A stretch of 64,000 bases of DNA, from IMG/VR virus record IMGVR_UViG_3300024346_000022, positions 32,748 to 96,747 of that record. One strand, written 5' to 3'. The position numbers and the translations under genes are program-made. Below the pieces are notes generated by a model. The model was not told the origin of the DNA and did no database searches. It worked only from the letters and a program-made list of their open reading frames with translations. Below, in pieces: positions 1 to 64,000 of the stretch; the first letter of the stretch is position 1, and the number at the start of each line of letters is the position of its first letter. Source of the stretch: a virus.

Positions 1-441
1 ATTATTCTTAATAAATTCTGTCATAGATGGATATCTCATTCTCAAAGTCAGAGTATCATCCAATTTAATATCACGAGAATGTTTTGGATTCTCCTCAACA
101 TTAATTTCGTCCAAATTGATACTCATCGGAACCTGTGTCGTTTCATCATCAGGGCAGGTAATCAAAACATCTACAGTTTCTCCAACTGATTTACCTCTGA
201 TATTAAGAAACAAGTACTCAATATCAAATGTGGATAGGTCTTCTACTTTAATACCTTTGCTTAAGATACAATTCGAGATTACAGTTTTAACAGCATTTGC
301 GATTTGCTTGGAATCTTCGCTTTCCAGAGCAATAATTAGAATTTTTTCTTCTTTAACCAGAAAGGGTCTATATCTAATTTTCTTTTTTAATGATGGAATT
401 TCTAGCTCGTAAATTGGCGTTGTAATACGGGGGAGCGGCAT
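1..441 (-). CDS. gp26: Baseplate hub subunit, T4 gp26-like (runs off the window edge)
   Basis: Manual translation from ATG at 441 gives MPLPRITTPIYELEIPSLKKKIRYRPFLVKEEKILIIALES...DIEYLFLNIRGKSVGE...CPDD; not in the ORF track because it is truncated. Confidence 0.85.
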   Translation of the reverse strand, partial: MPLPRITTPIYELEIPSLKKKIRYRPFLVKEEKILIIALESEDSKQIANAVKTVISNCILSKGIKVEDLSTFDIEYLFLNIRGKSVGETVDVLITCPDDETTQVPMSINLDEINVEENPKHSRDIKLDDTLTLRMRYPSMTEFIKNN

Positions 442-473
442 TTTATTTAATTATAAAGTTCAGATAAACTTAT

Positions 474-1232
474 TTATGTTACAATTCTTGGATTTACATT
501 TCCTGGAGTAAGAATAACACCCCTTACACCACTTTCTCCAAGTGTGGAACCGGGTCTATAAACAACTCTTTGAGTATTAGATTCGCCAGTATCACTATTG
601 AAAAGTTTATTATTGTCATTATTTTGTATAAAATCCAAACTTAATGTTCTGCCACAAACATATCGTTCATAATTAAATGTTGCATTTACTTTTAATACAT
701 CAGAACCACTATACTGAACTGGTATAGAACTCAAAGAAAGTGGAAAAAGTCCAAAGAAATTATATTCAATTTCTGCGTTATAATCTCGGTCAAATTTAAT
801 AATTTTAGTCATATTGCTCTTATAGTCCTTTGGATATCTCATCCTAAAATAGTAACCGTCAACGGATGGATTCTCATTAGACCCACTGGAAATAAATTCC
901 ATCCAGTGCTCTATAAATTTTAAAGTTTTATAATCACTATCCACATAAAATTCTAGACCGATTTCTGTAAAGATTCTACGATGAGCGACTCTTTCATTTA
1001 CCCCGGTATAATTATTTGTAACCTCGGCAGTTGCCAAAGAAGTTCCGGGTAGTGATGCCGAAAAACAAAGTAATCCGGCTTCATTACTAATAAATAATGG
1101 GTCAACACCTCTTATCGCAAGATGCGATAAAAGTGGACCGGGCAGACCACCAAACACAACCTGAAAGTGTGAGCTCTGGGCGAGATTCGTAAAGAGTGGT
1201 TTAAAGTCGGATATTCTGCGGATACTAGGCAC
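474..1232 (-). CDS. Tail tube initiator / gp54-gp19-like baseplate-tail tube protein
   Basis: Tube-fold motifs (SASLPG, FYVD, FPLSLSSI, ATFNYE); position between gp26 and gp4. Confidence 0.6.
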   Translation of the reverse strand: MPSIRRISDFKPLFTNLAQSSHFQVVFGGLPGPLLSHLAIRGVDPLFISNEAGLLCFSASLPGTSLATAEVTNNYTGVNERVAHRRIFTEIGLEFYVDSDYKTLKFIEHWMEFISSGSNENPSVDGYYFRMRYPKDYKSNMTKIIKFDRDYNAEIEYNFFGLFPLSLSSIPVQYSGSDVLKVNATFNYERYVCGRTLSLDFIQNNDNNKLFNSDTGESNTQRVVYRPGSTLGESGVRGVILTPGNVNPRIVT

Positions 1233-1273
1233 TCTAAATACCTTTTATGAGTCTTAATAGTATAAGTATTTAG

Positions 1274-1717
1274 ATGTCTTATAAGGGAAAGTTTAAACCA
1301 TCATTTCCGGAAAAGTATGTTGGAGACCCGACAAATATTATCTACCGGTCTCTGTGGGAACTGAAGTTTCTCAAATATTGTGATACGAATGAAAATATTT
1401 TAGAATATGCCTCCGAAGAACTTGCCATTCCTTATCGTTCCCCGATAGATGGTAAAGTTCATAGATATTTTCCCGATGCTTATATAAAAGTCAAGGAACC
1501 AGATGGAAGCATTAAAAAATATTTGATTGAGATTAAACCTTATAAGCAAACGATGCCACCACCAAAACCAAAAAGGCAGACCAAAGGATACATCTATGAA
1601 GCATATGAGTATGCCAAGAACCAATCAAAATGGGAAGCAGCAAGAGAATATTGTAAGGACAAAGGATGGACCTTTAGAGTTCTCACGGAAAATGAATTGG
1701 GGATTTCCAAAAAATGA
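1274..1717 (+). CDS. gp4: Head completion protein gp4 (TnsA-like nuclease fold)
   Basis: YKGKFKP...YRSLWE...HRYFPD...IEIKP...NQSKWEAA signature. Confidence 0.9.
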   Translation: MSYKGKFKPSFPEKYVGDPTNIIYRSLWELKFLKYCDTNENILEYASEELAIPYRSPIDGKVHRYFPDAYIKVKEPDGSIKKYLIEIKPYKQTMPPPKPKRQTKGYIYEAYEYAKNQSKWEAAREYCKDKGWTFRVLTENELGISKK

Positions 1718-2061
1718 ACCGCATCAAACCCCTACTTAAAAAATTATATGGAACAGAAGATGCCGATGATTTAATGTTGGAGATACTTGATGTATTAAAA
1801 CAAACCACCGGTTCTCCAGAAGCAGGTAATATCTATACTTTTGTTTATAAACCAAAGACACCGGGTATAAGATATGATGCAAATCCGTTGGTTGCCGTTA
1901 CAAATGTTTATTCTTGGGGATTTAGTGGTATTAACTTCCACTGGGGGGAAAAACGACAATATACTCTTGAGGAAGTGATTGGACCTCTACATATTGTGAA
2001 TAAAAATGAGCTTGGTGATTTAAGAAGAATGCCTTTCGGACAAATCAAGATAAATAACTAA
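1714..2061 (+). CDS. gp2: DNA end protector gp2-like (short cyanophage form)
   Basis: GNIYTFVYKPKT...YDANPLV...GFSGINFH motif; follows gp4. Confidence 0.65.
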   Translation: MNRIKPLLKKLYGTEDADDLMLEILDVLKQTTGSPEAGNIYTFVYKPKTPGIRYDANPLVAVTNVYSWGFSGINFHWGEKRQYTLEEVIGPLHIVNKNELGDLRRMPFGQIKINN

Positions 2062-2070
2062 AAAAGATAA

Positions 2071-3048
2071 ATGGTAAACGGATTTAACGTATCAGCAAGT
2101 TTATCGCCAAATGCGGAAAGAATTGCGGCGTCTGCTTCTGCAAAACTTTCCTCGTCTGTGGCACCTCTTAGATATCCACAGAAAAGTATTGGAAAAAATG
2201 ATGATTACCTAGAAATAGGTGTGATTGAGTATGTTGCCAATAAATTAACATTGGGGCAAGATAATCTTAAATTAAGATCTCAAACAGAAGCAATACAACA
2301 ATCTAATCAAAAAGCAAAACAAACAATACAACTACCAATACCATCAAATATTGGAGATACAAATCAAGTTGATTGGGGTAATGGAGATAGTTTAAATGCT
2401 CTTCAAGCTGCAGGAGTAACGAACATAGGAAATGTTCTTACAAGTAGTAATTTGGGAAAAGGTATTATTGATGCTTTTAAATCTATGGGAACAACCGCAA
2501 AGAATGTTGCAATCCAAGGTGGGGGACAAGATTTAGTTACGAGTTATTTTAGCGCAGAGTTAATAAACACATTAGGGGCAAACGTATCTCCAGAATCACT
2601 TATATCAAGAGCAACGGGTCAAGTTTTAAATCCAAATCTAGAATTACTTTTCAGTGGTGTCAATCTAAGGACTTTTCAATTTGATTTTGATTTTGCTCCA
2701 AGAGACGAAAAAGAATCTAATGTCGTTAAAGAAATTATAAGAGTCTTTAAGCAATCTATGGCACCTAGAACTGGCAGTAATACTGAAGGGGCTGGATTAT
2801 TCATTAAAGCGCCGAATGTTTTCCTCCTAAAATATAAGAGTGGAAGTCAGGAGCATCCTTATCTAAACAAATTTAAACCCTGTGCTTTGACAAGTATGGG
2901 TATGAATTATACGGGTTCTGGTTCATATGCGACTTATGCGGATAAAACTCCGGTTCATATGAAATTGTCTCTTAGTTTTACCGAACTCAATCCAATTTAT
3001 AATGAAGATTATAATAGTAGTGTTGGTCTTCAAGCAGTAGGTTACTGA
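2071..3048 (+). CDS. gp48: Baseplate tail-tube cap gp48
   Basis: NPNLELLFSGVNLRTFQFDFDFAPR...CALTSM...LSFTELNP; upstream of gp53. Confidence 0.85.
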   Translation: MVNGFNVSASLSPNAERIAASASAKLSSSVAPLRYPQKSIGKNDDYLEIGVIEYVANKLTLGQDNLKLRSQTEAIQQSNQKAKQTIQLPIPSNIGDTNQVDWGNGDSLNALQAAGVTNIGNVLTSSNLGKGIIDAFKSMGTTAKNVAIQGGGQDLVTSYFSAELINTLGANVSPESLISRATGQVLNPNLELLFSGVNLRTFQFDFDFAPRDEKESNVVKEIIRVFKQSMAPRTGSNTEGAGLFIKAPNVFLLKYKSGSQEHPYLNKFKPCALTSMGMNYTGSGSYATYADKTPVHMKLSLSFTELNPIYNEDYNSSVGLQAVGY

Positions 3049-3049
3049 T

Positions 3050-3697
3050 ATGTCTTATTTTAGAGAGCTTCCAGATTTAGAGTATCAATCACCTTTTGCC
3101 GATAGTAATTCCTCACAGAATTATGTAAGGGCAAAGAATTTATTTCGTCGTATAAAACTTCGTGATGACTTAAAAAATGTTTTTACTCTGTTTAATAAGT
3201 ATCAGATTCCAGAAGGAGCAAGACCCGATACTGTTGCCGAAGAAGTTTATGGAAAAGCAGATTATGACTGGGTTGTTTTATTGACCGCAGGTATTATAAA
3301 TGTCAGAGATGAATGGCCTCTTTCTAATAAAGACTTATACACATATGCGGAAGAAGTTTATGGAAATGACCTAAATGCCATACATCATTATGAAACCACA
3401 GAAGTCAAAGATTCTAATGGACGACTTATACTTCCATCTGGTAAGATTGTTGATTCTAACTTTACTATTCCAAAACCAAATGATTACTTGGCAACATTAA
3501 ATCCGGTTGTTGGGATTAGTAATTATGTATATCAAACTAGAAAAAATGAGGCAAATAGGACAATCTATCTTTTAAGAACGGATTATTTACAACAATATCT
3601 AAATGATATGAAAAAGATTATGTATTATGAAAAGTCTTCTCAATATATTAATAAAAAATTAATTCGCACCGAGAATACAAGAGTCACGATGCCATAA
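3050..3697 (+). CDS. gp53: Baseplate wedge subunit gp53
   Basis: MSYFRELP...RPDTVAEEVYG...WVVLL...HHYET LysM-like signature. Confidence 0.9.
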   Translation: MSYFRELPDLEYQSPFADSNSSQNYVRAKNLFRRIKLRDDLKNVFTLFNKYQIPEGARPDTVAEEVYGKADYDWVVLLTAGIINVRDEWPLSNKDLYTYAEEVYGNDLNAIHHYETTEVKDSNGRLILPSGKIVDSNFTIPKPNDYLATLNPVVGISNYVYQTRKNEANRTIYLLRTDYLQQYLNDMKKIMYYEKSSQYINKKLIRTENTRVTMP

Positions 3698-3722
3698 AAA
3701 AAGGGGAGAAATCTCCCCTTTA
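3696..3722. terminator. Bidirectional intrinsic terminator between convergent gp53 and gp32
   Basis: AAAAAA-GGGGAG-AAAT-CTCCCC-TTT. Confidence 0.75.
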
Positions 3723-3727
3723 CTAAA

Positions 3728-4639
3728 CTATTCTGCTAATTTTGCGAAATATGACAATTCGTCAAAATCCTCATCATCAACCGCAACAGAGCGAGATGAT
3801 TTTAGACTATTGAGTTCTCCACGAAGATCCTCGGTGAGTGATGGTGCCGAACCACGATAGTCATCCTCATCATTAACTTCTTCATCAGTACGACGAGAAC
3901 CTTTAGTTCCAAGAACAGAATCAAGACGAGTCTTCAGTTCTTCATAAGACTTAAACTGACTTGGGGCAACAAGTTCAGCGAGAGAGTTCTGCTTCTTCCA
4001 TAGTGCCTCCAGAGCATCATCATCATCCAGAAGAGGTCCAGGAACAGCAAACTCACTCGAATCATAGTTACGATATCCGGCAACATTCTTTGCCTTCAGT
4101 TTAAAGTTAGCACCTTTCCAGAAGTCAAATGGGTCAATTGATTCCTCATCCTCAAACTCAGGTTGCATCGCCGCAGTAAGTTTGTCAAAGATTTTTTTGC
4201 CGAACTTATACAGAAAAACACCACCTTCGTTTTCTGGATTAGCGGGGTCTTTTACGACATAAATGTTGGAAATATACGTCAGTTTGCGCTTCTGTTTGCG
4301 AGCAATTTCTTTACCAGCGTCAGTTCCATTATTCCAAAGTTCAGAATTATATTCCGAAACTGGATCTTTTTCTCCAATAGTAGTCCTACTATTTTCAATA
4401 TACCAACCTCCGGTTCCCTGAAATGCGTGACTATAAAGTTTTACAAACGGCAGGTCTTCTCCATCAGGAGCAGGAAGAAAGCGAATTACCGCATAACCAT
4501 TATTTGCTTTGTCGCATTCGAGTTTCCAGAAACGCTCATCCCCCGAACTACTACTATTATTCATTTTTTGAACTTCTTTAACTAGTTTTTCAGTTAAAGA
4601 ACCTAGTTTGGATTGTTTTTTAAGATTTGCAAATGACAT
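3728..4639 (-). CDS. gp32: Single-stranded DNA-binding protein gp32
   Basis: DERFWK...GYAVIRFLPAP...FGKKIFDK...GANFKLK...NYDSS; acidic tail ending YFAKLAE. Confidence 0.95.
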   Translation of the reverse strand: MSFANLKKQSKLGSLTEKLVKEVQKMNNSSSSGDERFWKLECDKANNGYAVIRFLPAPDGEDLPFVKLYSHAFQGTGGWYIENSRTTIGEKDPVSEYNSELWNNGTDAGKEIARKQKRKLTYISNIYVVKDPANPENEGGVFLYKFGKKIFDKLTAAMQPEFEDEESIDPFDFWKGANFKLKAKNVAGYRNYDSSEFAVPGPLLDDDDALEALWKKQNSLAELVAPSQFKSYEELKTRLDSVLGTKGSRRTDEEVNDEDDYRGSAPSLTEDLRGELNSLKSSRSVAVDDEDFDELSYFAKLAE

Positions 4640-4682
4640 TTGGATTTTTTGGATAAATTGGATTTGTTTTTATGACATCTTT

Positions 4683-4711
4683 ATTATAGAAGATTTATAA
4701 AGGGATGTCAA
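4683..4711 (-). promoter_or_regulatory. Sigma70-type early promoter for gp32
   Basis: TTGACA-17 bp-TATAAT, overlapping the stop codon of the upstream endonuclease. Confidence 0.8.
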
Positions 4712-5358
4712 GCCCTCGTCCAACCTTTATGGTGATTTCTTTTACCACAAATTACATGATGCATAGCTGAATCGGTGAGATTATTTTGTTCGCAAAAATA
4801 TTTGAGATTATTTGCGGTATGTATTTTTCCTTCCGGATCTTTCATTACCCAAGTTTTATTATCTCTTGCTACTTTTCTTTCTCGTATTTGCTCCCTTTGC
4901 TCTTCTGTAAGTTTTTTGCCAAGCATTCCTTTTGGAGATATTCTTCCCATATGTGATTTACTCATTTTTCTTTTGGTTTCTTCAGATGCTTTTCTATTTT
5001 TAGCAGAATCTGATATTTTCTTTCTAACTTCTGGTCTTTTTGCTGGGTTATTTTCGCCAATCATATTTTCACTTGGAGTAATATAATAAAACTTTTTAGA
5101 AGTTTGCCTTGCTTTGTTGGCAAAATGAGGATTTTTATCTACTTCATAAAAGTCGTGAAGAACACATTCTGCCTCAAGTGCATCTTCTACGCTATCAAAA
5201 GTTTCTAAAATGATTTTTTGAGTTGGTTTAAAAGTTTTGTCTCTAAAACTTCCAAAATAATTTATATCTTCTTCTGGAAGACATTTACATTCTCTTTTTC
5301 CAATATATCCATTACCAAACTCTTCATAAGAGTAATAGACATAAAAATACTTTTTCAT
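4708..5358 (-). CDS. Free-standing GIY-YIG-like homing endonuclease with NUMOD3 repeats
   Basis: N-terminal YVYY...GYIGKR, YFGS, EALEAE-like motifs, and SEETKRKMSKSHMG NUMOD3; inserted upstream of gp32. Confidence 0.8.
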   Translation of the reverse strand: MKKYFYVYYSYEEFGNGYIGKRECKCLPEEDINYFGSFRDKTFKPTQKIILETFDSVEDALEAECVLHDFYEVDKNPHFANKARQTSKKFYYITPSENMIGENNPAKRPEVRKKISDSAKNRKASEETKRKMSKSHMGRISPKGMLGKKLTEEQREQIRERKVARDNKTWVMKDPEGKIHTANNLKYFCEQNNLTDSAMHHVICGKRNHHKGWTRA

Positions 5359-5390
5359 TCTTCTCTAATCGGGTGACATAAGTATTTATA

Positions 5391-5450
5391 CAAGAAAGGA
5401 GCACCGAAGCACTCCAATCTAACCTGAAAAGTGTCACCCGATCAGGCATT
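5391..5450 (-). ncRNA. Candidate small RNA (hairpin plus UUCG terminator) antisense to the leader of endonuclease 4708-5358
   Basis: AATAAATA (5453-5460), CCTGA/TCAGG stem, GGAGTGC-TTCG-GTGCTCC plus U-rich tract, then TATAAATA (5383-5390); same layout at 31505-31605. Confidence 0.55.
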
Positions 5451-5465
5451 TGTATTTATTACCAA

Positions 5466-5795
5466 TCAGTCAAGATAATTTTTAAGGGATTCAATAGTTT
5501 GTTTCATATTACCAAAGAGAATACTCATATCAGTATCTTGGGCGAATCCCATAATGACAACTGACTTCTTTAGATTTTCTCTGATTTCAATTGCTTCCGG
5601 ATCATCAGATAATGATATTCTCGTATACATAATCTGCTGTTTTTCAAGAAGTTCCGTCATTTTATTAATATGTTCTATTTTTTCTTCACGAGGACCCATA
5701 GTAAATGAAAACAGTCTCTCATAAAGAGTTTCTGAAAGTTCATTAATTTCTTTTAGTTCTTTCTGAACCAGTTCAGAATTAAAAAAATTACTCAT
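5466..5795 (-). CDS. Conserved cyanophage hypothetical protein (DUF1825-like)
   Basis: MSNFFNSELVQ...YTRISLSDDPEA; start refined to 5795. Confidence 0.7.
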   Translation of the reverse strand: MSNFFNSELVQKELKEINELSETLYERLFSFTMGPREEKIEHINKMTELLEKQQIMYTRISLSDDPEAIEIRENLKKSVVIMGFAQDTDMSILFGNMKQTIESLKNYLD

Positions 5796-6375
5796 TAATA
5801 ATGTCCCGCAATAGTTTTTTATAATAGAATATATCAATATGTATAAAAGGTTTATATTTTTTAATTTTAAGAGATGTCATTTCCCATATAGGGTCTATAA
5901 GTTTTTTATCATACTCTTTAGAAAATGAAAATATTGTATCATATATTACCATATTCTCAATTGATATATCATTTCTTAAGAATGTCTTTAGAATAATTGG
6001 ATGACCCTTCGAGCAGTCGAAGACACTTTTTAATTCTTTTCCCGAGAATAATGCCGTTGATTGTTCTTTGAATAAGTAGGTTAAACTCTGTTGTCTTTTC
6101 ATCCATTCTGCGTATGTTCTTTCTCCAGAATTGATAATGTGCCCGATCCATATGCTCTGGGGATTGTCTGCCGCTATAAAGTTTGATACTAAAAAATCTA
6201 CAATTTCTTTGTCATTATATTTTCTTGAAGATTTCTCGAAGAAGTATTTGTCTTTGCGTTTATTGAAAGAAGTTAGTGTTGCTCTTGTTTTTTTATATTT
6301 AAAGTAATCATATTTGGGATTACTGAAATGATTTTTCAGTCCCAAATATGCCTGATAAGTTTCAAAGGGGGACAT
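5788..6375 (-). CDS. gp59: Helicase loader gp59
   Basis: YLGLKNHF...YDYFKY...FNKRKDKYFFEK; synteny gp33-gp59-gp32. Confidence 0.9.
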   Translation of the reverse strand: MSPFETYQAYLGLKNHFSNPKYDYFKYKKTRATLTSFNKRKDKYFFEKSSRKYNDKEIVDFLVSNFIAADNPQSIWIGHIINSGERTYAEWMKRQQSLTYLFKEQSTALFSGKELKSVFDCSKGHPIILKTFLRNDISIENMVIYDTIFSFSKEYDKKLIDPIWEMTSLKIKKYKPFIHIDIFYYKKLLRDIINE

Positions 6376-6704
6376 TAGATAGGCAATTTGGCTTTCGAAG
6401 TTTTCTTCATAAAATTAAGATTCATCGCATCATACTTTAATCTATCTTTTAATGGTTTTGAGATCAGTTTAGTTACTGATTCGATTTCAATATTATTTTG
6501 TTCGCAAAACATAATAATAGCGTCGATATAATTACATTTTTCCTCAACAACTATATTCTCAATTTCGAGTGAAAACTTGGATGGAGAAAGAAACTTTTCA
6601 TTAATTTGCTTTTCTAATTGCTCGTTATATTTTTCTAAATCTGGGGGATCTAATTTCATGTTTTCTATTTTAATCTCTAAAAGACTTTCCAAAATGTTTG
6701 GCAT
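6375..6704 (-). CDS. gp33: Late transcription coactivator gp33
   Basis: KFSLEIE...NYIDAI...KLISKPLKDRLKYDAMNLNF. Confidence 0.9.
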   Translation of the reverse strand: MPNILESLLEIKIENMKLDPPDLEKYNEQLEKQINEKFLSPSKFSLEIENIVVEEKCNYIDAIIMFCEQNNIEIESVTKLISKPLKDRLKYDAMNLNFMKKTSKAKLPI

Positions 6705-6746
6705 AATTTAATGTATTTTATATTTAGTATAACTTAAAATAATGTA

Positions 6747-7427
6747 TTAGTCAACCCCCATGAGTTCAAGTTTATCATTCACAAACTTTTTGATATACTT
6801 AACCACTAATTTCATATACTTTTTTAGGTCACTTTCTTCATAGACAACGGACTCACCATCTTCACATGCCATAATAATCACAAGTTTCTTAATTGGAGTT
6901 CCCGTCATTTCATAATATGCCATACCATAAAACATCGCTTGGACGAAATAGTTCTCAATCCACTCTCTTGGTTTTGGTTTTTTAGAAGTCTTAAAGTCAA
7001 TTACAGCGAGTTCACCATCATATTCGGCAATACAATCGGTTGTTCCGGCAACTCCAAGTTGGAGACTATAAAGTGGTCCCTCAAGGCAGTGGATATTATT
7101 AATTTTATTCAGTTCCGCCTTCGCAATCTTAAAAAGAAAATCCGGCAAAGGCGGAACTGACGGCAGAGTTTTATTATAAAGGTAGTTTTCCACAAGAGAA
7201 TGCATATCCGTGCCACGAGAAGTAGCCGCTTTAGTGATCTTTTGCGCCTCATCCTCACCAACCCTTTTACGCCATTTGACAAATATTTCACGATTAAAAT
7301 GACTAGTAACAGAGGTGATTGAAACTAATTTTAGAAGTTTATCTCCATCAGTAACATCATAGTAACGAACTCCATCGATTGTTTCTCTTTCGAGTTTTGG
7401 CAACTCAACATCAAGATGATTAAACAT
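6747..7427 (-). CDS. PD-(D/E)XK exonuclease (Cas4/RecB-like)
   Basis: SITSV...RGTDMH...AGTTDC...VIDFKTS...YFVQ. Confidence 0.85.
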   Translation of the reverse strand: MFNHLDVELPKLERETIDGVRYYDVTDGDKLLKLVSITSVTSHFNREIFVKWRKRVGEDEAQKITKAATSRGTDMHSLVENYLYNKTLPSVPPLPDFLFKIAKAELNKINNIHCLEGPLYSLQLGVAGTTDCIAEYDGELAVIDFKTSKKPKPREWIENYFVQAMFYGMAYYEMTGTPIKKLVIIMACEDGESVVYEESDLKKYMKLVVKYIKKFVNDKLELMGVD

Positions 7428-8179
7428 TAAAAACCTGCTTCTAATTTCGCAATAATATATTCTTTGACAAGTCCAGAACGAACAATATCATCGACACCAA
7501 ACTCAATTATATCAAAAGATGGCATTTTACGCAAGACCGTCATAAAATCAATAATACCATTTCTCTCATTTGTTTTTTGTAAATCTGATTGAGACGCATC
7601 ACCACAGAACATAATCTTGGAGTTTTCACCAACACGAGTGATAATGGAGTCAAGTTCGTGATATGACATATTTTGGAACTCATCTACAATAATAATAGAA
7701 TTATCAAGCGTGGTTCCTCTTAAAAATGAAGTGCTCCAGAACTTAATTGTTTCTTGTGACTTAAGATTACCATAAAGCATATCGAAATCTACATCACTTG
7801 GCATTTGGAACATATACTTCACCATATTCTTATAAGGAATTTGGTAAATGTCAGATTTGTCATCATAAGAACCGGGAAGAAATCCAATTTCTCTTGTGGC
7901 AACTAACGAACGGACAAGATAGATTTTTTCGTAAGGTGTTTTTTCATCTAAAACCTCACGAAGAGCATTATAAAGAGTGATGAAAGTTTTACCAGTACCG
8001 GCACATCCATAGGCAACTAAATGTTTCTGTTCCGCATAAGAATCAAAAAGTTTTTTTTGATTGTCTGTAAGTGGGTCAATATCTATTAGATATTCACCAT
8101 TTAAAGGTTTTTTACGCTTTGCTTGACGAGTGGTAAGACCAACACCGATTGGTTGCTCTGCTCTTTTTCTTCTTGCCAT
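7427..8179 (-). CDS. phoH: PhoH-family ATPase
   Basis: GCAGTGKT Walker A, IGFLPG, RGTTLD, VDEFQN, GDASQSD, DIVRSGLV. Confidence 0.95.
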   Translation of the reverse strand: MARRKRAEQPIGVGLTTRQAKRKKPLNGEYLIDIDPLTDNQKKLFDSYAEQKHLVAYGCAGTGKTFITLYNALREVLDEKTPYEKIYLVRSLVATREIGFLPGSYDDKSDIYQIPYKNMVKYMFQMPSDVDFDMLYGNLKSQETIKFWSTSFLRGTTLDNSIIIVDEFQNMSYHELDSIITRVGENSKIMFCGDASQSDLQKTNERNGIIDFMTVLRKMPSFDIIEFGVDDIVRSGLVKEYIIAKLEAGF

Positions 8180-8185
8180 AAGTGG

Positions 8186-8428
8186 TTAGAGTTTTTTTAC
8201 AGTTGATCCTGGCATCTTTTGGGCACGACCCAAAACATCGTTCCACGAAGGGTGCTTGGCGGTTAATTTGTCCCGCCAATCCCCCGCTTCTCCAACATTC
8301 ATTTGTGTTGGAATAAGAGGTCTAATATAAGGATTTTCTTTGAGATATGGTTCTTTTTCTGCCATATACATCCATTTCTCGAAGATTTCTCCTGTTTCTG
8401 TATTCTCAAATCTATAAGTCGGGCACAT
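8186..8428 (-). CDS. Conserved T4-like small protein (FmdB-like N-terminus)
   Basis: PTYRF.N.ETGE.FE motif. Confidence 0.6.
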   Translation of the reverse strand: MCPTYRFENTETGEIFEKWMYMAEKEPYLKENPYIRPLIPTQMNVGEAGDWRDKLTAKHPSWNDVLGRAQKMPGSTVKKL

Positions 8429-8452
8429 AAGGTATAATAATTTACAAAATAT

Positions 8453-9208
8453 TTAGGGAGCGAGACGCGCTTTGTGTAATCTGCGATCTTCATAATAACC
8501 AAAGATTTCTGGAACCCATTCTCTCATTACTGACACCATTCCTTCACTTAATGCTTGGATTTCTACTTGAGCGTCTAACTTTGCTCTTAAGTCCAGAAAG
8601 TGTAGGGCAGAACGAAGAGAAAATGTAACCACAAAGTTCTGGCGAATATTTTGAGGAAGATAGTCTCTTAAATGTTCTTCTGCCATACCCCGAGTATTAT
8701 AACCCTCCGCAAACCTCTCAGATGCCGCCAGACAGAACTTTAACTGCCTTTCGTAGTCATTCTTCGTCCATTCATACTTGTGCCCTTTACGGTCAAGGTA
8801 GAGACCTTCTGGACGCACATAGAAGACCTCTTCGGGTTTAAGTTCTCCTATAGCAACCTTCAGTACGCGACGACCAGTATATCTTTGCGATTGTACGTCA
8901 AAAGAAACTCCAATACGATGAGTTCTTGCCTGAACCATTACATTATGAACGAACCCAACACAATCCAAAGTAATGGAAGGATGCTCTAATGGTCCCCAGT
9001 GCCCTCTTTCATTCGCAAGCAGGTGCTCTACCGCCCACTCACCACATTCCTTCTCATTTGGAGGAAACTTGGTGTGAATTGGTTCTTCACTATAATCATT
9101 TTTACCTGCCTGCCATACAAGAGTTTGTGGAAGTTGTGTCTGACGGATCATCACAACCTGCATACGATGATCCAGTTCCAGAAGGTCTTTTGCTTTAATC
9201 GGTTTCAT
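8453..9208 (-). CDS. thyX: FAD-dependent thymidylate synthase
   Basis: GHWGPLEH and QARTHRIGVSFDVQSQRY ThyX motif, HFLDLR...AQVEI. Confidence 0.92.
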   Translation of the reverse strand: MKPIKAKDLLELDHRMQVVMIRQTQLPQTLVWQAGKNDYSEEPIHTKFPPNEKECGEWAVEHLLANERGHWGPLEHPSITLDCVGFVHNVMVQARTHRIGVSFDVQSQRYTGRRVLKVAIGELKPEEVFYVRPEGLYLDRKGHKYEWTKNDYERQLKFCLAASERFAEGYNTRGMAEEHLRDYLPQNIRQNFVVTFSLRSALHFLDLRAKLDAQVEIQALSEGMVSVMREWVPEIFGYYEDRRLHKARLAP

Positions 9209-9369
9209 TTTCCAAATCCTTTTGATGTTTTTGTCTCAAGAATTGCCAGTTCTTCCTTAATCACCCGCAATTGTGATTTCATTTGTTTCAGTTGTTCGTC
9301 ACTATAAAGATGATCCTGTCTAATCAGTTTCTCTAAAAGTTTTACCAGTTGCCGTGCTCTCTTACTCAT
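9205..9369 (-). CDS. Small conserved hypothetical protein (54 aa)
   Basis: MSKRARQLVKLLEKL...SKGFGK; ATGA-coupled to both neighbours. Confidence 0.6.
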   Translation of the reverse strand: MSKRARQLVKLLEKLIRQDHLYSDEQLKQMKSQLRVIKEELAILETKTSKGFGK

Positions 9370-9512
9370 TCTCCAAAAACCTCATCATAATCTTCTTCTA
9401 ATGGAACAATATCAGATATTTTATATGTCTCGTCGGTTAAAATCTCTACCTTAAGACTATCGAGAAGAAGTTCCATATTTCTCAAAATCAATTTAATTTT
9501 ATCTCTATCCAT
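9366..9512 (-). CDS. Small hypothetical protein (48 aa)
   Basis: MDREKIKLILRNMELLLDSLKVEI...DYDEVFGE; downstream of a TTGACT-17-TATAAT promoter. Confidence 0.6.
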   Translation of the reverse strand: MDRDKIKLILRNMELLLDSLKVEILTDETYKISDIVPLEEDYDEVFGE

Positions 9513-9541
9513 TTAACGAGTTCATACTGTTCCTATTATAC

Positions 9542-9572
9542 AAAAAAAGAGAGAATTAGTCAATTCTCTCTT
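9542..9572 (-). terminator. Intrinsic terminator overlapping a sigma70 promoter
   Basis: AAGAGAGAATT/AATTCTCTCTT stem plus T-run; TTGACT-17-TATAAT embedded. Confidence 0.65.
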
Positions 9573-9611
9573 AAAAACCTTTTGGGGAGATTTTTTCGCC
9601 CTTCTGGGAAA

Positions 9612-9965
9612 TCACTTTCGCCTTTTTCTTTCGGCTGGTTTATAACCCCACGATCTTGGATTTATTTTTCCACATCCAAAATCAATTTTTTTAATCACTC
9701 CGGCACCAAACTTATCATAATACATATCAAAGATACTTACTCTCTTTCCTCTACATAAGTCCAGATGCTTTTTGCCATCAATTTCATAAAATACAATATA
9801 GGCATCACTTGGATAATTGGGAGACCTCACATCATCAACTGAACCATCAGAAACTAATACCTCACAACTATATTGTGGTGGAAGTGACTTTTTTTCTTCG
9901 GGGGACCAGTTCATTAGTGTTTCCGTATTTTTTTCTCTCTCAACTACATCACGAAGTCTACTCAC
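9612..9965 (-). CDS. Conserved cyanophage hypothetical protein
   Basis: Open frame with GTG start coupled to the upstream stop; IFDMYYDKFG motif. Confidence 0.6.
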   Translation of the reverse strand: MSRLRDVVEREKNTETLMNWSPEEKKSLPPQYSCEVLVSDGSVDDVRSPNYPSDAYIVFYEIDGKKHLDLCRGKRVSIFDMYYDKFGAGVIKKIDFGCGKINPRSWGYKPAERKRRK

Positions 9966-10558
9966 GAACGACCTCCCCATTTAATATCGGGATATGCCTG
10001 TGAGACAATCTCTTTTGTTATCTTATATTTAGTTTCGAGTTTCTTATCTTTGACAAGAAAAAGGATTTCTGCCTCAAGAGGATGAAGACCTTCGAGAACA
10101 TTAATAAACATCGTTTCTCTACGAAGAGAACTCAATCCATCATTTCCACCCTTGATGAAATTATAAAACTTTGTATATTCTTTGCGAATAGATGATCTTC
10201 CCTGATCTTGTGATCCCAGTGATCGGGAATTAAGTTCTTCCATTTTACCAACGGCATCTTCAATTTTGCCGGATAGTGTTCCACTAAAAGAACCTTGTTC
10301 CCCAACACTTGAGTAAGGAACAATTCCATCGGGAAGAGATGATTTAATACTCTCATCAAAGTTCCAAATTAGAATGGACTTTAATGATGGGTCTTCATAT
10401 CGTTGAAGAACCTCAACTTTCTTTAGATTAGTTCTTTGTTTTGATACAAGATTAAGAACCTCAAAGACAAATGGGTTCGCTGGAAGACTATCAACTGCAG
10501 GTACGGATTGCGATACCTTTGGTTTTGTAATTGGTGTTTTTGCTTTTGTCGCGGTCAT
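9962..10558 (-). CDS. Conserved T4-like hypothetical protein
   Basis: RRETMFINVLEGLHPLEAEIL motif. Confidence 0.7.
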   Translation of the reverse strand: MTATKAKTPITKPKVSQSVPAVDSLPANPFVFEVLNLVSKQRTNLKKVEVLQRYEDPSLKSILIWNFDESIKSSLPDGIVPYSSVGEQGSFSGTLSGKIEDAVGKMEELNSRSLGSQDQGRSSIRKEYTKFYNFIKGGNDGLSSLRRETMFINVLEGLHPLEAEILFLVKDKKLETKYKITKEIVSQAYPDIKWGGRS

Positions 10559-10597
10559 AGTTATTTTATTAAATAATAAGTTGAAAATATTTAGTGA

Positions 10598-10867
10598 TTA
10601 TTCTTCATCATCATCGTCATCATCGTCATCATCATTAAACAGACCCCCATATTCTTGTTGAAATCCTTCATAAAAATCTGGCGAAACACTTAAAGAAACC
10701 ACTTCATCAGCGATCAAGTTTCCGTCTCTATCAAAGAGTTCTGGATGCTGTCTGGGTATCTCACGATAATTCATCATATACTCTCTGGAAACCCATCCAA
10801 TCAGTATTCCCACAACAAAAAACATTATGATAATGAACGAACCGAAAACTAAACTTGTAGCTAACAT
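10598..10867 (-). CDS. Membrane-anchored hypothetical protein with acidic tail
   Basis: N-terminal TM helix, HPELFD motif, poly-Asp tail. Confidence 0.65.
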   Translation of the reverse strand: MLATSLVFGSFIIIMFFVVGILIGWVSREYMMNYREIPRQHPELFDRDGNLIADEVVSLSVSPDFYEGFQQEYGGLFNDDDDDDDDDEE

Positions 10868-10888
10868 TTGTTTTCTCCGGTGAGGAAG

Positions 10889-11065
10889 TTATTCGATCTT
10901 ACGAGTTTTGATCGATAATTCAAAGTAGATGGTTATTTCTTTCTTAAAGAGAAGAATTAACTTTTCGTAAATAATACCAAAAGGTTGCGATTTCTTTTGT
11001 TTTCCTCCGCTTAATATTAACTCAATACCACGATTTGGTGTGATATTGTTATTTAGGTTAGACAT
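10889..11065 (-). CDS. Small hypothetical protein (58 aa)
   Basis: Manual translation MSNLNNNITPNRGIELILSGG...; fills the gap in the operon. Confidence 0.5.
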   Translation of the reverse strand: MSNLNNNITPNRGIELILSGGKQKKSQPFGIIYEKLILLFKKEITIYFELSIKTRKIE

Positions 11066-11301
11066 TAAACAATATGATTTTCCTGAAGGAACTTAACCGT
11101 TTCTGAAGCTCCTCCTAATTTTTTATCATTACAGATAACTTGAGGGAATGTGGAACCTTCACCAAACTCGGCATAAAACTCATCTGCTGTAAAGTGTTCT
11201 TCAAGATTATACACCACAAAGTTACTTCCTGTCAACTCAAGAACTTTCTTAATCTTGTGACAATATTGACAATTTTCTTTAGAATATATGGTAAAGTTCA
11301 T
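11065..11301 (-). CDS. nrdC: Glutaredoxin (NrdC-like)
   Basis: CQYC active site, TFPQV, LGG; start refined to MNFTIYSK. Confidence 0.88.
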   Translation of the reverse strand: MNFTIYSKENCQYCHKIKKVLELTGSNFVVYNLEEHFTADEFYAEFGEGSTFPQVICNDKKLGGASETVKFLQENHIV

Positions 11302-11334
11302 ATTTTTATTAAGTAAAAAAGTATTTAACAATCA

Positions 11335-13503
11335 TTATAACTTAAAATCTTCTAAATTTTTATTTTGTCCCTTTGTCTTCCACCAATTCATAATTTCATC
11401 ATGACATTTTACATTTAACCAATTATCAGTTGTCCCACTCCAAGTAGAATTAAAAGAAACATTTTCAACAAATAATGGAAAAGTATAAATTCCTCCTTGA
11501 ATTCCTTCAAAAGGAGAATAAATTATATTTTCCGCAGAAGGGAGGCAAAACCAATAAGCAAATACTCCAATACAATTGAAAGTTCCTTCTCTTTCTCTAA
11601 GTTCTTTATCAGTTCCTTTATATTCTAAATGAATATAATCATCTGGATAATAATTTTTTATTAAATTTTCTGCGTGTTTTCTACTGATTAAGTATGCACA
11701 GCAAGACCAATCACACCAACACCGGTCTCTCAATTTGACTTCTGGATTAAAGAAGCAAAACATATCTTCCCTAATTAAACATAATTGAACAATATTCCAA
11801 TTCTCTGGCAAAGAATTAAAAAATTTATCCCAAGTAAAGTTCCAATATTTTACAGTATCAAAAGTAAAATCATCTTCACAAATGATTGTATATTCTTCAT
11901 CCGTACTTTCATACCATTCTCTAATTGCTTTTAAATGTGAAGTGACTGGACCGTTACTAATGTGAGCAGTTAAAGGTCCCTCAATAATTTTATGATCTTC
12001 ATCACTATATCTTTTGTAAATATGGGGTGTTACATTAGAAATTCCATATTTTTCAAACATTTCATAAAGAACATCTCTACGTTCTTGAGATTCTTCAATA
12101 CTAATAAAATTAACTGAAGGAAAGTTTTTTAATTTTTCAGTAATAGTAATCTCATTGGGGACTTGAAAAATCCAACATTTTTCTGCTGTTTCAAATCCAG
12201 AAAGTTCTTCATTTACAGCTTGCTTAACTCCAGGAAACCAATCAGTTCCTTCAATATAATAATCATGTCCAGCAAGTATTCCTCCAGGTTTTACTTTAGG
12301 TAACCATGCTTTAATATCTTCTTTTACATCTTCATATTCATGAGAACCATCTATAAACACAAAATCCAAGGAATGATCCCCGAATCTAGATACTGCATCT
12401 AATGATTTCATTTTTAATGGGGTGTAATAAGATTCAACTGGTTTCATATTACTCAAGAATATATCATACAACATAGAAATTTCTGTATTATTTTTATGTT
12501 CTATGCTTCCTTCCCAAGTATCCACACAATAAAAATCAATATTCTTATTAGAATTTGCAATTTCTACTGCCATATATGCAGAAGATTTTCCTTTCCATGA
12601 ACCAACTTCTACGAATTTACTACCGGAAGGAAATTTTTCAACCATAGACTTATATAAATTTGGATAAGAAAACCACTCTTCTCCAAATTCTGAGTTTTGG
12701 CATATGTGATTAATTGTATTGCTATGAGGTAATACTTTTAGATTTAAATCATCTAAATTTTTATCTCGACCTTTTATTTTCCACCAATATTTAACATAAT
12801 TAGAAGAATCAATTTGAGACCCTTTGTGAGTTTGTTCAATAAAATGCTGATAAAAAGTTGATACAAAGTTTGTATTTTCATAAAATAATGGAATTGTATA
12901 TGCATCCATATTTGCTAATGAAAACAAACAATACTCTATGCAAGGAATTACATCATAATCTTTGATTTTTAGATAATATTTATTTTCTTGATAAAAATAT
13001 TCAATTAATTCTTTAGCATAATTTCTTCTAATTAAATAGGATCCAGCAGACCAATTCCACCATTCCCTTTGATTCAATTTCATATCATTATCTTCAATCC
13101 CATGTTCCTTAATTAAAGATAATTGAATTGCTTTCCAATTTTTTGGTAGGGCACTTACAAAATCTTGCCAAGAAAAATTCCAATCATCTACAGATTGTAT
13201 TGACATATCATCTTCAAAGAAGATTGCATACTCAGAATCTGAACTATTGTACCACTCTCCAATTGCTTTTAAATGTGAAATTGCTGCTGCAATTCCACCA
13301 GAGTCCATTTGATGAAAATAAACTCCATCAACAGTATCATTTTCTATACAATAATTAATTTTTCTACCATCATATGCTTCGATCATTTTTACATTTACAA
13401 TTTCATTTGAAAGAAATTGATTTTCAAATGATTGTTGTCTATTAATAGAATCACTTAAAGAAATATAATAAACTGGTGGAAAATTAGTTAATTTGTTTTT
13501 CAT
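11335..13503 (-). CDS. GT25 glycosyltransferase - SAM methyltransferase - GT25 fusion
   Basis: Two SHLKAI...EDD GT25 domains flanking a VEVGSWKGKS...FIDGSHEYE...GGILAGHDY methyltransferase domain. Confidence 0.8.
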   Translation of the reverse strand: MKNKLTNFPPVYYISLSDSINRQQSFENQFLSNEIVNVKMIEAYDGRKINYCIENDTVDGVYFHQMDSGGIAAAISHLKAIGEWYNSSDSEYAIFFEDDMSIQSVDDWNFSWQDFVSALPKNWKAIQLSLIKEHGIEDNDMKLNQREWWNWSAGSYLIRRNYAKELIEYFYQENKYYLKIKDYDVIPCIEYCLFSLANMDAYTIPLFYENTNFVSTFYQHFIEQTHKGSQIDSSNYVKYWWKIKGRDKNLDDLNLKVLPHSNTINHICQNSEFGEEWFSYPNLYKSMVEKFPSGSKFVEVGSWKGKSSAYMAVEIANSNKNIDFYCVDTWEGSIEHKNNTEISMLYDIFLSNMKPVESYYTPLKMKSLDAVSRFGDHSLDFVFIDGSHEYEDVKEDIKAWLPKVKPGGILAGHDYYIEGTDWFPGVKQAVNEELSGFETAEKCWIFQVPNEITITEKLKNFPSVNFISIEESQERRDVLYEMFEKYGISNVTPHIYKRYSDEDHKIIEGPLTAHISNGPVTSHLKAIREWYESTDEEYTIICEDDFTFDTVKYWNFTWDKFFNSLPENWNIVQLCLIREDMFCFFNPEVKLRDRCWCDWSCCAYLISRKHAENLIKNYYPDDYIHLEYKGTDKELREREGTFNCIGVFAYWFCLPSAENIIYSPFEGIQGGIYTFPLFVENVSFNSTWSGTTDNWLNVKCHDEIMNWWKTKGQNKNLEDFKL

Positions 13504-13505
13504 TA

Positions 13506-16500
13506 TTAGTCCTCCGTATCGAAGAAAAACATTTGCCATAGTCTTGCATTTTCCATAACTGTTCCAAAATATTCGGAGGCAGAATGAATAGCACTCGCAT
13601 CAAAAATTACAAGGCGATTGTATACATTTCCAAGAACATCCACGGGTTCCCAAGGAGTTCCATCTAAATGACATTCTCCAGGAATATCTTTCCAGGCAGC
13701 ATCCCAACCTTCCTCATAATAAGTTCGTGCTCTCGTTTGCTTATGGGCATATAATGTAGTTCCGCACTGAAAAGGTGCGTTAGGAGTCAGATATAACATT
13801 CCTCCCCACTTTTGACTGTCGCAGTGATAAACCAGTGGTTCTCCTGACCAAGCAATTTGAAATCTTCCGTTCATTCCGTGCTCTTGCCAAGCAGTTATTT
13901 TTCTGCCTATAATTTCTTCAAATTTTTCTTTGAGATTTGGGAATAAAAATTGCTGTTCTGTGCGTCTTCCAATAAAACCTCTGCCATATCCACCCTCGGC
14001 AAATTCTTGTTCTAATGCAAATTTACGAATTTCATCCGGATTATCATAAAAATTATCTACAATCCATGAGGTTGATTTTGAATTTGTCATTAAATCAAAC
14101 TTAGATGTGGATCCATATGAAAAATAAATCATAAACTGACCAAGACAAGTAGGTTTCCACCAGTCTCTAAAATCATACAAGTATTGATCATTAAAAATAT
14201 CTTTAGTTACATCTTTACCATTCCTTTCATATACATGAAGATCTGAACAATCATTCAAATACAAATTACGAAATTCAATAAATCGCTCTACAGCATTTTG
14301 ATGATCATTAATATGCCATTCGCCGGCAAAATTTGTAACATTATTTCGAATGAATTCATAATTATCCTTTGTAAAGATTGAATACTCCCCACCCTCACAA
14401 TCGAATTTTAAGAAATCAATTTTAGAAATATTATACTCCTTAATAATTTGTTCAAATGTAGTTGTAGAATATGAATTTCCTTCATGGTCATATATATAAA
14501 CTCCATTTTCGGGTATTGATTTTATTTCTTCTTTATCCGAAATTGCTTTATTAATAAAAGTCACTGGACCGTGAGAAACATTTTTTAGTAAAGAATCTAT
14601 AATAGTATTAGATGGTTCAATACAATAAACTTCTTTTGGTTTTTTATCTAAAATTGAATAAGTAAATGATCCATAGTTCGCACCAAAATCAAACACGATA
14701 TCATTAGGTTTTACCTCTTGATGTTTTTCATATGTTCTATGAACAAAATTTTCATTCGTAAATAATTGCACATATTCTTCACTAAGATTTCCCCAATCAA
14801 ATTCTGGAGCAGTTGGATAATTAGAAATAACTTCACTCTCTTTTTTTTCATTTTCTTCCGAAGTCAACTTTTCTCTCACATAAATTTCATTATATCCAAG
14901 TTGAGAATGTTTTATATAATTTCTATCATTCATAAAAGGTTCGTAATTTAAATTATTTTGAAAATTTTCCAATACAATTACCTTCGGAAGATATTTTTCT
15001 TGGTCAAAACCCATCATAACTTCAAGTTCCCAACCCTCAGTATCTATTGATAATATATCAATACTGCTTACATCTATTTTATCCAATAAAGTATTCAGTT
15101 TAATCGTCTGTACTTCAATAACTTCTTGAGTATTATGCTCCGGAACATTATCATACTTTATTCCCAGTGAAGAAAAACTCACCTCATCATTTTCTTGAGA
15201 GTACCAATTATCGTTATTGTAATTGATAGTAAAAGTTGTTTCTTTCTCTTCATTAGAACAAGCATACTGATATACTTCACTATTATTATCTCTGTGCTGC
15301 TTTACAAATTTTGGATTAGGTTCGACTGCAATTGTTCTCCATCCATAATTTCTAAAATGTTTCGAGTTGCTTATGAATTCTTGAGGTCCAGCACCAACTT
15401 CAACCATTATCCCCTTATAACCTAAATCTGGGAAAAAATTTTCACGCAGATATTTGTCAGTTTCAAACTCGGAATAAAATTTATTACAAAAAATATAATC
15501 TTCTGCATTTTTTGTATCTTCATTTTTATCTTTCATAATATTAATAATTCGTTCATTCACTAAATCAGGATGAACCCACCAATCTTCAAATGAAGAAATT
15601 CCATCTGGAGATATATCATTAACAACTAAAACATATCCTTTGCTTTTCAAGAAATCTCTTGATTTTTGACGATATGATCTGGTCACATCAATATAATAAT
15701 CGTGTTCATAAGTAATAACCGCAAATTTATACTTATCAAATGGTATTTTTAACATACATTCATAAGTATTTCTTGCTGGTTCTATGTCCAGTTGAAGATA
15801 ATCAATTGCGGTTTCTTGAAAATTTTCCTTTAGGAGTTTTTCATAATTTATATCCAAAGCATCTTGATTCAATACTTTAGTTTTTGGTCTTTCTTTCGTA
15901 TATTCTTTTACAAATGTTTCATCTAATTCAATTGAAACACCTCTCCAGTTAAATTTCTCTTCTAAAAGAGCGGTATTGTTTCTATCAAAGGGTTTTGCTC
16001 CTCCTATTTCAAGAAAAGTTCCATTGTTTTTTCCGTTCAATACAGAAAGAACGAATATATCCTGAAGAACTTGTGAATAATTTTTTTCGATTGTATCAGA
16101 ATTTTTAAACTTAAATCTCAATTGATTAAATTTTGTCTTATCAAAATATACTGCAGATTGAGAATTTGGTCCAAGACCAATATGCATAATTTTATCTTCA
16201 ACCAAGAACCGATATTCAGAATTCATATCGTTCCAATATTCATCAACAAGGGAATGAAATAAATCTCTAGATTCTTTCATCTTACCCCACCACCAAGAAG
16301 AAATTGCTTTTTGATATACTAAAAGATATCTTCCTTCATAGTCTGGAATATTAATTGGTTCAATTTCTTTATCATAACAATTTAAACCAAGGATAGAATA
16401 AGTATAAACTTGATCCCATTCTTGTTTTTTTTCATAGATTAAACATAAGAAATAATATGCTTCTGGTCTTTCCGGTAGAATGGACAAGGCACTATGAATT

Positions 16501-16721
16501 AATGATTTTTCCGTCACTTCTCTTGTTGCTTGTTTTCTACAAGAAATTGATGCACGAAGAAGTGATGTATAAGCAAGGAGTTTATTTTCTGCTCTTTCTG
16601 CTGCCCTCAAATAATAAGTATGTGCGGATGCATTATGTCCCTGATTATCATACCATTCGGCAAGGTTATAATTTTTTTCAGGATTTTCCGTATCAGTTGC
16701 AAATAATACTAATTCATTCAT
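13506..16721 (-). CDS. Multidomain protein: TPR-like, three FkbM-like methyltransferases, C-terminal 2OG-Fe(II) oxygenase-like domain
   Basis: PERPEAYY TPR; LEIGG/LDIE, VEVGAG/IDTEG and FDFGAN/FDCEG domains; HCD...YNRLVIFD..IHSA..RL. Confidence 0.75.
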   Translation of the reverse strand: MNELVLFATDTENPEKNYNLAEWYDNQGHNASAHTYYLRAAERAENKLLAYTSLLRASISCRKQATREVTEKSLIHSALSILPERPEAYYFLCLIYEKKQEWDQVYTYSILGLNCYDKEIEPINIPDYEGRYLLVYQKAISSWWWGKMKESRDLFHSLVDEYWNDMNSEYRFLVEDKIMHIGLGPNSQSAVYFDKTKFNQLRFKFKNSDTIEKNYSQVLQDIFVLSVLNGKNNGTFLEIGGAKPFDRNNTALLEEKFNWRGVSIELDETFVKEYTKERPKTKVLNQDALDINYEKLLKENFQETAIDYLQLDIEPARNTYECMLKIPFDKYKFAVITYEHDYYIDVTRSYRQKSRDFLKSKGYVLVVNDISPDGISSFEDWWVHPDLVNERIINIMKDKNEDTKNAEDYIFCNKFYSEFETDKYLRENFFPDLGYKGIMVEVGAGPQEFISNSKHFRNYGWRTIAVEPNPKFVKQHRDNNSEVYQYACSNEEKETTFTINYNNDNWYSQENDEVSFSSLGIKYDNVPEHNTQEVIEVQTIKLNTLLDKIDVSSIDILSIDTEGWELEVMMGFDQEKYLPKVIVLENFQNNLNYEPFMNDRNYIKHSQLGYNEIYVREKLTSEENEKKESEVISNYPTAPEFDWGNLSEEYVQLFTNENFVHRTYEKHQEVKPNDIVFDFGANYGSFTYSILDKKPKEVYCIEPSNTIIDSLLKNVSHGPVTFINKAISDKEEIKSIPENGVYIYDHEGNSYSTTTFEQIIKEYNISKIDFLKFDCEGGEYSIFTKDNYEFIRNNVTNFAGEWHINDHQNAVERFIEFRNLYLNDCSDLHVYERNGKDVTKDIFNDQYLYDFRDWWKPTCLGQFMIYFSYGSTSKFDLMTNSKSTSWIVDNFYDNPDEIRKFALEQEFAEGGYGRGFIGRRTEQQFLFPNLKEKFEEIIGRKITAWQEHGMNGRFQIAWSGEPLVYHCDSQKWGGMLYLTPNAPFQCGTTLYAHKQTRARTYYEEGWDAAWKDIPGECHLDGTPWEPVDVLGNVYNRLVIFDASAIHSASEYFGTVMENARLWQMFFFDTED

Positions 16722-17688
16722 TGATAAAGTCCTCCAAAAAAGATTCTGAAATTTTTAAAACATAAGCGGCATTATCTACCGCACCAAAAGTAATCAAATA
16801 ACTATTATTATATTTTGCTAAACCACAACAAAATTCTACTTTCATATTTAAGAATGAAAATAGTTTAGAAAATTTTTGAGACTTAAACTCACTATCCCAA
16901 TATACAAATCTATGTCGGTATGTACCATTCTTTCTTCCCAATTCAGAACTATACAATTGTGTTTCGTGAATGATGGTTAGATATCCATCCTTATATTTAA
17001 TGACTTGAGACCCACCTCTCATATCATTAAATCCTGGAGTATATTGATTAGTTTCAAATACCTGAGTTTCTTCACCATTTGGATTGAACTTCATAATACA
17101 AGTAGAATTAGTCCATTTCATTAGATGAAAAGGTTTATCCTCTATAGGAGTACAATTCTTCATACAATACTCATTATCCGGAGGTGGTCCTGGAATTCTA
17201 AATCTTGATACTTCTATGACTTTATCATCAGCAAATTCAAGTTCTGAAATTTCCATTCTTCCAGTCCCAATCGTATCCAAATCTCTTCTCACTCCACAAA
17301 GATATATCTTATCATTCCAATGTATTAAGCGACCATCTTCCAATCCAACAAATTCCCATTGTGGTTCGTATGTATCAAATCTTGAAGTATCAATTTTAGA
17401 ATAATGTATAATATTTAAATCTCCATCTAATTGTGCAACATAATTCCAAGTACGAAGATGCATATCATTTTCTGGATGAATATACACCATAGGTCCCCAT
17501 ATATGCTCAAATCTATCCAACTCCGAATGATATAAAGTATAATTTATATTTCGGATATTAACTATGATACTTCCATCCACAACCAATATTGATGGATTGG
17601 TTAGAGAAGGTCCCATAAAATCTTCTGAAGGAATCATTAATGGTTTTACGATTCCACCATTTTCCAAGGCAAGTTTTACAAAGTTCAT
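16714..17688 (-). CDS. Five-bladed beta-propeller glycoside hydrolase-like protein
   Basis: NPSI...R.INY, GLEDGRL, KN.TP, RGGSQ, VEFCCGL, FG..D pattern; start uncertain (up to 17733). Confidence 0.6.
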   Translation of the reverse strand: MNFVKLALENGGIVKPLMIPSEDFMGPSLTNPSILVVDGSIIVNIRNINYTLYHSELDRFEHIWGPMVYIHPENDMHLRTWNYVAQLDGDLNIIHYSKIDTSRFDTYEPQWEFVGLEDGRLIHWNDKIYLCGVRRDLDTIGTGRMEISELEFADDKVIEVSRFRIPGPPPDNEYCMKNCTPIEDKPFHLMKWTNSTCIMKFNPNGEETQVFETNQYTPGFNDMRGGSQVIKYKDGYLTIIHETQLYSSELGRKNGTYRHRFVYWDSEFKSQKFSKLFSFLNMKVEFCCGLAKYNNSYLITFGAVDNAAYVLKISESFLEDFINE

Positions 17689-17782
17689 AAACATAATAAT
17701 TAATAAAGTATTATTTCTCAGTAAATTTATCAATAGTGTAATTATAAAATGGATGCATCATATACTCACAATCATAAAATTT

Positions 17783-17811
17783 ATTATAACAGATTAGTTC
17801 TTAAGTGTCAA
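17783..17811 (-). promoter_or_regulatory. Sigma70-type promoter driving the glycosylation/methylation block
   Basis: TTGACA-17 bp-TATAAT. Confidence 0.8.
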
Positions 17812-17850
17812 TAGATGGTTCTGGCAGGTCGTACTCGGTAGCGATGGGGG

Positions 17851-18552
17851 TCATATACCGAAACGCCTACGAAGAGCGTTGAAGTTTTGTGTGACTTCTG
17901 TTGCGGTGAGTACTCTGTTGTATGCCTGAATAGTAGCGACTTTTGCTGCATAGTTGGCCGCCGCACCAGTAAACATCGTTCTAAATGATAATGTTGTATT
18001 AGAAAATGCCGTTGCACTTGTAGTTAAGGCATATCCACTGGAGTTAAATCGGTGTATAAAAGGAGTTCTTGTGGTTGGATTTGTACCAAAAGCAATATAA
18101 GACCATGATGTAGTAACATTTCCGGAGGTAACATCAACAGGTATGTTATTATCCTTAAAATAAAATGTTGTGCCTGCAGTTCCATATGCTCCTATCTCAA
18201 TAAATGGATCTATTCTATTGAAAAAATAGTTCCATCCAGTACCTGTTTGTGGAATTGTTTGTTGTAAAAACAAACACATAGTAAATCCGGTGTTAGTGGA
18301 TAAATTCAAATCAGAATCTAGGTCTAAACGTTCATTAGTTCCATCAAAAAGCAAATGACCTCCATTGGCGCTGCTGTAAGTCGGTCCATTTATAAGAGTT
18401 CCATTATTCCTATTACCACTCAAATCAGTCCAGATGGTTCCCGAACCACGATAAGAATTTTGTTGTCCTGCATCCAGATTTAAGACAAGATCATTTGTAA
18501 CAATTTTTGGATATGTGGTTGAAATAGCAAAACTTTTACTCAAAAAACTCAT
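17851..18552 (-). CDS. LamG / concanavalin A-like lectin domain virion protein
   Basis: LVLNLDAG...WTDLSGNRNNGTLINGPTY...FDG...YNRVLTATEVTQNFNA. Confidence 0.8.
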   Translation of the reverse strand: MSFLSKSFAISTTYPKIVTNDLVLNLDAGQQNSYRGSGTIWTDLSGNRNNGTLINGPTYSSANGGHLLFDGTNERLDLDSDLNLSTNTGFTMCLFLQQTIPQTGTGWNYFFNRIDPFIEIGAYGTAGTTFYFKDNNIPVDVTSGNVTTSWSYIAFGTNPTTRTPFIHRFNSSGYALTTSATAFSNTTLSFRTMFTGAAANYAAKVATIQAYNRVLTATEVTQNFNALRRRFGI

Positions 18553-21500
18553 TTGAAGTTACCATTCACAATACCAAGAACTTGATAATTTGCAGTAGTA
18601 CTAGCAGAACCTATTGTGTTAATGCCAGTAAAGTTAAAAATATCATAAGAAGTTGTAGAAGCAGTTGAGACAACAGAACCAGGATATCTTACAGTTCTTG
18701 CAGTACCATTTAAATTTACTGTGGTACATGCATATCCAATTGAAGTTTGAATTGCAACAACTGTAAATGTAAGAACACTGTTATCAAAAGTACTATCAGT
18801 TGGAATACCAGTTACATTCAGTGTGATTGGTCCTGTTGGATTTGTACAAATAGCAATATTACCACCACCAATATTATAAACCAAACTTACAGTATTTCCG
18901 CTTACACGTATTGATTTTTCTGCAAGAGATTGGATACGAGTATCAGTTGCAGTGAAAGAACCAGCAACGGATACTGTTGTTGTTGGATTTGTGGTTCCAA
19001 TACCAAGATTACCGGATGAAGGATTGAATACAAGTTTTGTAGAAGAAATATAAGAAGTTCTAGCAATTCCTGATGTGACAGAAAGAATTCCAACATACCA
19101 ATTTGAATTTGTTGTGGTGTTATCAAATACCGTAACCCCCCCATCACTTGTACCCTGTAGTCCTTGAGTACCCTGAAGTCCTTGAGTACCCTGAAGACCT
19201 TGAGTTCCTTGAACACCTTGATTACTTAGACCTTGAAGTCCTTGAGTACCCTGAAGTCCTTGAGTACCCTGAAGACCTTGAGTTCCTTGAACACCTTGAT
19301 TACTTAGACCTTGAAGTCCTTGAGTACCCTGAAGACCTTGAGTACCCTGAAGACCTTGAGTACCTTGAGTACCAGAACCTTGAAGTCCTTGAGTTCCCTG
19401 CAATCCTTGAGTACCTTGAAGTCCTTGAGTACCTTGAACACCTTGATTACTTAGACCTTGAAGTCCTTGAGTTCCCTGCAATCCTTGAGTACCTTGAAGT
19501 CCTTGAGTACCTTGAGTACCAGAACCCTGAAGTCCTTGAAGTCCTTGAACACCTTGAGTACCCTGAAGTCCTTGAGTACCTTGAACACCTTGATTACTTA
19601 GACCTTGAAGTCCTTGAGTTCCCTGCAATCCTTGAGTACCCTGAAGTCCTTGAGTACCTTGAGTACCAGAACCTTGAAGTCCCTGAAGTCCCTGCAATCC
19701 TTGAGTACCTTGAACACCTTGATTACTTAGACCTTGAAGTCCTTGAGTTCCCTGAAGACCTTGAGTTCCTTGTAGTCCTTGAAGTCCAGCAGCAAAAGGA
19801 GTAGTCCAAGAAACTCCAGCACCTGTTGATACTAAAACACTACCGGCAGCACCTACATTATTATTGATATCTCTCAAAGCACCATCAAGTTCTACCAATC
19901 CACCGAAAGTAGAAACACCGGTAATTCTTACATCTCCTTGAACGTGAAGTTTTGATGTTGGATTGGTTGTTCCCAATCCTATATTTCCACCATAAGGTCC
20001 AAGTTGTATCGTTCCATTCGCATCTACATCGATACTTGGAATACCAGAAACATCATTAACAGAGAAGATAGAACCACTGGTGAGATTATTTGTAATACTG
20101 AATAACTGACCAGCAGAACCTTCCCAAGATAAGGTGCCTGAGTTTAGAGTATCATAAGGAATTATATCAATTACTGTACCAATTCCAAGTGCTCCAGTAG
20201 AGGGATTGAATTGAAGTTTTGTTGAAGAAACCTGAGCAGTTTTGGCGATTCCTGATGTGACAGAAATAATTCCAACATACCAGTTTGAATTTGTTGTGGT
20301 GTCATCAAATACCACAAATCCACCATCACTTGCACCCTGAAGACCTTGAGTACCTTGATTTCCTGTACCCTGGAGTCCTTGAGTACCTTGAGTACCTTGA
20401 GTTCCTTGAGTACCCTGATTTCCTGTACCCTGGAGTCCTTGAGTTCCTTGAGTTCCCTGTAATCCTTGAGTTCCTTGATTTCCTGTACCCTGGAGTCCTT
20501 GTGTTCCTTGAGTACCTTGAGTACCCTGATTTCCTGTACCCTGGAGTCCTTGAGTACCTTGAACACCCTGAAGAGCGGCATTCTGTATCGTTGCCTTTCC
20601 TACAACATTTCCAGTTACATCATAAAGAGCAATAAAATCACTACTTTGAGGGTCTGTAACAGTAGGTAATCCATTAATATCAAGATTTGTAGCAGTTCCA
20701 TTAAATCTGGTTGCGGTAATTTGACTATCGGTAATATGAACTCCACCGACTGCCAAACGAACTCCATTAGGAACTTGAGTAGAACCAATACCAACACCAT
20801 AATTGAATAACCAGGCATCAGTAGTACCGGCACCTAAAGTACCACCCTTAATCCACATAATTTGTTTATATGTGGAAGGAATACTATCAATACCAACAAC
20901 ATTAATATCAATTAATGGAGTACCTTCAGTAGATGCAATTGAAATACCACCGTGATTTGCCGTGGTATCCGTAGAAACATCCTGACCAAAGGAATTTGTT
21001 GTAAATCCCAATACAATATCTTTATCTTTTACTTGTAATTCATTAACAACAAGAAATGCTGTAGTACCACCAACAGTTATGTTTCCCGTAACATTTAGAT
21101 TTGAATTAATATTTGTAGCACCATTAACTGTAAGACCCGTAAATGTGGGATTATTAGTTAGGGTGATTGTTGCACCTACTCCAGATGATGTTGCAGTTAG
21201 ATTTCCACTTACAAAGTTAATGGAATTAACATTACCTGGAGTTCCTACAACAGAACCTTCCTCACGAATTGTAATACCAGTAATTGCACCAGCAGAAGCA
21301 GCAGCAACCCAAGTAGGTGTAGCACCAACTCCATTTGATGCAAGAACATACCCAGGTGTACCATTTGCCAAAAATACAGTAGTATCAGATGCAGATTGAT
21401 AAGGTATATTACCAATAACACCACCTTTTAGATTTGTGGCAATACCGGCATTAGAAACATAGTCGGCAATTGTGATAGTAGAAGCAGTACCAGATGCTGT

Positions 21501-24281
21501 TGCAGTTACATTCTGCCCTACAAAGTTAATGGAATTAACATTATCCGCAGTTCCTACAACAGAACCTTCCTCACGAATTGTAATACCACTAATTGCACCA
21601 GCAGAAGCAGCAGCAACCCAATCTACTCCAGAACCAGTTGATGCAAGGACTTGTCCGGGTGCTCCAGATTCATTATCCTTATCAAAGAGAGAACCACGAA
21701 GTCTAATACCACCATTTACATCTAAGTTTGTTGTTGGATTTGTGGTTCCAATACCAACATAACCTTCTGGAGTTATTCTTAATCTCTCACTAATAACTGC
21801 ACCATCTAAAGTATAAAATCTCAAAGAACCTTGGTAATCAGTTCCCACATAATCGTCCCAACCTTCTATAAGAGCGACTGGTTGTGCAAGTTCTGATGCA
21901 TTTCCTCCAACTCTAAAATCAATTGCTCCTGCTTTTCTTCCGCCAGATACTTTAAATTGACTATTTGTAAGTCTTACTGTTGCAATACCAGTACCACCAG
22001 AAATTTCAAATGTTGCTGCAGGATTAGTAGCACCAATACCAAGATTACCAGAAACATAAGCACCACCAGTAACTTGAAGTCTTTGTGATGCGGTTCCTGT
22101 TGCTGATGTAGAGTTTATAACAATATTTCCAGAACTATCAACTCTCAATCTTTCTGCAGAAGCATTTACATCATAAACCCGAAGACCATCAAAACCAGCA
22201 GCAATTGAACCCGAACCAACTCTAAAGTTGTCTCCACCTGCTCCAGTTGCAGTAAAACCAATTTCCGCAATAGATGTTCCTTGAATATGAACACCATAGA
22301 TTGGATTATTGGTTCCAATACCAACATTACCACTTGCAGTAACAACAAAAGGAGTTTCATCAGGATTTGTAGAATCTTCAATTACAAGAGCATTACCAGT
22401 TCCAAGTTGAGTGATACGAACCATATCACTTGATGTAGTTCCAGAGAACAATCCAGCAATAGAAGTTGCTGTTGGAACTACATTTAAAGTTGCTCCTGGA
22501 TTTGTGGTTCCAATACCAACTCTTTGATTTGTTGCGTCATAAACAAAATTAGTTGCACCGGCAGATACATTATTATTGTTAAAAATAACTTGAGAGTTAG
22601 AACCTGCTATTGGTCCTACAAGACCTTGAGTACCCTGAAGACCTTGAGTTCCTTGAGTTCCTTGAGTACCCTGATTTCCTGTACCCTGAAGACCTTGAGT
22701 TCCTTGAGTTCCTTGGAGTCCTTGAGTACCTTGATTTCCTGTACCCTGGAGTCCTTGAGTTCCCTGTAATCCTTGAGTTCCTTGATTTCCTGTACCCTGA
22801 AGACCTTGTGTTCCTTGAGTTCCTTGAGTTCCTTGAGTTCCTTGAGTACCCTGATTTCCTGTACCCTGAAGACCTTGTGTTCCCTGAAGACCTTGAGTAC
22901 CCTGATTTCCTGTACCCTGAAGACCTTGAGTTCCTTGAGTTCCTTGGAGTCCTTGAGTACCCTGATTTCCTGTACCCTGAAGACCTTGAGTACCCTGAAG
23001 ACCTTGTGTACCTTGAGTACCCTGATTTCCTGTACCTTGGAGTCCTTGTGTTCCTTGGAGTCCTTGGAGTCCTTGAGTACCTTGATTTCCTGTACCTTGG
23101 AGTCCTTGTGTTCCTTGAGTTCCCTGAAGACCTTGAGTACCTTGATTTCCTGTGCCCTGAAGACCTTGTGTTCCTTGAGTTCCTTGGAGTCCTTGAGTAC
23201 CCTGATTTCCTGTACCCTGAAGACCTTGTGTTCCTTGAGTACCTTGTCTACCTTGAGTACCCTGATTTCCTGTACCCTGAAGACCTTGAGTTCCTTGAGT
23301 ACCTTGTCTACCTTGGAGTCCTTGAGTTCCCTGAAGACCTTGCAACGCAGCATTTTGAATTGTTGCCTTTCCTACAACTGTTCCACTTACATCATAAAGA
23401 GCAATAAAATCTCCACTCTGCGGATCGGCAATTAAAGGAAGACCATTAATATCAAGATTTGTAGCAGTTCCAATAAATCTGGTTGCGGTAATTTGACTAT
23501 CGGTAATATGAACTCCACCAACTGCCAAACGAACTCCATTTGGTACTTGAGTGGAACCAATACCAATTGCATAATTACTTAACCAAGCGTCAGTTCCAAG
23601 TCCAACAAAAGAACCTGCCTTAAACCACATAAACTTCTTATATGTGGCAGGTAATGTTTCAATACCAACAATATTGAGATTTACAAGAGGATTTCCTTCG
23701 GTGGAGGCAATCGCAATACCACCGTGATTTGCCGTATTATCTGTTGATATATCATTCCCATTTCCATCTGTACGAACTCCAAGAACAATATCAGCATCAG
23801 CAACTTTAAATGTTTCTGTGAATAAAGTAGCGGAAGTACCACCAATCGTAATGTTTCCATTTACATTTAAGTTACGATTAACCTGAAGGTCTCTGGAAAC
23901 TGTAACATCTTGTGGTGTTGTAAATTGATTTGGAATACTTAAGATTGGTGATGAACCTTCTCCGGTTCCGGTCGTAACCGTAATTTGATTTGCAGTTCCT
24001 GTGATGTTCTTAACATAATCACCAAAGGTATCAGTTCCAAGACCAACTGAATTTACAGTAACACTTGATGCTGTTGTTGCAGTTCCTGTTAAGTTTCCAA
24101 TAAATGTGGTTGCGGTTACAACACCAGTAAAGTTTCCATCACCAACTACGGTAAGTTTTGATGTTGCATTTGTGGTTCCGATTCCAACTTTGCCTACAGT
24201 TTGTATAACAGTTCTATCTTCACTATAAGAAGATAAACCTACTTTGAGTTCTCTTTGCCTGCCGCTGACGTACTTATCCAT
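18549..24281 (-). CDS. Long tail/whisker fibre with collagen-like Gly-X-Gln tracts (1910 aa)
   Basis: Three (GTQ/GLQ)n tracts, GNVGIGTTNP fibre repeats, internally duplicated modules. Confidence 0.85.
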   Translation of the reverse strand: MDKYVSGRQRELKVGLSSYSEDRTVIQTVGKVGIGTTNATSKLTVVGDGNFTGVVTATTFIGNLTGTATTASSVTVNSVGLGTDTFGDYVKNITGTANQITVTTGTGEGSSPILSIPNQFTTPQDVTVSRDLQVNRNLNVNGNITIGGTSATLFTETFKVADADIVLGVRTDGNGNDISTDNTANHGGIAIASTEGNPLVNLNIVGIETLPATYKKFMWFKAGSFVGLGTDAWLSNYAIGIGSTQVPNGVRLAVGGVHITDSQITATRFIGTATNLDINGLPLIADPQSGDFIALYDVSGTVVGKATIQNAALQGLQGTQGLQGRQGTQGTQGLQGTGNQGTQGRQGTQGTQGLQGTGNQGTQGLQGTQGTQGLQGTGNQGTQGLQGTQGTQGLQGTGNQGTQGLQGLQGTQGLQGTGNQGTQGTQGLQGTQGLQGTGNQGTQGLQGTQGTQGLQGTGNQGTQGLQGTQGLQGTGNQGTQGTQGTQGTQGTQGLQGTGNQGTQGLQGTQGLQGTGNQGTQGLQGTQGTQGLQGTGNQGTQGTQGTQGLQGTQGLVGPIAGSNSQVIFNNNNVSAGATNFVYDATNQRVGIGTTNPGATLNVVPTATSIAGLFSGTTSSDMVRITQLGTGNALVIEDSTNPDETPFVVTASGNVGIGTNNPIYGVHIQGTSIAEIGFTATGAGGDNFRVGSGSIAAGFDGLRVYDVNASAERLRVDSSGNIVINSTSATGTASQRLQVTGGAYVSGNLGIGATNPAATFEISGGTGIATVRLTNSQFKVSGGRKAGAIDFRVGGNASELAQPVALIEGWDDYVGTDYQGSLRFYTLDGAVISERLRITPEGYVGIGTTNPTTNLDVNGGIRLRGSLFDKDNESGAPGQVLASTGSGVDWVAAASAGAISGITIREEGSVVGTADNVNSINFVGQNVTATASGTASTITIADYVSNAGIATNLKGGVIGNIPYQSASDTTVFLANGTPGYVLASNGVGATPTWVAAASAGAITGITIREEGSVVGTPGNVNSINFVSGNLTATSSGVGATITLTNNPTFTGLTVNGATNINSNLNVTGNITVGGTTAFLVVNELQVKDKDIVLGFTTNSFGQDVSTDTTANHGGISIASTEGTPLIDINVVGIDSIPSTYKQIMWIKGGTLGAGTTDAWLFNYGVGIGSTQVPNGVRLAVGGVHITDSQITATRFNGTATNLDINGLPTVTDPQSSDFIALYDVTGNVVGKATIQNAALQGVQGTQGLQGTGNQGTQGTQGTQGLQGTGNQGTQGLQGTQGTQGLQGTGNQGTQGTQGTQGTQGLQGTGNQGTQGLQGASDGGFVVFDDTTTNSNWYVGIISVTSGIAKTAQVSSTKLQFNPSTGALGIGTVIDIIPYDTLNSGTLSWEGSAGQLFSITNNLTSGSIFSVNDVSGIPSIDVDANGTIQLGPYGGNIGLGTTNPTSKLHVQGDVRITGVSTFGGLVELDGALRDINNNVGAAGSVLVSTGAGVSWTTPFAAGLQGLQGTQGLQGTQGLQGLSNQGVQGTQGLQGLQGLQGSGTQGTQGLQGTQGLQGTQGLQGLSNQGVQGTQGLQGTQGVQGLQGLQGSGTQGTQGLQGTQGLQGTQGLQGLSNQGVQGTQGLQGTQGLQGTQGLQGSGTQGTQGLQGTQGLQGTQGLQGLSNQGVQGTQGLQGTQGLQGTQGLQGLSNQGVQGTQGLQGTQGLQGTQGLQGTSDGGVTVFDNTTTNSNWYVGILSVTSGIARTSYISSTKLVFNPSSGNLGIGTTNPTTTVSVAGSFTATDTRIQSLAEKSIRVSGNTVSLVYNIGGGNIAICTNPTGPITLNVTGIPTDSTFDNSVLTFTVVAIQTSIGYACTTVNLNGTARTVRYPGSVVSTASTTSYDIFNFTGINTIGSASTTANYQVLGIVNGNFK
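19145..19790 (-). repeat. Collagen-like tandem repeat tract C
   Basis: 9-bp period units such as CCTTGAGTA and CCTGAAGT encoding GTQ/GLQ, with GLSNQ and GSGTQ breaks. Confidence 0.9.
20330..20575 (-). repeat. Collagen-like tandem repeat tract B
   Basis: GTQ/GLQ triplets with GTGNQ breaks. Confidence 0.9.
22619..23345 (-). repeat. Collagen-like tandem repeat tract A
   Basis: GTQ/GLQ triplets with GTGNQ breaks; frequent 60-bp higher-order period. Confidence 0.9.
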
Positions 24282-24284
24282 TTG

Positions 24285-24632
24285 CTAGTTGAGAGTTTCT
24301 AAGATACTTGCTATGAACTTAATATTAGTATTACTACTTGCAGAAAATCTAAGAACATCACTTGATTCTAGAACTAATTTTCCCGACAACAAATTTGCAG
24401 TATCATTTCCAGAGATAGGATATGACAAAATAATTTCAGTCGTAACTGCAATTCCAGTTCTTTTATTAGTTCTTTGATGTGCGAATGAAACTGTTTGAGT
24501 TTGTGTCCCAATGTTTGCTGCCTGTGCTAAAAGTACAACTCCAGTATATCCAACTGGAGATGTATAAATGCCAACATTATTAGTACTGCCAACAGCAGTT
24601 ATCGTCTTGAATACATTAAGTGCTAATGCCAT
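24285..24632 (-). CDS. Small virion structural protein
   Basis: GKLVLESSD...SILET motif typical of fibre-associated cyanophage proteins. Confidence 0.6.
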   Translation of the reverse strand: MALALNVFKTITAVGSTNNVGIYTSPVGYTGVVLLAQAANIGTQTQTVSFAHQRTNKRTGIAVTTEIILSYPISGNDTANLLSGKLVLESSDVLRFSASSNTNIKFIASILETLN

Positions 24633-24635
24633 TAT

Positions 24636-27600
24636 TTAATCTCCTCCTAGTGCTAGAATAAATGGTGTGATGGTAGAAAATAAACTCTTTGAATAAAATG
24701 TACCAGAAATAGTACCAGCCTGCTGATCAATTACAACGCCATCACCAATTCTAAAGTTTCCTGATTGGTCGGTACTTGTAAATACAACTAGTCCACCATT
24801 ACGGGCATCAGTTTCATTTTCCTGAATAGGAACACCACCAGTTGCAGGAAGAGCAGTTGCAATTTCAGTACCAGAACCAATATATTCTAGTGAATGACCT
24901 GTTGCCAAAACACGACTCTGTTTGAAAAATGGAACCAGTGTTCCTATTCCAACGTCATAAGGAACATTATCATTTATCGTGATCGTACAAATACCAGCAG
25001 AAATTGGCGTAGAACTTAATATTGAATAATAAGTTGGAACCATTATAGGTATCGCTACTGCTGTATTTATTCCAACTTCAGGACCGGTTAATGTAACAGT
25101 TGGAGTATAAGTATATCCTCTACCACTAGAAACCATATCAATTGAAACCACCACTCCATCTTTAACTTCGGCAACTGCCTGTGCCGCAACTCCAAAATTA
25201 GTTTCTGGATCAGATATATCAATTTCCGGAGAGATAAAATATCCAGATCCACCATTACTCACTAATATCTTTTCTACTGTATAATAAAGTTTACTAAAAT
25301 ATACAACCTGACCATCAAATGGTCTTATAACATTAATTTTTGCCGTGCCTGTATTGGGAACATAAGTATGCGGTAATGTAGAAACTCCAACATTCGCAGT
25401 AAACACGGTGCTTGCCCTTGATGCAGTAGTTGGAATACTAGAAGTATTTCCTGATGCAATTGATGTAGTAAGAATTCCTACAAGGTTGTCAATAGTGTTC
25501 TTGACATTTGAACAGGAATCTTCATCCTGATTAGAACCGGTAAGAGGGTCTATCTGTAATGTTAAATCTTGGTAGTTCAGTAAATTATTAATTGCCTTTT
25601 TTGAATAATCTCTAACAGCATGGAATGCCGTAATTGACTCGGTTACTTCTCCAACTAATCCATTAGAAAGCGGATTTCCATTTATATCAAAATAAGATTC
25701 GGTTGCAATAATAATATTATTATTCGTAAATTCCTCTAAATCATCCGCAATAGCATCAACTACATATCCAATATCTCTACGACACTTATTTTGACCCGTT
25801 ACAAATATTCCGGGATTTATATTAATTGAATTTAGTACTGTTAAATTGCCACTACTAATTGCTTGGATGGAGATACCAACAAGAGTATCAATTGCATCCC
25901 GAACATTTGTGCAAGAATTAGGATTCGTATTTGAAGATATTCCAGAACTTGGAGTTGGATCAGCAGTAAGAGTTAAATCCTTTCTATTCAATTGATTTGT
26001 AATTGCTTTTTTGGCATATTCTCTTGCAGAAGCAAATGCATAAACAGACTCCGATTCTTCACCCAAAAGAGAAGTTGTAGCAGATCCAACATTATCAAAA
26101 TAAAACTTAGTAAAGGCAATAGAATATGAATTTCCACCAGTAAATATATCAGTAGAAATTGCATCAACAAAGTATCCCAAATCTCTGGCACATTTGTTTG
26201 TTGTTGAAATACCTAGATTTTCATTAAATGTTAATAATGAACCAGTTGTTCCAAGACCGATAACGGTGGTCACAATTCCAACAAGATTGTCAATATTTGA
26301 TTGGACATCGGCACAAGAATTTGGATTACCAGATTGTAAAACAAGTAAAGAAGTTCCTATTCCACCATAAGATGCTGGTCCAGAACTAATTCCAAGATTT
26401 TTAAAATTCAATTGATTTGTGATAGCCTTTTTCATCAAATCTCTAGACGCATTAAAGGCAGTTACAGATTCTACAGTTTCTCCGACTAACCCATTAGAAA
26501 TTGGATTTCCTGAGTTATCAAAATATTGAAGAGTAAAATCTCTAGAATACTTATTACCACCAGTAAATACATCAGTAGAAATGGCATCAATAAGATACCC
26601 AAGATCTCTCGCACACTTATATCCGCCAGGGGAACTTGTGGAACCAATACCAACACTTAAATTAAAATATCCAAAATTTGTATTTGGTAAAGAAGAGGTA
26701 TTTCCTGAACCAATTACCGTGGTTACAATTCCAACAAGATTATCAATATTCGTTCTAACATTGGCACAGGAACTTGGGTTTGTGTTCGATCCAGTTAATG
26801 GATCTGCAGTAATAGTTAAATCACTATAAGCAGCACCAACTAAAGTATTGGTGATTGCACTCTTCATTAATTGCCTTGCTTCAACAAATGCATAATTTGA
26901 TGCAACCTCCTCACCCTGAAGACCATTTGTAATTGGATTTCCAGCACTATCAAAATATTTTAAGGTAAATTGGCGAGAATAATTATTTCCACCAGTTAAA
27001 ATGTCTGTTGAAATTGCATCTATAAAAAATCCAAGATCTCTTTTACATTTTTCCTCAGAAGTTGCAATTCCCGGATATACATTATAAGTATTCGTCCAGG
27101 CAATGCTTACAACTACATCCTTATTTTTTTGAATTAATCTATAAGAATCAAAATATCTTGACCTAGAATTAGTCTGAATGTCTCCAGGGAAATAGAAATC
27201 TGAGTGTGCTATTGCAACTGATCCTAAAGATTTATCAACGATTTCTTGTTTATTAATTTGAATTAATCTCGATGCATCATAATATCTAGATCTAGCATTA
27301 GTTTCTGGTTCATCCGGAAAATAAAAATCTGACGGAAATCCAACAGCAATTGATGCAAGTGATTTATCTACAATTTCTTGCTTGTTCTGTTGAATTAATC
27401 TATATGAATCATAGAATCTAGAATACTGTGTTGTCTGAGGATCACCGGGAAAATAAAAATCAGGATGATTGAGGGCAATTGCCGCAAGTGATTTATCTTG
27501 TATTTCTGTTCTATTTGCACGAATTGAATTTGCCGCATCAACATATCTTCCCGGAGCAACAGTTTTTGTCTCAAATACATATCCCTTATTACCACTTGGA

Positions 27601-28640
27601 TATGTAACAATTCCAGGACCAGAAGGGCAACTAAACTGAAGTCCGGAAAGAGAAATACCCATACCAACCGTGAATTTATGAGCACTATTGGTATAGGCAG
27701 TTAAAAGTCCTGTCCTATTATCATAAAGAGCATTTACTATATTTAAAGTTGGTACATTTAAATCAAGAACAAAAGTATCCGAATTTTCTGCCGCAGCACT
27801 TGTGACTATTCCTGTATATTTTAAGGGTCCTATACCATCGGAAATTAGTCCATAGTTACCAAAGGAAGAGTTTGAGTTTGTAAGATCACAAGCAGCACCA
27901 CTTCCACAAAAAACTGCAATATCACTACAAATTGTGAAGAGAGAAACTAACTGTGCATATCCCTCATTTGTAATTGAGATTCCAATACCACCTTGATTAT
28001 ATTGAGTATAAGAGTCAAGAACCATACTCTTAGTTGGTCCAATTGCTTTGGAACCATCAATTCTCATTCCAATACTTCCAGGAATAAAATTGGTTCCGTT
28101 CTGTACATAAGGTGATTGATCAAAATATCCTATTTGATCAGGATTAAAGGAGAAGATTGCCCTACCAGGATTCATCGTTCCGGTATAGGACATTTCTGCA
28201 ACATAAACCCCATTTGCCACATAGAACAAATCTTGATCTGGATTCTGTGGTGATACTGATACTTCTCTTAGACTATCACCGACGATTGAGACTTGTTCTG
28301 GAATGGTTAGAGGATTGTTCTCTATATAAGATCCAGCACTAACTTTAATAACTGATCCTGTTGTTGCCTGTGTGAGTGCTGCTCCAATTGTTCTTTTGGC
28401 GTCTCCGAGTTTGAGTCCGGTGTTTGTGTCGTTTCCGTCTTTTGTGACATATAAAATATTTGTGACTGTTGTTCCGGCACCGATGCGAATAATGTCAGTT
28501 CCTATTCCAGGACGATCCCTTCTACCCGTAAGTTCACCATCATAGGTATTATACGCTAGTTCGCCACTTAAGAGTTGATTGATTGTGGGTCTTTTGCCAG
28601 GAACAGCAGACCTTTTAATCCTAATTGGAGTTCCGTCCAT
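24636..28640 (-). CDS. Large virion structural / fibre protein (1334 aa) with internal repeats
   Basis: IRIKRSAVPGKRP...GELAYN N-terminus; YVTKDGND; four KCxRD(L/I)G(Y/F)xxDAI repeats; late promoter TATAAATA at 28692-28699. Confidence 0.75.
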   Translation of the reverse strand: MDGTPIRIKRSAVPGKRPTINQLLSGELAYNTYDGELTGRRDRPGIGTDIIRIGAGTTVTNILYVTKDGNDTNTGLKLGDAKRTIGAALTQATTGSVIKVSAGSYIENNPLTIPEQVSIVGDSLREVSVSPQNPDQDLFYVANGVYVAEMSYTGTMNPGRAIFSFNPDQIGYFDQSPYVQNGTNFIPGSIGMRIDGSKAIGPTKSMVLDSYTQYNQGGIGISITNEGYAQLVSLFTICSDIAVFCGSGAACDLTNSNSSFGNYGLISDGIGPLKYTGIVTSAAAENSDTFVLDLNVPTLNIVNALYDNRTGLLTAYTNSAHKFTVGMGISLSGLQFSCPSGPGIVTYPSGNKGYVFETKTVAPGRYVDAANSIRANRTEIQDKSLAAIALNHPDFYFPGDPQTTQYSRFYDSYRLIQQNKQEIVDKSLASIAVGFPSDFYFPDEPETNARSRYYDASRLIQINKQEIVDKSLGSVAIAHSDFYFPGDIQTNSRSRYFDSYRLIQKNKDVVVSIAWTNTYNVYPGIATSEEKCKRDLGFFIDAISTDILTGGNNYSRQFTLKYFDSAGNPITNGLQGEEVASNYAFVEARQLMKSAITNTLVGAAYSDLTITADPLTGSNTNPSSCANVRTNIDNLVGIVTTVIGSGNTSSLPNTNFGYFNLSVGIGSTSSPGGYKCARDLGYLIDAISTDVFTGGNKYSRDFTLQYFDNSGNPISNGLVGETVESVTAFNASRDLMKKAITNQLNFKNLGISSGPASYGGIGTSLLVLQSGNPNSCADVQSNIDNLVGIVTTVIGLGTTGSLLTFNENLGISTTNKCARDLGYFVDAISTDIFTGGNSYSIAFTKFYFDNVGSATTSLLGEESESVYAFASAREYAKKAITNQLNRKDLTLTADPTPSSGISSNTNPNSCTNVRDAIDTLVGISIQAISSGNLTVLNSININPGIFVTGQNKCRRDIGYVVDAIADDLEEFTNNNIIIATESYFDINGNPLSNGLVGEVTESITAFHAVRDYSKKAINNLLNYQDLTLQIDPLTGSNQDEDSCSNVKNTIDNLVGILTTSIASGNTSSIPTTASRASTVFTANVGVSTLPHTYVPNTGTAKINVIRPFDGQVVYFSKLYYTVEKILVSNGGSGYFISPEIDISDPETNFGVAAQAVAEVKDGVVVSIDMVSSGRGYTYTPTVTLTGPEVGINTAVAIPIMVPTYYSILSSTPISAGICTITINDNVPYDVGIGTLVPFFKQSRVLATGHSLEYIGSGTEIATALPATGGVPIQENETDARNGGLVVFTSTDQSGNFRIGDGVVIDQQAGTISGTFYSKSLFSTITPFILALGGD

Positions 28641-28704
28641 TTATTACATTCGGTATTTACCAAAATTAGACAGTATATACTGTCTTCAAGTTATTTATAA
28701 AACC

Positions 28705-29076
28705 TTATGACGCATTATTTTTTCTTGGGCGATAAGAATAAAGATTTGTGGGTGATGGAGGTTTCATCCAATTTTCTATTTTATCAAATCTTTCTTCACT
28801 ATAAAAATCTTGCTGGACATACCACAGTTTCCAGTGCTCGTGCCCTTTGGATTGATTACAAGAATGGCAAGAGCATACTACATTCGTGGTAGTATCTAAT
28901 CCACCTTTTGATTGAGGAAGTATGTGGTCTATTGTAAGATTATCTTCAGACTCACAATAGGCACACTTATGATTCCAACTCTCTTTGATATCTTTTCTCC
29001 ATATTCGTTTAGCATCCCCAGAACTTGTCGTATAAAGATTAAACAGGTACTCTTTAGGCGAATGGAGAGGTCCCAT
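28705..29076 (-). CDS. HNH endonuclease
   Basis: CAYC...TIDHILPQSKGG...NVVCSCHSCNQSKG. Confidence 0.9.
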   Translation of the reverse strand: MGPLHSPKEYLFNLYTTSSGDAKRIWRKDIKESWNHKCAYCESEDNLTIDHILPQSKGGLDTTTNVVCSCHSCNQSKGHEHWKLWYVQQDFYSEERFDKIENWMKPPSPTNLYSYRPRKNNAS

Positions 29077-29260
29077 AAGTTACTGCGACTTATGATTATT
29101 TAGAGTTATTGAGATGGTTTCTTTTAGACAAATCCAAATATAATGAAACTGTTCGGATAATGTTGTCTTATACTTCATTCTTCTTTATTTCTTCCAAAAT
29201 TATAACCCCAATATATGATATAGAGGTCTATGAGAACATTAAACCAATTGATGTTTTGTA

Positions 29261-29638
29261 TCATATCACTACAGGTTGTCCCTGACCTTCTGGAAGTTGT
29301 GGTGCTTTAGAAGAAACCACAGGGTTCTTATTTGAGTTTTTAATAACGATAAAGGCATCTTTTTGATAAGTAATTGTCCCATAAGGTTTAGACCACTTTG
29401 GATTTGCGTCTGGATGAGTTGCGGTTCCTGTCGCAGAACATCCACCAATATTGACCTCAAAAGTATCTTCACCAGTCCAACCAAGAGAACGCATTACCTG
29501 AAATACATCTTTCATTACATACTGAAACTTTGATTCCTCTCTTGATGCTAACGCAAGGTCATTAATCATTTTTGTGTATAGGTCGTCAATATTTTTTTCT
29601 CCGGAACGAAAAGGATTACCATAGGTTTCTTTTGTCAT
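29261..29638 (-). CDS. Hypothetical protein
   Basis: 125-aa ORF with phage-like codon use; no recognised motif. Confidence 0.55.
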   Translation of the reverse strand: MTKETYGNPFRSGEKNIDDLYTKMINDLALASREESKFQYVMKDVFQVMRSLGWTGEDTFEVNIGGCSATGTATHPDANPKWSKPYGTITYQKDAFIVIKNSNKNPVVSSKAPQLPEGQGQPVVI

Positions 29639-29770
29639 TTGGTTTTTATGTCTTTGTAGTATTATACGTCATTTATGAGGTTTTGTAAAGACTATTATAG
29701 TAGAGATATAAGGAAGAGGAACATACCGAATGCTATGAAGGCTGCGAGGATAAATACAAATAAAATTCTT

Positions 29771-30166
29771 ATGAAAACTTATAAAGAATTTATATCAATA
29801 CTTGAAAAGTTTAAACCATTTCCTGAAGATAGTGTAAGTAGACAAATTGAAAGAAAAAAGAAAAGTGGTTCTAATGAAGATGCTCATAAGATGAAGGTTG
29901 CTAAAAATTTTATGACTAAATCAGGTAATAGTAATAATGCAAAAAGGTCAGTAGATACTATTAAAAAGAATTTATATGCAACTGTTCATAAAGGAAACCC
30001 AGACGGTATTAATGCTAAAAATGTGGATGTTATTAGTAGGATTGTAAAAGGGCACACTAAAAAGTCTAAATTAAAAGATTTAGACCAACAGTCGGATTTT
30101 AACAAGAAAAACAAAGACGCAAAAAATAAACTCAATAAAATATATCAAAGAAATGAAAATACCTGA
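29771..30166 (+). CDS. Basic protein with a T4 internal-protein-like capsid-targeting N-terminus
   Basis: Starts MKTYKEFISILE; Lys-rich; ATAAATA about 15 nt upstream. Confidence 0.65.
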   Translation: MKTYKEFISILEKFKPFPEDSVSRQIERKKKSGSNEDAHKMKVAKNFMTKSGNSNNAKRSVDTIKKNLYATVHKGNPDGINAKNVDVISRIVKGHTKKSKLKDLDQQSDFNKKNKDAKNKLNKIYQRNENT

Positions 30167-30524
30167 AAAAACAAAATTATTAGAATTGTATTCTTATGGT
30201 ATTGAAAGTTTTGTATTAAATCTTCAAGATTACTTAAAGACTGATAATAAGGTATCCGAATTAAAATCTCATATTGGATTTAAACTTTCAGAAATTTCTG
30301 GTATCATATTTGATTATAATGGAGACAAAAAATTATTCCTGATGAGATTAAAGAGAAATAAGAAGCAAACGGTTACTTACTGCCTTGAACTATTATCTGT
30401 TGAATGGTGTGAAGATATTATAGTTCTTATGAAAAGGATTAGTAATAAAAAACACTGCTGGAGAATAGTTCAAGATAAAAAGTTAGAGTATTCTTGGGAT
30501 TTTATTGAGAACATTTTTGATTAA
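30153..30524 (+). CDS. Hypothetical protein
   Basis: 123-aa ORF overlapping the upstream stop; ends at the direct repeat. Confidence 0.6.
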   Translation: MKIPEKTKLLELYSYGIESFVLNLQDYLKTDNKVSELKSHIGFKLSEISGIIFDYNGDKKLFLMRLKRNKKQTVTYCLELLSVEWCEDIIVLMKRISNKKHCWRIVQDKKLEYSWDFIENIFD

Positions 30525-30586
30525 AGTAGAGATATAAGGAAGAGGAACATACCGAATGCTATGAAGGTTGCGAGGATTGTTAGCAT
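30521..30586 (-). CDS. Hydrophobic micropeptide (21 aa); most of it is the duplicated repeat
   Basis: MLTILATFIAFGMFLFLISLL; starts just after the upstream gene's stop. Confidence 0.4.
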   Translation of the reverse strand: MLTILATFIAFGMFLFLISLL

Positions 30587-30587
30587 T

Positions 30588-30797
30588 TTAGTTCTTATAA
30601 AGGTCTTCTAATCTTTCTTTGGTGAGGTCAACATATAAAAGTTCATCACCTTCTTTTGGTGCCTCTGGGTGTTGAGGTTTTCTTGGAGTTCTCATTTCTT
30701 TATTGATGGATTGGATGTTTCCCCACATCATCGCAAAGGCACCTCCGGCGATGACTGCGAAGAATGTGAAGTAGATGAAGATTAGAAAGGGGTTCAT
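30588..30797 (-). CDS. DUF2973-like membrane protein
   Basis: TM helix, AFAMMWGNI, HPEAP..GDELLYVDL. Confidence 0.7.
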   Translation of the reverse strand: MNPFLIFIYFTFFAVIAGGAFAMMWGNIQSINKEMRTPRKPQHPEAPKEGDELLYVDLTKERLEDLYKN

Positions 30798-31504
30798 TTT
30801 CTTCCAATCCTCCAACCATCACCAGGGCATTCTAACACAAGTTTACAATTTCCGAGACCATCATTCCACCATTTTTTACCTTTCTTTGCTTCACTTAATT
30901 TTTTCCGGGTTTCTTCTGTTGGTTGTTTACCTTTATGTGCTTCACTCATTTTCTTTCTAGTTTCTTCTGAATATTTTCTTCCTATCATATATTGATTACC
31001 TTTTTGTGCCTCACCAACTTTTCTTTTAGTTTCGTCTGAAAGTTTTTTACCAACATTCCAAGTATTTCCAATCATTCTCTGTCTGATTTTATCTTTGTGT
31101 TCCTCCGATAGTTTTATTCCTTTTCTTTTTTCACTTATTTGTCGTTTTTGTTCTTCACTCATTTCTTTCCCATAGTTGGGATTTTTTTCACCGACTCTTA
31201 GTTCACTTAATTTTTTTCTTGTTTCTTCACTTACTAAAAGTCCAGAAACACCTTCACCACCATCGGTTCTGTTTCTTAGTATACCAGTTCTCAAATCTTT
31301 TCTACCAAATACGACGATCATATAGATTTCGTGTCTAAATGCTTCTGTTTCGGTTAAGTTCTTTTTAAGAAAGATTATTCTTGATTTATCTTTCGGTGGT
31401 CTTATATCACCTTTATTTTTATTAAATATTCTATTTCCTTTACCTTTACCAATATAGTAAGGGGTACTGTCTTCACGCAAATATGCGTAGGTATAGTAAT
31501 ACAT
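30794..31504 (-). CDS. Free-standing GIY-YIG-like homing endonuclease with NUMOD3 repeats, downstream of psbA
   Basis: YYTYAYLRED..PYYIGKG...LRNRTDGGEG; several SEETRKKxSE repeats. Confidence 0.85.
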   Translation of the reverse strand: MYYYTYAYLREDSTPYYIGKGKGNRIFNKNKGDIRPPKDKSRIIFLKKNLTETEAFRHEIYMIVVFGRKDLRTGILRNRTDGGEGVSGLLVSEETRKKLSELRVGEKNPNYGKEMSEEQKRQISEKRKGIKLSEEHKDKIRQRMIGNTWNVGKKLSDETKRKVGEAQKGNQYMIGRKYSEETRKKMSEAHKGKQPTEETRKKLSEAKKGKKWWNDGLGNCKLVLECPGDGWRIGRK

Positions 31505-31538
31505 TTCTACTCTGTTATGGTTCGCAATACTATTTATA

Positions 31539-31595
31539 CAAGAAAAGGTGCCGAAGCACCTCTTTCACCTGATAGATGCGAACCACACAGGTATT
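31539..31595 (-). ncRNA. Candidate small RNA (second copy of the module) antisense to the leader of endonuclease 30794-31504
   Basis: TATAAATA (31598-31605), ACCTG/CAGGT stem, GAGGTGC-TTCG-GCACCTT plus U-rich tract, TATAAATA (31531-31538). Confidence 0.55.
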
Positions 31596-31605
31596 AGTAT
31601 TTATA

Positions 31606-31633
31606 TAAAAAAAGGAACTCCGAAGAGTTCCCT
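31606..31633 (-). terminator. psbA intrinsic terminator
   Basis: GGGAACTC-TTCG-GAGTTCCT followed by a T-run. Confidence 0.8.
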
Positions 31634-31659
31634 TATTATACCATTATTTGGTTTTTATA

Positions 31660-33671
<2,012 letters not shown>

Positions 33672-33830
33672 TTGTTAAAAAGGGGGTAAGTATGAGTTCG
33701 GGGGACGAACTTGGTATAGTATACTCCACGATACCCTCCGTCGTGGATATGAGGGATGCTTTACTTCTCTTGATCCCGGTTTGAGAAGACACGGTTCTCA
33801 GAATTGTCACATTCCTTAACCCCGTGTATG
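33672..33830 (-). promoter_or_regulatory. Long structured psbA 5' leader (possibly a PhotoRC-type motif)
   Basis: About 160 nt with hairpins TCCACGA/TCGTGGA, AGTTCG/CGAACT and TTCTC/GAGAA. Confidence 0.5.
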
Positions 33831-33835
33831 TATAT

Positions 33836-33864
33836 ATCATACCATTGTGTGGAAATCCTGTCAA
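33836..33864 (-). promoter_or_regulatory. Sigma70-type psbA promoter
   Basis: TTGACA-17 bp-TATGAT. Confidence 0.75.
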
Positions 33865-33943
33865 TAGGTGGAAATACCCATAAGACCTGGTATAAATAAA
33901 GGGTTTTTAATAAATATAAGTGTAATCAAAACATCTCATCTCC

Positions 33944-34057
33944 GTGCCAAAATCACCGAACAAAGGTAAGAAAGGTTCTACTGGAGGAAAGCGTCCCAAA
34001 CAAAATCAGGGAAATGCGGCCGCTAAAAAAGCAAAGAATGGCGGCAAGAAGAAGTGA
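33944..34057 (+). CDS. Small Lys/Gly-rich basic peptide (37 aa)
   Basis: GTG start, PKSPNKGKKGSTGGKRPKQNQGNAAAKKAKNGGKKK; late promoter TATAAATA at 33891. Confidence 0.5.
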   Translation: MPKSPNKGKKGSTGGKRPKQNQGNAAAKKAKNGGKKK

Positions 34058-34063
34058 GGAATT

Positions 34064-34258
34064 ATGCCACGCGAATTCAACACTCCTCATAGAAAAGATT
34101 GGAACGCACCGATACATAACATTCTCAAAGCAATAGATAATCATACTCAAGAATACTTTAAAAGTGGCGATACTTGGCATCTACAAAAAGCACAAATACT
34201 CCGTGAGTATGTTGCGGAATTAAAAACTTGGATACATCTTCAGGAAAAAATTAAATAA
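34064..34258 (+). CDS. Conserved cyanophage hypothetical protein
   Basis: GAGG RBS; WNAPIH..LKAIDNH motif. Confidence 0.65.
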   Translation: MPREFNTPHRKDWNAPIHNILKAIDNHTQEYFKSGDTWHLQKAQILREYVAELKTWIHLQEKIK

Positions 34259-34272
34259 ATATTTCAAAAACG

Positions 34273-34485
34273 ATGGACTTCAAAATTAATATGGGAACAT
34301 TACTTACTTCTGTTCTTGGTGCTGCTTTGATTGGTGGTTTCACTGGATTTTGGACTGTCTCCCAGAATACTCTAGTGAATACTAAAGATGTAGAGAAAGT
34401 CAAAGAAGACGTACAAGAACTTAAAAAAAATCAAGAAAAACAAAATGATTTATTACTTCAAATTCTACAAAATACTAAAAAATGA
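34273..34485 (+). CDS. Single-TM coiled-coil protein (possible lysis accessory)
   Basis: Hydrophobic helix followed by heptads; near the endolysin. Confidence 0.5.
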   Translation: MDFKINMGTLLTSVLGAALIGGFTGFWTVSQNTLVNTKDVEKVKEDVQELKKNQEKQNDLLLQILQNTKK

Positions 34486-34581
34486 CTGACCCAGTATGGA
34501 GCGTAAATATCATACTTGCCCTTGGAATGCTTGGTGCTGCCTGGGTAATATACTACATACTCATATTAGACACTAAAGAAA

Positions 34582-34923
34582 ATGTATCAGTACAAAATCA
34601 AAAAGATACACAGAATCATTGATGGGGATACGGTTGATGTAGAAATAAGTTTAGGGTTTGGTATTACATTATCTCAAAGAGTTCGTCTCAAAGGAATTGA
34701 TGCTGCCGAAACAAAAACCAAAGATCTCAAAGAGAAAACTGAAGGTCTCCTAGCAAAAGAATGGTTGGAGAAAGAACTTTCCAAACCCGGTGAATGGATT
34801 ATAGAAACCACAAAAGATGATAAGTACGGAAGACTACTTGGAACACTATACCTAGTTGGAGAACCAGTAACCGTGAATGAGAGAATGGTAAATGATGGAA
34901 TAGCAAGACCTTATATGGTATGA
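34582..34923 (+). CDS. Thermonuclease (SNase-like)
   Basis: RIIDGDTVD...RVRLKGIDAAE...DKYGRLLG...NERMV. Confidence 0.9.
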   Translation: MYQYKIKKIHRIIDGDTVDVEISLGFGITLSQRVRLKGIDAAETKTKDLKEKTEGLLAKEWLEKELSKPGEWIIETTKDDKYGRLLGTLYLVGEPVTVNERMVNDGIARPYMV

Positions 34924-35070
34924 GAAAGAGACTTCTTCCAATTCTCATTCTATTAAGATTACTGACTAATGATGGAATGTTTTTAGAAAATAGAAGACCT
35001 CTACCGAAACGACAACCAGTAGAGGTCTTGAGATTTATAAGAAGACCTGCGAAAAAAGGCAGGACGTTAT

Positions 35071-35739
35071 TTAGATAACACTAATACATCTATTATAATA
35101 TTTTTTACGATCTTCTAATCCACGATAACCACCATTTACTTTTCTGGTTACATCTTCTACGGTAGGATTTTTATCACATAAGGCATTCATATTATTATTA
35201 TGCCACCAAAAACCGCCGCTGGTTGCTGGATACTTAACTGCGACATAATCTACTCCATTCATAATCTTTGGATCATTCATATACTTGGAGAATGATGCGT
35301 AGTTTACTCTGCCCGTAAGTTGAATAAATCCGGCGCCTTTGTACTTTCTTCCGTCACCCGGTTGAGTATTTCCTATATCTCTTCTTCCCTCATAAGCATC
35401 ACCGGAAGCAAGTTCTTTCATCCATTTCCCGGCACCAGATTCGTGCGAGATTTGAGAAATAAAATGTCTCATTCGGGACTGGGTATTAATCTTAAAAAGA
35501 TTTAGACAACTATTCAAGTCATTAATTACAGCGTCCGTGATTGAGTTTTCGTTTGATCCCCAAATAGAAGCAAGTTGTTTCTTGGTGATAAGTAATTTAA
35601 CTTCAGGTTGTTTACGATATAATTTTTCAAACTCTTCTAAAACATATGGAAGAGTATTTTCTTGTAGGTACTCAAATGCTTCTATTTGTTCTTTGGTTCC
35701 CTTAAAATGTTTTGCAGCGTCTGTGAATTTGATAGTCAT
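35071..35739 (-). CDS. GH19 chitinase-like endolysin
   Basis: FISQISHES...[20 protein letters not shown]...TRKVNGG..GLEDR. Confidence 0.9.
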
Positions 35740-35741
35740 AA

Positions 35742-36251
35742 TTAACTCTCCTGATATACGGATACAAAGACTGTTCCGGTTTTTGTAAGTGGTAATACCT
35801 TATCTCTTAAGTCTTGATTATGCATTCTCACACATCCGTGAGTGGAGAATAGTTTCTGTTTTGGTAACCAAGCGCCAGGCCAACCACAGGCACTACCGCC
35901 ACCGTGTATCATAATGCCTCCACGACCATACTTATTTTCCTGATTCTCAAGTTCCACCAAATCAAAACTATACCATCCAAATGACATTAGAGTTCTATCA
36001 TAGGATGGAGTTGGATCCTTTTCATAGTCCTTATGAATTGTTCCAATTTTATAAAGACCAGGTGGGGTATCGGTAGTTTGTAATTTATACTCAAAATCAC
36101 TTCCCTGACCTCTCGCCAGTGCCGGAAGTTCCCATAGTACTTTTCCAGAAAAATCAAATGCCTTAACTTTTTCGGTAATGTCATTCACTACCAAATGACT
36201 ATCACCTTTTTTAAATCCAAAATCTTGTGGGCGTTTTTTGGGACCAATCAT
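35742..36251 (-). CDS. L,D-transpeptidase (YkuD) domain protein
   Basis: TPPGLY, IMIHGG, and STHGCVRM catalytic His/Cys. Confidence 0.8.
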
Positions 36252-36434
36252 TTTTTAATACCTAAACTCTTCTAATTTATTTAGGAGTTTCTTGGTATAT
36301 AATAAAAAAACTCCCCCAATATTTAGGAGGAGTACATTGATGCTTTAATTACAATCGCAGATATGCATAATACGATGAAAATATCCACAATTAACATTTT
36401 AGTAAGTTTGTAAGGTTGTTAAGAGTATAATATA

Positions 36435-36554
36435 CTAAAAAACTCCAGGAAGTAATTGTCCGGTGGTAAGATAAGTACCAACGGCAATTACAAAGCCCAA
36501 CATCGCAAGTCTTCCGTTTAGAATTTCTGCCTCGGGGGTAAATCCAAATTTCAT
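36435..36554 (-). CDS. hli: High-light-inducible protein (39 aa)
   Basis: MKFGFTPEAEILNGRLAMLGFVIAVGTYLTTGQLLPGVF; AGGAG RBS; not in the ORF track. Confidence 0.92.
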   Translation of the reverse strand: MKFGFTPEAEILNGRLAMLGFVIAVGTYLTTGQLLPGVF

Positions 36555-36651
36555 AATTTTTCTCCTTAATAAGTTTCAGAAAGTTGATTGATAGAATGTG
36601 CGAAAAGCACAATAAGAGTAATACTTGTGATAGTAAAAATAAATTCACTCA

Positions 36652-36861
36652 TCAGAATACACCAAAGAAAAGGTTTCCTGTGAGTGTATAAGAGACAACT
36701 GCGGCGACAAATCCAAGCATCGCCCATCTTGAATTTGCCTTTTCTGCCTTTTCTGCATAAGTCTCAAGTGCATAACGCTCTGCGTCATCAGGAGACACAT
36801 ACATTTCAGGTTCTTTAGCGAACATATTCATTTGCCCGCGTTCATCAGTCGTAACAGTCAT
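36652..36861 (-). CDS. hli: High-light-inducible protein
   Basis: NMFAKEP...AEKANSRWAMLGF...TGNLFFGVF; TTGACA-17-TATAAT upstream. Confidence 0.9.
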   Translation of the reverse strand: MTVTTDERGQMNMFAKEPEMYVSPDDAERYALETYAEKAEKANSRWAMLGFVAAVVSYTLTGNLFFGVF

Positions 36862-36943
36862 TGTAGTTTCATTAAGAACTATAACAATATTATATATGAG
36901 AAGACGGGTCTTGTCAAGGGTCTTAAGTCAGCATCCTCTAACT

Positions 36944-37726
36944 TTATGACGGGTTTGTAATTCTTCCAAGATATGGATCATAATTCATCAAGTCATCGAT
37001 TGTCATATCAGAACCCTGGGTTTCCCAGAACTGAAAAAGACCATCACGACTTTGGCGATGAAAAACATCAATGTGCTCTGGATGTATAGTGGACCCCAAC
37101 TCTATCTTATAAAGAAATAAAGGAATTGAAAAAGTATTGCCAGAATTATAAATCAAATCATCCGCCACTGCTCTGGGTTTGACCCCCTGATCGAGTTTAT
37201 ACTTATCACCACGACAATGAAGGTCAATTAGTTTTTTTGCGTGATGGCGAGTAATGATATATGCCGCTGTTGAAAAATCATTCACAAATCTCTTATGAAG
37301 TTTAACGTGTAAATCACCAGTACAAATAATCGCAAGTTGAATTACATCATAATCATAAGGAACTTTAGCGACAAAATCACTCCAAGTAAAGTTCCAGAAC
37401 TTTGCTGTCTGTAAATCTACATCATCCTCCATAATGACCGCATATGGACTTTCAGAGGTTTCTATCCAGTGCTTGAGTGCCTTAAGATGAGAGGTGGTAC
37501 ATCCAATCTCACCGGTAGTCATATTATCCGGATACTTTCCCTTGATAATTTCACTCAAGTCATCTTCTCTTCCATCATATGCAGAGATACGAGTATAGTT
37601 TTCAATTTCCCAGTACTTAAACTGCTCTTCCATATAGTCCATTCTTTCTGGTTGCCCATCAAGATTTAGGTAATATATCGGTCCAATATTTTTAAATTTA
37701 TATGCTGCCTTATTTTTATCCATCAC
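36944..37726 (-). CDS. GT25 glycosyltransferase
   Basis: YLNLD...R; GEIGCTTSHLKA; IMEDD. Confidence 0.85.
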   Translation of the reverse strand: MMDKNKAAYKFKNIGPIYYLNLDGQPERMDYMEEQFKYWEIENYTRISAYDGREDDLSEIIKGKYPDNMTTGEIGCTTSHLKALKHWIETSESPYAVIMEDDVDLQTAKFWNFTWSDFVAKVPYDYDVIQLAIICTGDLHVKLHKRFVNDFSTAAYIITRHHAKKLIDLHCRGDKYKLDQGVKPRAVADDLIYNSGNTFSIPLFLYKIELGSTIHPEHIDVFHRQSRDGLFQFWETQGSDMTIDDLMNYDPYLGRITNPS

Positions 37727-37729
37727 GAA

Positions 37730-38575
37730 TTAAATTTTATTTAAAGTATAAGATTGATATTGTCTTAAGTATTTTTGGGATTGGTAATGTCTATCTAATT
37801 GTTTTTGATTTAAACTTTGCAAATATTGCCATAATTCATTATTTTTTTTAATGTATGGATTACCAAAACCAGAATTATGTCCCCTAAAATGTTCTAAATG
37901 GTATACATAAGACTTGTCAATCCTACCTATCTTATATCCAAGAACACTAAATCTAAAATATCTTTCCTTATCTTCTGGGGACCAGGAGATAAAGTTTTCA
38001 TTTTCCATCCCCCCGCTAATATAGGATTTTGTTTTAAAAAATTGAACATGCCCAAACTCGGATCGATGAACATCATAACTTTTTTCCAAAACTGAAAAAT
38101 CAAAATTTTTATTAATAAACTCACTTACAAGTTCATCAGTTGTAAAAATTTGATATTGGTAATCACCAAGTCCATAGGGATAAACTAAATCATAATTTTG
38201 ATTCAAAATAAGGTTTACTGCCTCAACACATGTTTCCGGTTTTAATAAAGCATCGCAATCATAATTGACAACAACATCAGTGACTACCTTATCTAACATT
38301 TCATTTATAATTTTCATTCGATGAAATTCGGGATTATCAGATTGCTTAAACACATATGTTAAATTATTAAGTTCATCTTCATTTAAAAATTCTCCAATTT
38401 GTTCTATTACATATTCTTGTACAAGAGATTTTTCATCAGATTCCTTTAATATTACTTTAGTATTAAAAGTTTTAAGAAGATAACAAAGAACTGTAGTAAT
38501 ATTTCTAGTCCTGTCTTCGGAGTCAATCCTAATAGGAATTATAAAAGTGCAATTTGATAAATCTATTTTTTTCAT
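37730..38575 (-). CDS. GT-A glycosyltransferase (GT2/GT7-like)
   Basis: FIIPIR, YDCD DxD motif, GGMENENFISWSPED, YHLEH. Confidence 0.75.
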   Translation of the reverse strand: MKKIDLSNCTFIIPIRIDSEDRTRNITTVLCYLLKTFNTKVILKESDEKSLVQEYVIEQIGEFLNEDELNNLTYVFKQSDNPEFHRMKIINEMLDKVVTDVVVNYDCDALLKPETCVEAVNLILNQNYDLVYPYGLGDYQYQIFTTDELVSEFINKNFDFSVLEKSYDVHRSEFGHVQFFKTKSYISGGMENENFISWSPEDKERYFRFSVLGYKIGRIDKSYVYHLEHFRGHNSGFGNPYIKKNNELWQYLQSLNQKQLDRHYQSQKYLRQYQSYTLNKI

Positions 38576-39354
38576 ATTTTAATCCAATCATTCAAATATA
38601 AATCATGTGTTTGATTTTTGGAGGTATTACCTTCTGTACCAAACCAATGTTTGGGTGCTATCACTTTTTTGGATTTTGCTAACCAAGCGCCCCACCATGA
38701 GAATGATGAATTGGCAATGATGTGATTATGACACATACTCATTAAACACAAATCAATAGATCCATTATGAGATTCGGAAATCATAAATCTATCAGAATCA
38801 AATAAAGATTGAGATTGACACCATCCGACATCATCAGAAAAAATCATTACAGGAATATTGGCATCAAATCGATCTAATGCTTTTTCATAATATGAAAGAT
38901 TGCATGGAGGGTGATTTGCAGAATTAGAAACATAATCAGTTCTCCTTACATGTAGAGCAATAATATCATCAAAATTAAAATTAGACATACAAGGTTCTAA
39001 AATATATTTTTTGAACTTAAAGTCTTCTCTGATACTGTCTTCGATGTGTTTGAAATATTTTTCACTCTGGTAATATCCATGTAAATTCACATTATCTGAG
39101 CATTTATCTACATACTCAGGATCATAGTGAAATTGTTTTTCTGGATAAAATTCTGCCGGTATAAATCCAATATTATTTACATTACCCATTTCAAAAACAT
39201 CAAATAGTTTGTTATCTTTCCACTTATCACCATAATCGGTTTTAGGAATACAAAAATTATAACCTTTAGTTGCGGCAATTCCCCTCAAAGAAGCATACTG
39301 AAACATTTGATTTGCTAATCTACCATATTGTCCAAGATAATTAAATCCAATCAT
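38572..39354 (-). CDS. GT11 alpha-1,2-fucosyltransferase
   Basis: GRLANQMFQYA, GYYQSEKYF, HVRRTDY, IIANSSFSWWGAWL. Confidence 0.92.
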   Translation of the reverse strand: MIGFNYLGQYGRLANQMFQYASLRGIAATKGYNFCIPKTDYGDKWKDNKLFDVFEMGNVNNIGFIPAEFYPEKQFHYDPEYVDKCSDNVNLHGYYQSEKYFKHIEDSIREDFKFKKYILEPCMSNFNFDDIIALHVRRTDYVSNSANHPPCNLSYYEKALDRFDANIPVMIFSDDVGWCQSQSLFDSDRFMISESHNGSIDLCLMSMCHNHIIANSSFSWWGAWLAKSKKVIAPKHWFGTEGNTSKNQTHDLYLNDWIKI

Positions 39355-39358
39355 TTTA

Positions 39359-40147
39359 TTAAGAATAAAGAATATTTTTTTTATCGGCGGGTGAATGAAT
39401 CATCTTTGCGGAAAAATCAAACTCATTATCGGGATAATTTCCAGGCTTTGCAAAGGAAGGATGTAGTATGTGAAAATCATCATAATTTTCAATCCTATAT
39501 CTATTTAAATGACTTTCATCATGTGCCGATGCCATTACATTATTTTCCAAATCTTTTTTGATTCTTTCATCAAGTTCATCAATTAATTTAAAAATTTCTG
39601 GAATTTTACCACCCCAAATACATCCCTGAAGATATATATCATCCTTTTCTTCTTCTTCAGTTACACACGATAAAGATCTTTCATTCCTTTCAAAAGGCAA
39701 ATATTGAAGAAATTTACTCCAGTGATTACTAAAAGTTGGATGCTGAACTCCAAAGAATGATTTTTTATCGTTAAAAAACTCTTGATATGCAATGAGTTGA
39801 TTACAACAATACATATCAGCATCAAAGTACACATACCAATCATAATATTTTAAACGATCTTCAATTTTTTTAATCTCACCAAATCTTCTCAATCCACCAA
39901 TACTATTATACATCAAATTATACCAATTGTCTGCAGAATAATCTGATGTTGTAATTTCAATATTTTCAGATGATGATACAATTTTAATATTGTCCGGAAT
40001 ATCTTCCCCAAGATCTCCATCAGTAAAAACAAAAAAATCTTTTTCACATTCTGGGACAAAATATTCCATCAGTGTCTCATAATATCTTGGAAAAAACTTG
40101 AGGTAATTTCCAGTTCCAATGAAGTTTATTGCTATTTTTTTGTTCAT
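39359..40147 (-). CDS. GT6 (ABO-type) glycosyltransferase
   Basis: IGTGNY, FVFTD, DAD, GCIWGG, HDESHLNRY. Confidence 0.85.
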   Translation of the reverse strand: MNKKIAINFIGTGNYLKFFPRYYETLMEYFVPECEKDFFVFTDGDLGEDIPDNIKIVSSSENIEITTSDYSADNWYNLMYNSIGGLRRFGEIKKIEDRLKYYDWYVYFDADMYCCNQLIAYQEFFNDKKSFFGVQHPTFSNHWSKFLQYLPFERNERSLSCVTEEEEKDDIYLQGCIWGGKIPEIFKLIDELDERIKKDLENNVMASAHDESHLNRYRIENYDDFHILHPSFAKPGNYPDNEFDFSAKMIHSPADKKNILYS

Positions 40148-40148
40148 A

Positions 40149-41096
40149 TCAGTTGTTGGAAATTATTTTTTCAATGGAGGGAATATAATACTTTTGAAGT
40201 ATTTCTTTCCAATCAAATTGCTTTGAGTATTCTACAATTTCTTTTCTATTATTTACGGCATATTTTCTATTCTCATTAATTTTATCCTCAACATACTCCA
40301 AATCAGAGATTTTATTTTCAGGAATAATCGTAATAAATTCTTTACTACTATCTAAGTTTGCCTTTCCCCATTCACAAACAACTACACCAAGTCCAGCAGA
40401 AAGTGCTTCCATACAAACAAGTGGATGTGCCTCTCCATCAGAAAGAAGAACAAGGTTTCCGTATTGAGTTAAGTCCTCATATAATGTATCTTTATTCCAC
40501 TCACCTAGATAATTTTTAGAAGTATCAAATCTACCATCAGAAATGTTTCCAGCATACCAAAGACTAGAAATAGATTGGAACATAAACTGACGTTTTCTAT
40601 AATCTATCTTTGCAAGATAAATGGAACGATCAGGATATTCAGGATTATCTACATAATTAAATTTAGATCTATTAACTCCATTTGGTGTCAGAAATAACTT
40701 ATCTTCAGGAATATTCAATAATACTTTATACATATTCTGAATTCCTCCAGATAAACAAAAAGTATTCGGTCTAAGACGAGCAAATTCATTGGCAATATTT
40801 GCATATCCACCAAAGAGTTCAGGTCTCTCTAAGTAACCATAATGACTCGTAATTGCCTTTGGTTGTTGAATATGAGGATATAAAGTAATAAATTCATCAT
40901 AATGAATGTGAACAAAATCAGGTTCAAAAGAATTGACATCTTTTATAATCTGATTATAATCTTTAGTATTCACAATTTGAACTTGATGTCCTAAAGATTC
41001 TAAAGCAATTTTAGTGTCCCATATAAGAATTTCTACCGCACCCCAACCAAGAGGTGGAATGGGCATAATTCCGGGACCGATTATAGATATTTTCAT
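40149..41096 (-). CDS. GT-B (GT4-like) glycosyltransferase
   Basis: PIPPLGWGAVE, PNGV, EAHPLVCMEALSAG. Confidence 0.85.
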   Translation of the reverse strand: MKISIIGPGIMPIPPLGWGAVEILIWDTKIALESLGHQVQIVNTKDYNQIIKDVNSFEPDFVHIHYDEFITLYPHIQQPKAITSHYGYLERPELFGGYANIANEFARLRPNTFCLSGGIQNMYKVLLNIPEDKLFLTPNGVNRSKFNYVDNPEYPDRSIYLAKIDYRKRQFMFQSISSLWYAGNISDGRFDTSKNYLGEWNKDTLYEDLTQYGNLVLLSDGEAHPLVCMEALSAGLGVVVCEWGKANLDSSKEFITIIPENKISDLEYVEDKINENRKYAVNNRKEIVEYSKQFDWKEILQKYYIPSIEKIISNN

Positions 41097-41899
41097 GCCA
41101 TTTCTTGAAATAAACAAAGATGATTTTTACCATTGACTCTATGAAACTTAGTAAAAAGATTCTCTTTTGTTTTACAGAGATATCCAATTGCTATTTGTTC
41201 ATTATTTACAATTTTATTCTCAATCATATAATCCAAAACATAATCAATTTCATTGCTGATATTTTCAATGGCAGTTTTATTTCCACCAAACATACTTCCA
41301 CAAATAAAGGAACGATTATCCCAAAAATAACTTTCGGATAATGTTTGAGAATTTACAAGGTCAGGATAACATTCAGTATTATACTGGATTAAGAAGGTAT
41401 TGTCAAGTTGATCCAATTCCAAAAGCGCATCTTCACTAGGGTAATCGTTTTCAAGATTACAATCATACAAAAATCGACTAGCACCTGCATCCAACCAAAA
41501 GAAAAATTTAGAGTCAAAAGAATTATTTTCGGATGCTTTTTTCAACCATTTAAATTTAGAATATTGAATGACAGGATACATTGAATAGTTACACTCAACC
41601 CTATTTGTGTCTGCCATATTTTCTTTATAAAATTCAGAATCAATAACTTCTTGAATTGAATTTTTTAAATGAAAATATGGGATTTGTTCTAGAGGTTCAA
41701 CAATAATTTCAGTTGGCAGGTCTTGTCTAATTTCTTTAATGGTTTCAACCAGATACTCTTCAGTAAAAATAATAAAAGGACATTTTATTTGTAGTGTCTT
41801 TGAAAACCATTCAAGATAATCTTCCCAACTTCTATTATCATCTCTTTGCAGTTCTTGGACATTATACAGAGAAGTAACAATTGCAAAATCAGTTTTCAT
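41093..41899 (-). CDS. HtrL/WlaTC-family glycosyltransferase-like protein
   Basis: IVTSLY, FFWLDAG, GSMFGG, NNEQ. Confidence 0.7.
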   Translation of the reverse strand: MKTDFAIVTSLYNVQELQRDDNRSWEDYLEWFSKTLQIKCPFIIFTEEYLVETIKEIRQDLPTEIIVEPLEQIPYFHLKNSIQEVIDSEFYKENMADTNRVECNYSMYPVIQYSKFKWLKKASENNSFDSKFFFWLDAGASRFLYDCNLENDYPSEDALLELDQLDNTFLIQYNTECYPDLVNSQTLSESYFWDNRSFICGSMFGGNKTAIENISNEIDYVLDYMIENKIVNNEQIAIGYLCKTKENLFTKFHRVNGKNHLCLFQEMA

Positions 41900-42461
41900 T
41901 TTTATAGAGGTAGATAATGTCGTCATATTTATTTTTATTTGCTCTTAAATCAATGACTTTAAAAGTATTAAGAAATTCTTGATTCTGCCAACCTGGATTG
42001 GCATCAACATCTTCAATAATATAATAACCACCTGGTTTAAGTTTTGATTTAAGAATGTTCCAAGTTTTTAGTGTAAGACCTGGGTCATGAGAAGCATCAT
42101 CAATGATTAAATCAAATTGTGGGCAGTTTTCAAATAAACTTGAATCATCTTGTGATCCTTCTGGTAATAAAATAAATCTTCCTCTTTCTTCTTCTGTGAG
42201 TTGGAGATTCGAATATTCTTTATCAAATCCATAGATTTTAGTTTTATCTGAAAAAATATCTCTCCACATTCTCAGACTATATCCAGAAGATACTCCCACT
42301 TCCAAGATACAAAGATCTTTGTTATCTTTAACTTTCTCAAAAACTTCAGGATAAAAAAGTTCATAAGAATGATCAGATCCTTTATCACTACACCCAGTCC
42401 ATGGAGTAGAACTATAGTGTTGAATAATTTCTTTTGCTTTTTCTTTAAATGATTTTGCCAT
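41889..42461 (-). CDS. Class I SAM methyltransferase
   Basis: SDK..HSY, LEVGV, IIDDASH, LKPGGYYIIED. Confidence 0.85.
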   Translation of the reverse strand: MAKSFKEKAKEIIQHYSSTPWTGCSDKGSDHSYELFYPEVFEKVKDNKDLCILEVGVSSGYSLRMWRDIFSDKTKIYGFDKEYSNLQLTEEERGRFILLPEGSQDDSSLFENCPQFDLIIDDASHDPGLTLKTWNILKSKLKPGGYYIIEDVDANPGWQNQEFLNTFKVIDLRANKNKYDDIIYLYKNEN

Positions 42462-42462
42462 T

Positions 42463-43341
42463 TTATTTCATATTTTTAAAGTGTTCAAAGTTAACATGCT
42501 CAACCCAATGTGGCCACATGTCAATTTCTAAAGGTTTGAAAGATTCGTAATCGAAATTGTTAATATAAAATTTAGAATCAATTTTATATTTTTCATACCA
42601 ATCTGTTGCTTGTTTATATATGATCGCTCCAAAGTCACCCAGTCCAACATTTAAATTTTTTCGAGAACAAACTTCTATACAATAATCTCGTATATGAATC
42701 ACACCATTTTCGTAGGCACTTGGAAGAAATTCATACCACCCAGACAGAAACTTTTCCATAGATTCTAGTTTCCCTAAGAAAAACCAATCGCAGGGATTAT
42801 TAGGAAACTCTCCAGCATATAAATGACCTCCACCCATCGAACTTTGGAAATATATTGTATCTGATTCTAGAGTTACTTGTGATAATATATCCTTAATTGG
42901 TTTGGTTAAAATAACATCTGGTCTAGATTTGATAACAACATCAATATCTTGATATTTTTTAGTTTGCAAAAATGCTTGATAATTGGAATAAGTTTGACTC
43001 AATATTCCATATAAAATTATTGGAGTAATGATTTTATAATGCTCTATACTTTCATCTTTCCAAACATCAAAATTAAATTTTTTAAAAAAAGTAATATCAA
43101 AATCTTTGTGCTTTTCAACGATAGAATCAGTTACCATATACCTTTCTATAAACTCCTCATCTAAATTTTCACTATTAAAGGTGTCTGTAAACCACAACTT
43201 ATAAACTTTTTCATGATAAGATTTGTCCCACCAAAGATGAGAGCAAACCTTATCATTTTCATCTATCTGATAGTTGGAAAAATAATCAAGGGTTGTTTGA
43301 TAAAAAATTGGTTGTCCGGAAAATAAGTATGCAAAATTCAT
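42463..43341 (-). CDS. Glyco-island hypothetical protein (GT-like)
   Basis: SGQP...HLW...SRPD...DWF; paralogous to 47906-48649. Confidence 0.6.
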   Translation of the reverse strand: MNFAYLFSGQPIFYQTTLDYFSNYQIDENDKVCSHLWWDKSYHEKVYKLWFTDTFNSENLDEEFIERYMVTDSIVEKHKDFDITFFKKFNFDVWKDESIEHYKIITPIILYGILSQTYSNYQAFLQTKKYQDIDVVIKSRPDVILTKPIKDILSQVTLESDTIYFQSSMGGGHLYAGEFPNNPCDWFFLGKLESMEKFLSGWYEFLPSAYENGVIHIRDYCIEVCSRKNLNVGLGDFGAIIYKQATDWYEKYKIDSKFYINNFDYESFKPLEIDMWPHWVEHVNFEHFKNMK

Positions 43342-44003
43342 TTTTCGAAAATAAAATTTGAAACTTGGAGAGTATATTCCCCACAATGAATTGTAAAAGG
43401 ATCTGGTTCAGAATAATCACAAGTTCCAATCAGATTTAATCCAGATGATTCAATCAGTTTAATAACCAATTCTGGTTTAATAAACTCACCAAATTCATTA
43501 TTAATGTCAACATCAGAAACAATAATAAATTTGCCGGCGGGTTTCAGAACTCTATAAACTTGTTCTGCAATATCTTTCCATCCCTGATTATTAATTTTAT
43601 TAGTGTGAGATCCATTAAAATGTGTTACGGCACAAGAATCTAAAAAATAATCTACTGAATTATCTCCCATATCCTTAACTTCGGCAAGAGCATCATTCAA
43701 AACCATGCGAACTAAACTTCCAGAAAATGAATGACTAACATCACTAATATCAATGGCTGTAACATCATGCCCAAATGAAGAGATAATATGGGGTAGGGGA
43801 GAATTAGAACATCCGAGATCTACAACATTCTTTTCAGTTTCACTAAGTTCTTTAAAATAATTAGCAATCAATCCCCACTTCATAATTGCATCATCACTAG
43901 ACCAATTTATGTGGGGAAATTTATCAAGATACCCATATTCTTTAACTTTATTACTACAAAACTCCAAATCAGTTCTATTCAGTAATTTACTATCAAAACT
44001 CAT
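43338..44003 (-). CDS. Class I SAM methyltransferase
   Basis: VVDLGC, AIDI, RVLKPAGKF. Confidence 0.8.
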   Translation of the reverse strand: MSFDSKLLNRTDLEFCSNKVKEYGYLDKFPHINWSSDDAIMKWGLIANYFKELSETEKNVVDLGCSNSPLPHIISSFGHDVTAIDISDVSHSFSGSLVRMVLNDALAEVKDMGDNSVDYFLDSCAVTHFNGSHTNKINNQGWKDIAEQVYRVLKPAGKFIIVSDVDINNEFGEFIKPELVIKLIESSGLNLIGTCDYSEPDPFTIHCGEYTLQVSNFIFEK

Positions 44004-44004
44004 A

Positions 44005-44694
44005 TCAAACAACCTCTTTCCACTGAGCCGAGTTTTCAATCACTTTCATATCAGTAATCAATCCAACCCCAACAATGTCTTCATGATACTCTGAAGTAAC
44101 GTCAGTATATGTTGGAACATAAAGTTTTGCCCCATTCAATGCCCCCATAACTTCGGAGGGTCCACAAATTTTTGTCCAATTATTGCAAATATCAAATTTA
44201 GCCTGAGGAACGTATGGATTTTGGAAGTCATCAATAAAAATTGAATAGTTTTTAAGTTTGCTGGTTACAAAATTGACTTCATCAAACAAGGGCCAGGAAT
44301 ACATATACTGTCCGTTTTCCATCCACTCCCCATGTGCATCGAACCAGAAAACAGTTCTCTTATCTTTCAAATCTAGTTCTTTAGCAAAGACATAATGAAG
44401 AATTTCTGGTGATGGCATTTTTTGCATATCAACGTTCTTAAAATCCTTTAAGATATCATAAGACACCGAATATCTGGAGTCATCAATCTCGCAAGTATAT
44501 ACTTTTTTATCTGAAAAATTATCAGCAATAAAATAGGAACTTTCAGCATAAGCAGTTCCAGTTTCAATAAAAATATCCGAATCTTTCATACACTCATACA
44601 CAGTATCAATAATATAAGTGTCTCCGTGAAAGGGATTACCATGCTCCCAACCTGCGGGATCTTTACTAAAGTTGGCTATTTTGTATTTTGCCAT
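44005..44694 (-). CDS. Methyltransferase-like protein
   Basis: FIETGT, TCEID, FWFDAH, IFIDD. Confidence 0.7.
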   Translation of the reverse strand: MAKYKIANFSKDPAGWEHGNPFHGDTYIIDTVYECMKDSDIFIETGTAYAESSYFIADNFSDKKVYTCEIDDSRYSVSYDILKDFKNVDMQKMPSPEILHYVFAKELDLKDKRTVFWFDAHGEWMENGQYMYSWPLFDEVNFVTSKLKNYSIFIDDFQNPYVPQAKFDICNNWTKICGPSEVMGALNGAKLYVPTYTDVTSEYHEDIVGVGLITDMKVIENSAQWKEVV

Positions 44695-45422
44695 TTTCCT
44701 CCGTAATTAGTTGAATAAAGTTCTCTATGTTGATGTAATAATGGATGCCCAGAGTTTTTCCAATTTGGATTTCTGATACACTCGGTTTGGTCTGGATTAT
44801 CCGTATAAGTGTACCCAAACACAGAAAAAAGAAAAGCAAGTAGATAATCATAACAAATCATTCTTGGATCTAATTCCAAACCACCAGAAAGTTTATCAAG
44901 ATCATTCATCAACTTATCATACATCCCATAAAATGAAGATGTTTTCATGACACCGCCAGCGGGTCCCCAAGTTCCATTATTTTTACCCATATTCATTATA
45001 ACATATTTTTGAATGATTTCGGGCATTACATTCGCCGTTGGTCCCACAAGATCAGCATCAAATGAATGCAACTCTCCTCTTACCAAAACATCAGGTTCCA
45101 TCAAAACCATATATTCAGTTTTACAAAAGTCACATCCATTTTTTAGTCTTCTCAAAAACTCAAGTGAAATTCCCATAAAAAGGTCAATATCTCCAGAGTT
45201 TTCTCTAATATATTGATCCACATCTCTAGCAATACCAACTACCTCCGTAGTTTCTTTTATAGTCTCAATATTTCCAAAATTTTCTTTTAGATAAGAAAAA
45301 TCTAAACCATTATCAGAAACAAGATAAATTGGATTTTCTGGGTAAAATTGTCTAAACTTTTCCAAAGAATACTCAATCGCCGCCTGCTCTTTGTAGCAGA
45401 TATAAAATACACCTAAGTCCAT
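44676..45422 (-). CDS. GT-A-like glycosyltransferase
   Basis: YLVSDNG and MEPDV motifs; island context. Confidence 0.55.
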   Translation of the reverse strand: MDLGVFYICYKEQAAIEYSLEKFRQFYPENPIYLVSDNGLDFSYLKENFGNIETIKETTEVVGIARDVDQYIRENSGDIDLFMGISLEFLRRLKNGCDFCKTEYMVLMEPDVLVRGELHSFDADLVGPTANVMPEIIQKYVIMNMGKNNGTWGPAGGVMKTSSFYGMYDKLMNDLDKLSGGLELDPRMICYDYLLAFLFSVFGYTYTDNPDQTECIRNPNWKNSGHPLLHQHRELYSTNYGGKWQNTK

Positions 45423-45423
45423 A

Positions 45424-46914
45424 TTATTTGATCACCAAAAGAATATTATTATCAATGTTATTATTTGGATTCGGAAGTTTCATTAGTTTGATATAATCTA
45501 AAGAATACTCATTTTGCAAATTTGGAAGTATTCTTTCAAATGAATTATAAGTTGAAACAGTTAAATCCTCAACAATAAAAATGCCACCTGATTTAAGTTT
45601 ATAAATTGACTCTTTAAAAAAGTTTAGATTGGAAATAAATTCATGTTTTCCATCATCGATAATGACATCAAACTCAGTATCATTCAAAGAATTACTTTTC
45701 CACATACTTTGAATTGACTGTGGATTGTCTTGATCACAATAAAAATATTCAACATCAAGATTTGAAATAGATAAAAAAGTTTCTTTATCGACATCTGCAG
45801 TATAAATTTTTGCCTTCGAAAAATATTCTCTCCAACTCTTTACCGAAGACCCATGATAAATTCCCACTTCAAAAAAGTTGATTTCTTCATCTCTAAAATG
45901 CTTAAAGAAATAATCATAAAGAGCAGAATAATTATGCCAATTTGAACATTTGTCCGATCCATACTTTTCAAGAATATTACAAAGATCCGTTCTTTGTGTC
46001 AGTCGATTTAAATCTAAAAATGAAATTATTTCATTTTCAGTAATTTCAAGTGAGGTATTTTCCATATAATTTAATAATTCAGTATTTTTTAATTCACTAA
46101 TACCCGTAAAATGATAATTATCATTATTTACACCACTCCAAAGAAATGGTCTGTTTTCGTATCTTAACACCCGATATAAGAAAGAAAATCTTGGAAAAGT
46201 TCTAGGTAATTTTCCATCTAGTATATATCGGTATACCAAACAATTCAAAACATCTTGATCACCACAAGACCATTGAAACTCTGGGTCTGGACTATGATTG
46301 GGACTCTTTGCGATTAAATCTTTATTCTTACACAATTCAAGATATTCGGAAATAAATTTTCTTCCAAAATCATTATTTCTAATTAAAATTTTAGCAGCAT
46401 TAATTAAGTGACAATTTTTTATTACTTCTTTTTCTTTTTCATTAAAGAAATAATCTAATGTATATTCTTTAACAAATGACTTTACATAACAATTATCCCT
46501 TTCCATTTGAAACCAAATATCACTTGAGTTTTCACTCAACATATTCTCACAAATCGAATTTAAATTTTCCCAATCAGATTGCCAATATTGTTCTTGACGA
46601 ATGAAATTACCATCATGATATAAAAGTAAGGAACCTTCTGGAATTTTCTTTAATGTATAACCAATAATAAAAGGTTTAAAATCAAAGTATCCAAAATTAT
46701 GAACATTCGGATTTTGATCTAGTGGTTCATCATAACAATTACAAATATCTTCACTAGCAGGAAGAAGTTTTAATGTTCTTTTTGTATAAAAAATAATTTC
46801 TTCAAAAAATGGTGACAATCTTTCTTTAATTTGATTCGATGTTTCTAGTAAAGAAAATCCTTCATCGTGTGGCGGACCTTCTGAGCAAAAAGATAAAAAA
46901 TACATAAAATTCAA
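45424..46914 (-). CDS. Glycosyltransferase-like / methyltransferase fusion
   Basis: N-terminal FKPFII...YHDG...DQDVL; C-terminal GSDK..HNY, FEVGI, IIDDGKH, GGIFIVED. Confidence 0.7.
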   Translation of the reverse strand: MNFMYFLSFCSEGPPHDEGFSLLETSNQIKERLSPFFEEIIFYTKRTLKLLPASEDICNCYDEPLDQNPNVHNFGYFDFKPFIIGYTLKKIPEGSLLLYHDGNFIRQEQYWQSDWENLNSICENMLSENSSDIWFQMERDNCYVKSFVKEYTLDYFFNEKEKEVIKNCHLINAAKILIRNNDFGRKFISEYLELCKNKDLIAKSPNHSPDPEFQWSCGDQDVLNCLVYRYILDGKLPRTFPRFSFLYRVLRYENRPFLWSGVNNDNYHFTGISELKNTELLNYMENTSLEITENEIISFLDLNRLTQRTDLCNILEKYGSDKCSNWHNYSALYDYFFKHFRDEEINFFEVGIYHGSSVKSWREYFSKAKIYTADVDKETFLSISNLDVEYFYCDQDNPQSIQSMWKSNSLNDTEFDVIIDDGKHEFISNLNFFKESIYKLKSGGIFIVEDLTVSTYNSFERILPNLQNEYSLDYIKLMKLPNPNNNIDNNILLVIK

Positions 46915-47909
46915 TAATTAACTACTTCAATAAGTTCTTTAGCACGATTTATATATGTGTGGTTTTCTTTGACAAAAAGCATTTGAGATTTAATCAGGTC
47001 ATAATTTTCTCTTTCTTTTTGAGCATCGAAGAATAATTGATAGGTATCTTCATTGTAGATGATATTACCATCAAAAAATTCATATACTGGTTTTGAATTA
47101 GTCATACCCAGTTGACCATAACTAATATTTTTAAAGTTTCTACATGGAATATATCCCCACTCTTTAAATGCTTTGTGTCTCACATCTGGCGCAAGATAAG
47201 ATTTTTGAATAATTTTTCTCTGTTCTTCAAAAGATTGGGGACTAATCCAAGGACAATTATACTTAAATTCAATACCGTTCTCTTCACAAGCTTGGATAAA
47301 AAGATTTAAATAAACTAAATTATCATACTCAGGTGGTGCAGTTTTACAATTTTTTGGACCACCTTGTCCACCACCAATTGTTCCGGCAAAGAAAACATAA
47401 TTTTCTTTGGAAATATACATATCTTCCAAATTTATTTCATCAGGCAATAAGTCAGTTGCCCAAGTTGTATAGAAATAATCATAATCCGAACCTTTCTCAA
47501 AATAACAACCAGCGCCAATCTTCGTTGCTTTACTACGATCTAAAGAATAGTTGTAATTTTTATCAACCCATTTATCAGCATTATATCTAACATCAATCAA
47601 TCGTCCAACCTTACCAAGATAGGCACCTGCTCCAGGATTTCCCTCAACACGAGTATCTTTATTCCCAATGTAATGAACTGCATAAGTTGAATTGCTGAAT
47701 AAAGGAATATTTGGGTTTCCAATAACTGCCCACTGTTCTGTGAAAATTAAAGCGTCATTAAACAATTGCGGGTCAAAGTTATCTCTACCATCAATCCAAT
47801 AAGTTTCATATCCAAGATTCTTAAAGGCATTATAATACCCAGCATGAATATATGAATGTGTATGAGAATGAAGTTTATAACCCCATATAATAATTCTTTT
47901 ATGTTTCAA
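46911..47909 (-). CDS. Glycosyltransferase-like protein
   Basis: HSHTHSYIH, GYIPCRNFKNISYG, ENHTYINR (CgeB-like C-terminus). Confidence 0.6.
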   Translation of the reverse strand: MKHKRIIIWGYKLHSHTHSYIHAGYYNAFKNLGYETYWIDGRDNFDPQLFNDALIFTEQWAVIGNPNIPLFSNSTYAVHYIGNKDTRVEGNPGAGAYLGKVGRLIDVRYNADKWVDKNYNYSLDRSKATKIGAGCYFEKGSDYDYFYTTWATDLLPDEINLEDMYISKENYVFFAGTIGGGQGGPKNCKTAPPEYDNLVYLNLFIQACEENGIEFKYNCPWISPQSFEEQRKIIQKSYLAPDVRHKAFKEWGYIPCRNFKNISYGQLGMTNSKPVYEFFDGNIIYNEDTYQLFFDAQKERENYDLIKSQMLFVKENHTYINRAKELIEVVNY

Positions 47910-48649
47910 AACGATACTCCCAAATCAATTGCTTGCGTTTTTATTTGATTATTTTTCAAGTGATTTTTAAGTAAAAGTTCATTACAAAAAATGTTTTCCT
48001 CAGAAATAACTTGATGATATACTGGTTCAATATGATTATAAACTCCTCCCCAAACATTCATTACTTTAGGTGACCCCATTCCAAACCAATCACTAACCAT
48101 ATTTAATGGGTGATTTAGATCTTGATAATAAAAAGTATCTAGATCAATTTTACTATTTAAAAAATCTGTTTTAACAGATGGACTTACATCATATCTTAAT
48201 GCAATAATAATATCATAAGTTATATTATTTTCAATGGAATACTTATCCCTCAAATAATTCACCATCATTTTACTATACCACTGACTGTAGCAAATGTCAA
48301 CTATATATTTTCCAAATGATTCAATACCATTTGGATCATTTAATCCATAATCAAAACATCTTTTTATATTTTCTTCACTAATTTTCATATTTGAATTTTT
48401 CCAATGTTTTGGTTTTTCAAAAAGATATGACTTAGGTTTATAAACTTCTAACAGTTTTTTATCAATATCACAGTCAGAAGATATTCCCCAATGACCGGGC
48501 GCCCTTTTTCCAAAGTTTAAGTTTTCTGGGTCATGCCAACAGTGTAGAAAAACATCAACATCATTACCACTAATGATTGATTCATTTATTCTTTGTGCTG
48601 TTTTAATGGCATTTCGTGGTTGACCAGACAAACATAACGCCATTTTCAT
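47906..48649 (-). CDS. Glyco-island hypothetical protein (GT-like)
   Basis: ALCLSGQPR...DVFLHCW...SQWYS...RYD...SDWF. Confidence 0.6.
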   Translation of the reverse strand: MKMALCLSGQPRNAIKTAQRINESIISGNDVDVFLHCWHDPENLNFGKRAPGHWGISSDCDIDKKLLEVYKPKSYLFEKPKHWKNSNMKISEENIKRCFDYGLNDPNGIESFGKYIVDICYSQWYSKMMVNYLRDKYSIENNITYDIIIALRYDVSPSVKTDFLNSKIDLDTFYYQDLNHPLNMVSDWFGMGSPKVMNVWGGVYNHIEPVYHQVISEENIFCNELLLKNHLKNNQIKTQAIDLGVSF

Positions 48650-49635
48650 AACGAAATTTCCTCAACAACTTTTTTAATAAGAGATTTAATATCTGTATCT
48701 GGTTCCCAGTTAAGGATCTGTTTTGCCTTTTCATAGGAACCTCTAGAATATTTATTGGTCTCTTTGGCAACGATTTCTTTGCTCAGGGAATAAGGTCCAT
48801 CGAACAGTTTTGGGTAATTGTCCCAAAGTTTTGAAGCATCCCTATAAACTGGATCAATGTCACTTTCAAAAATTTCACGAATACAATTTACAATTTCATT
48901 AACAGAAATAAGAGTTCCGGAACATACATTAAATGTATCATTTGATTTTTGTTCTAAGCAAATATTAATCAATCTCACCACATCATCAACATGAACATAA
49001 TCTCTTCTTTGCTGTCCATCAGAATGCAATATCGGAGAACTATTGTTTCGAAGTTCTTTAACAATATAATTAATCAGGGGCGGGTGCTTTCTATGAATAT
49101 CTTGCCTGGGACCAAATACATTGAAAAATCTGAGAGTAGTAATTTCCATATCATAGTTGATACGATACGACTCACATATTTCTTCTGCCATCTTTTTAGA
49201 TAGAGAATACCAAAGACGTGGATTAATATCTAGATTTTCAGTGAATAATTTTTCTTTATTATTTTCATACACTGCACTGGTGCTTGAGAAAATAACATGA
49301 GGAACATTCCACATTCTAGCGCACTCTAGAATATTCATTGTTCCGGAAACATTTACATTTATAGTTTCAACTGCATTCGTTTCACAATCAGGAAGAGCAG
49401 TGATTGCTGCAAGATGAACAATACAATCGTAATCATCTTTAAGTAATTCAACAATATCTGGATTGCAAATACTTAGATTATAAAACTTACCAAATGATTT
49501 ACCATTGATTATTAAATTTTCTTCATACCCATTTCTTAGATTATCAACAAGTGTAAGTGTATGACCCTTCTTATAAAGATAATATCCTAGAGTAGATCCT
49601 ATTCCACCAGCGGCACCAGTTAAAAGTATTTTCAT
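48646..49635 (-). CDS. NAD-dependent sugar epimerase/dehydratase
   Basis: TGAAGGIG, HLAA, YSLSK, RFFNVFGP, RDYVHVDD. Confidence 0.92.
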   Translation of the reverse strand: MKILLTGAAGGIGSTLGYYLYKKGHTLTLVDNLRNGYEENLIINGKSFGKFYNLSICNPDIVELLKDDYDCIVHLAAITALPDCETNAVETINVNVSGTMNILECARMWNVPHVIFSSTSAVYENNKEKLFTENLDINPRLWYSLSKKMAEEICESYRINYDMEITTLRFFNVFGPRQDIHRKHPPLINYIVKELRNNSSPILHSDGQQRRDYVHVDDVVRLINICLEQKSNDTFNVCSGTLISVNEIVNCIREIFESDIDPVYRDASKLWDNYPKLFDGPYSLSKEIVAKETNKYSRGSYEKAKQILNWEPDTDIKSLIKKVVEEISL

Positions 49636-50690
49636 CTTAAGAACTCATTCAAATTATCACTATTTCTCGGTAGGTTAATTGCTTCACAAGAAGGGTATGG
49701 ATTACTTTTTGCAAAATCATTAATAATAACTCGTTTACAGTGTGGCAAACCCATAATCAACTCATCATATAAAATATTTTTTTTCTCCAATTCAGAAATT
49801 GTTATATCTTTCATATGTTTGGGTCTACTTGTCGTCAAAATTATTTTTACTTTACCAGATTCATGTAAACAATTTAAATGATCAATATTATTTTGTAATG
49901 ATGATGCATTTCCAACATATGGTGGAAAATGAATTGAAGAATTTATAACTAAGGTCCCATCAATATCAACAAACAAACATTTATATTGTGACTTATATTT
50001 GTTCCAAGCATCGATGGTTCCCCAATCTTTAAAATTTGATGTTTTGATTCCATAAAATATTGAACCAGATAACATCATCTCAAAAATAATATGACTAATA
50101 TAACACTCTCCCTCCATGTCCTGGAGTTTCTCATAGGTAATACAAAACTCCTTCGAATCGGCAAATCCATAACCACCACTCGAAAAGGTGGAACTAATCA
50201 CATGTTTTTCTACAATATTAGTTACCATTCGGTTGATATCAAGTTCAACATAACTTTTAGTTCGAGCATTAATATCATCCATATCATTTAAGTCAAAATA
50301 TGCAATCTGGTTTTTTTCTTCTACCAGTTTACATTCATAATATCCATCAGAGTCTTTAATAAGAATAAATCCATCTACTGGATTATTACTCAAAAAATTA
50401 TAAACAGTTTCTGATTGAGATTTGGTTTGATCCGAAAGCAAAACAATATTTGTCTTTTCTTTTAAGTCGAGTTGCTCAAGTTCTTCAGTAAAACCTTTTA
50501 CAAATTTATACTGGTCCTCATGTTCTTGTAGACAAATAAAATATATGTTATCAAAAAAGTCTAAATTCAATCCCAAAATAGATTCTGTCACCATAAACCG
50601 ATTAGTCATAGGATGTGTTAACATCCATTTAGGTCGCATATTTGGGAAACGACTAGACCGTCCCGCCATAGGAATTATTAAAGTTCGCAT
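49632..50690 (-). CDS. Sugar nucleotidyltransferase fused to a HAD phosphatase
   Basis: IPMAGRSSRF..PKW, DWGT; C-terminal VDIDGTL, TSR, IND. Confidence 0.82.
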   Translation of the reverse strand: MRTLIIPMAGRSSRFPNMRPKWMLTHPMTNRFMVTESILGLNLDFFDNIYFICLQEHEDQYKFVKGFTEELEQLDLKEKTNIVLLSDQTKSQSETVYNFLSNNPVDGFILIKDSDGYYECKLVEEKNQIAYFDLNDMDDINARTKSYVELDINRMVTNIVEKHVISSTFSSGGYGFADSKEFCITYEKLQDMEGECYISHIIFEMMLSGSIFYGIKTSNFKDWGTIDAWNKYKSQYKCLFVDIDGTLVINSSIHFPPYVGNASSLQNNIDHLNCLHESGKVKIILTTSRPKHMKDITISELEKKNILYDELIMGLPHCKRVIINDFAKSNPYPSCEAINLPRNSDNLNEFLR

Positions 50691-51480
50691 ATAACTTTGA
50701 TGATTTTACTATTATATCAAGTATACTTCTTTGGTGAGAAAAAGTCAAGTAGGGTTCAATTCTAACACTATTCATTGCTTCCAAAATATCAAACTCATCA
50801 GTATCAATAAACTTAGAGTATCTACAATAAAGTTGATTCCAGATATGTTTATAAATTTGCTCTAGTCTATTTGACTGTATGTTTTGAGTTTTGATGCTCC
50901 AGAGATGGTAAAGATCTTGTTTTAATTTGACAAGATCAGAAATAAAGCTATCAATATAACAATCAAGAAAATCAATAAAAAATAATCTATTTTTATGAAA
51001 AATGATATTATTAAAGGTTAAATCTCCATGACAAAAAGTTTTAGGAACATAGACATTTTGTTTTTTAATTAAAAGTTCAATGTATTCCAAATAATTTTTA
51101 TAACAAGTTTTATTTTTTAAAACTTTAATTTTTTCATCAATATTTGATTGAACATTAATTAATCGATAATTTAAAATAAGAGAATCAAAATATTCAAATA
51201 AAGTATCAATGACAAATTCTATGTCCTTAATAGAAGATGTAGAAAAAAATTCCACAAAAGATTTTCCAGGAATGTATTCCATATCAAAATACTCACCCTG
51301 AATATTATGAACTTTAGGGGTATCTACATTCTTTAAAATTCTACGAGAAAATAAAACTTGTTTATTAACCTGCAAAGAAAGTCTTGAGTTATAACTAATT
51401 GATGAAGAATACTTTCTAAGTACTCTACTATCAATTAATTCAAGTTTACATCCAGATAACCCTACAGAAAAATCTAACAT
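50653..51480 (-). CDS. APH/choline-kinase-like phosphotransferase
   Basis: GLSG, MEYI, HGDLTFNNI, IDF. Confidence 0.8.
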   Translation of the reverse strand: MLDFSVGLSGCKLELIDSRVLRKYSSSISYNSRLSLQVNKQVLFSRRILKNVDTPKVHNIQGEYFDMEYIPGKSFVEFFSTSSIKDIEFVIDTLFEYFDSLILNYRLINVQSNIDEKIKVLKNKTCYKNYLEYIELLIKKQNVYVPKTFCHGDLTFNNIIFHKNRLFFIDFLDCYIDSFISDLVKLKQDLYHLWSIKTQNIQSNRLEQIYKHIWNQLYCRYSKFIDTDEFDILEAMNSVRIEPYLTFSHQRSILDIIVKSSKLYANFNNSYGGTV

Positions 51481-52262
51481 TAAAAATATTGCTGTATTTT
51501 AAAAAGATTATGATCTATTCCATGAGTAAATAACAATCTATAAAATCTCCCAAAATTATCAGCAAAATGATTACCAACATCTTGGATGGTTTTCTTTTCA
51601 TCATTATCTAAAAGGTAATCCCAAGATTTTGAACTTGGATGAAATCTTTCTAACAAATACTTATAAACATCTATTGGATGCCTTTGTATTAAATTTTTAC
51701 TTACAGAAAAGCAATGTGCATGGTCAAAGGCATAAATTTTTCCAGGAAGATTGCTTCTATCCGGAAAAATATGGTTGTACCAATCTTCAAATACTTCCCA
51801 TCTCTTTGCTCTGCCATCAAAATTAAACGGATTACCAGTTACATATGGACTATCTACATTAATATAAGTATCTCCCAATATTTCCTTTAGATGTAAATTG
51901 TCATTATTATACCAAATATATGATCGCAATCCAGATCCCACTTCACAATAATCATAATTTATACAATTATCAAGTAAATAATAAAAATTTATACCTTGCT
52001 CTTTCCAATTAATTTTTGTAAATACTGTATGCTCAGGAAGAATGGTATAATTATCTACAATATAACTTAAAAAAGCATAGTCAGATTTTCCATAATTTGG
52101 TATTAAAATTTGATTTTCAACTATTTTATTCTCACCTATTTTTAAATCATCAGATTTTTTATAAATGATTAAATTATAATTTTTTTGGTGGACTAGATTA
52201 TCCCAATCCAACTTATACAAATCAATATAATAAGAAGTTATTACATTTATATTATTTTTCAT
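51480..52262 (-). CDS. DUF3431-like protein
   Basis: IPNYG...LSYIVDNY..LP...VF; FSVSK..I..HP..Y. Confidence 0.55.
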   Translation of the reverse strand: MKNNINVITSYYIDLYKLDWDNLVHQKNYNLIIYKKSDDLKIGENKIVENQILIPNYGKSDYAFLSYIVDNYTILPEHTVFTKINWKEQGINFYYLLDNCINYDYCEVGSGLRSYIWYNNDNLHLKEILGDTYINVDSPYVTGNPFNFDGRAKRWEVFEDWYNHIFPDRSNLPGKIYAFDHAHCFSVSKNLIQRHPIDVYKYLLERFHPSSKSWDYLLDNDEKKTIQDVGNHFADNFGRFYRLLFTHGIDHNLFKIQQYF

Positions 52263-52285
52263 AAAGGGGGTACTGAGCAGTACTT

Positions 52286-52543
52286 TTAGAAATTTTCAAT
52301 GTCTTCATCATTGTCTATCACATAACAAGGTACTCTATCTGGGTCCAACCATTTAGCATAATTAAAGTCTTCCATAGCAGTCAAGCACTGCATCTGATTA
52401 TCAAACAGATAGATATCATTCCATCGTTTGGTATAATAATCTTTTTTCTGAAGACGATAATCGGGTTTGTTGTTAAGTTCAATAACACCCTTTTCTACAA
52501 ACCGATATTCTTCTCGTTCTAATAAAACTTTAGGTTGAATCAT
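52286..52543 (-). CDS. Conserved cyanophage hypothetical protein
   Basis: YRFVEKG.IELN.KPDYRLQK...YLFDN..QC. Confidence 0.7.
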   Translation of the reverse strand: MIQPKVLLEREEYRFVEKGVIELNNKPDYRLQKKDYYTKRWNDIYLFDNQMQCLTAMEDFNYAKWLDPDRVPCYVIDNDEDIENF

Positions 52544-52755
52544 TTTACTTCAACAGTTTCAAGGTCTTGATCGAGATAGTCCATTAGAATATCATAATTA
52601 TCGAGAGGATCATCAGAAAAAATTACTCCTTGATTCTCATAAAATCGGCGGACTTTTTTATAAAGTTTTGGATTTTTTACATCAAGATAAAAATCACCAT
52701 TAGTAGCACCACGAAGGGTACTAACGTCTTTCTTAAATTTTTGAATCAGAGACAT
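52540..52755 (-). CDS. Conserved cyanophage hypothetical protein
   Basis: LDVKNPKLYKKVRRFYE; GAGGT RBS and TTGACA-17-TATAAT upstream. Confidence 0.7.
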   Translation of the reverse strand: MSLIQKFKKDVSTLRGATNGDFYLDVKNPKLYKKVRRFYENQGVIFSDDPLDNYDILMDYLDQDLETVEVK

Positions 52756-52831
52756 TGTTCTGTTTTGTTTACCTCACTATTATAGTGTATTTGAATTTTT
52801 TTGTCAAGTGTGCCAGTCATAAAACTGGCAA

Positions 52832-52903
52832 TCGGGGTGGGAGGTAACGCTCCCCCTTCGCTGCGTCCCAAACGCAGAGTTATAACTTTTCTACTACACC
52901 CCG
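52832..52903 (-). tRNA. tRNA-Pro(UGG) with an atypical T-loop
   Basis: CGGGGTG acceptor stem; CTGCG-TT TGG GA-CGCAG anticodon arm; T-loop AGCGTTA. Confidence 0.8.
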
Positions 52904-53049
52904 TTTCTTTTCATAGGACCCAATGTCTTATCAACCATATAGAATGTATAATACCAAAAACAAACAAGGAACCAATAATTCCACTAATAATTCCAACACG
53001 AATTTCGTGATTTTTTATGGATTCATTTATCATTTTTTCTATTTCATCT

Positions 53050-53250
53050 CTATCCATTCATAAAGTCCTCATATGTCTTTAAGATTTCTCTATCAATATC
53101 ATCTAAACTTTTATAAGAAGATTTCCAATTAGACTTAATTAATCTATCAATAAATTGATATACTTTAGTTGTTAGAGAAATTTTCATACGAACAAAAGAA
53201 CTTAAAAAAAATTGTCTTTTTTGCCAATTTTTATCCTTGATGTTCTCCAT
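53050..53250 (-). CDS. Hypothetical protein
   Basis: 66-aa ORF within the minus-strand operon. Confidence 0.5.
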   Translation of the reverse strand: MENIKDKNWQKRQFFLSSFVRMKISLTTKVYQFIDRLIKSNWKSSYKSLDDIDREILKTYEDFMNG

Positions 53251-53471
53251 TTAGATATTTTGATAATGGATCTTTTTTAGTTTTTATAATTTCACAAGCT
53301 CTATTATAGAACATATTATCAGTATTACCAGATTCTTCAAATGTTTGTTTAATTTTTACCCAATTGTTATAGGCATGATCGTCCATTTAAATTTATAGTT
53401 AATAATAATAATTTATCTTAAAGATAATATTGACTTTAATTTTTATGTGTGGATTTTATGACACAAAATAT

Positions 53472-53732
53472 TTAACGAATCTCAAAATCTAAACGGCGAA
53501 CTTTACGCTGGCGTCTTTCTTCTTGCCACATTAAATCCTCATTACGAAGAACATTACTTGTGGTTTTTTGAGTTTGATTATTCAGCATTACTATCATTGA
53601 CAAATCAAGAGCAGTAATTTTAGCATTACGAATAATGGTTGCCATATTAGAGCAACCACAAGAAACTGATTTTGCGGCATTTCCTTCTATCTCCTTTTCA
53701 CAAGAGCGACATCTAATTCTTAAGTTTTCCAT
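53472..53732 (-). CDS. Conserved cyanophage Zn-binding hypothetical protein
   Basis: CRSC...CGC; RKVRRLDFEIR C-terminus. Confidence 0.65.
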   Translation of the reverse strand: MENLRIRCRSCEKEIEGNAAKSVSCGCSNMATIIRNAKITALDLSMIVMLNNQTQKTTSNVLRNEDLMWQEERRQRKVRRLDFEIR

Positions 53733-53752
53733 TTGTCATTATAAGTTAATTT

Positions 53753-54187
53753 TTATTCGGTAAATGAACGTAGCATCCAAACAAACTTACCGTGTGCTTC
53801 GTTTAAATCATCAGCAAGATTAACAGTTCCTCTTGACTTTTGTGCGTCTGCTTCTTCGGCAACTTCACCTAACATATCTATAATCTTTTTATGACCCTCA
53901 AGTAGATCTTTAATCATTTCCATTTCAGAGATATTAGTTTTTGCTTCTCCTACACCAGAAACTTCTACAACTCTAGACAAAGAACTAATAGGTTTGATTC
54001 CTAAAAATCTCATATGTTCTGATATACGATCAACTTCTTCCTGAAGTTCTTCATACTGCTCTCCAAACAAATCGTGAATTTGTTTAAAGTCGGATCCCAC
54101 AACATGCCAATGATAGACCCAGGTTTTTTGAAATAACAAAAAAAGTGATGCTTGTGTATCACTTATAAGTTTATACAGTTTTTCCAT
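53753..54187 (-). CDS. dps: Dps / ferritin-like DNA protection protein
   Basis: YHWHVVG.DF...HDLFGEQYE...DRISEH...HGKFVWML ferroxidase signature. Confidence 0.92.
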   Translation of the reverse strand: MEKLYKLISDTQASLFLLFQKTWVYHWHVVGSDFKQIHDLFGEQYEELQEEVDRISEHMRFLGIKPISSLSRVVEVSGVGEAKTNISEMEMIKDLLEGHKKIIDMLGEVAEEADAQKSRGTVNLADDLNEAHGKFVWMLRSFTE

Positions 54188-54212
54188 TATACTAAATGTT
54201 TTAAGTATTTAT

Positions 54213-54377
54213 TTAGGAACCACTTATCATATATTCTACAGTATTTGCCACATCATTCATCGCTTCTCGTAGATTTTCACTTTGACCAGATTCTTGTTTG
54301 CGAACAGGACGAGAACTATTACAAAGAGTCCACCGCCACTGATTCATAGAATCACACCACCATAAGTTAATTTTCAT
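54213..54377 (-). CDS. Conserved small hypothetical protein
   Basis: MKINLWW...QWRWTL...QESGQ...AMNDVANTVEY. Confidence 0.6.
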   Translation of the reverse strand: MKINLWWCDSMNQWRWTLCNSSRPVRKQESGQSENLREAMNDVANTVEYMISGS

Positions 54378-54586
54378 TCTTATAGTGCTCCAGCTCAATC
54401 CATTTAAGAAGTGTATTAAATGAAGTAATAGATGCCTGAGTACAATTATCGTCCTTAAGTCTTTGAATATAATACTCAAGTGCCTCAATAACCATTTGGC
54501 GGTCTGTTTGTGATATTAGTGACATAAAAATCTTAACTCCAAGTTATAGTACACAAAAAAGGGGGTTTTGCCACCCCCCCTATGTA

Positions 54587-55552
54587 TCATTCCTTAATTT
54601 GATTTACAGCAGCCTGTGCTTTTGCTTGAATTGCATCCTTAAGAGGAACATATCCAAGATCATCAGCAAATGCCTGTGCCTTATCACTCAGCATATAATT
54701 GATAACACCTTTAATAGCATCAGTCTTAGCACCATTACCAGTTCTATAGGCAAGCAGATAAGTCAGTGTTGCAATGGGATATGCACCTTTTGCAGAAGGA
54801 TTTGGATCCTGCCCTGCAAGGTTTTTATTCAGAACAATACCATTCAGTGCCTTGGCACCGGAAGCATAACTAGGGAGAACAAACTCACCAGACTTATTCT
54901 GAACTGCCGCTGCTTTCAGATTACCTTTGACAAAGGATTGATTGAGATATCCAATAGATCCGGGAGTTGTTGCAAGAATACCGGCAACGCCATCATTACC
55001 TTTACCACCAACACCAACTTTCCAATTTACAGACTTAGCAGATCCAAGTGTCCATTCTTTAGAAAATGCTTGCATTGATTCGGTGAATGCAGCAGTGGTT
55101 CCAGAACCATCAGAACGGTGTGCTACGGTGATTTTACCAGCAGAGCAACCAAGTTCTTTCCAGTTATCAATAGAACCCATAAAAACAGATACTGCTTGCT
55201 TCTGAGTGAGTTTCAGTTTGCAAGCAGGATTATTGTAGGCAATTGCAATTGTTCCACCAACAGTAGGAATTTGTACCACACCACGAGAAACTTTAGCACG
55301 ATCCTTATCACTAATTGGATCATCAGTAGCACCAAGGGCAACTGTTTGGTCAATGAATGCCTTACGACCACCACCAGAACCAATTGCTTGATAATTGACT
55401 TTGGGACCGTCAGATTTGGCAAGATTAGAGAACCAACGAGTATAGATGGTTTCAGGAAATGTAGCACCAGCAATATTGATTCTTGCAGGCAATGCAAATG
55501 CTGCGGTAGGAGAAAGAGCAAGACCAATAGCAATAAAATGTTTGAGTTTCAT
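54587..55552 (-). CDS. pstS: Phosphate-binding periplasmic protein
   Basis: Signal peptide, GATFP, YQAIGSGGG, HRSDGSGTT, GKGNDGVA, YPIATLTY. Confidence 0.95.
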   Translation of the reverse strand: MKLKHFIAIGLALSPTAAFALPARINIAGATFPETIYTRWFSNLAKSDGPKVNYQAIGSGGGRKAFIDQTVALGATDDPISDKDRAKVSRGVVQIPTVGGTIAIAYNNPACKLKLTQKQAVSVFMGSIDNWKELGCSAGKITVAHRSDGSGTTAAFTESMQAFSKEWTLGSAKSVNWKVGVGGKGNDGVAGILATTPGSIGYLNQSFVKGNLKAAAVQNKSGEFVLPSYASGAKALNGIVLNKNLAGQDPNPSAKGAYPIATLTYLLAYRTGNGAKTDAIKGVINYMLSDKAQAFADDLGYVPLKDAIQAKAQAAVNQIKE

Positions 55553-55564
55553 AAAAATGTTTTA

Positions 55565-55594
55565 AAGTTAAATTTTGGTTAAATGTACCTTAAT
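55565..55594 (-). promoter_or_regulatory. Pho box (SphR/PhoB site) upstream of pstS
   Basis: ATTAAGGT-aca-TTTAACCA-aaa-TTTAACTT; 11-bp period matching cyanobacterial PyTTAAPyPy(T/A). Confidence 0.75.
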
Positions 55595-55646
55595 ATCAAA
55601 AATCCCCCTTGCGGGGGAATAAATTGATATTGTACCTTATAGGTTA

Positions 55647-57131
55647 TCAGAACGTAAACTTAGTCTGAATTACGCCACCCCACTTGGAGGAGTTTTGATA
55701 ACGTTGGTTGTTATCAGCATAAAATATTGCCGGAGTAATACTAATGTTATCGGTGACTTGATACTTATAGAAGATCTCAATCATTAGAGCATCAGATACT
55801 TTTGAAACTTCTGCCGAGGGTGCTTGACCCACAGCAACGCCAGCACTATTACCCTTGGCAAATACATCAGACCACTGAAGACCAGCAAACCACGAATCCG
55901 AGTTCGTAGCACCATTTTTACCAACACGACCAGTTACGGAGTTATATCCATAACCAGCACTGATAGAAGGAACCCAACCAGATTCGACCGGTTGCCAATA
56001 AGCATTCAGAGCAACAGAGTTTGATTCCTGACCACTATCAAGAGCACCATTGGCACCCAGAAGACCGTTGTAGGTGCGAGGACGAGTGTTGACACCACCA
56101 TAGCGGTAACCAACAGCAACTCCCCACTGAGGAGCACGATAACCCACCTGAGCGAGCACGTTTAGACCACCATCAGAATCAAATACACCTGTTTCAGAAA
56201 ACTCACCATCTTGTGCGACATAGTTCACACCAGCCATGAAACCACCTTGACCTTTTTGAGTAGGTTGTTTCCATTGAGCACCGAAACCAGCACCAGTTGC
56301 CTTGTTATAGACACCAGAAGTACCAGCAAGTTGGAAAAAGTCAAGGATTTCTGACTTATAGGCAGAAGGAATCCACGACATCTCGGTATTACGAACCAAA
56401 GGACCAGCAGTTAGAGTTACACTCTTACCGACTGGGAATTGATAGTAAAGACGATCAATCACTGCTTGATCGGAATAAGATTCTGCCTTATCAACTTTGA
56501 ACAGAGAAGAGGAAGAACCAAAAGGATCAGAACTAAAGTTTCCTGAACGGAGACGAGTACGAAGCAAATCCTTACCCGTGAATGAAGTATCAAAGTTCAG
56601 ACGGAGATCATAGTTGAATGCGGTGTTGCCGACGTTTCCACCTTTATTCGTTTTAAGACCAGGAACTCCACCAAGAACAAAGTTTGCTTCACCCTTGAGT
56701 TTGGTTGTAGTAGAGAATTGTGTTGCCTGAAGTTGACCAACTTTATTCTCAAGACCATCCACACGAGAAGTCAATACAGTCAATTCTGCATCAAATTCTG
56801 CTAGGAGTTTTTTGAGTTCATCAGTAACTTCTGTTACACGATCTAGACAAGCATTAAGAAGAGCAGCAGCCTCAAAGCGAGTCATTGACTGACCGCCCTT
56901 ATAGGTTCCGTTAGGATATCCTGCCACACAACCATAACGCTCTACAAGATTGCTGAGTGCTTGATATGCCCAGTCAGTTGTTTGGACATCAGAGAATTGA
57001 GTAATGCTAGTAACTTGTTCCGAAGAGGCATATTGATTTACACCCTCAAGATTCAGTTCAGCAGCAGTTGCGGTAGGAGCGATAAGTCCCAGAGCAACCG
57101 GAGCAAGCATTAATTGTTGAAAAAATTTCAT
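55647..57131 (-). CDS. Cyanobacterial outer-membrane porin (SLH plus OprB-like, Som type)
   Basis: QVTSITQFSDV..TDWAYQAL..LVERYGCVAGYP, FSTTTKLKGE, terminal TKFTF. Confidence 0.92.
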   Translation of the reverse strand: MKFFQQLMLAPVALGLIAPTATAAELNLEGVNQYASSEQVTSITQFSDVQTTDWAYQALSNLVERYGCVAGYPNGTYKGGQSMTRFEAAALLNACLDRVTEVTDELKKLLAEFDAELTVLTSRVDGLENKVGQLQATQFSTTTKLKGEANFVLGGVPGLKTNKGGNVGNTAFNYDLRLNFDTSFTGKDLLRTRLRSGNFSSDPFGSSSSLFKVDKAESYSDQAVIDRLYYQFPVGKSVTLTAGPLVRNTEMSWIPSAYKSEILDFFQLAGTSGVYNKATGAGFGAQWKQPTQKGQGGFMAGVNYVAQDGEFSETGVFDSDGGLNVLAQVGYRAPQWGVAVGYRYGGVNTRPRTYNGLLGANGALDSGQESNSVALNAYWQPVESGWVPSISAGYGYNSVTGRVGKNGATNSDSWFAGLQWSDVFAKGNSAGVAVGQAPSAEVSKVSDALMIEIFYKYQVTDNISITPAIFYADNNQRYQNSSKWGGVIQTKFTF

Positions 57132-57190
57132 ATAGTTTGTTAAGAAATACAACTACGATGTTTATTTAGCTCCCCTGATATTTGAGGGGA

Positions 57191-57261
57191 AGCGGATACA
57201 CGGATTTGAACCGAGGATAAAAGTTTGGAAAACTCTTGTGTTACCACTACACCATATCCGC
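57191..57261 (-). tRNA. tRNA-Gly(UCC)
   Basis: GCGGATA stem; TT TCC AA loop; GGTTCAAATCC. Confidence 0.9.
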
Positions 57262-57271
57262 ATTTGAGAGA

Positions 57272-57300
57272 ATTATAAGACATAATGAGTATTATGTCAA
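57272..57300 (-). promoter_or_regulatory. Sigma70 promoter with a palindromic spacer, in front of tRNA-Gly
   Basis: TTGACA-17-TATAAT containing GACATAAT-ACTC-ATTATGTC. Confidence 0.75.
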
Positions 57301-57373
57301 GCCCCCAGCGAGGATTTGCACCCGCGACTATCGCTTACAAGGCGATTGTTTTAACTACTACAACTATGGGGGC
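57300..57373 (-). tRNA. tRNA-Thr(UGU)
   Basis: GCCCCCA stem; ATCGC-CT TGT AA-GCGAT; T-loop TGCAAAT. Confidence 0.82.
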
Positions 57374-57375
57374 AA

Positions 57376-57448
57376 CTCCCCTCCTAGGTAACGCTCCTAG
57401 CTATCTCGAATTAACAGTTCGGCCCATTCGCTTGCTTGGTCGAGGGGA
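57376..57448 (-). tRNA. tRNA-Asn(GUU), atypical
   Basis: TCCCCTC/GAGGGGA stem; CGAA-CT GTT AA-TTCG; T-arm CTAGG-AGCGTTA-CCTAG. Confidence 0.75.
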
Positions 57449-57452
57449 ATGA

Positions 57453-57535
57453 TGGTAGGAGGGATTTCTATGTGCCGATAGAATCACCTTTCACATCATC
57501 TAGCAGAAACCAGAGAGCGGTGTTGCACTTCCTAC
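57453..57535 (-). ncRNA. Orphan structured RNA in the tRNA cluster, ending ...UACCA
   Basis: GTAGGA/TCCTAC closing stem, two internal hairpins, AGTGCAACA and GTGAAAGG single-stranded motifs; promoter at 57566-57594. Confidence 0.5.
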
Positions 57536-57590
57536 ATTTTGATAGAGGCGCCTCTATCAGTTTATATATTACACCATTTCTGGGATGGTG

Positions 57591-58061
57591 TCAAGTCCAA
57601 AGATTATGATCATATTCCCAATGACAATTTGGGCACAAAGGCATTATATTTTGTTTTGAGTTTATTTCACTAATCAATATATCATCACTAAAGGAAGAAA
57701 TGGGTTTTATATGTGCAACTTCTATATGTTTATTATATCCACATTTAAGACACTCAGTAAATCCAAGTTTTTTAGCAATTGCTCTCGCTCTTGTTCTTAC
57801 CAAGGAGAATGCCGATGACTTGTGGTGATTTTCATATATCGCTTCTTTAAGAGTCATATCTTTTACTTCTTTATTCTTTATCCATATCAAATAGTGTTCC
57901 ATACAACGAGCACGATTTGCTGTTATTGGTTTTCCACAATCCAAACATTTATGTTCAGGTTTTCTTTTAGGAACCTTTTTATTGTTATAAGAAGCAGCAC
58001 AACTTCTACTGCAAAATTTGGGATTAGAAGTATGCTTTTCGCAAAATAAACATTTAATCAT
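57591..58061 (-). CDS. HNH homing endonuclease with Zn-finger N-terminus, within the tRNA cluster
   Basis: KFCSRSC, CLDCG, CLKCG...EVAHIKP...NIMPLCPNCHWEYD. Confidence 0.88.
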   Translation of the reverse strand: MIKCLFCEKHTSNPKFCSRSCAASYNNKKVPKRKPEHKCLDCGKPITANRARCMEHYLIWIKNKEVKDMTLKEAIYENHHKSSAFSLVRTRARAIAKKLGFTECLKCGYNKHIEVAHIKPISSFSDDILISEINSKQNIMPLCPNCHWEYDHNLWT

Positions 58062-58063
58062 AA

Positions 58064-58105
58064 TGGAACCTTTAGTTACTATTATTTATACGCTAAAAGG
58101 TTCCA
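58064..58105 (-). promoter_or_regulatory. Late promoter inside an RBS-sequestering hairpin
   Basis: TGGAACCTTT...TATAAATA...AAAGGTTCCA immediately before the ATG. Confidence 0.7.
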
Positions 58106-58109
58106 AAAA

Positions 58110-58228
58110 CGTCTCGTGCAAGATTCGAACTTGCGACCCACTGCTTATCACCTTATAAGGAATTGAACCTTATCATAACCACCCGGAAGGCGGAAGGCAG
58201 TTGTTCTAATCCGCTGAACTAACGAGAC
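58110..58228 (-). tRNA. tRNA-Arg(UCU) interrupted within the anticodon by a 45-nt insert (58148-58192)
   Basis: Removing the insert gives the GTCTCGT stem, ACTGC-CT TCT AA-GCAGT and GCAAG-TTCGAAT-CTTGC: a canonical cloverleaf. Confidence 0.85.
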
Positions 58229-58266
58229 ATAAGACAATCATAACAGACGATGCTAGGATTGTCAAA

Positions 58267-58339
58267 TGGGTTCGGTGGGGTACGATCCCACAACCTTTGC
58301 CTTAAAAGGGCACTATTCTTCCAGTTGAATTACGAACCC
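58267..58339 (-). tRNA. tRNA-Lys(UUU)
   Basis: GGGTTCG stem; TGCC-CT TTT AA-GGCA; T-loop ATCGTAC. Confidence 0.85.
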
Positions 58340-58414
58340 ATAAGAAGAGAAGACCCAGACCTTCTCTATGGTCTCTCAACCACCCTCATAGAATAGCACC
58401 CAAGACCCGTGCTG

Positions 58415-58603
58415 TCAATCCTTTGCTTCCTTACGGGCGTTCTTTTCTTCGGTAATCTCGCCTCTACGGGTCTTTACCAGTTTTGACATTTCTTGTAGTG
58501 CCTTGCGAGCACGAGTTCCGGCAGCATTATTACCGGCAGCGAACTTTTCGTCTTCTACTTTCCATTCTTCAACGGCATTCAGTAGTTCTTGTGATGTAGA
58601 CAT
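58415..58603 (-). CDS. Histone H1-like (Hc1-type) small protein
   Basis: EKFAAGNNAAGTRARKALQE motif; start refined to MSTSQ. Confidence 0.65.
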   Translation of the reverse strand: MSTSQELLNAVEEWKVEDEKFAAGNNAAGTRARKALQEMSKLVKTRRGEITEEKNARKEAKD

Positions 58604-58646
58604 AATGATTTCTATAAAAAATAAGATATGTTTATATATAACATTT

Positions 58647-59078
58647 TTATTCGCATCCATCTATCCATGGAGCACATAAACGCATTTCTCCACCGAGTGA
58701 CTTACATTCTTCGGTATAACACACAGATTCATCAACTGGTTTCTCAATATACTTTGGTTGATATTTGCGATCATAATCGGCAATAATTCTATCGTACTCT
58801 GGTCTTACATTTTCGATTGCTCTATCAACTTCTAATTCAATTCTTACTTCTAATTCTTTTTTACTTTCAGTTCTTGGCAACTCATGATTTAACCCAAATT
58901 GTTGAAGAATTAAAGTATAAATTTTCCAAAGGTCTTTTTCACCAATCTTCAACCATCCAGATAAAGAAACTATAATCAGCACGATAATAGAACTCAGAAC
59001 AACTGACTTTATTTTTTTAGAAGTTGCATCAGGAAGAGTGATAAGTTTTCCATTCTTAATCTCAAAAAGTCTAAGCAT
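58647..59078 (-). CDS. Membrane hypothetical protein
   Basis: TM helix; C-terminal CYTEECKSLGGEMRLCAPW. Confidence 0.6.
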   Translation of the reverse strand: MLRLFEIKNGKLITLPDATSKKIKSVVLSSIIVLIIVSLSGWLKIGEKDLWKIYTLILQQFGLNHELPRTESKKELEVRIELEVDRAIENVRPEYDRIIADYDRKYQPKYIEKPVDESVCYTEECKSLGGEMRLCAPWIDGCE

Positions 59079-59352
59079 TATTCTTCTCGTATTCTTTAAT
59101 TGACTTATCCAAAACTCTTTCAATTCTATAAGTAATCAATTCAGAATCTTGAATTATATAATCATTTAGAATATCAATACCCATAGAAGACTGAACTTCA
59201 TCCAGTAAATTGAAAACTTTTTTCTTTTGAATTCCTGGAATGAGTGAAATTGCATCTAATGAGAAATGAACAATTGCACCAATCTTAATCCACTCCTTTA
59301 GAGATTTGTTTTCTTTTCCATACTTAAACTCAAAGATATTAAATTTACTCAT
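59071..59352 (-). CDS. Hypothetical protein
   Basis: 93-aa ORF coupled in the operon. Confidence 0.55.
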   Translation of the reverse strand: MSKFNIFEFKYGKENKSLKEWIKIGAIVHFSLDAISLIPGIQKKKVFNLLDEVQSSMGIDILNDYIIQDSELITYRIERVLDKSIKEYEKNNA

Positions 59353-59632
59353 TCAAGAAGTCCTCCAAAGCATCATCTAGCATTTGTTTAGCATCTATTT
59401 GTTTTCTGGGTTCTCTCATCTTTTTCGTATCAAAGGTAAGTATAGGTGTAATATTTCCACTTTCTTCCATTTTTACCTTTGCTCCAAATGGCGTTCCTTT
59501 GGGTTGAACTTCAAATGAATTATGAGAATTTAATTTAATCTCACCAATATCAGTTTGTACCTTTAAGTATCCCACTCTGGCGGCAATATCTATAATATCT
59601 TTTGGTTCTTGTGGAAGATTTTCTATTGACAT
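59345..59632 (-). CDS. Hypothetical protein
   Basis: 95-aa ORF coupled in the operon. Confidence 0.55.
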   Translation of the reverse strand: MSIENLPQEPKDIIDIAARVGYLKVQTDIGEIKLNSHNSFEVQPKGTPFGAKVKMEESGNITPILTFDTKKMREPRKQIDAKQMLDDALEDFLNE

Positions 59633-59684
59633 GAAAAAAGGAGGGTTATGAGTTCCCTCCTATATTTATTAAATTTTATGAATT

Positions 59685-60326
59685 TTAGACTTCGGTAAGA
59701 ACCATTCGCTTTGAATAATCATAAGCATAGTCAGTTCTTGCTCCGTGATCGCCCCAGCGTATCCACTTTCTAGCAAGTCGCATATAATCATTAATCGACT
59801 TACCAGGTGTTTTCATATGAGGTTCAATCATCTTCCAATCACCTTCATACAACATATAATCAAGTTGAGTATCAAGTGAAGAAGGATTGGCACCAATACG
59901 AGCAGCGTGTTTTCCTAGTCCATAAAAGCGAGAAGCATTAGTCCATTGAATTAATCCATACCCTCCACCGCAATTAGGATAAGACACTCTCACACCACCC
60001 TCACATATGTTAGGTGTGAAAGTAGACTCTTGGCGAATATTACCCATAATCGTCGCTAGGGCATTTTTGTCAGTAACTCCACGATCCTGGAGGAAGTCCA
60101 GAGTTCGTGATTCATTATGATTACATCCTTTACAAATTAATCGTGTAACTTTAGGTTTTTCGGGAACAACCTCTTTGGTCTCTGTCTCTCGAATAGGACC
60201 TTCAGGAACAATCGCAAATGGTGGTTGTACTGAAGATGTTGCCATACTCGGTGCTGGCAGTATTGCCGCTGATGTTGTAACCGCACCCAAAATCGCTACG
60301 GTCACATTTGTTAGGTTTTTAAGCAT
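59685..60326 (-). CDS. Secreted phage-tail-type lysozyme / cell wall hydrolase
   Basis: Signal-like N-terminus; ATIMGNIRQES...GYGLIQWT...QLDY. Confidence 0.8.
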   Translation of the reverse strand: MLKNLTNVTVAILGAVTTSAAILPAPSMATSSVQPPFAIVPEGPIRETETKEVVPEKPKVTRLICKGCNHNESRTLDFLQDRGVTDKNALATIMGNIRQESTFTPNICEGGVRVSYPNCGGGYGLIQWTNASRFYGLGKHAARIGANPSSLDTQLDYMLYEGDWKMIEPHMKTPGKSINDYMRLARKWIRWGDHGARTDYAYDYSKRMVLTEV

Positions 60327-60474
60327 TTAAGTTAATAGAATTCGGCATCCGTTTAAAAGGGGGGTATACCAACCCTCTCGGGAGGCACCTTCCACGGCTC
60401 TAGTTTTCAAGTCAAAGACTCATTATGAAAAAACCCACCTTTGGAAGTGGGTTCGTGACATTATATGCGATTAT

Positions 60475-60717
60475 TTAGGGTTTGTCAAGGGGTCGGTCGT
60501 CCAAGGCACTAATATCGATATACATAATGTCAATTTCCTTTACTTCTTCTGGAATATGAATCCATTCCTCAAACTCTTGTTGCAGAGCTTTAGCATTTTT
60601 ATGCCTATCTGATTCATGAAGTAAATCAATTTTATTGACAGCCCAATCCTTAATGTCGCATAAGGTATTATTATCCAATAATTCTTTCAAAATCTGATTT
60701 GATAAGGTTAGTGTCAT
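60475..60717 (-). CDS. Hypothetical protein (start uncertain)
   Basis: KNAKALQQEFEEWI; TTGACG-17-TATAAT upstream. Confidence 0.5.
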   Translation of the reverse strand: MTLTLSNQILKELLDNNTLCDIKDWAVNKIDLLHESDRHKNAKALQQEFEEWIHIPEEVKEIDIMYIDISALDDRPLDKP

Positions 60718-60783
60718 TATAATGGGTCTGTGCTTCCGCGTCAAGGGATGTGCCTACATACTATGATTAGGAATACTTATCAT

Positions 60784-61209
60784 ATGACTTGGCAGTACAA
60801 CAAAGAGGACTTTACCGATGTACCCAAAGGTATGGAAGGATTTGTTTATGTCATTACAAATCTAACTAATGATAAAAAATATATTGGAAAAAAGAACTTC
60901 TGGACTCGTCAAAAAGATCGTAAGACTGGTCGTAGAAAAACTAAAGAAAGTGATTGGCAGAAATACTTTGGTTCTTGTGATGAACTGATTGAAGATGTAA
61001 AGTTATTAGGTCAAGATAAGTTCTCCAGAGAAATCTTGTATTTGTGCCCTCATAAGAAATCTATGAGTTATTATGAGACGATGGAACAATTTAAGCGTGA
61101 TGTAATCTTAAGAGAAGATTATTACAACACAAATGTTGAAGGTAAGTTCTTTAGTAGCGAAGTAGAGAGACTTTATGAAATTGTCCTTAAGAGTTCTAAC
61201 GCGTCTTAA
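60784..61209 (+). CDS. GIY-YIG domain endonuclease (short, conserved T4-like)
   Basis: GFVYVITN...KYIGKK...WQKYFGS...REIL...E...YYNTN. Confidence 0.85.
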   Translation: MTWQYNKEDFTDVPKGMEGFVYVITNLTNDKKYIGKKNFWTRQKDRKTGRRKTKESDWQKYFGSCDELIEDVKLLGQDKFSREILYLCPHKKSMSYYETMEQFKRDVILREDYYNTNVEGKFFSSEVERLYEIVLKSSNAS

Positions 61210-61247
61210 AGTACTTAAAGCTCCCTGTTCTCAAAAGCAACAAACCT

Positions 61248-61276
61248 ATTATAGCGACAAAAAAGCACCTTGTCAA
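61248..61276 (-). promoter_or_regulatory. Sigma70 promoter overlapping a terminator hairpin, firing antisense into the GIY-YIG gene
   Basis: TTGACA-17-TATAAT within the AAAGCACCT/AGGTGCTTT hairpin. Confidence 0.65.
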
Positions 61277-61308
61277 GAGGTGCTTTGAGTTATGTTAAGG
61301 TTTTATAA

Positions 61309-62649
61309 TTAACCTTTTGTTTTCTTACCTCTTCTTTCTCTGTGCTCTTCTCTACGGGCCCGCTGCTGACCGCCACCCAATGCTAAAGCACCACTTGGAT
61401 TATCATATCTATTAAGCCTAGCACCAGACCTTTTGTGTTCTGGGAGTTTTTCATCTACCTTTGCCTCAATAATACTACCAATCATCTCAGCATCCAACTC
61501 AAGCATTACATAATTTGCTTCTTCTAAGGTGTCTGCGTGACCCTGTGAGAGGAGATACTCAAGCACGAGGTCATAGGCATCATATTCTTCCTTCTTCAGT
61601 TTACTGGGTGCTACAGTATTACTTAATGTATTGCTTGGAGCAACTTTAGGAGCCTCTGTTGGGGTTGGTGGTGCTGTTGAAGTCGCAGCACTTAATTTAG
61701 CAGCAAGTGGGGCAGTAGGAACTCCAAAACCACTAGGACGAGATGTTACTGCTGGTTTTGATGCTGATTTTCCTGCCTCTACGCCAGCTTTGACTGCCGC
61801 TTCTTCGGCACCCTTTGTATCTCCTGCTGCCTTTGCCGCCGCTCTTGCTGCTTTTGCCGCTCTCAATTCTGCACTAGTTGCCGCCCTTCTTTCAAACTTA
61901 GTTCCACCTGCGGTAGTTCCAATAGCAGGTTTTGTGGGTCCTGCTGGTGTTGGTTTGGGTGTTGGTGTTGGTGAAACTTTAGCGGGAGCAGCGGCGGCGG
62001 GTCTGGCGGCAGGAGCAGCAGCAGGGGTTCTGGTAGGAGGAACGGGTTTATCTTTATCGACAGGAGGAACGAGTTTATCTTTATTGACAGGAGGAACAGG
62101 TTTAGCGGAAGATTTAAAAAGTGGAGTAGCGGGTTTTGCTTCTTTTGATGGCAAATAAACAGTTCTATTCCCACTTTGAGCTGGGAAAAGTGTTCTTCCT
62201 CCAACATTAATTTGTTGAGTTTCTCCGGGCTTAAGTGGTTTATTTACAACAACACCTTGTCTCCCACCAGAGACAGCTCCAAATCCTCTTCCTTGTGCTG
62301 TTCCAGTTGTAGCCCCCCTAACATTAATACCCCTACCTTGCCCAAGAGCAGTTTGTACTTGTCCTTGTGCGGTAGAACGGGTTGCTTTATCTTTGTTTGA
62401 TTGTGCTACTGCTTGATTATAACGAGCTACATCTGGGTTTCCATAATTCCTCGCCGGAGCCTCCTCCAAATAAGACTCAAACATCTCTTCCCAAGTATAA
62501 TCACTCAGGTCATAACCTTCTTCGATGAGTGTATTGACCCACTCTTCCACTTCTTCCCATACCTGTTCTTCGGTGAGTTCTTGAGGAGCATATACTGCCT
62601 GATATGCCTCCATCAATCCTCTAACATCATTACCTGTAAGTGTAGACAT
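61309..62649 (-). CDS. Late, probably capsid-internal protein with acidic propeptide-like ends and a Pro/Ala-rich core
   Basis: TATAAATA upstream; EEVEEWVNTLIEEGYDLSDYTWEEM and EEYDAYDLVLEYLL...ADTLEEA motifs. Confidence 0.6.
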   Translation of the reverse strand: MSTLTGNDVRGLMEAYQAVYAPQELTEEQVWEEVEEWVNTLIEEGYDLSDYTWEEMFESYLEEAPARNYGNPDVARYNQAVAQSNKDKATRSTAQGQVQTALGQGRGINVRGATTGTAQGRGFGAVSGGRQGVVVNKPLKPGETQQINVGGRTLFPAQSGNRTVYLPSKEAKPATPLFKSSAKPVPPVNKDKLVPPVDKDKPVPPTRTPAAAPAARPAAAAPAKVSPTPTPKPTPAGPTKPAIGTTAGGTKFERRAATSAELRAAKAARAAAKAAGDTKGAEEAAVKAGVEAGKSASKPAVTSRPSGFGVPTAPLAAKLSAATSTAPPTPTEAPKVAPSNTLSNTVAPSKLKKEEYDAYDLVLEYLLSQGHADTLEEANYVMLELDAEMIGSIIEAKVDEKLPEHKRSGARLNRYDNPSGALALGGGQQRARREEHRERRGKKTKG

Positions 62650-62840
62650 CTTTTCTTTTAAGTTCTTTATAGTTTTATTTATAAAAAAAGGGTCTCAAGG
62701 ACCCTTATCTAACCAAACATAAGAATAGTCGTGATCTCCAAAAAGAACATCATCATATTCGGCAGCATCTTTATAACATTTTATAATTTCTTCTTCACAC
62801 CACTCATCGTAATTTCCATCACTATTGAGTATTTTTGGTG

Positions 62841-63983
62841 TCACAACTTGAATCCGGAGAAAGTATCAGATTTTACATCAGACTTAATACCACCAACCAA
62901 ATATGAAGTTATCTCCGATTCTTGTGGTGCTATTTGTACTTCTCTTGAATTCAACCAGTGTGAGGTCCAAGGAAGAGGATTATTCTTCGCCGGAACATCA
63001 TAAACAGGACGAAGACCGATTGCCTTCATTCTACGATTAGCGGTCCATTCCACATACTGCTGAAGAAGTTTATCATTTAAACCAATCATCGAACCATCCT
63101 TAAAGAGATATTCAGCCCAGTGTTTTTCCTGATTGACTGCGTTCTCAAAGGTCTTATAAACCCACTGCTCTTCTTCCTGTGAGATTTTCTTCATATCAGG
63201 GTCATCACCCTCCTTCCACTTGTTTAGAATGTTCTGGGTGATGACTAAATGCTGACTTTCATCTCGGGCAATCAAACCGATGATTTTTGCACTTCCTTCC
63301 ATAAGTTTGAGTTCGCCAAATGCAAAACTGCAAGCGAAACTAACATAAAAGCGAATACCTTCAAGAATATTAACATTTGCAACTGCTCTGTAGAGTTTGC
63401 GTTTGAGTTCATATCTTTCTACCTGTGCGTAAGGAACTTGTTCTTGAGCGTGTTTCCAAAGTTCAGAAGTTCCATAATGTTGAGCACTATTGATAAAGTC
63501 ATTATAAGCCTCAGTTACACTTGCCGCTCTTTCCATAATACGATCATCACAAAGAATTGTATCAAAAACATCAGAAGGATTTGAATATACATTCTTAATA
63601 ATATAGGTATATGAACGAGAATGAATCATCTCCATAAACTCCCATACTTTCATACATGCTTCTAGTTCTGGTAGAGAGCAGTACGGAGCAAATGCCATAC
63701 CGGGACCTCTTCCCTGAACCGAATCAAGCATAATCTGATATTTTAGATTACTCGTGAAAATATGTTTTTGTTCGGGTCGTAGAGTCTGATAGTCTCCACG
63801 ATCTTTTTGTAATGAGATTTCTTCGGGTCTCCAAAAGTATCCAAGTTGTTGTTGAGTCAATTTATCAAAGATTGGATACTTATAAGAATCATATCTTTGT
63901 ATTCCCAGTGGTTGACCAAAAAACATAGGTTGTTTTTTGGTATCCACTTCTTGGGTATTAAAAACGGTCATAGATTCGACCAT
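62841..63983 (-). CDS. nrdB: Ribonucleotide reductase class Ia beta subunit
   Basis: FWRPEE, LDSVQGR, EMIHSRSY, LEGIRFYVSF, RDESQH, APQESEI. Confidence 0.96.
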   Translation of the reverse strand: MVESMTVFNTQEVDTKKQPMFFGQPLGIQRYDSYKYPIFDKLTQQQLGYFWRPEEISLQKDRGDYQTLRPEQKHIFTSNLKYQIMLDSVQGRGPGMAFAPYCSLPELEACMKVWEFMEMIHSRSYTYIIKNVYSNPSDVFDTILCDDRIMERAASVTEAYNDFINSAQHYGTSELWKHAQEQVPYAQVERYELKRKLYRAVANVNILEGIRFYVSFACSFAFGELKLMEGSAKIIGLIARDESQHLVITQNILNKWKEGDDPDMKKISQEEEQWVYKTFENAVNQEKHWAEYLFKDGSMIGLNDKLLQQYVEWTANRRMKAIGLRPVYDVPAKNNPLPWTSHWLNSREVQIAPQESEITSYLVGGIKSDVKSDTFSGFKL

Positions 63984-64000
63984 TAGATTCTCCTTTGTAC

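Follow-up and report, generated by a model that had tools for sequence, protein, structure and literature searches.

A portable RNA module ahead of free-standing homing endonuclease genes in freshwater T4-like cyanophages probably controls their translation

Introduction

Homing endonucleases must be expressed well enough to spread without harming their carrier, and the regulation of the free-standing members has been named an open area in the T4 literature (PMC2988022). The locus described here raises this question directly: what is the role of the compact array of late-type boxes, hairpins and complementary segments that precedes a homing endonuclease gene at positions 5356-5460 (minus strand) of the 64,000-nucleotide stretch of viral DNA that we analyzed (positions 32,748 to 96,747 of IMG/VR record IMGVR_UViG_3300024346_000022; hereafter the window)? 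An earlier note on this DNA had proposed that the array yields a separately terminated RNA, acting on the nuclease mRNA as an antisense antitoxin or bound by the nuclease as a guide or autoregulator, and had set it apart from the simple hairpins of T4. We conclude that the array is probably a portable unit of translational control that serves the free-standing homing endonuclease genes of freshwater T4-like cyanophages, and that the best-supported mechanism is a translational mask of the I-TevI/segB/mobE type.

Results

The 96.7-kb IMG/VR record derives from a T4-like cyanophage, and the part covered by the window encodes gp59, gp32, a gp33-like protein, PhoH, a DUF1825 protein and psbA. The closest cultured phage is the freshwater Synechococcus phage S-SRM01 (∼79% identity across the copy-1 region). 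Homing endonuclease gene 1 (4708-5358, minus strand; 216 aa) encodes NUMOD3 and I-HmuI-like NUMOD domains with a GIY-YIG-like N-terminal motif and matches phrog_314, "homing endonuclease", in PHROG (E 2.6e-24). It is located between the DUF1825 gene and gene 32. In P-SSM2 the DUF1825 gene is followed directly by gp32 with no nuclease gene between them, so copy 1 and its gene constitute an insertion relative to P-SSM2. The corresponding site in T4, beside gene 32, is occupied by segG (PMC2988022). A predicted sigma-70-type promoter for gene 32 (4683-4711, minus strand; TTGACA, 17 nt, TATAAT; 12/12 consensus positions) falls within the last codons of nuclease gene 1, the same arrangement as in T4, where gene 32 promoters lie inside segG (PMC2988022); with this promoter embedded in nuclease gene 1, loss of the nuclease gene would be penalized.

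Homing endonuclease gene 2 (30794-31504, minus strand; 236 aa; PHROG 314) encodes five NUMOD3 repeats behind a GIY-YIG-like N-terminus and is immediately downstream of psbA, as is F-CphI in S-PM2. A search of solved structures with a profile of the nuclease proteins returned no match, so the GIY-YIG assignment of both window proteins rests on the motif pattern, PHROG 314 and Pfam GIY-YIG matches in four relatives. The psbA gene itself contains four group I introns (31737-33037, minus strand; Rfam, 55.7-93.9 bits), and a PhotoRC-II element lies upstream of it (33711-33800, minus strand; Rfam). A third nuclease gene, of the HNH type (57591-58061, minus strand; 156 aa; HNH_2, E 2e-9), sits just downstream of a tRNA; the Rfam tRNA match beside it spans 119 nt (58110-58228, minus strand), which far exceeds the length of a tRNA and suggests an interrupted tRNA gene. 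Elsewhere in the window, dense direct repeats in a 9-nt register (spacings 9, 51 and 60) at 19080-19800, 20275-20595 and 22591-23000 lie inside large minus-strand genes and look like the short peptide repeats of virion fiber-type proteins.

The module opens with a late-type box ([A/C]TAAATA) and a small hairpin, continues with a G+C hairpin, its U tract and the sequence TATAAATA, and ends with a leader of 17-25 nt, complementary to the 5' strand and loop of the small hairpin, ahead of the nuclease ATG. In copy 1, all of it on the minus strand, the outer promoter-like box P1, AATAAATA, lies at 5453-5460, with its predicted start at the purine at 5447, six nt downstream. A five-nt spacer separates AATAAATA from the local hairpin H1 (5422-5447; GCCUGA/UCAGGU, a 6-bp stem with a 14-nt loop), whose 5' strand and loop form the anti-leader arm (5432-5445). 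Beyond a purine-rich spacer is an intrinsic-terminator-like element (5392-5415) composed of a G+C hairpin (5398-5415) and a U tract (UUUCUU, 5392-5397); a terminator scan picked it out independently, and it would form the 3' end of a predicted 56-nt RNA. The inner late promoter P2, TATAAATA, follows at 5383-5390. Its predicted mRNA start at 5377 reflects the promoter-to-start distance in T4, where late transcripts start 6 nt past the box (PMC1524935), and the nuclease mRNA leader (5359-5378; 19 nt from the predicted start) ends at the ATG at 5358. Positions 5445-5432 pair with 5378-5365 over 14 bp with one G-U. The purine-rich Shine-Dalgarno-like tract comes after the paired part of the leader and is only in part within the helix, a point against masking. 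Every element that the earlier note had listed for copy 1 was found on the minus strand, as was the pairing it described; its outer late-type promoter is present as a promoter-like box, but copy 1 carries A at -13 and hence does not have the consensus T4 late promoter.

Copy 2 (31605-31502, minus strand) is the recurrence that had been reported with a different loop and a matching leader. It has the layout of copy 1 and different arm sequences, which are again mutually complementary. Its outer box P1 is TATAAATA (31598-31605; predicted start 31592) and lies directly behind the psbA terminator (31611-31634). H1 (31567-31592) includes the anti-leader arm at 31577-31590, and it is followed by the terminator-like element recognized from sequence and fold (31540-31560; G+C hairpin 31547-31560, U tract 31540-31546), by P2, TATAAATA (31531-31538; predicted mRNA start 31525), and by the leader (31505-31526), of which 31512-31526 pairs with the arm through 11 bp and then 3 bp past a 1-nt bulge. 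The copy 2 outer box aligns with the TATAAATA promoter that precedes F-CphI in S-PM2. In that phage (L127, 1990-2063) a homologous psbA terminator is followed by TATAAATA and the F-CphI leader, and the region upstream of F-CphI yielded no hairpin, second promoter or arm-leader complementarity. A sigma-70-like promoter (11/12, with TG) overlaps the end of psbA in the window (31635-31663, minus strand); its predicted start falls inside the psbA terminator stem, and it might feed early RNA into cassette 2.

The module is not a chance arrangement, as judged from three observations. The window contains the junction word TTCTTGTATAAATA just twice, once in each module, versus 0.11 expected occurrences; a covariance model run over the whole 96.7-kb record matched only the two module sites (98.6 and 79.9 bits); and the helix pairing described below exceeds that of shuffled alignments. 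The Rfam comparison that had been proposed gave no match to the module, with no family reaching its gathering score and a best relaxed-threshold match of E 4.9. When the module was compared by blastn with 50,697 deposited phage records, S-SRM01 was the only match; it carries six cassettes. The covariance model detected no module in S-PM2 or P-SSM2 (best E in S-PM2, 0.38). At least 119 further distinct copies are present in uncultured phage contigs of IMG/VR, where two pattern scans returned at least 126 unique fragments with arm-leader pairing and at least 119 distinct full cassettes were aligned. Ten large contigs that were checked contained one exact copy apiece. A scan of metagenome contigs added about 51 look-alikes, the hairpin word used there being generic. 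The module is absent from the S-SRM01 genome paper (PMC8557907) and from the main text of a 2023 survey of structured RNAs in phages (PMC10690425), and it is not described in a 2025 review of phage small RNAs.

Among the matches listed, the modules nearly always precede NUMOD3/GIY-YIG-like or HNH endonuclease genes, as the earlier note had anticipated for GIY-YIG/NUMOD3 genes: NUMOD3 was detected in 57 of the 108 complete downstream ORFs and Pfam GIY-YIG or HNH domains in a few, and the consensus N-terminus of these 108 ORFs is GIY-YIG-like. The upstream neighbors vary (the gene 32 stop codon, a tRNA 3' end, DUF1825, the psbA terminator), which indicates that the module travels with the nuclease gene. 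An unbiased sample was drawn through protein relatives of nuclease 2 rather than through the RNA and comprised 41 distinct upstream regions. An arm-leader module was found in 35 of these at ≤ -15 kcal/mol and in 34 at ≤ -17 kcal/mol, and P2 was TATAAATA in 28 of the 35 modules. Two orphan cassettes were also encountered (L109, about 3014-3150, plus strand; L117, about 2812-2950, minus strand) that keep an intact outer box, hairpin, terminator and TATAAATA but have a non-complementary leader and are followed by a different ORF. They could be remnants at sites from which the nuclease gene has been lost, or small-RNA genes retained for their own sake.

We assessed the pairing across the family. 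The long-range helix of arm with leader was 93% paired over the 119 distinct copies aligned among the matches listed, with both-sided changes at 11 of 12 pairs, so the covariation between loop and leader that had been predicted is present. None of 500 column shuffles reached the observed score, sliding the leader partner lowered the pairing to 41-56%, and RNAalifold picked the arm-leader helix unaided. Among the matches listed, H1 also covaries (86% paired, both-sided changes at 5 of 6 pairs), the G+C hairpin is 94% paired with compensatory changes, and the arm-leader pairs form about 21 specificity groups, with a mean duplex energy of -22.6 kcal/mol for cognate versus -11.2 kcal/mol for non-cognate partners. 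The fixed scaffold of the earlier note is therefore confined to the boxes ([A/C]TAAATA, the U tract and TATAAATA), as both stems vary by compensatory change. G-U exceeded A-C in all three helices among the matches listed (42:16, 69:16 and 95:9), which places the pairing in RNA of the nuclease-sense strand.

The computed folds differ among the transcripts that the module could give. For both copies, read-through RNA that reaches the start codon is predicted to form the long-range helix, which then encloses the G+C hairpin (-37.9 and -38.9 kcal/mol, z about -6). The predicted short RNA of 53-56 nt forms two hairpins in both copies (-22.7 and -20.1 kcal/mol, z about -3.5), with the antisense bases predicted to be unpaired in the loop, and the leader of a P2-started RNA is predicted to be unstructured (z about 0). 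The first paired leader base lies 3-5 nt past TATAAATA in 116 of 119 copies among the matches listed, and the complementarity ends at both predicted starts. Had the spacer behind the outer box also been complementary to the bases ahead of the AUG, read-through RNA from upstream would have been indicated; no excess pairing was found there (1.95 versus 1.92 pairs of 5). A search of the window for other targets of the arms gave none beyond chance, and the arms match their own leader.

By sequence, both P1 and P2 are predicted gp55-type late promoters, with the box at -13 to -6 and a purine start. The outer box [A/C]TAAATA occupies a fixed distance in 125 of 126 copies among the matches listed. 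Within the same set the local hairpin begins with the purine at +1, six nt past the box; position -12 is never G or T, and position -13 is T in only about a fifth of the copies. The scarcity of T at -13 suggests that the outer box may be weak, and it is usually less consensus-like than P2. Both forms are established late promoters in other phages, namely NATAAATA in S-PM2 (PMC2984593) and CTAAATA in Aeh1 (PMC1524935). Within the window, 18 of 34 [A/C]TAAATA sites lie in the 60 nt ahead of an ORF start, versus 7 of 36 for the G/T variants. The G+C hairpin is followed directly by its U tract, as in an intrinsic terminator. About 26 of 29 unbiased copies have the U tract; the three copies that do not suggest that the G+C hairpin may serve in part as a structural clamp instead of a terminator.

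How might these elements act together? Pairing of arm and leader very likely represses translation in cis. On this model the anti-leader segment (the 5' strand and loop of the small hairpin) would pair with the initial 12-17 nt of the nuclease mRNA, as far as the Shine-Dalgarno-like purines, and a presumably strong late promoter, TATAAATA, sits between the two complementary segments. RNA entering from upstream would contain both segments, fold into the long-range helix with its nested G+C hairpin and go untranslated; most such RNA would also end at the G+C hairpin and U tract. RNA initiated at the inner promoter would begin at the 3' segment and lack the anti-leader, leaving an open leader of 17-25 nt for late translation. 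The bracketed anti-leader hairpin is probably also made as a separate RNA of ∼55 nt, which could pair in trans with the late mRNA and damp the nuclease dose.

The cis part of this model follows a known design. For I-TevI, I-TevII, I-TevIII, segB and Aeh1 mobE, the mask closes early or read-through transcripts and leaves late ones open (PMC2988022), and the module likewise has a complementary upstream segment, a late promoter positioned between the arms and a downstream homing endonuclease of a T4-like phage. Two plainer relatives were identified. Six relatives of nuclease 2 (L207, L249, L252, L254, L261 and L267) carry a sister architecture ∼150 nt upstream of the match at 601, in which a conserved GGGCAGCAAC.../...GTTGCGTAAGTCCC stem holds the anti-leader in its loop; a late promoter comes directly after the stem, followed by a complementary leader that ends at the AUG. 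The arms covary, and there is neither an outer box nor a terminator in these six. In the window, the HNH gene is preceded by a 12-bp mask of the plain T4 type (58064-58105, minus strand; 5' arm 58093-58105, TATAAATA at 58083-58090 in the loop, 3' arm 58064-58075), whose 3' arm ends 2 nt before the ATG and which has no outer box, local hairpin or terminator, indicating that the same phage uses simple and elaborated designs. These cases indicate that the in-cis mode is used here, and together with the T4-family design they lead us to take cis masking with late-promoter bypass as the core mechanism. The earlier note had contrasted the module with T4 masks. It was right that the promoter-like box, local hairpin and terminator are extra, and a T4-type mask is not thereby excluded: the arms flank the inner promoter, just as they do in I-TevI, segB and Aeh1 mobE (PMC2988022), read-through RNA folds into the long-range helix, and there are relatives with no box or terminator besides the plain HNH mask. 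We found no basis for an antitoxin, because the target is a nuclease of 216-236 aa with DNA-binding repeats and not a type I toxin, and its toxicity is unsupported.

The strongest competitor to a cis mask is a trans-acting repressor, an alternative we take seriously without favoring it, in which the main product would be a dedicated late small RNA (∼49-62 nt, from the outer box to the terminator) that works as a cognate antisense repressor in trans, with cis masking secondary. Its action would resemble that of P1/P7 c4 RNA on ant or of IS10 RNA-OUT on the 5' end of RNA-IN. The outer box, local hairpin and terminator are all conserved, though a cis mask needs none of them, and the local hairpin covaries even though its 3' strand is in competition with the mask. 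Together these elements define a transcription unit of 49-62 nt (median 55; predicted, among the matches listed): the conserved outer box has a late-promoter form (PMC1524935, PMC2984593), its purine +1 is the base of the covarying 5' hairpin, whose loop exposes the antisense bases, and the terminator-like hairpin comes next. The outer box and hairpin co-occur in 29 of 29 members of one architecture versus 0 of 6 of the other; because the two architectures are two lineages, this may reflect a single event, and the sister modules would work with neither box nor terminator. The calculated net pairing gain of small RNA with leader is -12.7 kcal/mol for cognate and -3.1 kcal/mol for non-cognate partners, which favors the cognate dimer. 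Against this, arms within a genome appear no more orthogonal than random pairs (mean non-cognate energy -9.9 kcal/mol for 28 pairs within genomes versus -11.2 kcal/mol between genomes), and an outer box less consensus-like than P2 is odd if a repressor must match its target. The position of copy 2 right behind the strong psbA terminator means that its arm can hardly derive from upstream RNA, but only 3 of 118 copies, copy 2 included, lie behind an upstream terminator among the matches listed. The metagenome scan with the generic hairpin word revealed no contig ending at the terminator.

Taken as additions to the cis mask, the extra conserved features favor a real small RNA without showing trans action. 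An RNA of ∼55 nt ending at the terminator is a reasonable prediction, and on balance we expect a discrete small RNA to accumulate; that it regulates in trans is a suggestion to which we give rather less credence. Tentatively, each cassette could encode a late small RNA cognate to its own nuclease gene, a "leash" that moves together with this gene and titrates the nuclease mRNA in trans. Orphan cassettes that have no matching leader (L109, L117) would fit such a role.

Other explanations fare considerably worse. Interference between tandem promoters, with polymerases from the outer box stalling or terminating on the U tract 1 nt from TATAAATA and occluding the inner promoter, draws on the rigid spacing by which the U tract adjoins P2 in nearly all copies among the matches listed; we regard it as improbable since it leaves both the covariation of the local hairpin and the arm-leader complementarity unexplained. 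Binding of a small RNA by the endonuclease, as a guide or autoregulatory ligand, is suggested by the physical linkage of RNA module and nuclease gene and by nothing else. This second proposal of the earlier note is very improbable: the same module precedes unrelated catalytic families (mostly NUMOD3/GIY-YIG-like, some HNH), its variable bases are complementary solely to their own leader and to no other site in the window, and GIY-YIG and HNH homing endonucleases recognize DNA through protein domains (PMC2988022). That the inverted repeat acts in DNA, as a cruciform or as a recombination or homing-site mimic, is hardly credible, for although the repeat flanks the inner promoter and I-TevI-type operators overlap late promoters in T4 (PMC2988022), the wobble in all three helices is strand-specific and the repeat sequence varies freely, unlike a protein operator.

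Discussion

The preferred reading, a cis mask in an elaborated form, is best judged against known systems. Like the T-even masks (I-TevI, I-TevII, I-TevIII, segB; Aeh1 mobE; PMC2988022), the module has an upstream segment complementary to the site of ribosome binding on the nuclease mRNA, a gp55-type late promoter between the arms from which late transcripts would escape, and as its target a selfish nuclease of a T4-like phage. Unlike those masks, it separates the arms by about 60 nt, presents the 5' arm in a hairpin that is conserved in its own right, encloses an intrinsic-terminator-like hairpin between the two arms and has a second conserved late-type box ahead of the whole. The module is also portable, occurring at unrelated insertion sites and ahead of unrelated nuclease genes, and has about 21 arm specificities among the matches listed.

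Antisense RNAs offer a second set of comparisons. The loop of IS10 RNA-OUT pairs with the extreme 5' end of RNA-IN, covering the start region, and RNA-OUT is transcribed from the opposite strand across its target. The module resembles IS10 as a mobile element that would limit its own nuclease-type enzyme by a stem-loop RNA, here predicted, but its complementarity is an inverted repeat on one strand. The c4 RNA of phages P1 and P7 is cut from the same precursor as its target. As with c4, the small structured RNA predicted here would be encoded immediately ahead of its target and on the target's own strand, its loop is complementary to the ribosome-binding region of the target, and specificity differs between relatives. 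In contrast to c4, which controls an antirepressor in a temperate phage, the module belongs to a lytic phage, targets a nuclease and has a predicted promoter box and terminator of its own. The c4 RNA is 77 nt long and acts in trans on the icd-ant mRNA (PMC12197685). The nearest case by location is CfrI of S-PM2, an antisense RNA of ∼225 nt between psbA and F-CphI (PMC2984593, PMC12197685). Here too an RNA is tied to a free-standing homing endonuclease of a cyanophage beside psbA, and nuclease 2 occupies the same position; CfrI, however, lies on the opposite strand, and the S-PM2 site has only the psbA terminator, TATAAATA and the leader. The masking principle is already known; the portable, two-promoter, terminator-containing and specificity-diversifying form is not.

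If the leash model is true, no earlier description of small-RNA control of homing endonucleases would exist, and cross-talk or immunity between co-infecting phages of the same specificity would become possible. If the bracketed hairpin is released as an RNA, the modules would make up a new class of phage small RNAs with built-in, programmable targets, and the arrangement of promoter, antisense hairpin, terminator, promoter and target leader within ∼105 nt would be a compact design for synthetic control circuits. For a large group of freshwater cyanophages, the finding means that the control region of the nuclease is itself a mobile, modular unit, one that is common to unrelated nuclease families and insertion sites and whose RNA-RNA specificity evolves by compensatory change.

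Follow-up and report, generated by a model that had tools for sequence, protein, structure and literature searches.

A portable control module before homing endonuclease genes of T4-like cyanophages, with a late promoter between the arms of a predicted leader-masking helix

Homing endonucleases need to be silenced until late in infection, and the hairpin combined with a late promoter in phage T4 is the textbook device for this. The genes for I-TevI, I-TevII, I-TevIII and segB in T4, and mobE in Aeh1, have hairpins that sequester the ribosome-binding site, and late promoters let late transcripts escape this control (PMC2988022). Hairpins containing TATAAATA were also reported by Dassa et al. 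(2009) before free-standing endonuclease genes at “fractured gene” loci of the ocean metagenome. These hairpins have two mutually complementary conserved motifs and were read as mobE-like translational control; at one locus, the endonuclease had been lost and the hairpin retained (PMC2677866). Here, we describe a 5' control unit of approximately 100 nt, composed of a distal box, a small hairpin, a terminator hairpin, a late promoter, a leader, and the ATG of an endonuclease gene. It occurs twice in the window, by which we mean the whole 64,000-nt stretch of viral DNA that was analyzed (positions 32,748 to 96,747 of IMG/VR record IMGVR_UViG_3300024346_000022). Our loci resemble those of Dassa and colleagues in being the 5' UTRs of environmental, cyanophage-like endonuclease genes with a hairpin, an embedded late box, and complementary motifs. 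However, their 16 loci, which we compared by description and not by sequence, were simple hairpins, and no distal box, internal terminator, nested hairpin, or covariation analysis was reported for them (PMC2677866). The masking principle was already known, and what is new is the compound, portable architecture and the possible small RNA.

The source phage is a freshwater T4-like cyanophage whose nearest isolate is Synechococcus phage S-SRM01 (Kyanoviridae), and the gene neighborhood on the contig includes gp32, a helicase loader, a late-promoter accessory protein, and psbA. The features of both module copies are listed in Table 1. The copy 1 endonuclease gene is an insertion between DUF1825 and gp32. 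The copy 2 gene adjoins psbA, directly downstream, as F-CphI does in S-PM2, and its product matched Pfam NUMOD3 (2.3e-25) and PHROG 314 (“homing endonuclease”). Two GenBank entries in isolates carry the name “translation initiation factor 2” for what look like misannotated NUMOD3-repeat homing endonucleases, one in S-SRM01 (MW015081, 62515-63273) and one in B23 (MN695335, 41542-42165). The psbA gene itself (31660-33800, minus strand) is split by four group I introns (Rfam RF00028; 31737-31984, 32022-32251, 32488-32740, and 32803-33037) and has a PhotoRC-II motif in its 5' region (33711-33800). At 31663-31635 on the minus strand, between the stop codon of psbA and its terminator, we also saw a sigma-70-type promoter close to consensus (TTGATA, 17 nt, TG-n-TATAAT; 11 of 12 positions match). 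Transcription from this promoter is predicted to start within the 5' stem strand of the psbA terminator, so that its transcripts would bypass the terminator and continue into the copy 2 module hairpin. This promoter is kept in the related locus L003, but not in L004 or L005.

Table 1. Positions in the window of the two module copies, their parts, and the neighboring genes
Feature	Position	Strand	Basis	Remarks
Copy 2 module, whole	31605-31502	-	sequence	
Distal late-promoter-like box TATAAATA	31598..31605	-	sequence	6 nt before hairpin; family consensus nnTAAATA
Small hairpin, stem (A)CCUG/CAGG(U)	about 31592-31567	-	fold	loop carries anti-leader core
Small hairpin, CCTG	31591-31588	-		
Small hairpin, 16-nt loop	31587-31572	-		
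Small hairpin, CAGG	31571-31568	-		
Anti-leader arm (5' stem strand and 5' part of loop)	31577..31593	-	duplex and fold	17 paired nt
Intrinsic-terminator-like hairpin AAGAGGUGC-UUCG-GCACCUUUU	31539..31564	-	fold	followed by CUUG tail, U-rich
Proximal consensus late promoter TATAAATA	31531..31538	-	sequence	between the arms
Leader	31530-31505	-		26 nt; ATG at 31504
Leader arm	31508..31526	-		complements anti-leader arm; from about predicted +1 of late mRNA to 3 nt before AUG
Copy 2 endonuclease gene, free-standing	30794..31504	-		236 aa; GIY-YIG-like N-terminus and five NUMOD3 repeats
psbA stop	about 31661	-	sequence	
psbA own terminator hairpin	31611..31634	-	terminator scan	immediately upstream of copy 2 module
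Copy 1 module, whole	5356..5460	-		same scaffold as copy 2
Copy 1 box AATAAATA	5460-5453	-		
Copy 1 anti-leader arm	5445-5432	-		
Copy 1 terminator	5415-5391	-		
Copy 1 late promoter TATAAATA	5390-5383	-		
Copy 1 leader arm	5378-5365	-		
Copy 1 ATG	5358	-		
Copy 1 endonuclease gene	4708..5358	-		216 aa; NUMOD3 and I-HmuI-like NUMOD domain

All of the elements of copy 2 that a sequence-only reading of this stretch had listed are present on the minus strand, and the pairing that it had proposed, 11 bp with a further 3 bp past a bulge, is now extended. The loop UGUGGUUCGCA pairs with the leader UGCGAACCAUA over 11 bp, including one G-U. In ViennaRNA predictions, this helix grows past single-nucleotide bulges by 3 + 3 bp to 17 bp, and the added pairs involve CUG in the small stem and AGAGUA ahead of the AUG. 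The 108-nt read-through RNA of copy 2 is predicted to fold at -38.1 kcal/mol (z = -5.7), a value that none of 200 shuffles matched. In copy 1, the arm CUGAUCGGGUGACA pairs with the leader UGUCACCCGAUUAG over 14 bp, the read-through fold has a z of -4.5, and the hairpin equivalent to the terminator was also called by a terminator scan. In both copies, the long-range helix predicted for leader-containing RNA encloses the terminator hairpin; the arms lie approximately 55 nt apart with that hairpin between them, and the 5' arm is folded in a hairpin of its own. A short RNA that begins at the distal box and ends with the terminator is predicted to form two hairpins (-20.7 kcal/mol, z about -3.5 to -3.6), while the leader alone is unstructured (-1.2 kcal/mol). 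Predicted cross-pairing between copies 1 and 2 is weak, at -11.7 and -13.8 kcal/mol compared with -25.4 and -23.3 kcal/mol for the cognate pairs.

Both window copies score about 91-96 bits with the family covariance model described below, and a search of the 96.7-kb contig with this model found no third module copy. One weak match at 62647-62725 (minus strand) was rejected as a third copy; it is a plain terminator and late promoter without arms. There, a terminator hairpin is followed by TTTTTTTATAAATA before a 446-aa low-complexity gene of structural type, and such junctions of a terminator and a late promoter are a general feature of the source phage. No Rfam family matched 31502-31605 at E <= 0.1, and the only nearby matches were the four group I introns and PhotoRC-II.

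To sample the family, relatives of the endonuclease were retrieved from IMG/VR by a protein-guided search. This gave 125 loci, the majority of which carry the module. A plain MAFFT alignment of 49 seed cassettes, not fitted to structure, was submitted to RNAalifold, and a covariance model built from it was used to search cyanophage contigs and isolates, yielding 101 distinct cassettes. Cultured carriers of the module are S-B68 (Synechococcus WH7803), S-SRM01, and B23. For the 49 cassettes, RNAalifold returned the loop–leader helix as the sole consensus structure, with compensatory changes at eight of nine pairs. Across the 101 cassettes, the 9-bp core is 98.1% paired, and double changes occur at all nine core pairs (4-58 sequences per pair). 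The core pairing score was reached by none of 500 shuffles, and slid controls were not close either. In an alignment-free test, the mean duplex energy was -23.9 kcal/mol for cognate and -12.9 kcal/mol for non-cognate partners. The helix is 14-18 bp long, and in most variants its end lies 1-9 nt before the AUG. S-SRM01 carries both cassettes of the window; its copy-2-like cassette has a matched 1-nt deletion in loop and leader, and its small stem is CUCU/AGAG in place of CCUG/CAGG. The earlier proposal that loop and target had changed jointly on a conserved scaffold, which implied selection for pairing, is borne out by the compensatory changes at nine of nine core pairs and by this paired deletion. 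As judged from the sequence record, the complementarity of the module is kept by selection for RNA pairing. An ordinary junction of a terminator and a late promoter, with complementarity arising from chance or shared ancestry, might have been considered, given that terminator-TTTTT-TATAAATA junctions without arms exist elsewhere, such as the one at 62725-62647 before the 446-aa gene. However, pairing is retained in 101 variants with dozens of arm sequences, shuffle and slide controls never match it, and cognate and non-cognate energies are well separated. Together with the RNAalifold result on a structure-free alignment, these controls rule out chance or mere ancestry, and we regard this explanation as refuted, with next to no probability left to it.

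The small hairpin also co-varies. Its 5' half is of 26 types among the 101 cassettes, and the cassette's own 3' half outperforms the median foreign one in 101 of 101 cases, by a mean of 3 kcal/mol. The anti-leader core is presented in the loop of this hairpin, with a mean unpaired probability of 0.70. Since both the small hairpin and the loop–leader helix co-vary, the 5' strand is kept complementary to the 3' strand of the hairpin and to the leader. The terminator hairpin is kept in relatives despite differing sequence. In close relatives, the terminator has diverged more than the arms, and this gives no sign of diversifying selection for new specificities.

The pattern of mismatches is informative as to the molecule in which pairing takes place. 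At non-Watson–Crick positions in the core of the 101 cassettes, G-U outnumbers A-C by 18 to 2, which indicates that the pairing is that of RNA and of the sense strand. Full duplexes have 78 G-U pairs and no A-C among 1x1 mismatches, and the sense-strand duplex is the more stable one in 71 of 101 cassettes. These counts are not expected of DNA symmetry, and they weigh against an inverted repeat that acts as DNA, whether as paired autorepression operators (as for I-TevI), a cruciform, or a recombination signal. For operators there is a precedent, as I-TevI binds an operator overlapping its own late promoter (PMC2988022), and here the arms flank the promoter. However, the operator model does not predict that the 3' half of the small hairpin co-varies, and the same arms stand before unrelated endonucleases (L031 and L013:4130, see below), so the arms do not track protein specificity. 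A DNA-level role is consequently very improbable.

The proximal TATAAATA, near-invariant in sequence, lies between the arms in all 101 variants. The distal TAAATA is exact in 100 of 101 cassettes, at 5-7 nt before the stem, and adjacent positions vary freely. In the T4 family, the 8-bp late box sits at the -10 position; T4 itself often has an A at -13, and Aeh1 has a/gC as its consensus at -13/-12 (PMC2988020). The distal nnTAAATA fits these known late-box variants (PMC2988020), and nCTAAATA boxes also precede other genes of the source phage. If the spacing is that of T4, transcription from the distal box would begin at the base of the small hairpin, and that from the proximal box at the first nucleotide of the leader arm. 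We considered whether the distal box might simply supply stop codons for an upstream ORF. This was ruled out for copy 2 and for L003-L005, where a terminator separates the psbA stop from the box, and the box is thus retained where no upstream ORF could need it. What we infer is the activity of promoter and terminator, translational repression, and its timing.

With these elements in place, the module is most likely a device of the T4 I-TevI/mobE type, in which a late promoter lies between the arms of what is predicted to be a leader-masking helix. The 5' strand and loop of the upstream hairpin would pair over 14-18 bp with the endonuclease leader, masking a stretch from about the first transcribed base to a few nucleotides short of the AUG. 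Transcripts with both halves, which could arise when transcription begun in the upstream gene or at the distal box reads through, would fold into the long-range helix around the terminator hairpin and would be untranslatable. Most transcripts started upstream would be expected to end at the terminator first. RNA from the proximal late promoter would have no mask and an unstructured leader, and would be translated late. This would be the logic of T4 I-TevI, segB, and Aeh1 mobE, to which the cyanophage module adds a terminator of its own and an upstream half that folds by itself. This half (box, hairpin, and terminator) may also be released as an RNA of approximately 57 nt that masks the leader in trans, likely as an add-on. 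We consider a cis mask on read-through RNA to be the best-supported core function, and probably the correct one. It is preferred because a late promoter between the arms matches the arrangement at T4 I-TevI/II/III, segB, and Aeh1 mobE. For the same reason, the alternative that the sequence-only reading had set against its small RNA, a cis hairpin on read-through transcripts, fits the module, as it is the known mechanism in T4 (PMC2988022).

The parallel with the T-even masks extends to the type of phage (T4-like), the type of gene (an endonuclease), a helix over the translation-initiation region of upstream-derived transcripts, and a TATAAATA whose position leaves the 5' arm out of late transcripts, although the promoter here is a predicted one. 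However, the arms of the T-even masks form one local stem, whereas those of the cyanophage module are separated by about 55 nt that include an intrinsic terminator. The 5' arm of the module is part of a separate, co-varying hairpin, which is preceded by a second, invariant box of the late type. The cyanophage helix covers the 5' end of the leader, unlike in the T-even cases, where a strong Shine–Dalgarno sequence is masked. The module also differs in being portable and common to at least four kinds of endonuclease. Shine–Dalgarno signals of the source phage are weak and coverage by the helix is partial; in copy 1, 9 nt remain between the end of the helix and the AUG, and the ribosome-binding site is partly covered. 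With a terminator between the arms and the psbA terminator upstream of copy 2, read-through RNA should be rare, which weakens the selective reason for a mask that acts in cis only. The invariant distal box, the co-varying small hairpin, and the terminator are all dispensable for a mask that acts only in cis. As modeled, the distal box, the loop-presenting hairpin, and the terminator form a unit of approximately 57 nt with classic small-RNA anatomy.

An alternative is that the upstream half is a dedicated small-RNA gene of approximately 57 nt, which would repress or damp the endonuclease mRNA in trans with a specificity of its own per element, and that pairing in cis is incidental. Several features of the module point in this direction. 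The nearly invariant distal box is spaced so that a T4-type start would fall at the foot of the stem, boxes of this kind stand in front of other source-phage genes, and the box persists past the psbA terminator. The small hairpin co-varies and shows the core of the arm in its loop, the short RNA is predicted to fold into two clean hairpins, and in both copies a GC-rich hairpin with a U-rich tail is predicted, which would provide a putative 3' end. Geometry offers a further parallel. In IS10, the hairpin loop of RNA-OUT pairs with the extreme 5' end of RNA-IN and spreads down the stem strand over the start region. Here too, a hairpin loop would pair with the 5' end of a mobile element's mRNA, with a target that starts at about +1 of the late mRNA. 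However, RNA-OUT is made from the opposite strand, where complementarity is automatic, whereas in the module both partners are on the same strand and complementarity is kept by compensatory change.

Precedents for RNAs of this kind exist in other phages. The c4 RNAs of phages P1 and P7 differ by matched changes in RNA and target. In the immI operon, the antisense RNA c4 and its target share a strand, with c4 encoded upstream, and the loops of c4 pair with the downstream gene at its ribosome-binding region (Citron and Schuster 1990, as cited in PMC8198154); in these respects, c4 is a precedent for the arrangement seen here. As far as it is described in that source, c4 belongs to the lysogeny immunity circuit of a temperate phage and its action in trans is demonstrated, whereas the module has a selfish endonuclease as its target in a lytic phage, and its action in trans is putative. 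Closer to home, the CfrI antisense RNA links psbA and F-CphI in cyanophage S-PM2 (Millard et al. 2010, as cited in PMC2984593). CfrI and our copy 2 are thus both proposed non-coding RNAs at a psbA/endonuclease junction of a T4-like cyanophage. However, CfrI, as characterized in the citing paper, is approximately 225 nt long, lies on the opposite strand, and involves a different endonuclease, whereas the wobble bias in the module points to the sense strand.

Other observations count against a dedicated small-RNA gene. In the 49 seed cassettes, 37% of the distal boxes have a C at -12, which is off the cyanophage consensus NATAAATA known as the late box of S-PM2 (PMC2984593). Some cassettes have an architecture without a distal box, one genome has two cassettes with identical arms, and the upstream half is almost never found alone (all described below). 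Cassettes within a genome also show no orthogonality. In 54 cassettes from 16 genomes, with cross-pairing defined as an ordered pair at or below -17 kcal/mol, cross-pairing within genomes was 6.4% (13 of 202 ordered pairs) compared with 6.7% between genomes (permutation P = 0.54). Given that the two rates are alike, this test does not separate action in cis from action in trans. It does bear on the earlier suggestion of a separate specificity for each element, which holds insofar as the two window copies differ in their predicted pairing, while selection for such specificity was not detected in this comparison. Overall, we consider it unlikely that the upstream half is solely a small-RNA gene with incidental pairing in cis. 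A more limited proposal, that a free RNA of approximately 57 nt from a candidate gp55-type late promoter acts in trans on the mRNA of its own endonuclease and represses it through pairing of the loop with the 5' end, has somewhat better prospects, and we hold it tentatively, at a little under even. As a model, such an RNA is plausible in view of the conserved box upstream, the covariation of the small hairpin, and the terminator. Trans action and a cis mask are compatible, as one does not exclude the other.

The claim that the cassette travels with the endonuclease as part of a mobile unit was supported by the wider sample. Every further cassette recovered from flanking DNA stands before an endonuclease ORF, and these ORFs are of at least four kinds, namely two GIY-YIG-like NUMOD3 groups, a canonical GIY-YIG, and an HNH enzyme. 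The comparison with endonuclease-free alleles that had been suggested is also in agreement with this claim. Among 77 related loci holding both DUF1825 and gp32, the spacing between these genes is 63-94 nt in 75, with neither endonuclease nor cassette, and the cassette is absent from all 75 of these endonuclease-free DUF1825|gp32 junctions. The only two cassettes in the 77 loci are found elsewhere, directly before endonuclease ORFs. Complete or large genomes have one to nine cassettes each, and related cyanophages differ widely in their endonuclease load. For example, S-SRM01 has six and the source contig two, and G004 (the contig of L013) has nine in 136 kb, two of them with identical arms.

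However, the unit of endonuclease and cassette is not rigid. Near-identical cassettes with the same arms (L031:2366-2485 and L013:4130-4249) precede two unrelated endonuclease ORFs, from which we conclude that the module recombines independently of the ORF that it controls. L098 and L105 are endonuclease alleles of the copy 1 type without a cassette, in which the ORF begins 9-40 nt past the stop of an upstream DUF1825-like gene; in L100, L104, and L110, a cassette is inserted immediately past the same DUF1825-like stop codon. A second architecture (L022, L064, L067, L069, L076, and L082) lies about 100 nt upstream of the endonuclease ATG. In this group, the terminator hairpin is long (GUGGGCAGCAAC ... 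GUUGCGUAAGUCCCAC, followed by a U run) and carries the anti-leader arm in its apical loop; TATAAATA comes after the terminator, followed by the complement abutting the AUG, and no distal TAAATA box is present. In retaining both arms and the late promoter, these cassettes speak for the cis mask. Finally, L078:922-1046 is a solo upstream half, with a CATAAATA box, a hairpin, and a terminator and without a proximal promoter, leader, or endonuclease; the gene after it has a strong GGAG ribosome-binding site. For the arm of this solo half, a possible partner is the leader of a different cassette of that contig (-19.6 kcal/mol, third of 101), which would be in keeping with a free small RNA. However, the search of about 3 Mb yielded no other solo half but more than 100 full modules, and a single case is too few to argue for free small-RNA genes.

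In these cyanophages, the T4 device of a hairpin and a late promoter appears to be packaged as a self-contained, exchangeable module that moves with endonuclease genes and is swapped between unrelated ones, with up to nine occurrences per genome. More than 100 natural variants make the covariation record unusually rich for this three-way RNA constraint, in which one strand has two alternative partners. The module is also a candidate for the first regulatory small RNA driven by a late promoter in T4-like phages. If action in trans is true, selfish endonuclease genes of cyanophages would carry programmable, portable pairs of small RNA and target with dozens of specificities, and the RNA could also act between co-infecting phages.

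Follow-up and report, generated by a model that had tools for sequence, protein, structure and literature searches.

How can a phage use a tRNA whose anticodon is interrupted by 45 nucleotides? The question is raised by the minus-strand gene at positions 58110–58228 of the 64,000-nt stretch of viral DNA analyzed here (the window). The window lies in a 96.7-kb IMG/VR virus record (G000; 43% complete, 36% G+C), which looks like a T4-like cyanophage, with a PhotoRC-II leader and psbA; the Synechococcus phages S-SRM01, B3, and B23 are its nearest cultured relatives. Introns are plentiful in this phage: psbA has four, and a tRNA other than the one at 58110–58228 has one. To our knowledge, the only tRNA splicing described in bacteria and their viruses is that of self-splicing group I introns.

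The split tRNA-Arg(UCU) gene

An initial annotation, made from the letters alone, had read this region as a tRNA-Arg(UCU) split between anticodon bases 35 and 36 by 45 nt, and the minus-strand letters agree with that reading. As the Rfam search shows, the region is a full-length tRNA. The RF00005 model spans the 119 nt end to end at 53.2 bits, above its gathering score of 29, covering model positions 1–71 while jumping 48 nt in the anticodon loop. The gene has three parts.

58193..58228, minus strand: 5' exon of tRNA-Arg(UCU), with the acceptor 5' strand, the D arm with A20, the anticodon stem 5' strand, and the loop part C32–C35
58148..58192, minus strand: 45-nt insert (mini-intron) between anticodon bases C35 and U36, placed by comparing empty and filled alleles
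58110..58147, minus strand: 3' exon of tRNA-Arg(UCU), with U36–A38, the anticodon stem 3' strand, the variable loop, the T arm, the acceptor 3' strand, and a discriminator G; CCA is not encoded

The identity of the tRNA is clear once the insert is taken out. ARAGORN makes no call for the split gene at its default settings and labels it Gly(tcc) in intron mode, because the canonical intron position 37/38 is assumed by default. A Gly(UCC) identity with a 37/38 intron is ruled out by the empty-site allele described below, by the Arg-type body, and by the presence of an intact tRNA-Gly(UCC) elsewhere in the cluster. Given the joined exons without the 45 nt, ARAGORN returns tRNA-Arg(tct), with UCU in a 7-nt loop, and the exons match annotated phage tRNA-Arg genes. 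The D loop carries A20, an Arg identity element, and the discriminator is G, a combination that we take to match E. coli argU. The outer tRNA helices are 100% paired, with five compensatory pairs relative to a split homologue, L003. Standard tRNA finders thus miss such split tRNAs or mislabel them, here as Gly(UCC), so that phage tRNA inventories are biased; ARAGORN's intron mode, when run on tRNA clusters, mostly merges adjacent tRNAs and is a poor screen.

Uninterrupted alleles fix the position of the insert. A 25-nt pattern across the joined anticodon arm matches at least 120 IMG/VR contigs, and in eight of these the uninterrupted allele matches the joined L003 exons at every base compared (66 exon nt, stopping within 5 nt of the 3' end). 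These alleles bear out the placement between bases 35 and 36, and since the flanking letters permit no sliding, the insert is exactly 58148–58192. Its ends are the first base of an acceptor-like helix and a single discriminator-like A. The insert occurs once in the window and in no record of the INPHARED cultured phages.

The phage appears to need this tRNA. AGA accounts for 56% of the Arg codons in its long open reading frames, and no other tRNA-Arg(UCU) was found in the 43%-complete G000 fragment. The same holds in relatives described below: in genome G006, tRNA-Arg(UCU) and tRNA-Thr(UGU) are each encoded by a split gene alone, and in each such genome the only copy of the isoacceptor found is the split gene. 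This argues that the split genes are working copies. An insert of 45 nt is too short for a ribozyme; together with the single tRNA-Arg(UCU) seen in the record and a codon that makes up more than half of the Arg codons, its length implies protein-based splicing.

Fold and family of the insert

The initial annotation had folded the insert as a minimal tRNA top half, with an acceptor-like stem stacked on a T stem of six pairs. In essence this stands, with a 6-bp end helix, a hairpin whose loop reads UUCAAUU, and a single A left unpaired at the 3' end of the insert. The layers number 6 (+1 mismatch) + 5, plus the 3' A, and are kept in four lineages with covariation. The sixth T-stem pair (insert A20–U38) does not stand, as it is lost in the close variant L091. 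The elements of the fold are as follows.

58187..58192, minus strand: end helix 5' strand CGCCUU (insert nt 1–6), pairing with 58149–58154
58168..58172, minus strand: hairpin 5' strand UAAGG (insert nt 21–25), pairing with 58156–58160
58161..58167, minus strand: 7-nt loop UUCAAUU, which fits the T-loop consensus UUCRANY
58156..58160, minus strand: hairpin 3' strand CCUUA (insert nt 33–37), with covariation
58149..58154, minus strand: end helix 3' strand AAGGUG (insert nt 39–44), with covariation
58148..58148, minus strand: unpaired, discriminator-like 3' A, the final insert base, an unpaired A in all four lineages

This arrangement is rare in shuffled sequence. Among 2,000,000 shuffles of the insert, 576 (3e-4) give an end-anchored 7+5-layer minihelix with a 1-nt 3' overhang, a geometry defined as a helix from base 1, a hairpin with a 7-nt loop, an abutting 3' strand of the helix, and one unpaired 3' base; two (1e-6) also have a TTCRANN loop. 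The folding energy of the insert alone is not significant (z = −0.75), and its minimum-energy fold favors a local CGCCU/GGGUG hairpin that competes with the end helix. This hairpin is ruled out as the true fold, as it is not kept in relatives. Support for the end helix comes from homologues, not from energy.

Close variants of the insert are found in L003, L089, L091, and L094, and in contigs from sequencing runs X7 and X20. They differ only in the linker (insert nt 16–20) or by a G-U pair in place of A-U; exons do not vary among the window-type alleles, and the UUCAAUU loop is unchanged in five close variants. L002 and L003 were the only members that three pattern scans of IMG/VR recovered; L089, L091, and L094 came from a metagenome scan, which also gave six chance matches. 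More distant members were found by searching genomes that encode a homologue of the RNA ligase of G000 (see below).

L303, genome G006: tRNA-Arg(UCU), 46-nt insert at site 35/36
L304, genome G006: tRNA-Thr(UGU), 45-nt insert at site 35/36
L305, genomes G019/G020: most likely tRNA-Ile(UAU), 46–47-nt insert, at site 35/36 under the Ile reading, with a one-base offset

A covariance model built from the window-type sequences only matches all three over their full length, at 49 bits (L303), 44 bits (L304), and 20.5 bits (L305). The host gene of L305 reads as tRNA-Ile(UAU)/Val; the complete genome G019 has an intact Val(UAC) and no intact Ile(UAU), which favors the Ile reading. In an alignment of four lineages only, fitted to the model, compensatory changes are seen in 6 of the 11 pairs (4 of 6 in the end helix and 2 of 5 in the hairpin), and all 112 of 112 cells are paired; controls in which the partner strand was slid give 37–55% paired vs 100%. 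One further hairpin pair alternates between A-U and G-U. In L303–L305, the single-sequence minimum-energy fold is itself the same minihelix.

The likeness to a T arm is narrower. The loops of L303–L305 are AGCAUUA or GGCAGUA, and C3, A4, and U6 are the only loop bases shared across the family; the linker lacks GG in L304 and L305. The T-loop and GG linker pointed out in the initial annotation are invariant within the window lineage but not kept beyond it, so that elbow recognition is not a feature of the family. Thus, when inserts with conserved pairing and T-loop are sought, as that annotation had suggested, the pairing covaries and the T-loop consensus proves lineage-specific. L305 also differs at its 3' end, where it has two A's in place of the one unpaired A of the other members.

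The insert is present in at least three exon backgrounds and in three tRNA species (Arg, Thr, and probably Ile). A structural regular expression and the covariance model R1 found no more members in 1.6 Mb of phage tRNA clusters plus 46 control records. A second, differently folded class of insert occurs in tRNAs of Rnl1-bearing cyanophages (B23, G019). These results confirm that inserts of this kind are real, structured, and recurrent in phage tRNAs, where they have hardly been described. The family is small, and its members look built for ordinary tRNA-trimming enzymes and for resealing by a phage ligase.

Candidate routes of removal

Our preferred reading, which we hold tentatively, is that the mini-intron is shaped like the top half of a tRNA, and that RNase P and RNase Z excise it and an Rnl1 ligase seals the exons. 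From the gene, its boundaries, the covarying fold, the family, and the ligase gene, we infer the enzymatic steps as follows. The precursor would fold as a normal tRNA-Arg(UCU), with the 12-layer minihelix projecting from the anticodon loop. The minihelix, in which an acceptor-like helix and a T-arm-like hairpin are stacked and a single 3' A is unpaired, would be acted on by the host enzymes that trim every CCA-less phage tRNA. RNase P would cut before minihelix base 1 to leave ...CUUC-3'OH, and RNase Z would cut after the unpaired A to leave 5'p-UAAG.... The tRNA body would keep the halves together, as in a tRNA nicked by an anticodon nuclease, and the phage T4 Rnl1-type ligase would join them to give the loop CUUCUAA. 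The insert DNA may spread or persist by recombination, and beside an HNH homing-type gene it may shield tRNA-Arg(UCU) from cleavage, as a group I intron may in relatives.

The proposed ligase has a candidate gene. As the initial annotation had anticipated, an RNA ligase is encoded elsewhere in the genome, at G000:727-1893(-), outside the window. It is of the T4 Rnl1 type (PF09511, 114 bits), matches phrog_562, 'RNA ligase and tail fiber attachment catalyst', at 238 bits, and has a weak T4_Rnl1_C domain; the best 40 of 1736 matching phage records include only three Synechococcus phages (B3, B23, and BUCT-ZZ01). No Rnl2-type ligase, RtcB (PF01139), or EndA (PF01974) was found in the G000 fragment (43% complete). 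Rnl1 is present in every family-member genome large enough to test (G000, G006, and G019/G020), of which only G000 is unbiased for co-occurrence, since G006 and G019 were found among Rnl1-positive genomes. In comparable phages Rnl1 is rare, being present in 1 of 46 control tRNA-bearing phage records and in none of the 10 near-complete ones; the 10 near-complete Rnl1-negative genomes give 136 tRNA matches, none longer than 92 nt, and the family model matches none of the 46 records. Most Rnl1-positive relatives are without the insert. A 16-mer scan blind to Rnl1 yielded one extra carrier, G097 (67% complete), with no Rnl1 in its sequenced part.

Turning to the cuts, the phage tRNA genes encode no CCA, so that their maturation already calls for an endonucleolytic cut on the 3' side of the discriminator. 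RNase Z was matched in 14 of 14 control genomes, including Synechococcus elongatus; nine of these matches, whether or not that of S. elongatus is one of them, are above the family cut-off. Excision of the insert by RNase P and RNase Z is plausible, and the removal route as a whole is partly supported. What speaks for the mechanism, as first put forward in the initial annotation, is the discrete covarying element, the geometry of its boundaries, the presence of the ligase, the single tRNA-Arg(UCU) seen, and the heavy use of AGA. No other model accounts for a helix running from base 1 to a single base short of the junction, or for a 12-layer stack kept through covariation. Counting against it are the healing enzymes beside the ligase, the loss of the T-loop in relatives, the lack of a spliced read, and the misfit of L305. 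The exact fit of RNase P and RNase Z cuts to the insert boundaries, which the initial annotation had stressed, does not extend to the whole family, as the L305 boundary is off by one base; exact cuts there would leave an 8-nt anticodon loop.

Alternatively, the insert may be selfish or protective DNA that is never spliced and that disrupts, or travels with, the target of an HNH endonuclease, its RNA being dead or non-decoding, for example a decoy for anticodon nucleases. We consider this unlikely. A candidate partner lies nearby.

57591..58061, minus strand: free-standing HNH endonuclease gene, 156 aa (Pfam HNH_2, 37.6 bits)

This gene begins 48 nt downstream of the split tRNA, and its family is tied to the same target: 67 of 80 IMG/VR loci with a homologue lie within 250 nt of a tRNA-Arg(UCU) gene, which is intact in 40, split by a group I intron in 26, and split by the mini-intron in one. 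The mini-insert that adjoins an HNH gene is that of the window and its twin (L002/L005). The group I intron of the relatives is ~202 nt long (61–67 bits in Rfam) and sits between U34 and C35, one base upstream of the mini-insert site. The exon allele of L003 exists in three states: it is empty in eight contigs, holds the mini-insert in L003, and is split by the group I intron in L016, whose exons match apart from one 3'-terminal base. The group I intron and the mini-insert are thus interchangeable occupants of the same anticodon. One allele in three states means that the insert was recently mobile, and because its insertion may be recent, intact exons alone are no proof of selection after insertion.

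The RNA libraries fit this alternative as far as they go. Six public RNA-labelled runs contain this DNA, all as assembled contigs, and three RNA runs and one DNA run were examined over 57100–58500. No spliced joint was found in these four runs, and one 181-nt RNA-library contig (run X20) spans the gene with the insert in place, which is the only form seen; since the runs are assembled contigs, they show neither splicing nor its absence, nor level or ends. Several observations, however, argue against an unspliced element. The insert occurs without the HNH gene in L003, L089, L091, and G006. The RNA fold is kept by covariation, which protection at the DNA level would not require. The split genes are the sole copies of isoacceptors heavily used by these AT-rich phages, the exons stay constant while the insert linker drifts, and the insert recurs across exon backgrounds and tRNA species.

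A second alternative is that the insert is a real intron removed by another metal-independent RNase of phage or host, leaving 5'-OH and 2',3'-cyclic phosphate ends that a kinase and phosphatase would heal and Rnl1 would seal, much as fungal and plant tRNAs are spliced by the Sen endonuclease and Trl1. We judge it quite unlikely, and part of the evidence for it comes from the neighbors of the ligase. In relatives, two genes directly after Rnl1 complete a predicted heal-and-seal cassette: one for a polynucleotide kinase of the P-loop type (AAA_33, 75 bits), akin to the kinase domains of Pnkp in the PDB, and one for a HAD_PNKP phosphatase (92 bits). In G000, only the start of the kinase open reading frame (its first 91 residues, with the P-loop) is present, at the end of the contig, and a second HNH gene separates it from Rnl1; PF08645 has no match in G000, the phosphatase being seen in relatives only. 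A heal-and-seal set repairs breaks with 5'-OH and cyclic-phosphate ends, unlike the ends made by RNase P and RNase Z, and its presence beside the ligase gives the ligase an independent reason to be there. The cuts would fall at a fixed outer place in the anticodon loop (CUUN|UAA) in all members, the misfit of L305 and the family-wide lack of a conserved T-loop cease to be difficulties, and the second insert class in B23 and G019 hints at a more general splicing route. Against this stands the minihelix itself, running from base 1 to one base before the junction, the signature of RNase P and RNase Z, which another endonuclease would leave unexplained. The repair cassette, moreover, is accounted for by defense against host anticodon nucleases, and no candidate enzyme was found, EndA and RtcB included, in the G000 fragment.

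Self-removal, by a tiny ribozyme or a remnant of a group I intron, is highly improbable: although the relatives' self-splicing intron lies one base upstream in the same gene and the phage is rich in introns, the insert is only 45 nt long, matches no Rfam ribozyme or intron at E ≤ 10, and has neither a U-G 5' splice pair nor a terminal G, as the 5' exon ends in C35 and the insert in A. The group I intron model RF00028, which finds the relatives' introns at 61–67 bits, has no match at E ≤ 1 over 58000–58400 or at E ≤ 10 on the insert. A remnant of the relatives' intron in particular is ruled out by the lack of sequence similarity and by the different site (35/36 vs 34/35). A bulge-helix-bulge intron is likewise ruled out, by the 35/36 site and because both junctions face each other across one internal loop in the covariation-supported fold. 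The initial annotation was therefore right that the insert is neither a group I nor a bulge-helix-bulge intron, and known ribozymes are excluded with them.

Relation to known RNA processing systems

Returning to excision by RNase P and RNase Z, the closest match among known RNA families points in the same direction at a level below threshold. The best two of 4227 Rfam families on the insert are tRNA (14.7 bits, E = 0.39) and mascRNA (12.5 bits, E = 1.5), both below their gathering scores, and no other family matches at E ≤ 10. The mascRNA of MALAT1 (RF01684) is a product of RNase P and RNase Z. The likeness, although the match is sub-threshold, lies in an acceptor-like helix on a T-arm-like hairpin inside a longer transcript. 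However, mascRNA-type RNAs are eukaryotic and their flanks are never rejoined, whereas the flanks of the mini-insert need ligation to give a working tRNA.

The closest published description is that of the 'enigmatic' tRNA introns of Lak megaphages, non-classifiable inserts in the tRNA anticodon region with highly conserved copies (Devoto et al. 2019, PMC6784885). Alleles with and without the insert were reported there, and the one in tRNA-Thr(TGT) was said to be such that it 'itself may encode a tRNA' (PMC6784885). The mini-insert shares these traits, being unclassifiable by Rfam, located in the anticodon region, and present or absent in different alleles; the two are likened by description only. 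The Lak phages are megaphages of gut Prevotella, and their listed inserts are longer, for example at positions 37–129 of a tRNA-Tyr (PMC6784885). That paper proposes no mechanism and contains no covariation analysis, no link to a ligase, and no minimal 45-nt top-half form (PMC6784885). The 'new intron class' of the initial annotation was thus slightly overstated, as tRNA-like phage introns had been described, while the mechanism that it put forward is absent from that description (PMC6784885). In full-text literature searches, excision by RNase P and RNase Z with ligation was neither proposed nor shown.

Two protein-based systems offer further comparison. In phage T4, Pnkp and Rnl1 repair tRNA-Lys after PrrC has cut it in the anticodon loop. 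The resemblance is close in that an Rnl1-type ligase, with a kinase and phosphatase in relatives, would seal a nick in the anticodon loop while the halves are still paired. However, the T4 system repairs damage, with a single cut at 33/34 and no excised segment, whereas the proposal for the mini-insert is a programmed splice; we know of phage Rnl1 ligase only in repair so far. Bulge-helix-bulge introns, mostly at 37/38, have two 3-nt bulges 4 bp apart, are cut by EndA or Sen, and are sealed by RtcB or Trl1. Like the mini-insert as proposed here, they are short, protein-spliced, and located in the anticodon loop. The mini-insert differs in that its two cuts would lie on opposite sides of an internal loop at 35/36, and EndA and RtcB were not found in the G000 fragment.

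These comparisons bear on how the mini-insert might be classed. Excision of a tRNA mimic by RNase P and RNase Z, with joining by Rnl1, may add a fourth route to the known ways of splicing tRNA and would make the insert the first tRNA intron in the bacterial world to depend on proteins, a proposal that we regard as possible but somewhat doubtful. If the route is indeed RNase P, RNase Z, and Rnl1, T4-type RNA ligases would gain a physiological role in splicing. tRNA mimicry would then be shown to domesticate an insertion, and the insert would be a very compact, enzyme-defined module for RNA excision.

Finally, the group I intron of the relatives provides the most direct comparison, as it occupies the same gene and anticodon loop, has the same HNH neighbor, and alternates with intron-less alleles, as the mini-insert does. 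It is a ribozyme of ~200 nt at 34/35, with a 5' splice-site U and a terminal G, whereas the mini-insert has 45 nt, lies at 35/36, and has no ribozyme core, and so must depend on proteins. The allelic series at this one locus is a natural system for studying how homing endonucleases and different kinds of intron replace each other.

The tRNA-Arg(UCU) locus and its HNH neighbour

The family of the HNH endonuclease encoded at window 57591-58061 (-) nearly always adjoins tRNA-Arg(UCU), in 67 of 80 loci (L005-L084). There the tRNA gene occurs in three allelic states: intact, interrupted at 34/35 by a group I intron, and interrupted at 35/36 by the 45-nt mini-intron. Such an arrangement resembles collaborative homing with the anticodon as its focus.

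On L006, a related cyanophage contig, a match to cyanobacterial/permuted tmRNA (3491-3740; Rfam, 71–79 bits) sits a short distance downstream of that contig's HNH gene.

The Rnl1 cassette and a second insert class

In the phage clade of G000, the record containing the window, a conserved cassette joins the T4 Rnl1-type RNA ligase to the two parts of a split Pnkp, its P-loop polynucleotide kinase and its HAD_PNKP phosphatase. Ligase and kinase are separated in G000 by a second HNH gene (L004:239-760) that has inserted between them.

Cassette regions
G000:1-1893 (L004)
L307:4072-6159

Some tRNA-like genes carry, around the anticodon arm, a second class of insert with a different fold and a length of ∼36–45 nt. 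This insert, a hairpin followed by AAC[A/T]GCAA[A/T][A/T]T, is common to unrelated tRNA bodies. Rnl1 is also present in phage B23 and in G019, a complete related genome, both of which carry this class.

Second-class inserts
L033:1699-1816
L033:5265-5386
Synechococcus phage B23, MN695335:220408-220517
L306, G019:169417-169528

An odd tRNA-like gene on metagenome contig Ga0307377_10026376 (L086, ∼190-290 (-)), found as a chance match of a pattern scan, has an acceptor-type stem enclosing two T-arm-like hairpins.

Other introns in the record

Outside the window, ARAGORN reports another interrupted tRNA in G000, a Phe(gaa) gene at 14265-14562 (-) with a 212-nt intron, and Rfam matches a group I intron at 14341-14535 (53 bits). 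Within the window, four group I introns appear to interrupt psbA (D1; 31737-33674 (-)), an intron number that is unusually high for a phage gene; some of the exons between them are only ∼37–62 nt.

psbA region, window coordinates
30794-31564, GIY-YIG-like ORF a short distance downstream of psbA
31737-31984, 32022-32251, 32488-32740 and 32803-33037, group I introns (Rfam, 56–94 bits)
33711-33800, PhotoRC-II leader upstream of psbA
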